DNA from: a virus
Taxonomy: Duplodnaviria; Caudoviricetes
Length of the DNA stretch: 24,915 nt
Direction: 5' to 3' (one strand)
Virus record (IMG/VR): IMGVR_UViG_3300033076_000019
Location: 1-24,915 of that record
In this document: one piece after another, positions 1-24,915 of the stretch
Layout of the letters: each line of letters starts with the position of its first letter
How positions within the stretch are numbered: position 1 is the first letter of the stretch
Notes under the pieces: generated by a model
Database searches by the model: none
What the model was told of the DNA's origin: nothing
Seen by the model: only the letters and a program-made list of their open reading frames with translations
Position numbers and translations under genes: made by a program

Positions 1-1068
1 GTCAGGCCGATTGATCGGTTCAAGCAGGAGCTGACGCTGCGCAAGGACATGATGGTGTCCCTGCTGCCGAAGAACATTAACTTCGATAAGTTCCAAGCCA
101 TCGTCATCGCTGCCGTTGGCAGCAACCCTGAGCTACTGGAATGTGATCGCGGTTCTCTGCTCAAGTCCTGCATCCAAGCAGCCGAGCTTGGCCTGTCGCT
201 GAACCCCACGCTGGGCGAAGGCGACATCCTCAAGGTGTGGAACAATCGTTCGAAGAAGTACGATGCTCAGTTCCGGCCGCGCTACATGGGCCTGATGAAG
301 CTGGCTCGTCAGTCGGGTGATGTCGTGAAGATCGAGGCTGAGATCGTGCGCGAGAACGATGAGTTCCTCATTCAGAAGGGTGACGAGCCGCGCCTTGAGC
401 ATCGCATCAAGCTGGGCAATCGCGGCGAGATGGTCGGCGCATACTGCATCTGGACGCTGAAGGATGGCGCCAAGCAGTTCGAGGTCATGGATCGGGATCA
501 GATCCTTTCCATCCGCGACCGCTCATCATCCAAGACCAAGGATGGTCGCATTGTCGGGCCTTGGGCTACGGATCAGGAAGAGATGTGGCGCAAGACTGTG
601 GTGCGTCGCGCATCAAAGTACATGCCGCGCGCGACTGAGGCCTTCGCCAATGCCGTCGCTCTGGATAACCTGCTCGAGGTTGGTCACGAGGTCGACATCA
701 AGAACGGCGAGGTGATCGATGTCACTGCGCAAAACGTCGAGCATGACGCGGAAACAGGCGAGATCTACGAAGAGGTGGTCGCACCTCCTGCTACCAGCCA
801 GATGGACCGCATCGCGCAGAAGGTAGTGAAGGCCGAGCCTGAGCCTGAGCCTGAGCCAGCCATCGAGATCTCCGTACTCGAGGTGGGTCATGACGCAGAT
901 GGCGACGAGGACTGGGACGGATGGGTGGCCAATGCCATCAACCAGATCAAGGACATGTCGCCCACCAACAAATCTACATGGAGAAAGCTACACCTCTCCA
1001 TGCTTGATGAAGCCGAACTGATGAATGCCCGCGATCTGGGCAAGCTCATCGCAATCCTGAAAGGTTAA
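1..1068 (+). CDS. recT: RecT/Redbeta-family ssDNA-annealing recombinase (5'-truncated by window edge)
   Basis: Frame is open from base 1 (VRPIDRFKQELTLRKDMM...). It contains RecT-type motifs: NPELLECDRGSLLKSCIQAAELGLSLN, YMGLMKLARQSG, GPWATDQEEMWRKTVVRRASKYMP, and an acidic C-terminal part with DAETGEI. Confidence 0.9.
   Translation, partial: VRPIDRFKQELTLRKDMMVSLLPKNINFDKFQAIVIAAVGSNPELLECDRGSLLKSCIQAAELGLSLNPTLGEGDILKVWNNRSKKYDAQFRPRYMGLMKLARQSGDVVKIEAEIVRENDEFLIQKGDEPRLEHRIKLGNRGEMVGAYCIWTLKDGAKQFEVMDRDQILSIRDRSSSKTKDGRIVGPWATDQEEMWRKTVVRRASKYMPRATEAFANAVALDNLLEVGHEVDIKNGEVIDVTAQNVEHDAETGEIYEEVVAPPATSQMDRIAQKVVKAEPEPEPEPAIEISVLEVGHDADGDEDWDGWVANAINQIKDMSPTNKSTWRKLHLSMLDEAELMNARDLGKLIAILKG
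835..858 (+). repeat. Hexamer tandem repeat (GAGCCT)3-GAGCCA encoding an EPEPEPEP linker in RecT
   Basis: Read directly from the sequence. Confidence 0.85.
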
Positions 1069-1073
1069 AGCAT

Positions 1074-1382
1074 ATGGCTAAGAAGTATGATCTCGTCGTC
1101 AAGGTTGGCGAATACACCGACAATCAGGGCCAGACCAAAGGCCGCTTCAAGAATGTCGGCGTGATGATGGAAGGGCAGAACGGCCCGTATCTCCTGCTTG
1201 ACCGCACGTTCAATCCTGCCGGCGTCGGCGGAAACGATGGTCGCGAAAGCATCATCATCTCGATGTATGAGCCGAAGCAGGATGGCAATCAACCGAGCGC
1301 GGCGCAGCAGTCGCACTCAACGGCAAAGGCTAACGCATATCAGCCGCAGCCGCGCGATCTGGCAGACGACGTACCCTTTTAA
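1074..1382 (+). CDS. Small phage protein, probable ssDNA-binding protein (SSB-like acidic tail)
   Basis: 102 aa, starting 5 nt after the recT stop. Beta-rich N-terminal ~65 aa, Q/P/S-rich linker, and a C-terminal DDVPF resembling the bacterial SSB tail DDDIPF. Confidence 0.65.
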   Translation: MAKKYDLVVKVGEYTDNQGQTKGRFKNVGVMMEGQNGPYLLLDRTFNPAGVGGNDGRESIIISMYEPKQDGNQPSAAQQSHSTAKANAYQPQPRDLADDVPF

Positions 1383-1424
1383 TGGTGGGGGTGGTGGGGA
1401 CTTCGGTCCCCACTATTCCACTAT
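1382..1424 (+). terminator. Long hairpin with cUUCGg tetraloop at the convergence point of the two transcription units (terminator or RNA-stability element)
   Basis: GTGGGGAC-TTCG-GTCCCCAC perfect 8-bp stem (1394-1413), extendable to 1382-1424 with G-U pairs and one bulge. No clear U-tract. Confidence 0.65.
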
Positions 1425-4400
1425 CTGAAACTCTTCCTCTTCCTCATCATCTTCATCCTGAAGATCGGGGAAGTCCTCCTCCCCGCTGAGTAGAACATCG
1501 CGGCGAGCATCAAGGATCGCGCTGCGCTTGAGCTTACCATAGCTCTTGATGCGCGTCTCAGGATACAGATCGAACATCACGGCCTCACGCAGCGCCTCAT
1601 TGCTGGGCGGCTTCACGCCATTGGCCAGATTGCCGTCCTCGATATCCTTCTGGAACTGATCTGTGATGTTCTGGATCTCGCTCTCGAACTCTGCGCGCAG
1701 CTTATCGGCGCCAGCCAGATCACCGCTTCTCTCCAGTCGGACTGCGTCAGCCAACAGTTTGCCAAGGCGGCGCGTGTTGTTGCGCTCCTTGCCGGCAGTG
1801 CCGGTGTTGATCTCTTCGCCTGCCCGCTTGGCGCGAACGAGACGGGCGATGTCCGCGCTTTGGAAGCCGAGCGTGCGAGCCAACTGTTCACCAGCGGTGA
1901 TGTCCTCAGCCGACTTAATGTTGCTGCCGAACTGCGTGCGATAGCCTTCCTGCGGGAAGACGACCAAACCCTTCATAACATCCGTCACGCCCTTGCCCAT
2001 GACCGGCGAGAGTAGTGCTGTGTACGCACCAATCGGCTGGTCAGGCTTGCGGTTCTTGTATTCCTCGAACTTGCCCAGCGTCCCTGACAGCGCAGGGATG
2101 GCAGTGATCGGGTTGTTCAGCTCCGGCAGCATTGACGTGAAGCCGATGCGCTCACCGATGTTCAGGCCGAGCAGCGACCGGAACGGGCCATAGAGCAGAG
2201 CCTCTGCGTTGCGCTGTGCTTCTTCGCCGCCACCGAACAGATCGACCAGCATCTGCTGCGTCTCGAGGCGGAAGTCCCGCTTCTTGCCCGTGATCTTCTC
2301 GGTTAACCACTCGAAAATATTTATTGCATCATCACCAAACGGAATCGCGAACAGCAAGCCCGACACCGAGAACATGGTCAGCAGCGTGAACAGACCAGCC
2401 TGCTTGCCGCGCGGACCCATCTTGGCGAAGTTCTGGTACATCAGGTGCGCGACTTGCAGCGGGTATTGCGAGAACTGGAATGCCACGCCGCCCACGCCGC
2501 GCAGGATTGGCGCCTTTTCTATCTGACCGCCAATGAATGTGGTTGTCTCTGTCATGAACGCAGCAACGTCGCGCGGGTCTGAGCCGCGCTCCATGATCGC
2601 CTTGGCGCGCTCGTTATCAGCGAATGCCTTCTTCCAGTTTGCCAATGACTTGGGGTCTTTGGCGTACTTGTACGCAGACATGAAGGCCGCGACCTTGTTC
2701 ATCTCTTCTGTCATCGACACCACGCTGGCGCCAATGTCGAAGTAACGCTTCATCGCTTCGCCGATCTTGCCGCCCTTGGTTCTGAGCAGGCCAGCATCCA
2801 TGCCCATCAGCTCAGGGTTGATCTGCGCGCGCACGGTTCCAGTCTGGTACGCCCAGTTCAAGGCTTCCCGCTCATCAGGGCTGAGGCCCTTGATCTTATC
2901 GGGGTTGATGTATGCGCCGATGTTCTTGTCCAGACTGATCGCGCCGATCACCTTGACGGAGTTCTTGTACATCTCCTTCGAAGCGCCCTTCGACATGACG
3001 TACATCTGCGGTGCGACCACAGTCCACATGGACATGGCGTTGACCATCGACGAGGAGAAGCTGCCCCACATGGCGTTGTAGAAGCCAACGGCCCGTGCGC
3101 CGCGCCACAGCACATGCTCAGGCGTGTCGGCATTCCGATCCCACGACAGGGCGTAACGCAGCGCAGACGACCCCGGAGCGTGATTACGGACCATCTCGTC
3201 CTTGGCTTTTGAATACGCAGGATGATAGCGGCGATGCGAGATCGTCGAGGCCACGATACGGTTGTAATCGAACAGCCGGTCGATCAGGTTCGTGTCATAG
3301 CCCGGGATGTTCTGCGACTGCTTCATGAAGTTAGAAGCGATCTGCTTCATCAGGACTTCACGGATCTTGTCGGGCCACTCTGAGATAAAGCCCTTGGCCA
3401 GCTGCTCGGCATAAGCCTTCGAGTATTCGTCAAGCTCGCCGGTGTCGATCAGCCCGGCCATTGTGCTGTCGAAGTAATCCTTGATCGACTTGCCCGAGTT
3501 GGCGTTCATCAGCGCGACCAGCTTGTCCAGCGTGCCGAGATCCTCGAGCTGGAGCTTGTCGTCGATGTTCCCCGCCAGACGGGTATCGACAACCGTGTAC
3601 CCTTGGCTCTCGGGATACTTCTGTTTGATCTCGGCCAGACGCTTGTTCAATGCATTGTCAGGCACAGCTCGGCCCAGCGTGGGACCAACGATCTCGCGCA
3701 GCCACTGATTGCTGTCGAGCATATAGAACGCTGCCAGCTCAGTCTTTTCCTTGCCGTCAGCGTCAGTCGTCTTCTGCTTGACGATAACGCGCACGTCACC
3801 GCTACGCATGAACGGAATGTAGGACGTGACGCGCTGTGACTCGATGGCATTGTACAGGCGCAGCAAGCTGTCCCGATAGCTGATGTCCTTGGCCGTTTCG
3901 GCGGGCAGTGCATTGATGCCGTCAGCAGAATACGGGCCATTGTAGCCCATCGCCTGCAAGATCGACTGGCCGTTCAGCGTGTAAGTCTCGTCGAGGTAAT
4001 CACGAATCCGATAAAGGATCTGCGTCTCTTCCTTGTTCAGCTTCAGCGTGTCGCCCGGTTTGGAGAGCGCAGGAGCCATGTACTTCCCATCACGGAATAC
4101 CTTCTTGGTCGTGATCGAGAACTGGTCTGGCTTCTCCTTAATCGGCGTTGCCGACAGGCGCAGGTACTCCATGACCCGATTGATATTGTCCTTGCTCTCC
4201 TGCGACATGCGAGTGATGTCGCCGAACAGCTTCTCAGGGCGGGCCATCAGCAGGTTACGATACGCCAGCTTGTCGTTCATGTTATCGAACATGGCGCGGA
4301 AGTACTTGTTCACGCGCGCCAGAGCAGACGCCGGAGTGAGCGAGCCGAGCATGCCGATGTTGCTGATCGCGTCCACAGACGGCGATGTCGGGGGCATGAC

Positions 4401-7397
4401 CTGACCCTGCTTAGCCAGAGCCTTGGCCGAGAACTTGGGTACAGACTGGCCCTCCGACTGCATGTCGAGGCGCGCCTCATTGACCTTCTTTGTAGGTTCA
4501 GCGGCATCAGCGATGATCTTGTCGCCAGTCTCGCGGTCACCACTGGCGATCTCTGCGACTTTGGCGTCGGTATCAGCCTGCGTGTCTTCCTCTGTCACAG
4601 GCGCAGCTTCTTCGCCGATGCCAGTCACAGCGACGCCCGGCTCTTCCTCAGAAGTGGCCTGCTCCTCGGCAGTAGAAAGCGTCTTGGCCTGCTCCTCAGC
4701 TGGCAGCGTGGTCGTCGTCTCGCCAAACATGGTCAAGCGCGCGTTGCGCAGCTGCTTTGCAGGGCTTTCTGGAAGGACTTCTTCGGTGATCTCAATTAGC
4801 TTACGAAGGCCATTGATATCTTTATCGCTGAGGCCAAGCATCTTTCCGATGGCGCGCACGAATGCCGTGAAGCCGTTCACCTTCTTCACTTCGATCTGCT
4901 TCAGCAGATGCTGCATGCGCCAGTCAGTCAGGCCATAGGTCAGAAGCTCGTGTTCATTCTGGAACGCATTGCTATTCTGAAGGCTCGAGATGATTTCCTT
5001 GGTCCGCTGCGGGACCGCGATGGTGCCATTCATGACCCCATTGAAATACCTCTTCGCCTCCTTTTGGAGGCTGATCAGATCGCCGATGGCCTTGCCTACT
5101 CGGCTGTCCTTGGCGATCCGACCAGTTTGATACTGATAGATCAGGCCAGCAGTCGTGGCGTGAATGAACTCGTGCGTGGCTGTCGCCTCGTTCGCACCGC
5201 TGTTCGCATTGGGATAGTTGATATCCCGCAAAAGAATGTCCGAACGGTTCCAGCCCAAGGCGCTGGGGTAAGCAGTCACCTGACCGAGGATGCTCTTGCG
5301 GGCTTTGAACCTTTTGACGCTATCGGCCAGTAGAGGATCGCTTACCTTCGTGGTCGGCGAGACTACGTTTAAGCTGAACTTGTGACCCATCTTCTGCAGG
5401 GTCTTCATCATACCTGCGATGTTTTTATTCAGACTGCGGATATACCCAGACTTGGCATTGTTCGACAGATATGTGGCCGCACCGATTGCATTCTTCTTCT
5501 TGAGGTTCGCAGCCAGCTCGGCGGTTGGCGTGCGTGCAAGGATGCCCTCTTCTTCCGTGAACACATCGTCAGCGGCGGCAGGCGGGATCTTTTCGCCCGG
5601 CTCATTCGTAGGCGGTACAGGCGCGGGTTCGGCGACAGGGGGTGCTTCGCCGACCGGAGGAGTTTCGCCAATAGGGGGAGCTTCACCGACAGGCGGAGCA
5701 ACAGGAGCTGCGCCAACATCAGGCTCTACAATAGGAGGTGTGCCACCCACCGGCGCCGGAGTTGGAGAAGCGCCGATGGGTGGCGTCTCAACAGGGGAAC
5801 CCTCAACAGGCGGCGCACCCTCAATAGGAGGAACGCCGAGAGGGGTAGGGGACGGCGTGCCTCCAACAGGAGATGCAACCGGAGGAGTTTCCACCGGCGG
5901 AGATTCAATAGGGGCCTCACCAACTGGCGGGGCCTCACCAACCGGCGGAGTCTCACCAACGGGGGGAGCAGAAACCGGAGCAGGGCTGACGACGCCTTCA
6001 AGTGAGGCTGGGTCAACAAAGTATTGGCCACCCTCTGGGTCGACAAGAATGACGTGGCCCTCATCAGACATCCCGCCATAGGTGTACGGCGTGGGAGTTC
6101 CATCGTCATCAACGGTAATGTCAGCGCCCGGCTCGCCGAGTACGGAGATCAGTCCCTCTGATGGGGGCGCGGTGATAACAGGTGCTTTATATATCGGAGC
6201 AGGAGGCTGCGCCTCAGGAGGAAGCTGAGTTGCAGGCTCGGCCCCGCCACCGAATGCAGCGGCACCACCAGCACCAGCCACACCACCAAGCACCGCAGCT
6301 ATACCAGTCTGCGAGCCGACGCCTTCCAAGATGTCCTGCTCGGGATTGATCTGTCGCATGGCGATGTTGGCGCCCAAGCGGCCGCCACCTTCTTCGCCAG
6401 CTTCCTGCGCAGCTTCACCCAAGAAGCTCTTGCCTGCGCGGGACAGCAGCCCTGAGCCAGCCAGAGACTTGCCCAGAACCGCCTTTTCAAACGTACCCGG
6501 CAGCACCCCAGCCGTCAGCGCAGACACGCCGCCGCCGGCAATGGCGCTCTGACGCGCCACACTGAGGGCCATATCTTCCTTGACCTGCGTCGGATCTTCG
6601 CCAGCCTGCACACGTCCTGTGAACTCTGGGTTCTGCAGCCACACCTCATCAGGTGTTTCCATCGCCCGGACATAGGCATCGGTGCCGACATCAGCGCCCT
6701 GCTGCACCGCACCAAAGCCCACACCGCCAGTTACAGCGGCGCGCTGGACGGCACGCTCAGCGGCTGTCGCACCAATGCGGGCGGCTGCGCCAGTCTCCGC
6801 TGCTGCTGCAACCTGAGCTGCGCGCGTGGCTGCCTGCTCCGCAAGCTCACGGCTCAGAACACGTTTCGCCCCAGCCGAGGCTAGTGCGCCAGCCCCAGCG
6901 GTCCCGAACAGGGATGGAATTGTTTCAGCAACACCTGATGCCAACAGGCGCGGATCGGTCAGATATTCGCCGATGCCAGCCTTGAGGCCAGAGAAGAAGC
7001 CTTCCTTGTCGGCCTGCGCGATGCGTGCTTCAGCCGCTTCCTCGCGCGCCTTCAGGCCCGGGGATTTCAAGTCCTCGCCATACTGCCTGACCGAATTGGC
7101 CATGTCGCCAACAACCGTCTTGAAGTCGCCGCTGACTAAGCCGTAGACCTGAGCCGGCAACCCCAACAGCTGGCCCACGCCAGAGATCACAGACCCTGCG
7201 GTATCTTTCAGGAAATTGGTATCGTTGATGTCAGCCGCAGGCTTAGGCGCAGCGGGCGCCTTCAGTCCGATCTGCTGATAATACTGATCAAGCGGTACGT
7301 CGGCATAATATTTTTCGCGCAGGGCGTTAGCAAGCTGAACGTCACCAACATTGTTGTACTGCGGATATTTGCGACGGAAATCAGCAAGGGTGCCCAT
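1413..7397 (-). CDS. Giant internal virion / ejection protein, polyvalent-protein-like, with zincin HExxH motif and Pro-rich linker
   Basis: 1994 aa, last gene of the structural operon (the position of the largest ejection protein in podoviruses). It has an Ala/Gly-rich amphipathic N-terminal part, HEFIH at 5160-5174, a helical C-terminal half with a hydrophobic segment (GLFTLLTMFSVSGLLFAIPF), an acidic tail, and an AGGAAGG RBS-like sequence upstream. Confidence 0.7.
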   Translation of the reverse strand: MGTLADFRRKYPQYNNVGDVQLANALREKYYADVPLDQYYQQIGLKAPAAPKPAADINDTNFLKDTAGSVISGVGQLLGLPAQVYGLVSGDFKTVVGDMANSVRQYGEDLKSPGLKAREEAAEARIAQADKEGFFSGLKAGIGEYLTDPRLLASGVAETIPSLFGTAGAGALASAGAKRVLSRELAEQAATRAAQVAAAAETGAAARIGATAAERAVQRAAVTGGVGFGAVQQGADVGTDAYVRAMETPDEVWLQNPEFTGRVQAGEDPTQVKEDMALSVARQSAIAGGGVSALTAGVLPGTFEKAVLGKSLAGSGLLSRAGKSFLGEAAQEAGEEGGGRLGANIAMRQINPEQDILEGVGSQTGIAAVLGGVAGAGGAAAFGGGAEPATQLPPEAQPPAPIYKAPVITAPPSEGLISVLGEPGADITVDDDGTPTPYTYGGMSDEGHVILVDPEGGQYFVDPASLEGVVSPAPVSAPPVGETPPVGEAPPVGEAPIESPPVETPPVASPVGGTPSPTPLGVPPIEGAPPVEGSPVETPPIGASPTPAPVGGTPPIVEPDVGAAPVAPPVGEAPPIGETPPVGEAPPVAEPAPVPPTNEPGEKIPPAAADDVFTEEEGILARTPTAELAANLKKKNAIGAATYLSNNAKSGYIRSLNKNIAGMMKTLQKMGHKFSLNVVSPTTKVSDPLLADSVKRFKARKSILGQVTAYPSALGWNRSDILLRDINYPNANSGANEATATHEFIHATTAGLIYQYQTGRIAKDSRVGKAIGDLISLQKEAKRYFNGVMNGTIAVPQRTKEIISSLQNSNAFQNEHELLTYGLTDWRMQHLLKQIEVKKVNGFTAFVRAIGKMLGLSDKDINGLRKLIEITEEVLPESPAKQLRNARLTMFGETTTTLPAEEQAKTLSTAEEQATSEEEPGVAVTGIGEEAAPVTEEDTQADTDAKVAEIASGDRETGDKIIADAAEPTKKVNEARLDMQSEGQSVPKFSAKALAKQGQVMPPTSPSVDAISNIGMLGSLTPASALARVNKYFRAMFDNMNDKLAYRNLLMARPEKLFGDITRMSQESKDNINRVMEYLRLSATPIKEKPDQFSITTKKVFRDGKYMAPALSKPGDTLKLNKEETQILYRIRDYLDETYTLNGQSILQAMGYNGPYSADGINALPAETAKDISYRDSLLRLYNAIESQRVTSYIPFMRSGDVRVIVKQKTTDADGKEKTELAAFYMLDSNQWLREIVGPTLGRAVPDNALNKRLAEIKQKYPESQGYTVVDTRLAGNIDDKLQLEDLGTLDKLVALMNANSGKSIKDYFDSTMAGLIDTGELDEYSKAYAEQLAKGFISEWPDKIREVLMKQIASNFMKQSQNIPGYDTNLIDRLFDYNRIVASTISHRRYHPAYSKAKDEMVRNHAPGSSALRYALSWDRNADTPEHVLWRGARAVGFYNAMWGSFSSSMVNAMSMWTVVAPQMYVMSKGASKEMYKNSVKVIGAISLDKNIGAYINPDKIKGLSPDEREALNWAYQTGTVRAQINPELMGMDAGLLRTKGGKIGEAMKRYFDIGASVVSMTEEMNKVAAFMSAYKYAKDPKSLANWKKAFADNERAKAIMERGSDPRDVAAFMTETTTFIGGQIEKAPILRGVGGVAFQFSQYPLQVAHLMYQNFAKMGPRGKQAGLFTLLTMFSVSGLLFAIPFGDDAINIFEWLTEKITGKKRDFRLETQQMLVDLFGGGEEAQRNAEALLYGPFRSLLGLNIGERIGFTSMLPELNNPITAIPALSGTLGKFEEYKNRKPDQPIGAYTALLSPVMGKGVTDVMKGLVVFPQEGYRTQFGSNIKSAEDITAGEQLARTLGFQSADIARLVRAKRAGEEINTGTAGKERNNTRRLGKLLADAVRLERSGDLAGADKLRAEFESEIQNITDQFQKDIEDGNLANGVKPPSNEALREAVMFDLYPETRIKSYGKLKRSAILDARRDVLLSGEEDFPDLQDEDDEEEEEFQIVE
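5590..5990 (-). repeat. Degenerate ~18-nt coding repeat, PP(V/I)GE(T/A)-type, forming a ~130-aa Pro-rich tract
   Basis: Translation PPVGETPPVGEAPPVGEAPIESPPVETPP...PPVGEAPPIGETPPVGEAPPVAEP. Confidence 0.85.
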
Positions 7398-7422
7398 CGA
7401 GTATCAAACCTTCCTACCGCAT

Positions 7423-8604
7423 CTAGAGGTTCAACCCTAGCGGATTATTATTGGGAAGGCCAAGACTTCCAGCCAACAATGACTGCAATCCGGAAAGATC
7501 TCGCTTCAGTCGAGCGTTGTCGGCGAGCAGGCGGTTCTTCCTGTCACGCGAGATCGTGATGTCGTTAAGCTCTTGATTGTTGGCTGCGATCTGAGCCTTG
7601 ATCACGCCAGCCTGAGCATTGATTGTCTTCGTCGACAGGCCACCGCCACCACCAGAAGCAGCTTTATCCCGGGCAATCGCGAGCTGCGCGCCTCGGGTTT
7701 TGATAGTATCATAGACGTTAGCGATGTTCGCTCGCGTCAGCTGATTGCCAAGCGCCGCACCCTCGATGACATCGCCTGCAGTTTGTTCAGCAACGACACC
7801 AGCCAGAGCATCCTTGCGAAGCGCTTGAGTCGCAGCGGCGCCCTGCTTGGCAGCCAGACGCGCAGCAATCGCATCGTTAATCGCCTGATTCCGAAGCTCG
7901 ATAGATTTAAATACCAGCTCTTCCTTGGCATCCTGCAAGCGCGCCTTCTTCTCAGCGGCTTTTGCTTTGGCTTCACTATATCCTTCAAGGCCAGCCTCCA
8001 TACCGCTGGCCAAGGCTTGCATGAAGTAGGGCGATTGGCTCTGCGCCATCTTCATCCCAGCCTGAGCAACAGCCATCCACGTGGCTTGCTGGCGCTCTTT
8101 ATCGGCCTCAGTGAGCTGAATCCCGTAACGCTCAAGGCGCTCGTCAATCAGCTTCTGCGTTTCAGGGTCTATCTTGGCGGTGCGCGCGACCTCTTCATTC
8201 GCCTTTAGTTCGCTCAGCTGACCTTCCAACGCGGCCCTGCGCGCGACTTCAGCGAAGTCTACCGGCTTTCCTTTAACCGTAGGTGCTGGCGTACCAGCAT
8301 CTGGGTTCGCCGCTTTAAACGCAGCAAGCGCCGCCTCGTACCGGTTCATGTACGGCTGCTCTTTGGGCGCAACTTCTGCTTCAGGTGCGGGAGCAGGAGG
8401 CGGAGGCGGAGTGGGCGTGGGTTCAGCAACTACAGGCGCAGGGGCAGGAGCGGGTGCAGTGGCAGCAGGAGTGGCCGTGACAGGCGGGGTTGGCGCCTGT
8501 TCGCCACGCACAAGCTGATTGACAGCCTGCGTCATCGTCATCCCGGGAAACTGGTCCCGGTTCTTCAAATAGAAGTTGCGTGCCTGATTTACGCTCAGCC
8601 CCAT
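7423..8604 (-). CDS. Putative internal virion / ejection protein (Pro-rich N-terminus, coiled-coil)
   Basis: 393 aa, Ala/Lys/Glu-rich helical sequence with segment AVAQAGMKMAQSQSPYFMQALASGMEAGLEGY. Located between other ejection-type genes. Confidence 0.6.
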   Translation of the reverse strand: MGLSVNQARNFYLKNRDQFPGMTMTQAVNQLVRGEQAPTPPVTATPAATAPAPAPAPVVAEPTPTPPPPPAPAPEAEVAPKEQPYMNRYEAALAAFKAANPDAGTPAPTVKGKPVDFAEVARRAALEGQLSELKANEEVARTAKIDPETQKLIDERLERYGIQLTEADKERQQATWMAVAQAGMKMAQSQSPYFMQALASGMEAGLEGYSEAKAKAAEKKARLQDAKEELVFKSIELRNQAINDAIAARLAAKQGAAATQALRKDALAGVVAEQTAGDVIEGAALGNQLTRANIANVYDTIKTRGAQLAIARDKAASGGGGGLSTKTINAQAGVIKAQIAANNQELNDITISRDRKNRLLADNARLKRDLSGLQSLLAGSLGLPNNNPLGLNL

Positions 8605-8608
8605 CAGC

Positions 8609-9556
8609 TTAATCCTTCAGCCAGCCAAGACCTGCCTTAGCGTTCTTCGACTTCTTGGCTTTCTTCTCGTCGACCTTCCCGCCTTCCTTCAGCCCGAGCC
8701 AGCCGCTCTTGCCGAACGCGCCGGTTGCGCCAAGAATACCAACAGCACTGGTGAGGCCACCAAGGATCTGACCAGTCGTCGAAGGCTTCGGAGCTGTTGT
8801 AGAGGTGGTGCCAGAACCCTGCGCGCTTGGCGTTCCACCAATCGCGGCCAAACGCTGCACCTGCTCATACGGATATTCACGCTGCGCGAGGAAGTCCTGA
8901 TAGGCCAGATCGGCAGAACGCTGACCGAGCTGCTGACGCTGCGAGCCAATCTGCTCGAGGCCAGCCAGATCCAAGTTACGCTGCTTCTGCAGCTGCTCCG
9001 CAATCGACGCCATGTATGGGGATGCGGTAATCAGGCGGTTCTGCTCTGCGTTGTACTGGGCCTGCGCGTTTTCAAAGGCGCCGCTCATAGCCTTGTTCTG
9101 CTCAGAAAGCGCGGCCGCTTGCGTGTCACGAATAGCGCGGTTCGTAAACTCAGCACTGCGTGAGCCGCCAAACGTGCCACCGCCAACGAAGGTGCGATTG
9201 ATCTGCGGCAGAATGTTTTCATAAAGGTTGCGGCCAGCCGTAGCGCCAATGCCAGCGACCACGTTCTGAATGTACGGGTTCATGTACTGCCGAGCGACAC
9301 CCGGCTGAGCAAAAGACTGCGTACCTTGCTGCAGCCCTTGAGATGCCGCCTGAAGATACGGCTGATAGCTGCCCATTGAAGACTTAAAGCCAGTGAAGGC
9401 CTGCTCTTGCTCAGGTGAAAAGCCAGCAATCCGAGGCGCGCCATACGCCGTATAAGGCTGTGCCGTAGCGGCAGTCGCCTTAGAAAGAATGTCCTTGGCA
9501 TACTGAGTATACCACTCTGGGAGTATGACCTCAGTCTGAGTTGTATTCAGGGCCAT
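8609..9556 (-). CDS. Putative internal virion / DNA-transfer (pilot) protein
   Basis: 315 aa, Q/A-rich, with YMNPY and GGTFGGSR motifs that I recognise from podophage ejection proteins. C-terminal Gly-rich amphipathic helix (GQILGGLTSAVGILGATGAFG). TAATG overlap with the upstream gene. Confidence 0.6.
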   Translation of the reverse strand: MALNTTQTEVILPEWYTQYAKDILSKATAATAQPYTAYGAPRIAGFSPEQEQAFTGFKSSMGSYQPYLQAASQGLQQGTQSFAQPGVARQYMNPYIQNVVAGIGATAGRNLYENILPQINRTFVGGGTFGGSRSAEFTNRAIRDTQAAALSEQNKAMSGAFENAQAQYNAEQNRLITASPYMASIAEQLQKQRNLDLAGLEQIGSQRQQLGQRSADLAYQDFLAQREYPYEQVQRLAAIGGTPSAQGSGTTSTTAPKPSTTGQILGGLTSAVGILGATGAFGKSGWLGLKEGGKVDEKKAKKSKNAKAGLGWLKD

Positions 9557-12500
9557 TAGACCGAACCTCCTACCGCCTTGAGCATGGTATCGATCCCCTG
9601 CTGCGGTTTAGCTATGTTCTTTACATCTTTACGTCCGGCGCGTCTACGCACCATCTGTCTCATTTTATCAAGGCGTCGCACACCTTCATCTGTCGATCCG
9701 TCACCCAGATCGGCAACATCCTGCGCGCTCCAGACGTACTCGCCATCAGAGAGCCATGCCGGGATCTTGTCCTCTTGGCCACTGCCAATACCCTTGACTC
9801 GGCCCGGACCCTGATGGCCTCCGTTCTTATGATAGGCCATCAGGTGCGCGGCCATATCGTCACCATCGACATCACCACCCTCTGCCATAGCTGGGTTAGC
9901 TAAATACGCGGCCTCTGATGTGTCCTCGGATTGGCTATAGGTAAATGGATTAAAGCCAGCTCGCGACGCCGCTGCATTTAGATCAGCAAGAGAGGGCGCC
10001 CTGCGCTCGCCGCCACCTACGTTGTAAACGATTGTTGGGTTGGGGGAGTTGGCCACCGCGCTAAGAGTTTCACCGTATCCGCGAGAACCAATTGGGTTCA
10101 CAGCTCCATTGATCGCTGCATAGCCGGCAGGAACGAATGGCGCATTACCGATACCTGCGCGGCCTTGGCCGGTTTCACGTTCGCGTCGGATATCTTCGGT
10201 ATATGCAGGATCATCCCTTACATCATCCCAATACTTGATTGTCTGCTCCGCCACGTCCGGGCCGTACTCACGAACAGCGCTCATCCGGCGCGCCCATTCC
10301 TCCTCAGTGTTCCCAACGAGGCGTGGGGGAAGCTCATTGGTGCGCCCCTGCATGTAGTCCAGATAGGCTTTTTTCCATTGCGGCGTGTATTGATATTCAG
10401 AGTCAACAACTCCGCCATCAGCCATAGCTGGCGGCGCAAGCCCCGCAGAGGAAAGGTAAGTATTAACTGCGTTCTGAGCGCCAGCTAGGTCGTTCGCCCC
10501 GACAAATGGTTCAACCGCCTGCTGCAATGCGCGGGCCTTAACGGCGTCCAGCTTGCCAGTGTTATAATAAGAGCTGGCCAGTGGCGTGACGTAATCCATG
10601 TAATAGGACCGTGCCGTCATGCCTTGAGCAGGGGCGGCCTGAGCCGCTTTAACCTGCGTCGGGATTTGGGCAGCAATGGCTTCACGCTGCGCAGCCTCTG
10701 CATCAAGCTTTGCCTGTTGGAGATCGCGCATCGACATCTGAGTGCCGACCAACTCTGGCCTACCGATAGCCGCAGCCGTTGCTGCATCGATGTCAAAGTA
10801 AACGCCGGCAGGGTTAATGGCACGAGCCGCAGCCGCAGTCGGCGCAGCCTCAGTGGCCTCCATGATGCGGTCAATCTCAGCGAGGCGTTTCATTTCCTCT
10901 TCATTGGCCGGGCGGTAGACACCTGACTTAAATGCGTCAGCAATCGAAGTGACATTCGTTGCGCCATTGCCCGGCATCAGAACCTGCTTGCCATTGTTGT
11001 CGGTGGCCAGCCACTGCCAGCCCTTTGCGTCACCACCCCAGACATATGTTTTCCCATCGACCACCTGAGTGTCGCCGATCTTCTGGTTCGACATAACGCC
11101 TGTGAAGCCAGTGGGTCGCGTCTGCGTCGTGCCACCCGGAGTGCCGCCCGGAGGCGTCCCACCCGTCGTGCTACCTGTTGTGCCGCCTGTTGTGCCGCCT
11201 GTTGTGCCACCAGTGGTCGTTGTTGTGGTTCCAGCCGAACCGCCAATCGCAGATGTCGGTCCAGTGTATGAGCCTACGATACCAGCTGGCTTGCCGCCTT
11301 GAGTGAAGAACAAGAACTCACCCGGCTGATCGCCAGTCGCCTGTCCATAAGTGAACGGATCGAACCCAATGTTAGCGATGCCGCGCGTGCCAAAGATATC
11401 CGCGCGATTTGGATTGATGTCATAAGTCCCACCACGCGGAACCAGCGGCGATGTATTGTCAGCGGTCGTTGTGGTTGTGCCGGTGTTGTAGAAATTGGTG
11501 TCTTTGACGTTACCCTTGTCAGTACCAGTATCTTTACCAGTGGTTGTGGTCGTGGTGGTGCCAGTCGTGAGGTTAACATTATCAGTACCGGAGCCAGTGA
11601 CGACGATCTCGTCCTTATCCTTGGTCTGGTCTTTACCCTTGTCAGCCCCAGTGTCTTTACCGGTTGTTGTGGTCGTGGTGCTGCCAGTGGTCAGGTTTAC
11701 GTTGTCGGTGCCAGAGCCAGTGACAGTAATCTCATCCTTGTCTTTGGTTTGATCTTTACCCTTGTCGCCGCCCTTATCTGCGCCAGCGCCCGTACCGCCG
11801 CCAGTCGTGACCGTACTGCCGTTTGTCAGGTTAACATTGTCCGTGCCGATACCGCTGACGACAATTGCGTCATCTTTTGTTTCGCCGGCCTTCGTGTCAC
11901 CAGCCTTGGTTTCGCCAGCCTTGGTTTCGCCGCCCTTCGTGCCACCAGTCGTGCTGCCAGTGGTCAGGTTTGTATTGCCAACGGTCTCACCAGTTACGAT
12001 GATGTTGCCGTTAGCATCGACATTCGTTGCACCGGGTACGAACCAATCTGAAGTCGCGCCGCCAAGGTCGATGCCAGTAGCATCGCTGATGTCTACGCCC
12101 GTATTATAAAGGAACTTGGCTGCATCGCCGAGGCCAAGGATGTTTTTGTCTACAATCTTATCGAAGAGTTGATTGGACGCATACGTTCCAACGCCAGACT
12201 GCACACCGCGCAGCAGCGCATCTTCAAGGCTTGCACCAGTAACCGCAGCACCGGCAGTCGTCCCAAGACCAGCGCCAATCGCGCGGCCGACTTCTTCAGA
12301 TACGCCAGTAAGACCGGGAAGCACCTTGCTACCGATCTGACCAGCGCCTGCTGTCGCTGCGGTGAGGGCGGTGTTTTTAAGGATGTCGCCAATGTCGTCT
12401 CCGCTAATGACGCCAGATGCCGCACTGACTGCAGCTGCTGCGCCCACAGGGCCAAGCACGGGCGTCAGGAGAACGGTGCCAGCGATTTTAGCAACAGTAC

Positions 12501-12762
12501 CCAATATCTTACCGAACAAGCCATATGCCGGCAGACCCGTCTCAGGGTTAATGCCCGGCTCACCCCACATCTCGCGGAGTTTTTCAAGTTCGTATTTGTT
12601 GACGTGAATTAGTTCGCTGTCGCCATATTCATTGGCCATCGGCGATCCCTTGACCGCCTGCGCTGCAGCTACAAGGCCGCCACTCTTATACGCGCGCGGT
12701 CTGGTCGCGGGGATGTGGACCCAGTAACGCTCTCCACCACCAATGCCTGCAAGAGCTGCCAT
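9556..12762 (-). CDS. Putative internal virion / ejection protein with TonB-box-like repeats and xAxGG motifs
   Basis: 1068 aa. N-terminal GDSELIHVN...GINPETGLPAY segment followed by Gly/Ala hydrophobic helices, then Thr/Gly/Asp/Lys repeats, and a C-terminal GPG...DKIPAWLSDGEYV domain of the kind seen in virion-internal and tape-measure proteins. Confidence 0.65.
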   Translation of the reverse strand: MAALAGIGGGERYWVHIPATRPRAYKSGGLVAAAQAVKGSPMANEYGDSELIHVNKYELEKLREMWGEPGINPETGLPAYGLFGKILGTVAKIAGTVLLTPVLGPVGAAAAVSAASGVISGDDIGDILKNTALTAATAGAGQIGSKVLPGLTGVSEEVGRAIGAGLGTTAGAAVTGASLEDALLRGVQSGVGTYASNQLFDKIVDKNILGLGDAAKFLYNTGVDISDATGIDLGGATSDWFVPGATNVDANGNIIVTGETVGNTNLTTGSTTGGTKGGETKAGETKAGDTKAGETKDDAIVVSGIGTDNVNLTNGSTVTTGGGTGAGADKGGDKGKDQTKDKDEITVTGSGTDNVNLTTGSTTTTTTGKDTGADKGKDQTKDKDEIVVTGSGTDNVNLTTGTTTTTTTGKDTGTDKGNVKDTNFYNTGTTTTTADNTSPLVPRGGTYDINPNRADIFGTRGIANIGFDPFTYGQATGDQPGEFLFFTQGGKPAGIVGSYTGPTSAIGGSAGTTTTTTGGTTGGTTGGTTGSTTGGTPPGGTPGGTTQTRPTGFTGVMSNQKIGDTQVVDGKTYVWGGDAKGWQWLATDNNGKQVLMPGNGATNVTSIADAFKSGVYRPANEEEMKRLAEIDRIMEATEAAPTAAAARAINPAGVYFDIDAATAAAIGRPELVGTQMSMRDLQQAKLDAEAAQREAIAAQIPTQVKAAQAAPAQGMTARSYYMDYVTPLASSYYNTGKLDAVKARALQQAVEPFVGANDLAGAQNAVNTYLSSAGLAPPAMADGGVVDSEYQYTPQWKKAYLDYMQGRTNELPPRLVGNTEEEWARRMSAVREYGPDVAEQTIKYWDDVRDDPAYTEDIRRERETGQGRAGIGNAPFVPAGYAAINGAVNPIGSRGYGETLSAVANSPNPTIVYNVGGGERRAPSLADLNAAASRAGFNPFTYSQSEDTSEAAYLANPAMAEGGDVDGDDMAAHLMAYHKNGGHQGPGRVKGIGSGQEDKIPAWLSDGEYVWSAQDVADLGDGSTDEGVRRLDKMRQMVRRRAGRKDVKNIAKPQQGIDTMLKAVGGSV
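11174..11209 (-). repeat. 12-bp tandem repeat x3 (CCTGTTGTGCC[G/A]) encoding GTTG units
   Basis: Read directly from the sequence. Confidence 0.85.
11511..11766 (-). repeat. 123-bp (41-aa) tandem repeat, two full copies; two more diverged copies extend to ~12010
   Basis: TACCCTTGTC ends at 11520, 11643 and 11766 (period 123). Unit DKGKDQTKDKDEI(T/V)VTGSGTDNVNLTTG(S/T)TTTTTTGKDTG(A/T). Confidence 0.9.
11878..11940 (-). repeat. 15-bp coding repeat (TK[G/A]G[E/D] x4)
   Basis: Translation TKGGETKAGETKAGDTKAGETK. Confidence 0.8.
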
Positions 12763-12764
12763 CT

Positions 12765-13022
12765 CTATGATCCCTGACTAATCACGTCGTTAAAACGCAT
12801 CGCCCACTCACGCCAATCGTCAAACTGATAGGCGTCGGGGACGCCAAGAGATGCGAGTGACGCAATCGTTGATAACCCAGACGCCCAGTTTTTCCAATCT
12901 CTTTCGTCCATGAGGCGCACAGCCACCCCAAAGTCCTCAATCGACGGAAACATATAGTCGGCCCAGTCCACCACATTGTCGACAATGCGCGGATCAATAG
13001 TGGTGGTTCTAACCTTCGCCAT
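12765..13022 (-). CDS. Hypothetical Trp-rich virion-module protein
   Basis: 85 aa, translationally coupled to the upstream gene (TAATG at 13020-13024). Fills the gap exactly. Confidence 0.7.
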   Translation of the reverse strand: MAKVRTTTIDPRIVDNVVDWADYMFPSIEDFGVAVRLMDERDWKNWASGLSTIASLASLGVPDAYQFDDWREWAMRFNDVISQGS

Positions 13023-14626
13023 TAGCTTTGGTAGCGGCCATCCGCCGCTTCGATGTGTGCGATAACCTGACCCATCTGGTAATCACCGCCAACCGTGTTC
13101 GATGAGAACCGGAAGCGCAGCTCGCGCCGCTGCTCCTTGAAGAACACCTGCTGTTCATACTTCTCTGTAGCCACAGCCGGGAAGCTGTGCAGCGGGCCGT
13201 TAACTTCAGGCGCGCGCGCGTTGATGCGACCAGTGATCTGGACGGTCATGTCACCCTGCTGCACGAAGTCAGGCTCAATCATCTCAACGTGGATCGATCG
13301 GTTGCGCGGGTTTTCGTCGTTGATCAGCGAGATGTCGCCAGTCTCGAAATAGCTCTCAACGGCATTGATCTGCGCGCCGTCAATCTCATCCACGCCGAAC
13401 TCATGCTGCCAGATACGATAGCGCGTCGGGCCATTGCTGACCACGCGGATGGCTTCCGTCTGGGTGATGCGGGTGTCGCTTGCTTCCGTGATGCGGATGT
13501 CGGCCACGCCGGGGCTGATTGGGTCGATGCCGGCAAGGATCGGGCGGTTCAGAGAGCCTGCATAGATGCCAGCCGAGCGCCCCAGATTGGGGAGCTGTGT
13601 GTCATACCACGTCTGCTCGCGGAAGTTATAAATCACAGCGTGCGTGCATTCCGTCGCATTGCCACGCGGATAGCACCACCAGATCTCGCCGAAGCGCGGA
13701 ACCTTATAGGCGAATACCTTATTCGCGCACGCCCGGTTCAGGCCGTCAAAGAAGTAATTGATGTTCATGTTGTTCGGCACTTCGCGAACGACGCCGTTGT
13801 ACATCATGAAGCGGCCATCACCAACCCAGAAGTAAATGCCGTCATACTCAATGACGCTGTTTACTGCGATAATCGATGAGGAGGAGCTGATCGTATCAAA
13901 CGCGAACACATCCGTTCCGCCCGTGTAATAGACGCGGATCAGGCTATCGAGCGTCCACAGAAGGCCGGCAGGGTTCTGACCACCGCCACGCAGCGGCAGG
14001 CCCTTGACGATCTTCGAGGAGGCAATGAACGCATCGCCCGCGTCGCCCGTCGTGAAGTTCGTGGGATCGTTCGCATCCGACCACTTAACGTAACCGTTCT
14101 GAGAAAACATAAACAGGTACGGGTGCAGAACCACAACGCCACCGCTCACACCAGCAGTCGGGATGGGCGTCAGGGGCGTCGTGCCGTAGATGTCCCCGAG
14201 ATAGGCCGGATAGTTTGTGCCAGTCGAAATATCGAGAGCCGACTCAGACGGGTGCGCGATGACCACTGTCGAGCTTCCAGCGCCGTCATAAAGCGCATCA
14301 AACTGCCACATGAAGTTCGGACCGCCTGTGTACGTCGTCGGCGTGCGCGAGCTGACGGAGCTGGTGTTCCCAACGCTATCAATCGTCATGCGCTGGATGC
14401 CTTCACCATAACCCATGTGGGTATAGGTGAAGTTGTTCAGCGATTGCAGATGGAACTGATTGACGACGCCTTCGACGTAATTGGTGATCTGCCGATACCC
14501 GCCGATCTTGCGCGGCAAACCGCGCTGAAAGCGAACCCATTGCCCGTCAACGTAGAAGTTCCCTTCGAACTTCGTGCCGTCACGCTTGATGCCCGGCTCT
14601 GATCTGACGTTAATGGGTACGAGCAT
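13022..14626 (-). CDS. Putative tail nozzle / head-closure protein (P22 gp10-like or tail tubular protein B-like)
   Basis: 534 aa, beta-rich. Starts PGIKRDGT...DGQWVRFQRGLPRKIGGY, contains KWSD..DPTNF and FGEIWWCYP...YNFREQTWY, and ends DGR. Positioned just before the ejection genes. Confidence 0.7.
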   Translation of the reverse strand: MLVPINVRSEPGIKRDGTKFEGNFYVDGQWVRFQRGLPRKIGGYRQITNYVEGVVNQFHLQSLNNFTYTHMGYGEGIQRMTIDSVGNTSSVSSRTPTTYTGGPNFMWQFDALYDGAGSSTVVIAHPSESALDISTGTNYPAYLGDIYGTTPLTPIPTAGVSGGVVVLHPYLFMFSQNGYVKWSDANDPTNFTTGDAGDAFIASSKIVKGLPLRGGGQNPAGLLWTLDSLIRVYYTGGTDVFAFDTISSSSSIIAVNSVIEYDGIYFWVGDGRFMMYNGVVREVPNNMNINYFFDGLNRACANKVFAYKVPRFGEIWWCYPRGNATECTHAVIYNFREQTWYDTQLPNLGRSAGIYAGSLNRPILAGIDPISPGVADIRITEASDTRITQTEAIRVVSNGPTRYRIWQHEFGVDEIDGAQINAVESYFETGDISLINDENPRNRSIHVEMIEPDFVQQGDMTVQITGRINARAPEVNGPLHSFPAVATEKYEQQVFFKEQRRELRFRFSSNTVGGDYQMGQVIAHIEAADGRYQS

Positions 14627-14636
14627 TTAGCGCCCT

Positions 14637-16235
14637 TTACGCCTGAGTGCGGATGTTAACTACGCCAAGAAGACGTGGCGAAGGATTCATCTGTGTCCAG
14701 CCTGTAGTCGGTGGATTTTGTGATGTTTTGTACATGCCGTTTAGGGTCGTCGCATACCAGACGCCATTTACATACATGACGCGCTGGATTGTATTCCCCC
14801 CGCATGGGTTTGTGATCGTCGTCCAAGTGCCTGCACCTGTTGCAGAATAATAAAGGTTACTACTGCCTTGAGAGCCGCTGGCGGTAACGTAATACCCGCC
14901 ACCTACACCGATGGTGCATTGAGTTCCTGAGCCGCTGCCGCCACCGTAGTTTGTATTGTATGCCCAGCCTGTGCGCGCATTATTTGTAGTCATATACATG
15001 CAATGAGGCTGGCTTTCATACAGAATTGCAGCGCGCGCCGTAACGCTGTCAATCGTAAAGCTGGTTGGCTGGTTACTGCTATTAGGCGTGCTACCAGTTA
15101 CACGCAGTGTGAATGTCGTTCCACCAGCGTCGCAAGTGTATAGCCGGTTGTCTTGACTGTTATTTGTGCAGAGCAAAACAATAGCAGAAGTGGCACTGTC
15201 TCCAGTGTCTACGTAGCGGGCACCATAATAAGTCGCGCCATTGGGAAGGCTGATCGTGCTGGCCGCTGTCCAGTTCGAGTCCATTCCGGTATTGGCATTT
15301 CTATAGTATGGATTAATTGTAGTGCTATTAGCGTAAATCGTCCACATACGCCCGTTGCTGTCATCTATAATTAGATTTGCATAACCAGCGCCGGGTCCGG
15401 GGTTATAATTGCCCGGACTCCCTATTTTGGGATTCAATTCGAATATGTAAGTGGTCCAGTTTATCCCGTCTAGGCTGTAGTATATGTTCCAAAAAGAGGT
15501 GCTGTTGTCTGGATAACCAAGAGAAAACCAGCAGGAGTAGTATTTACTCCAAACAGGGCAATAAGAGGTGTTGTTAGTACCTGATGCAAGCGCGGCACTA
15601 GGCATGGGGACCGAAGAATAAAAGGTGCCCGTAGTGATTGAAGCTGGAGAGGCCACTCGAGCAGTATACCCTGCGGTCATAACGCTATAAAGCTCTGTCG
15701 CCCCAAAGGGGTTTGTCGACCATGTCGGAGCGTTCCCAGCACCCTGAGAAACCAGCACCTGACCGCTCGTACCAGATGCGACAGCGCCGAATGCGCCCGC
15801 GTTATTGATCTGGATCTGCCCCGTCGTGCCGCCCGGAGATGTCACCGGCACAGTCGCGAATGACAGATTACCCGCGCCGTCAGTGCGCAGATACTGCCCA
15901 TTCGTTCCATCCGCAGTCGGCAGCGTGAACGTCACGTTCGCAGCCAACGCATTCGGAGCCTTGATCGCAACGTAATTCGTTCCGTTGTCAGTATCCTCAG
16001 GCAGCCGGATCTCAGCGCCTGCAGTGGAGTTACCCGTGATGCTGACAGGAGATGTCAGCGCGGTGGTTATTGCAGGAATACCACCCGTCGCTGTCAGCGT
16101 CCCCGCCACCGTAACATTCGGACCATTAACCGTGATCCCCGTAACGCCGCCAGACTGAAGCTCCAGAATACCAGAGCCGTCGCCAGTGACTACCGCGCCG
16201 CCAGTGGTGTTGCTTGCGTTGATGGTTGTTGGCAT
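14637..16235 (-). CDS. Tail fibre / receptor-binding protein with probable beta-propeller (Asp-box-like) C-terminal domain
   Basis: 532 aa. Shared fibre module at 15858-16052. The C-terminal part has Asp-box-like repeats (YYSLDGINW, YTCDAGGTTF, YYSATGAGTW) and is aromatic/Asn/Ser/Thr-rich. Confidence 0.7.
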   Translation of the reverse strand: MPTTINASNTTGGAVVTGDGSGILELQSGGVTGITVNGPNVTVAGTLTATGGIPAITTALTSPVSITGNSTAGAEIRLPEDTDNGTNYVAIKAPNALAANVTFTLPTADGTNGQYLRTDGAGNLSFATVPVTSPGGTTGQIQINNAGAFGAVASGTSGQVLVSQGAGNAPTWSTNPFGATELYSVMTAGYTARVASPASITTGTFYSSVPMPSAALASGTNNTSYCPVWSKYYSCWFSLGYPDNSTSFWNIYYSLDGINWTTYIFELNPKIGSPGNYNPGPGAGYANLIIDDSNGRMWTIYANSTTINPYYRNANTGMDSNWTAASTISLPNGATYYGARYVDTGDSATSAIVLLCTNNSQDNRLYTCDAGGTTFTLRVTGSTPNSSNQPTSFTIDSVTARAAILYESQPHCMYMTTNNARTGWAYNTNYGGGSGSGTQCTIGVGGGYYVTASGSQGSSNLYYSATGAGTWTTITNPCGGNTIQRVMYVNGVWYATTLNGMYKTSQNPPTTGWTQMNPSPRLLGVVNIRTQA

Positions 16236-16238
16236 GGG

Positions 16239-16490
16239 TTATTCTCCGAGAGCGGTAATCTGCGCCTGAAGCGCCTGAAGCTGGGCGAGGAGTTCTTCTT
16301 TGGTAACAGGCTGAGGCTCAGGAGCGGGTTCGGGTTGAGAACGCTCGTCGATAAATTCGCCATCGATATACGACCAGCCGATCTCAATAGTATCTGGCAT
16401 AGCAACCCAGCCTTGCGATGCAGCATAATCCGCATCAGCGACTACGGTGTTTACCACCATTCCATCTTCAATGATTGCAAATTTCGCCAT
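16239..16490 (-). CDS. Small acidic tail-fibre partner / assembly protein
   Basis: Start re-assigned to MAKFAIIEDGMVVN (16490), which has GAGGTG upstream and avoids overlap with the upstream gene. 83 aa, with IGWSYIDGEF motif and C-terminal coiled coil. Confidence 0.7.
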   Translation of the reverse strand: MAKFAIIEDGMVVNTVVADADYAASQGWVAMPDTIEIGWSYIDGEFIDERSQPEPAPEPQPVTKEELLAQLQALQAQITALGE

Positions 16491-16498
16491 CTTACACC

Positions 16499-17941
16499 TC
16501 AGAACAATGTGATAACACGGCAATAGCCATTGCCACCACTGCCGCCAGCGCCAGAGCTAGTGACATATCCACCGCCGCCACCTCCACCACCTGCGCCGCG
16601 CGCACCATTCCCACCAGCAGCACCTGCCCCCGTAGTAGATGCCCCACCACCGCCGCCACCAGAACCTGCAAAAAAACCAGTCGTTAGAGAGCCAGCGGAA
16701 CCTGCCGTTGGTGTCGCTTGTGAAATGCCAGCGCTCCCGCCAGTCCCGTTTGATATTGTGCCATACGCCCCACCGTTCGCTGGATTGAATGGGTTAGAGC
16801 CATAACAAGAACCACCAGCCCCTCCACCCGGACCTCCGAATAATGAGCCGCCTCCTGTGCCTGTATAATAGTTTACGCTTGTGCCGCGTGATGAACCGCC
16901 GCCGCCGCCGCCATATTCAGCGCTGCCGCCTTTCGCTTCATTCGAATTGTTCGGCGTATCTCTATAATTGCCACCGCCAGTACCTCCCACGCCAACGCCA
17001 TACCCATACGTTGAAGATGTAAAAAGCCAACTAATAGCCTGATTGGAGCCACCATTGCCAGCACCGTATCCGCCGTATGCGACGCCCCCGCCAAATTCTC
17101 CGCGACCACCACCGGAGCCACCATAAGCAGTAGCCCAAGAGCCGAAAGTTGAATTACCGCCAGTGCTGCCAGCAAGTCCTGATTGACCATCTACTGTTCT
17201 CGCAGCGCCACCAGCTCCGCCAGCGCCAATGGTTACAGACTCTGTTGCCCCGAGAGCGCTCGCGTTAAATGTTCTTGAAACATAAGAGCCGCCGCCGCCG
17301 CCTGCGCCACCGCCAATATATGCGTTTGAACTAGTTAAAACGCCGCTACCCCCGCCACCGCCAGCGCCAATAATTTCAACAATGACAATTTTTGCACCAG
17401 ATGGTTTGGTCCACGTGCCAGAGGATGTAAATTCCTGAACATCTGACGCGCTGGATGATGAAAAACTCAGCGTTCCGCTACCATTGGTAACCAATACCTG
17501 ACCGTTCGTCCCGTCAGCGCTTGGCAAAGTGAACGTAAGGTTAGCCGCAAGGTTATCAGCAGCTTTAAGAGCGACGTAATTGCTGCCGTTGTCAGTGTCT
17601 TCAGGGAGGCGTATTTCTGCGCCTGCAGTTGAGTTGCCAACCACCGCGAGAGGCGAGTTGATTCCGGCAAACGTCAGCGTTCCGCTACCATTCGTCTGCA
17701 AGAATTGCCCACTCGTCCCATCAGCCGTCGGCAGCGTCCACGTCGTATTCGCAGCCAGTGCATCCGCCGCCTTCACCGCGACATAGTTCACGCCATTAGC
17801 AGTAGCTTCAGGCAGACGAAGCTGCGCGCCAGCACCAGCCGACGCATTGATCGAGAACGGCGTCGCAACCGTGACTGCCGTGCTTTGCGTCGTTGCGTCG
17901 GGGAATACTACACCAGTATCACCGCTAATGGTCGTGCCCAT
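16499..17941 (-). CDS. Tail fibre with glycine-rich adhesin-type domain
   Basis: 480 aa. Two copies of a 65-aa fibre module, then QEFTSSGTWTKPSGAK..V.IIGAGGGGGSG and many polyglycine runs ending GGNGYCRVITLF. Confidence 0.75.
   Translation of the reverse strand: MGTTISGDTGVVFPDATTQSTAVTVATPFSINASAGAGAQLRLPEATANGVNYVAVKAADALAANTTWTLPTADGTSGQFLQTNGSGTLTFAGINSPLAVVGNSTAGAEIRLPEDTDNGSNYVALKAADNLAANLTFTLPSADGTNGQVLVTNGSGTLSFSSSSASDVQEFTSSGTWTKPSGAKIVIVEIIGAGGGGGSGVLTSSNAYIGGGAGGGGGSYVSRTFNASALGATESVTIGAGGAGGAARTVDGQSGLAGSTGGNSTFGSWATAYGGSGGGRGEFGGGVAYGGYGAGNGGSNQAISWLFTSSTYGYGVGVGGTGGGNYRDTPNNSNEAKGGSAEYGGGGGGSSRGTSVNYYTGTGGGSLFGGPGGGAGGSCYGSNPFNPANGGAYGTISNGTGGSAGISQATPTAGSAGSLTTGFFAGSGGGGGGASTTGAGAAGGNGARGAGGGGGGGGYVTSSGAGGSGGNGYCRVITLF
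17462..17863 (-). repeat. Tandem duplication (period 207 bp) of a 65-aa fibre module; third copy at 15858-16052
   Basis: Exact 19-mer TCAGCGTTCCGCTACCATT at 17467-17485 and 17674-17692. Protein copies share RLPE.T.NG.NYVA.KA...LAAN.T.TLP.ADGT.GQ.L.T.G.G.L.F. Confidence 0.9.
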
Positions 17942-17946
17942 GTATG

Positions 17947-18165
17947 TTACTCCGTGGGTGTTACGTCAGTCGGAACCACGTCGATGACTTCAGGGACGTA
18001 AGGCTCAGGCTTCACCAGAACGCCATCGACCCAGCCATCGCCGTTCTCTGCGTCGTCAGGAACTTCAGTGTCGTAGAAGACTGCGACATCGGGGTGATAC
18101 CAATCAGCTGGTTCACCCGGAGCGATGTCACGAATGCGGTCATCTTGGATCCATGCCCATTTCAT
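17947..18165 (-). CDS. Small acidic tail-fibre partner protein
   Basis: 72 aa, directly after the Gly-rich gene. GDGWVDGVLVKPEP resembles the 83-aa partner. Confidence 0.65.
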   Translation of the reverse strand: MKWAWIQDDRIRDIAPGEPADWYHPDVAVFYDTEVPDDAENGDGWVDGVLVKPEPYVPEVIDVVPTDVTPTE

Positions 18166-18167
18166 GA

Positions 18168-19622
18168 TCAGTATCCTTCAGTCCATGCGAATGCTACGAA
18201 GCCGTTACCGCCAGCGCCGCCGTTGTTACCAGCAGAGAGGGTATTCCCACTGCCGCCACCTCCGCCGCCACCAAATCCGCCGTTTCCTTGAGTGACACCA
18301 GTAACAGATGTAATAGACATTCCGCCGCCGCCGCCACCGATGCCACCGTTGCCAGCTAGACTACTGCCGCTATTATTCCCGCCGCCGCCGCCGCCGCCAA
18401 AACCACCGCTAGCTGCAGGACAGCCGCCTCCAGCACCAGCGCCGCCACCGCCTCCGCCCCATCCACCATTTCCTGCAGAACAGTTGCCGCTTGCTGAAGC
18501 GCCACCGCCTCCGCCGCCAAAGCCACCGGATGTTGCTGCAAAAACTGTGTTTGCTCCTGCGCCACCGCCGCCTTGAGGACGGATGCGATTGATATAAACT
18601 GAAAAATCACTGTCCGCATTAATAATAGAAAGTCCGCCAGCTCCTGTGGATGATCGTGAGTTTGCAGCTGTTACACTATCATAAGTGTGAGCCGGAGCAC
18701 CCAATGGAGAGCCACCAAAACAGCCTGCGGTAGTGGCAGTGGTGGCATTAAATGCAATACCTCCATTGCCATCTGAACCTCCACCTCCGCTACCAATTTG
18801 AACAGCACTCGCGGTAGTCACAGACGAGCCACCGGAGCCATTATAGCCCCCGCCGCCAGTACCTGCTGTAATAGCCGAACCGCCGGCAATGCTATTTATA
18901 ATTCCACCAGAACCAAAGAATCCTCCACCCCCAGTTGCGCCGGAAACCGCACCGCTAATGGTGGTGAGGGATCCGCCTGAACCAAAGAAGCCTCCGCCTC
19001 CGGTTCCGGCGGACACAGTAACTCCAGCTGTATTGTTAATTGAGCCGCCGGAGCCGTTGATACCACCTCCTCCGGTGCCACACATAGTTACACCAGAAGA
19101 AATTGCAGCAATTGCTCCTGACGAGCCACCAGTTAATGTAAACAATTGACGTATAGTTGGAGATGCGGTTGCTGTTCCGCCGGTGGCTGCAGAAATAGCA
19201 GCAGTCGTCCCAGTCCCCCTGTTTCCTCCGTTACCACCAGTGCAGCTTACAATTGTGCCGATTGACGTTGTTCCACCAGCTGCCCCATTGGTTGCTGAGG
19301 CGGCAGTAGCACTATAAGTTCCTCCATTCCCGCCAGCGCCAATTGTCCCAGTAATTACCTGACCGGGAACTACATCAAGAATACCTTCGGCATATCCGCC
19401 GCCGCCGCCGCCAGTTCCCGCCATATTAGATGCAGTCCCGCCACCACCGCCGCCACCACCGCCAGCGCCAGCGCACATGAAGTAAAGCTGATATACGTTC
19501 AGCGGTACTGTGAAGGTAAATGCGCCAGAAGAAGTAAATGCACGGCTACGCGCCCATGATGGGGGAGCCACACGAGTCGCATAGTTGGGCGGAAGCGGAA
19601 ATCCGTAAGTGCCACGGTTCAT
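18168..19622 (-). CDS. Glycine-rich tail fibre tip / adhesin-like protein
   Basis: 484 aa, with FTSSGAFTFTVP...CAGAGGGGGG start and repeated TGGGG(F/Y/I)(F/N)GSGG and GG(F/W/I)GGGGGG units. TAATG coupling to the upstream gene. Confidence 0.75.
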   Translation of the reverse strand: MNRGTYGFPLPPNYATRVAPPSWARSRAFTSSGAFTFTVPLNVYQLYFMCAGAGGGGGGGGGTASNMAGTGGGGGGYAEGILDVVPGQVITGTIGAGGNGGTYSATAASATNGAAGGTTSIGTIVSCTGGNGGNRGTGTTAAISAATGGTATASPTIRQLFTLTGGSSGAIAAISSGVTMCGTGGGGINGSGGSINNTAGVTVSAGTGGGGFFGSGGSLTTISGAVSGATGGGGFFGSGGIINSIAGGSAITAGTGGGGYNGSGGSSVTTASAVQIGSGGGGSDGNGGIAFNATTATTAGCFGGSPLGAPAHTYDSVTAANSRSSTGAGGLSIINADSDFSVYINRIRPQGGGGAGANTVFAATSGGFGGGGGGASASGNCSAGNGGWGGGGGGAGAGGGCPAASGGFGGGGGGGNNSGSSLAGNGGIGGGGGGMSITSVTGVTQGNGGFGGGGGGGSGNTLSAGNNGGAGGNGFVAFAWTEGY

Positions 19623-20023
19623 TAGAAGTTACCTCCGTATGCGGTCACGCGAATGCCAGTCTGAGCAACGCTTGTGGTTGCGCGAAGTGAATAGCCGGTT
19701 GGTAAAGTCAGTGGCAAGATATTGGCATTGCCATTGCTTGACAGAGCCAAAGTAAATGCGGGAGCAGTCGTACTGCTCGTCACTGCCTGAACCGGAACCT
19801 GCTGCCACAGAATGTAGTTCGTGCCGTCAAAGACAAACAGGTTGATCAGCCCAGATGTGGTCGTCGCCACACCCTGCACGTCGATATAATCGATGCGAGT
19901 GCCGGATGCGCCAGCAGTCAGGACCGTGCCGACAGTGGTCGGAGCCGTGAGAGATGTGTCAGCCGTCGTCAGCGTGGCCGATCCGAAGACTGGAGTTGAT
20001 GCGTATTGAGCAGAAGTAGCCAT
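19622..20023 (-). CDS. Putative tail fibre adaptor / small beta-sandwich virion protein
   Basis: 133 aa, Thr-rich and all-beta-like, ending LTLPTGYSLRA...VTAYGGNF. Sits within the fibre cassette. Confidence 0.6.
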   Translation of the reverse strand: MATSAQYASTPVFGSATLTTADTSLTAPTTVGTVLTAGASGTRIDYIDVQGVATTTSGLINLFVFDGTNYILWQQVPVQAVTSSTTAPAFTLALSSNGNANILPLTLPTGYSLRATTSVAQTGIRVTAYGGNF

Positions 20024-20033
20024 GTTCCGTTCC

Positions 20034-20336
20034 TTAGATGATACCTAGCGCGGACTGGGGATCACCCGGTGCCGTGTTACCGCCATTTACAAACAACACA
20101 AATGGTTCTGCGCCACTAACCAGTGTCGTCCACGTCGGAGCAGCGCCGCTCCCGTTTGAGGTGAGAAACTGACCGGAGGTGCCGTAGCTCGGTGATGGAC
20201 CAACGCCAAAAGCGCCAGACGTGTTGAACGTCACAGCGACAGTCGTGTTATTGACTTCGAGAACGAGGTTCCCAGTCGTGTCTGAGGTATGGACGAGAGC
20301 TTGACCGCTTGTGGTTCCTGCTGTGATTTTGCTCAT
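20034..20336 (-). CDS. Short tail-fibre segment / connector protein
   Basis: 100 aa. N-terminus resembles that of the 532-aa fibre, and it contains GTSGQFLTSNGSGAAPTW, which is shared with it. Confidence 0.65.
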   Translation of the reverse strand: MSKITAGTTSGQALVHTSDTTGNLVLEVNNTTVAVTFNTSGAFGVGPSPSYGTSGQFLTSNGSGAAPTWTTLVSGAEPFVLFVNGGNTAPGDPQSALGII

Positions 20337-20337
20337 C

Positions 20338-22494
20338 TTAGATCGTCACCCACCTTGCGCCTGACTGGACCGTCACCGACATCCCCGAAGGAATTGTGAG
20401 TGGCCCAACAGACATCGCGTTCTGCCCTGCGACAACAGTATAGCTCTCAATAAGCGTGTTGTCGCTAATGAAAAAGCTGTTCGCTGCGTTCATCGTTTTC
20501 GAGCGCAGATTACCCGTCAGCGGATTGAACGTATAGTTCGGACTGCTGGTATATACCGTGATAGCCGCGCCAGAGGTGGCATCGGCAAAGATCGGGTACC
20601 GAGTGGCGTTCGTGGTCGTGTCGTTGCTGAGCGTGGCCCCAGATGGCCCGGGGGTGGTCGATACCCACGTCGTACCGTTCGACTGCAGGATGTTACCGAC
20701 AGCACCCGGAGCGACTTCCTGAAGAGCGCTAGTGCCGTTACCAAGCAGGACATTGTTCGCAGTAAGCGACGAAGCGCCAGTGCCGCCGTTTGCGACAGGC
20801 AAGATGCCAGAGACGCCGGATGTCAGCGGTACATAGCTCCAGCTCGCTGATGTGCCATCTGTGGTCACAAACTTGCCGGCATTGCCAGTCTGACCCGGAA
20901 GAGCGGCAGAGAAGGCGGTGCCGACAACAAATGCAGTCGTTGCGATCTGCGTGGTATTCGTGCCAGCCGATGCAGTCGGCGCAGTCGGGACGCCAGTGAA
21001 TGCCGGGTTGGCAGTCAGGGCAATCGTCGTGCCGCTACCGCTCGTGCCATAGGACGTACCCCATGCAGTGCCAGTCGAATAGGCAATACCCACGCCCGGG
21101 AACGTGTCGGGGCCTGTGCCTGCAATGGTAATCGAGCCAGTGCCATTCGTGATACTGATGCCGGTGCCAGCCGTCAGGGTTGATTTCGTCAGCGTGTTGC
21201 CGGTGCTGTTACCGATCAGAAGCTGGCCGTTCGTGTAGGACGATTGGCCTGTGCCACCCTGAGATACGCTCAATGGCGTCGTCAGACCCGACAGAGAGGT
21301 GATGTCGGCATTCGCGCCAGATGCAGCAGCACCCAGAGACGCGCGCGCCACAGCGGAGTTAACGGCTGTGAAGATGCCGATACCAAGAGATGTGCCGCCC
21401 AGATTGATGAGCGCGGTGCCAGCGGTGGTCGCGCCCGTGCCGCCCTGCGAGATCGCGATAGGCGAGCTAAGGTTGTTCGTGTCTGCCTCGACGACGTTCG
21501 TGCCGTCGCAGTACATGATCGCAGCGCCGTTCTGGACGACCGTGACGCCTGTGCCAGCAGCGGTCTTAACCGTGAGCGAATAGCTGCCAGTCGTCGTGTT
21601 CCGGACCCAGTATTGCTGGATCGTGTTCGGAACAATGATCTCCATATTCGCGGTGAGGACGCCGCTGAACTGATAGGCGATGCGGTTCAGGTTTGTGCCG
21701 GACAGCGTGTAAGGGCTGGGCTGCCCAGTCAGGCTGATCGAGACATAGTCGAACGCGAACGTCGAGCTTTGGCCATAGCCAATCGTGTAGAAGTTGATCC
21801 CGTCAGTGATGATGCGAGCGCTATCACCGGGATTGAATACCAGATTCGCCTGACCGTTGATCAGCTCACCGCCTGCGGGCTGGATCGTCAGGCCACCAGT
21901 GCCGGAGTTGCGCGCGTCGAAGAACCAGTCGTTTCCGGCAGCGGCAGCCGAAGGCATCGTGAACGTGCCAGCACCACCGTTCCAGACAATCACGCGGGCG
22001 CGGTCAACGGATGTGAGCGTATAGTCAGCAGACAGCAAGGTGGTCGGTGCGGCCTGATTGAGTGTCGTCGTGATCGCCTTGAGGCCAGCACCAGCCAGTG
22101 CGCTCGCGGAAGCAGAGGACGTGCCAGCGCCATACTGGATCGGACGCCACGTGCCGTTAACAGTTGCATTACCCGTGAGGTAGATCTGCCATGCTTCGCC
22201 AGCCGCAATCGTCTGGATCGTGTTGCCACTGTTGTCGGCGACCGTGAACGACGACGCGCCGACGTTGAAGAACAGGGCAGTCTGGCCAACACTCGCCTGC
22301 GTTGCGTCCGGCATGCGGATCGTGAAGCCAGCACCAGACGGCGTGACATCCATAATGGACGCGACGACATTCGTATTGGTTGCAAGCTCAGTCGGCCACG
22401 TCAGTGTGACGTTGGCAGTCAGGGCAATGGCGCGATAGCTTACGTCAGCGGGGTAGACGACTGTGCCACCGAAAGTATTTGTGAACGACGGCAT
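20338..22494 (-). CDS. Proximal tail fibre protein
   Basis: 718 aa, T/G/S/A-rich. Three (I/V)xxGGTG repeats, FTGVPTAPTA..GTNTTQIATTAFV fibre motif, and C-terminal NAMSVGPLTIPSGMSVTVQSGARWVTI. Follows the adaptor gene. Confidence 0.75.
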   Translation of the reverse strand: MPSFTNTFGGTVVYPADVSYRAIALTANVTLTWPTELATNTNVVASIMDVTPSGAGFTIRMPDATQASVGQTALFFNVGASSFTVADNSGNTIQTIAAGEAWQIYLTGNATVNGTWRPIQYGAGTSSASASALAGAGLKAITTTLNQAAPTTLLSADYTLTSVDRARVIVWNGGAGTFTMPSAAAAGNDWFFDARNSGTGGLTIQPAGGELINGQANLVFNPGDSARIITDGINFYTIGYGQSSTFAFDYVSISLTGQPSPYTLSGTNLNRIAYQFSGVLTANMEIIVPNTIQQYWVRNTTTGSYSLTVKTAAGTGVTVVQNGAAIMYCDGTNVVEADTNNLSSPIAISQGGTGATTAGTALINLGGTSLGIGIFTAVNSAVARASLGAAASGANADITSLSGLTTPLSVSQGGTGQSSYTNGQLLIGNSTGNTLTKSTLTAGTGISITNGTGSITIAGTGPDTFPGVGIAYSTGTAWGTSYGTSGSGTTIALTANPAFTGVPTAPTASAGTNTTQIATTAFVVGTAFSAALPGQTGNAGKFVTTDGTSASWSYVPLTSGVSGILPVANGGTGASSLTANNVLLGNGTSALQEVAPGAVGNILQSNGTTWVSTTPGPSGATLSNDTTTNATRYPIFADATSGAAITVYTSSPNYTFNPLTGNLRSKTMNAANSFFISDNTLIESYTVVAGQNAMSVGPLTIPSGMSVTVQSGARWVTI

Positions 22495-22497
22495 TTA

Positions 22498-23151
22498 TCA
22501 GTCCTCCCTGCGGATGATGCCACGGTCGACGATCTGACGGATGTCTTCGCCATTGAGCGCAGCGATGGCACGGTCATAGAAGCCCTGCCAGATGGGAATG
22601 ATTTCCTCGTTCTTGAGGAACGGAGCAGCCTCCAAGAGAGAGGCATAGAGCAGCGCGTTCGGCGCGTACTCGGTGAACCAGTTGGTCTGCACGTCGTCGC
22701 CAAGCAGCGGCGGCAGCTCGTAATAGATGATCTCATAGGGGAAATCATCAGAAGGCGTCGGCGCGAAGAACCAGTGCTGATAGTCATAGTCCGCGTAGAA
22801 GCGCGGCGTGCCGGTCTGCGTCTGGTTCGGCCAGTATTGGCGCATATACTCATACGCACGCGGGAAGATCTCGCGCGTCGTATTGTAGCCAGCGCCTGTT
22901 CCGACGCGCATGCTGACGGTTTCACGCCAGCGATCAGGCTTCGGATAGGTAGCCTGCCCCTGCGTCATGGTCGAGCTGACCACAGTGACCGTACCCTGAA
23001 TCTTCAGCTCACGCGCAAGACGACGCTCAGCAAGCCCAACCAAGCTGGGAAGCTGCAAATAAACTGAAGGGTCAGTGGCCAGCGTAGCTCCGCGCTCCAG
23101 ATAATTCCGGAGGTCATCGAGCAAACTGTTATACGTCATCGCTGTGGCCAT
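22498..23151 (-). CDS. Putative head-tail adaptor (tail tubular protein A-like)
   Basis: 217 aa with MTYNSLLDDLRNYLER...LAERRL start, GTPRFYA, FFAPTP, and TNWFTEYAPNALLYASLLEA pattern typical of podophage adaptors. Confidence 0.7.
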   Translation of the reverse strand: MATAMTYNSLLDDLRNYLERGATLATDPSVYLQLPSLVGLAERRLARELKIQGTVTVVSSTMTQGQATYPKPDRWRETVSMRVGTGAGYNTTREIFPRAYEYMRQYWPNQTQTGTPRFYADYDYQHWFFAPTPSDDFPYEIIYYELPPLLGDDVQTNWFTEYAPNALLYASLLEAAPFLKNEEIIPIWQGFYDRAIAALNGEDIRQIVDRGIIRRED

Positions 23152-23161
23152 GAGCGAAGCC

Positions 23162-23365
23162 TTACATTAATTCAGCGATTGCTGCAATTAGCGCTGTAAC
23201 AGCTGCGACAGCAACTGCCAACTTGGTTTTCACATTCATCAGCTTGACCATCAAGGTCGGCTGCACGGGAAGGTTCTCACCCACCACACCTTTAGCAACC
23301 TTCTTAACGACAGCCTTCTCAGCTTCTTTCTTGACAGCCTTAGTAGCTAGTTTCTTCAGGTCCAT
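23162..23365 (-). CDS. Small basic protein with C-terminal transmembrane helix (lysis-associated candidate)
   Basis: 67 aa, AAGGAGG RBS, Lys-rich N-terminus, hydrophobic LAVAVAAVTALIAAIAELM end. Directly after the endolysin. Confidence 0.65.
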   Translation of the reverse strand: MDLKKLATKAVKKEAEKAVVKKVAKGVVGENLPVQPTLMVKLMNVKTKLAVAVAAVTALIAAIAELM

Positions 23366-23375
23366 AACGGCCTCC

Positions 23376-23987
23376 TTAGAGCCAAGTAGCGTACTTCTTG
23401 GTCTTCATTTTACGGTCATCAAGACCGTGCGTGCCGCCATTGATGCGCTTTGTCAGGGCAAGAATGGCAGCGTCGTTGATACCCTGATCGCAGATGCCCC
23501 AGAGTTTGTTGGCATCGAAGAACCACAGCGCGCTTTCAAAGCCAAGTTCGCCAGCGACAAGGTCAGGGTTCTCCATAACGTCCGGACGATTGATGTAATC
23601 GGAGAACGCTTTGTAGTTGTTATGGCCCGTCAATTGGAGGGGGCCTCGGCCACGCCACCGCCATCCAGATCCGCTGGCTTCGTCCCCATTGCCCATGCGA
23701 TTTGCATAGACACGATTGGCAATCTTCTGCGGTTGACGTTCGTAGGCTTTAGCCAGCGCATCAGTCGGGAAGTACTTGCCGAAAATGCCGCGCAGACCCT
23801 TTGCGCCATAGTTCAGGTTCTCCGAGAACGCCTTGAAGTTGCCGCTTTCGTGCGCGCATTGCGCGAAGAAGTGGGCAGCGCGGTTCTTGTTGAGCTTGTA
23901 ATAAGCGGCAGCGGCCTTCAGCGTGCCGGGGCCGAAAGCCCCGTCAGCCGTTACGCCAATCTTTTTCTGAAGTTCTACGAGGCTCAT
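23376..23987 (-). CDS. Endolysin, glycoside hydrolase family 19, with short N-terminal peptidoglycan-binding-like motif
   Basis: AAHFFAQCAHESGNF...ENLNY, RGRGPLQLTGHNNY and RINGG are GH19 signatures. N-terminal LQKKIGVTADGAFGPGT. ATG at 23987 overlaps the upstream TGA (ATGA) and has GGAGG upstream. Confidence 0.9.
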   Translation of the reverse strand: MSLVELQKKIGVTADGAFGPGTLKAAAAYYKLNKNRAAHFFAQCAHESGNFKAFSENLNYGAKGLRGIFGKYFPTDALAKAYERQPQKIANRVYANRMGNGDEASGSGWRWRGRGPLQLTGHNNYKAFSDYINRPDVMENPDLVAGELGFESALWFFDANKLWGICDQGINDAAILALTKRINGGTHGLDDRKMKTKKYATWL

Positions 23988-24487
23988 TTGTTTGGATTCC
24001 TCCAATCAGGGAAGTCGTTTTCATCAACCACGCCGTCGCCATTAATGTCATACCGCATGTCGTTCCGGTACTTTTCCCACGGGGCCATATCGTCATCATC
24101 GTCGTCATCATCAACGACTTCGGTCAGCTCGACGGCCTCTTCCTTCTTCTCGAAGAAAGTTTCCTTAGGCTCATCATCATCGTTGGTCACAACGGATACA
24201 CTCACCGGAGTTTCAACGCTGGTGCGCTGAGCAAGCTCAGGGATTTCAGTGGCCTGCGGTTCACCCTTCATGCCCATCAGAGTGGCATAGGAGCCAGCGA
24301 CGGCACTGATGACAGATGTCATGACGTAACCAAGAAGGCCAAATACCTTTTCGTTATCGACAATGTCGTTTGATACGAACAGGCCGGCCACCATAGCGGC
24401 AGTGATCGCGAGGATGACAATTGCCATCGTATAGGCCGCAATCATCAACGCTTTGATGCGGGCGGTAATCAGCTGATCTTCCATCAT
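23984..24487 (-). CDS. Two-TM membrane protein (holin candidate) with acidic tail and EF-hand-like loop
   Basis: 167 aa with two hydrophobic segments in the first 75 aa, a D8 run, and DINGDGVVDENDF. Coupled to the endolysin gene. Confidence 0.65.
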   Translation of the reverse strand: MMEDQLITARIKALMIAAYTMAIVILAITAAMVAGLFVSNDIVDNEKVFGLLGYVMTSVISAVAGSYATLMGMKGEPQATEIPELAQRTSVETPVSVSVVTNDDDEPKETFFEKKEEAVELTEVVDDDDDDDDMAPWEKYRNDMRYDINGDGVVDENDFPDWRNPNK

Positions 24488-24915
24488 TTATCCCTTTCAG
24501 CCAGCGGATTAGCTAGGGTTTTCGTAATACGCTCATCAACTTGTTTCTCAAGTTCCTTGATGCGCCGCTGCTGCTCAAGGTCTTGCGCTCGTAGCTCTTG
24601 TATAATAGCCCGCTGAGATTGCAATGTTTCTCTCTCAGACACCTGTGTGCGTGCCGTAACGGCATCCACAGTCTGGCGCGCGCTCATGACGCTGCTGCCA
24701 AGGCTGGACGACAATGAGGCGAGGTTGTCCGAGAGATACTTGGTAGTTTCCAAGTTCATTCGGATCATGCGCTCGTTGCTGGCCTGCTGCTCTTTCATCG
24801 TATTAAACTCATCGCCCATAGAGGCGTAAGTGGCTGTCACTTCCTTCATGGTAAGGAATTGCTGGTAAACCTCGAAGCCAGCCCAAAGGGAACCAGCAGC
24901 AGTAGACAGAGCAGT
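24484..24915 (-). CDS. Membrane-anchored coiled-coil protein (5'-truncated by window edge), function unknown
   Basis: Frame is open to the window end: TALSTAAGSLWAGFEVYQQFLT-MKEVT..., followed by a long heptad-like helix ending LANPLAERDK. Confidence 0.7.
   Translation of the reverse strand, partial: TALSTAAGSLWAGFEVYQQFLTMKEVTATYASMGDEFNTMKEQQASNERMIRMNLETTKYLSDNLASLSSSLGSSVMSARQTVDAVTARTQVSERETLQSQRAIIQELRAQDLEQQRRIKELEKQVDERITKTLANPLAERDK

Follow-up and report, generated by a model that had tools for sequence, protein, structure and literature searches.

The virion module and the motif-bearing protein

The window, i.e., the whole stretch of 24,915 nt that was analyzed (IMGVR_UViG_3300033076_000019, positions 1 to 24,915), comes from an uncultured freshwater phage of Caudoviricetes. 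The gene for a 1068-aa putative core/ejection protein, denoted P0001, is set in a virion module of the short-tailed-phage type, with tail genes on one side and further ejection genes on the other (Table 1). Among the neighbors, the large putative ejection protein matches the virion RNA polymerase family phrog_2206 over residues 734-905 (E 5.1e-19), and the 534-aa protein is likely a tail nozzle/stabilization protein as judged from its sequence, some of its matches being annotated 'stabilization protein'. P0001 itself has no family match in Pfam, PHROG or NCBIfam. Its gene order is the same as that of gp66 of Caulobacter phage RW, and the C-terminal domains of the two proteins are 51.6% identical. 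This domain matches the tape measure protein of PDB 8zdo (E 1.4e-5) and further tape measure proteins in phage records; its identity is 79-96% among the 120 homologues listed. Synteny and homology thus suggest that P0001 is likely packaged in the virion and ejected.

The N-terminal conserved module of P0001 is present in only some orthologues, with similar modules in the L059, DSL-LC04 and L086 proteins. The Gly/Ala-rich block that follows exceeds 1.6 in hydropathy (19-residue windows), with peaks of 1.6-1.8, at residues 86-120 and is, on the basis of hydropathy, a putative membrane-inserting segment. The P0001 family also bears other short conserved motifs to which no role is assigned.

Table 1. 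Genes and sequence features of the window that are discussed in the text
Feature	Coordinates	Strand	Basis
Large putative ejection protein, 1994 aa	1413..7397	-	phrog_2206, partial match
Putative ejection protein, 393 aa	7423..8604	-	position only; no Pfam/PHROG match
DNA ejection protein, 315 aa, RW gp65 orthologue	8609..9556	-	phrog_4287, E 6.5e-21; 38% identity to RW
P0001, putative core/ejection protein, 1068 aa	9556..12762	-	ORF; RW gp66 orthologue
Conserved C-terminal domain, residues 958-1068, common to tape measure proteins	9559..9891	-	PDB 8zdo
FDPFTYG...EFLFF conserved landmark, residues 467-486, closes motif-bearing linker	11305..11364	-	most enriched orthologue words
Tandem duplication, 123 bp, contains copies 3 and 4	11510..11766	.	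TRF period 123, 2.1 copies, 82% matches
Copy 4, DEIVVTGS	11590..11613	-	core residue 386; 23.1 bits, the best; used in complex prediction
Copy 3, DEITVTGS	11713..11736	-	core residue 345; 16.8 bits
Copy 2, DDAIVVSG	11851..11874	-	core residue 300; 8.7 bits
Copy 1, GNIIVTGE	11986..12009	-	core residue 254; 2.9 bits against host boxes, weak
Gly/Ala-rich hydrophobic block, ~residues 86-200	12163..12507	-	hydropathy; extent read off sequence
N-terminal conserved module, residues 47-80, end INPETGLPAY	12523..12624	-	sequence; enriched words
Protein of 85 aa, position of RW gp67	12765..13022	-	no Pfam/PHROG match
Virion structural protein, 534 aa	13022..14626	-	phrog_3287, E 6e-36; 47.2% identity to RW gp68
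Head-tail adaptor, SU10 (short-tailed) type	22498..23151	-	PF24175, E 3.3e-27

Four TonB-box-like motifs in the linker of P0001

The first-pass annotation had placed four copies of a short hydrophobic motif in P0001, and translation of the minus strand indeed returns all four peptides within the ORF 12762-9556. A pattern defined post hoc matches P0001 four times, against a shuffle mean of 0.04, with four or more matches in none of 20,000 shuffles. The four copies are not independent because copies 3 and 4 are products of the 123-bp tandem duplication, the 41-codon units of which differ by 18 synonymous and 3 non-synonymous substitutions. The array is not an assembly artefact, as positions 11480-12800 are spanned without a gap, at 31 substitutions, by an independent public contig (run X1). 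In runs X5, X7 and X8, copy 3 shows variant letters at positions 11725-11728; the variant resembles copy 4 and could partly be due to cross-mapping from it. The tail N-x-N-L-T-[TN]-G, also described in the first pass, follows each copy in the window, but family-wide a similar tail stands behind just 15 of 125 motifs, and N-x-N-L-T was accordingly treated as a local feature rather than as part of the motif.

Conservation and placement of the motif in the family

For the family-wide analysis, the core pattern was I-x-V-[TS]-[GA] and the threshold of the profile at least 10 bits. The anticipated enrichment in homologues is evident: of 59 dereplicated orthologues, 47 contain the core pattern, with 125 occurrences in total compared with 7.3 in shuffles (maximum 17, 200 shuffles), and its reverse is found once in the orthologue set. 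The host-box profile (see below) yields 229 matches, spread over 92 of the 121 proteins chosen for their C-terminal domain, versus ~6-7 in shuffles and, under strict dereplication (<15% shared 5-mers), 43 matches in 20 of 28 proteins versus 1.4. The same profile gives no match in the nozzle protein (0/18), the neighboring ejection proteins of 315 aa (0/22, dereplicated) and 393 aa (0/7), the large protein (0/6, dereplicated) or other downstream proteins (0/35). Placement is similarly constrained: 123 of 124 profile matches come after the hydrophobic block and before the FDPFTYG landmark, and none lies beyond the latter. The motif-bearing linker is an otherwise fast-changing region of the protein. 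Used alone as a query, residues 235-430 found no homologue among 8000 candidates, and residues 240-430 gave no usable match in the ESM Atlas.

The strict core motif is absent from 12 of the 59 orthologues. Among the proteins without a match that were inspected, several have degenerate forms. The motif is missing from the orthologues of phage DSL-LC04, L085 and L086 and from the short L059, L061 and L063 proteins. Since some orthologues lack the motif, the box array is probably an accessory rather than a universal requirement.

Likeness to host TonB boxes and box flavor

The host profile was built from 20 TonB boxes of transporters from a Sphingorhabdus MAG. Because a pattern served to locate the host cores, selection partly fixes the core; the flanks were tested separately. 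In leave-one-out scoring, 19 of the 20 host boxes fall at 12.5-25.9 bits; copies 3 and 4 of the window score inside this range and the unselected flanks agree, in line with the original comparison to TonB boxes. Of 122 family motifs, 55 have D/E at -2 and 59 at -1 (background 12%), and 47 have K/R at +6 (background 5%), the Sphingorhabdus boxes being alike in both respects; the phage motifs show no enrichment of the host-type flanks at +5 and +7 (p 0.09 and 0.22). Copy 3 scores slightly better on the profile of another class than on the sphingomonad one. Sequence likeness is no specific proof because local structure weighs more than side chains in the TonB box, according to section 4.2 of PMC11658791. 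When the motif was aligned against PDB sequences, the two matches obtained were at chance level (E 0.18 and 0.67), and neither was to a transporter.

In a distant second phage clade, the motif takes the form L-x-E-V-V-V-T-G-x-[KR] in 17 of 21 proteins. The variant L-E-E-V-V-V-T-G of this clade is nearer to gammaproteobacterial boxes. The profile from the class of G003 is favored by 31 of 41 second-clade motifs, and the sphingomonad profile by 92 of 121 motifs from the clade of the window. Two flavors thus resemble two host classes, which is compatible with the proposal that box flavor may track the host. Four related contigs belong to MAGs whose titles read Alphaproteobacteria, Sphingorhabdus, beta proteobacterium and Parvibaculum; binning is no proof of host.

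Cultured phages

A cultured counterpart is RW gp66 (Riverwalkvirus, as proposed; also RLK, KcrB and GB2A), a syntenic P0001 orthologue with a box-like copy in its linker. It contains DEIVVT in a Pro/Thr-rich linker along with degenerate copies and is the sole six-frame match of at least 10 bits in the RW genome. It differs from P0001 in being 580 aa long, with one strong copy that ends in Pro. RW gp66 is annotated as hypothetical, and TonB is unmentioned in the paper describing RW (PMC11053796). The trait is not general to Caulobacter podophages: the internal-virion genes of JessA, Percy, Cd1 and Lullwater have no match, the six-frame matches in these genomes (2, 1, 2 and 3, respectively) being scattered. 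Pelagibacter phage HTVC104P gp81 was dropped as an orthologue or control despite the common C-terminal domain because the motif is absent and the gene adjoins the portal gene. Ejection-region proteins of Ochrobactrum OH, Octadecabacter DB2 and Pseudomonas Clew-1 gave single matches (maxima of 10.9 and 8.9 bits) and no arrays.

A possible TonB-driven step in protein ejection

The passage of ejection proteins across the envelope is usually ascribed to capsid pressure. Sequence and modeling together lead us to consider, with a little more confidence than doubt, colicin-like mimicry of the TonB box, in which host TonB-ExbBD would help to pull the ejected protein out through the phage tail. Under this scheme, P0001 would be packaged in the virion and exit N-terminus first, and the hydrophobic block would enter a membrane. 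Each box, on reaching the periplasm, would pair as a beta-strand with TonB's C-terminal domain, and successive boxes would enable repeated strokes of ~20 nm that ratchet the C-terminal part, with the phage tail in the part that TolC plays for klebicin C, that of a channel lacking a box. The broader proposition is more tentative and, in our estimate, falls somewhat short of an even chance: widespread aquatic podophages might power part of their entry by host TonB-ExbBD, with host-matched boxes one stroke apart forming a proton-motive-force ratchet through the tail that would aid the DNA conduit and make a TonB-dependent receptor gate unneeded. A search of an open-access literature library found no paper on TonB boxes in phage ejection proteins. 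If correct, the scheme would add a host-powered step to phage protein ejection and extend colicin-type motor hijacking to viruses. Box flavor could then be a determinant of host range and, for many uncultured aquatic phages, a marker for predicting the host, and natural box arrays could serve to measure the TonB stroke length. Phage RW with Caulobacter vibrioides CB15 is a pair in which the question is directly testable.

The spacing of the copies bears on whether TonB would act as a winch. Orthologues contain 0 to 6 copies at a spacing of 17 to >300 residues, with medians of 56.5 and 51 residues in the two phage clades; gaps below 25 residues number 3 of 78 and 0 of 36, compared with 16.7 and 9.1 expected, which puts a floor near 25-30 residues. 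The modeling of BtuB in PMC5413942 gives ~50 residues and 20 nm per TonB pull, and the copy spacing of ~50 residues is compatible with the ratchet suggested in the first-pass annotation. Regular spacing can also be obtained by tandem duplication. The same sequence evidence and complex prediction fit equally well with binding to TonB as a tether, to an energized inner-membrane site, or as a decoy that blocks uptake or competing TonB-dependent phages, and free TonB-box peptides inhibit TonB-dependent processes, phi80 infection included, according to PMC9841981. This alternative nevertheless appears unlikely: a decoy needs neither the spacing floor nor a median near one reported stroke, a virion would deliver few molecules and only once, and the boxes always stand behind the hydrophobic block. 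Superinfection exclusion and the matching of TonB paralogues, also raised in the first pass, gained no supporting evidence.

Pairing with TonB was addressed by complex prediction. Copy 4 with the Sphingorhabdus TonB C-terminal domain scored 0.48 against 0.01 for the best control, which gives weak support. The value lies in a band where, according to the tool, predictions are wrong more frequently than right unless the pairing was likely beforehand, and it may reflect memory of solved TonB-box complexes. Contact agreement between runs is 82% or higher, the pLDDT of the partner is ~49-50, and the output gave no contacts. Of the 157 solved pairs, 116 reach the mark of the method, as do 2 of the 215 mismatched pairs; at scores of 0.60 or less, it is reached by just 18 of the 157 solved pairs and by both mismatched ones. 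Conceivably, the motif serves in beta-augmentation of a different host envelope protein, for instance the related motor domain of TolA, a protease or a chaperone of the periplasm, with the TonB likeness being convergent. The phage motifs are indeed more variable than host boxes, with N, E, P or S at core positions, and a single host partner was modeled. The acidic residues at -2/-1, K/R at +6 and the clade-specific Leu at -3, however, are details of transporter boxes, and a control limited to an unrelated protein in place of TonB scored 0.00, which makes a different partner improbable.

About equally improbable is a role inside the phage, either as strands of a self-folding beta-repeat or as a docking or packaging signal for the capsid, portal or a partner ejection protein. 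Such a role would accommodate the other short conserved motifs of the protein as well as the single-sequence AlphaFold2 model of residues 241-425, in which a beta-meander is drawn instead of coil and each motif is paired with the following N-x-N-L-T strand. The confidence of this model is low (mean pLDDT 55), it has no fold match at E <=0.001, and the partner strand is found at only the 15 of 125 motifs mentioned above. Furthermore, at least two prolines are present in 88 of 125 family motif flanks, copy number and spacing vary widely, and the clade flavors differ as host boxes do. A beta-solenoid was not accepted in view of the pLDDT and the missing fold match, although, the model being poor, such a fold may still form. 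The flexibility originally ascribed to the linkers is partly supported: FoldIndex is -0.08 for residues 260-425 and two or more prolines are common in the flanks, but FoldIndex is below 0 in just 26 of 125 family flanks and the model drew strands. Finally, neutral motifs, whether fragments captured from host transporter genes or products of low-complexity drift, multiplied by tandem duplication, would agree with the duplicated copies 3 and 4 and with the motif-less orthologues but are very unlikely in view of the enrichment that survives strict dereplication, the excess of synonymous differences in the duplicated unit, the fixed position of the motif and the distinct box-like forms retained in two clades.

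Comparison with known systems

The motifs of P0001 are similar to the boxes of TonB-dependent transporters (FhuA, BtuB and the 20 Sphingorhabdus boxes), with a core I-[VI]-V-T-[GA] that acidic residues precede and K/R follows two positions later. In contrast to the transporters, P0001 lacks a signal peptide, a plug and a barrel (no Pfam match), and no match to the plug domain PF07715 was found in the phage genome. The transporter box is N-terminal, whereas those of P0001, a phage virion-module protein, are internal and in the family number up to six.

Among phages, T1 and phi80 resemble the proposed system in that infection is tied to TonB energy. Their need for TonB runs via the receptor FhuA and its box, and the pertinent part of PMC11658791 mentions no phage-encoded box. 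For crAss001 gp45 and T7 gp14, which have an N-terminal hydrophobic segment, N-to-C extrusion is proposed in PMC10172136, a paper that invokes head pressure as the driving force and leaves TonB unmentioned. P0001 appears to share such a segment and adjoins the phrog_4287 ejection gene, a likeness in these features.

Bacteriocins are described as combining an N-terminal box with toxic cargo; P0001 has an internal array behind the hydrophobic block, shows no receptor-binding or cytotoxic bacteriocin domains in Pfam or NCBIfam, and is encoded in a virion operon. In group B colicins, and in klebicin C and colicins 5 and 10 that enter via TolC, the cargo itself bears the box in a flexible part and the channel is box-less, as outlined in section 4.10 of PMC11658791 and in PMC8546555. 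Klebicin C and TolC thus provide the precedent for a cargo box drawn through a box-less channel; in the analogous route suggested for P0001, this channel would be the phage tail.

The TonB-box-like array and its gene module

The first-pass annotation described four TonB-box-like motifs in P0001, the 1068-aa putative core or ejection protein of the window, each followed by N-x-N-L-T-[TN]-G. Both statements hold exactly in the minus-strand translation, and the array is real. The four copies, separated by 46, 45, and 41 residues, are not independent because copies 3 and 4 lie within one 123-bp tandem duplication, with 18 synonymous and 3 non-synonymous differences across the 41 codons of the unit. 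A pattern derived post hoc has 4 matches in P0001 compared to a shuffle mean of 0.04, and none of 20,000 shuffles reached four. Nine studies, mostly of freshwater or other aquatic samples, supply the twenty public runs in which the gene is present, whole or in part; in one of four runs examined, a single contig covers positions 11480-12800 without gaps and differs by 31 substitutions.

P0001, which has no match in Pfam, PHROG or NCBIfam, is preceded in this 24.9-kb virus record by an SU10-type adaptor, tail-fibre genes, a 534-aa virion protein (likely the tail nozzle) and an 85-aa gene, and followed by a phrog_4287 DNA ejection protein (gp315), a 393-aa protein (gp393) and a 1994-aa protein. 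This context suggests that P0001 is packaged and ejected. The nearest cultured relatives are the Caulobacter vibrioides phages RW, RLK, KcrB and GB2A (534-aa protein 47% identical), and the gene order of RW is that of the window. Within P0001, a hydrophobic block is followed by the box array, a conserved landmark, a variable part and a tape-measure-like end, the C-terminal domain being matched by tape measure proteins. No other internal motif of the family is as well conserved as the landmark, FDPFTYG...E[FY]LFF, which also has a counterpart in the RW orthologue gp66 and may dock a partner ejection protein.

Several other features of these loci deserve mention. Short motifs of the form x-[AK]-x-G-G (YKSGG, MADGG, MAEGG, HKNGG, LKEGG) recur at module borders in the window and its relatives and, by analogy with tape measure processing, may be maturation cleavage sites. 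A P0001-type C-terminal domain with several A-x-G-G motifs is found in gp81 of Pelagibacter phage HTVC104P, the gene of which directly follows the portal gene; this placement hints at a role of the domain in head packaging or processing and not in the tape measure. The 1994-aa protein contains a Pro-rich repeat and, inside a partial phrog_2206 match, a zincin-like HEFIH segment. The GH19 endolysin lies next to a 167-aa protein with two hydrophobic segments; the acidic tail of this protein contains an EF-hand- or dockerin-like motif.

Locations of the features in the window and in related loci
Feature	Location	Residues
P0001	12762-9556 (-)	1-1068
Motif copy 1 (residue of core)	11986-12009 (-)	254
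Motif copy 2 (residue of core)	11851-11874 (-)	300
Motif copy 3 (residue of core)	11713-11736 (-)	345
Motif copy 4 (residue of core)	11590-11613 (-)	386
FDPFTYG landmark	11305-11364	
x-[AK]-x-G-G motifs, P0001	9559-9891, 10414-10428, 12676-12690	25, 780, 959, 978
x-[AK]-x-G-G motif, 315-aa protein	8609-9556	289
1994-aa protein	1413-7397	
Pro-rich repeat	5628-5969	
167-aa protein	23984-24487	
RecT ORF, profile match	1-1068	237
DSL-LC04 orthologue	L210:6889-9168	
L086 orthologue	L086:2042-4006	
L024 orthologue	L024:10219-13089	
MW202545 orthologue	L082:16059-19220	
HTVC104P gp81	L211:6144-7445	

Conservation and TonB-box likeness of the motif

Orthologues were gathered without reference to the motif, either as IMG/VR loci reached via the 534-aa gene (best 80 of 395) or as proteins found via the C-terminal domain (best 120 of 300, only lengths of 587-1869). 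A query with the repeat region retrieved no homologues because the middles of the orthologues are too divergent; despite this divergence, the motif is present in most of them. The independent yardstick was a set of 20 boxes from TonB-dependent transporters of a Sphingorhabdus MAG, with cores found by pattern just upstream of the plug (loci were available for 20 of 28 plug matches). At a threshold of at least 10 bits, the profile of these boxes has 229 matches in 92 of 121 proteins of the C-terminal-domain set (best 120 of 300) compared to about 6-7 in 20 shuffles, and after dereplication (<15% shared 5-mers), 43 matches in 20 of 28 proteins compared to 1.4. The enrichment over shuffled sequence that the first-pass annotation proposed to test is borne out. 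In the same loci, there are no profile matches in the 534-aa family (0/18), adaptor (0/8), gp315 (0/22), gp393 (0/7), the large 1994-aa protein (0/6) or other downstream genes (0/35), and proteins encoded upstream, which to judge from their position are mostly tail fibres, have 12 matches in 11 of 179, one tenth of the orthologue rate. A 13.1-bit match in the window's RecT ORF is most likely due to chance and indicates the false-positive level of the profile.

With selection on the core I-x-V-[TS]-[GA] alone, 47 of 59 dereplicated proteins together contain 125 motifs (shuffle mean 7.3, maximum 17 over 200 shuffles), and the reversed pattern occurs there once. The likeness to TonB boxes extends to flanks outside the selected core: positions -2 and -1 are acidic in 55 and 59 of 122 motifs (background 12%) and +6 is K or R in 47 of 122 (background 5%), the respective values for the Sphingorhabdus boxes being 50%, 50% and 70%. 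Positions +5 and +7 show no enrichment (p 0.09 and 0.22); p-values for the flanks in general overstate certainty because the family motifs are interrelated. The landmark is present in 53 of 59 proteins; within them, 123 of 124 profile matches precede it, none of these upstream of the first hydrophobic window. The motif signal is robust.

The trait, though widespread, is lineage-specific and falls short of being universal. The strict core is missing in 12 of 59 orthologues, several match-less orthologues read by eye show motif variants, and no motif is present in the DSL-LC04, L085 and L086 proteins or in the short forms from loci L059, L061 and L063. In the DSL-LC04 and L086 orthologues, other tandem repeats (five near-identical units in DSL-LC04) occupy the same linker position, perhaps as an attachment point for some other host partner. 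Past the landmark, the L024 orthologue and P0050 contain many copies of a unit of ~33 residues that shows the patterns Y-x-x-I-x-Q and G-x-[FWY]-x-G and looks like a small folded repeat. The MW202545 orthologue, which has one box-like motif, and its neighbour are unusually Cys-rich, for which codon reassignment or a linker rich in disulfides may be the reason.

Box flavour in two clades

A second clade was reached via a 534-aa homologue of 55% identity. Among the best 80 of 165 loci, to which all counts for this clade refer, there are 54 complete orthologues, 21 after dereplication, with 53 motifs in 17 of the 21 compared to 5.8 in shuffles; Leu occupies -3 in 80% and K/R +6 in 91% of the motifs. 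Boxes from genomes of the class of G003, presumably Gammaproteobacteria in GTDB, were obtained from 22 of 30 loci, and 16 of the 22 have Leu or Met at -3, compared to Leu in 2 of 20 Sphingorhabdus boxes. The sphingomonad profile is preferred by 92 of 121 motifs of the window's clade and the profile from G003's class by 31 of 41 second-clade motifs. The clades favour profiles of different host classes, which fits host matching as judged from sequence, and box flavour may follow host taxon. On the host side, MAG binning and the kinship with Caulobacter phages do no more than point to Alphaproteobacteria in the case of the first clade.

Linker structure, spacing and predicted TonB complex

AlphaFold2 without an alignment yields a strand meander for residues 241-425 (pLDDT 55, pTM 0.48), with no fold match. 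FoldIndex is -0.08 over the window array and negative in only 26 of 125 family flanks, and 88 of 125 flanks have two or more prolines; from these values, disorder of the linker is plausible. The median gap between motifs is 56.5 residues (IQR 42-65, n=78) in the window's family and 51 (IQR 45-58, n=36) in the second clade, with 3 and 0 gaps shorter than 25 residues compared to 16.7 and 9.1 under random placement. The agreement with BtuB modelling, in which the unfolded stretch downstream of the box measures about 50 residues and 20 nm (PMC5413942), is no more than suggestive because regular spacing could arise from duplication alone.

Residues 374-407 of P0001 (51-row alignment) were modelled with a TonB C-terminal domain from Sphingorhabdus (34 rows); the gene of this TonB is followed by two genes read as exbB and exbD. 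The complex scored 0.48 compared to 0.01 for the best control, with a partner pLDDT of about 49-50 and contact agreement between runs of at least 82%. Of the solved complexes, 116 of 157 attained the mark, as did 2 of 215 mismatches; at ≤0.60, it was attained by only 18 of the 157 but by both mismatches. The expected pairing with a host-type TonB is thus weakly supported, and the pass may show likeness only, given that the output holds no contacts and TonB-box complexes have already been solved.

Possible function and comparison with known systems

By analogy with imported bacteriocins, TonB might pull on the boxes and so draw the ejection protein in, a model that we consider, on balance, just about probable. 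The hydrophobic block would exit first, as in the N-to-C exit proposed for crAss001 gp45 (PMC10172136); the boxes would then emerge singly into the periplasm, each could pair with TonB by beta-augmentation, as TonB boxes do (PMC11658791), and repeated strokes would pull out the portion behind them. Colicin B deprived of its box is reported to lose import (PMC8546555). The central claim is open to test in a cultured phage-host pair. RW gp66 contains DEIVVT and degenerate copies, and the RW genome, read in all six frames, has no match of at least 10 bits other than the 17.2-bit one in this protein; internal-virion genes of four other Caulobacter podophages have no profile match.

Alternatively, the motifs could bind TonB as a tether or decoy, which seems unlikely even though box peptides inhibit TonB processes (PMC9841981). 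Still less probable, to a similar degree, are another host partner and a phage-internal role; a self-folding repeat in particular is disfavoured because the copy number varies from 0 to 6 and a partner strand follows only 15 of 125 motifs. That the motifs are neutral is very improbable.

In the open literature, which omits most subscription papers, no phage-encoded TonB box was found for ejection, virion, tape measure or internal virion proteins (broader topics were judged by title and start of abstract). The accessible text of the paper describing RW does not mention TonB (PMC11053796), and that of a huge-phage preprint mentions no more than a phage-encoded receptor (10.64898/2026.10.24.761521). 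Cargo-borne TonB boxes are already known; their presence on a phage appears to be new in this literature. A precedent for pulling by TonB is klebicin C, in which the box resides on the cargo itself and is enough for pulling through a box-less channel (PMC11658791), and P0001, with its hydrophobic block ahead of the box array, resembles crAss001 gp45, with its proposed N-terminal hydrophobic helix.
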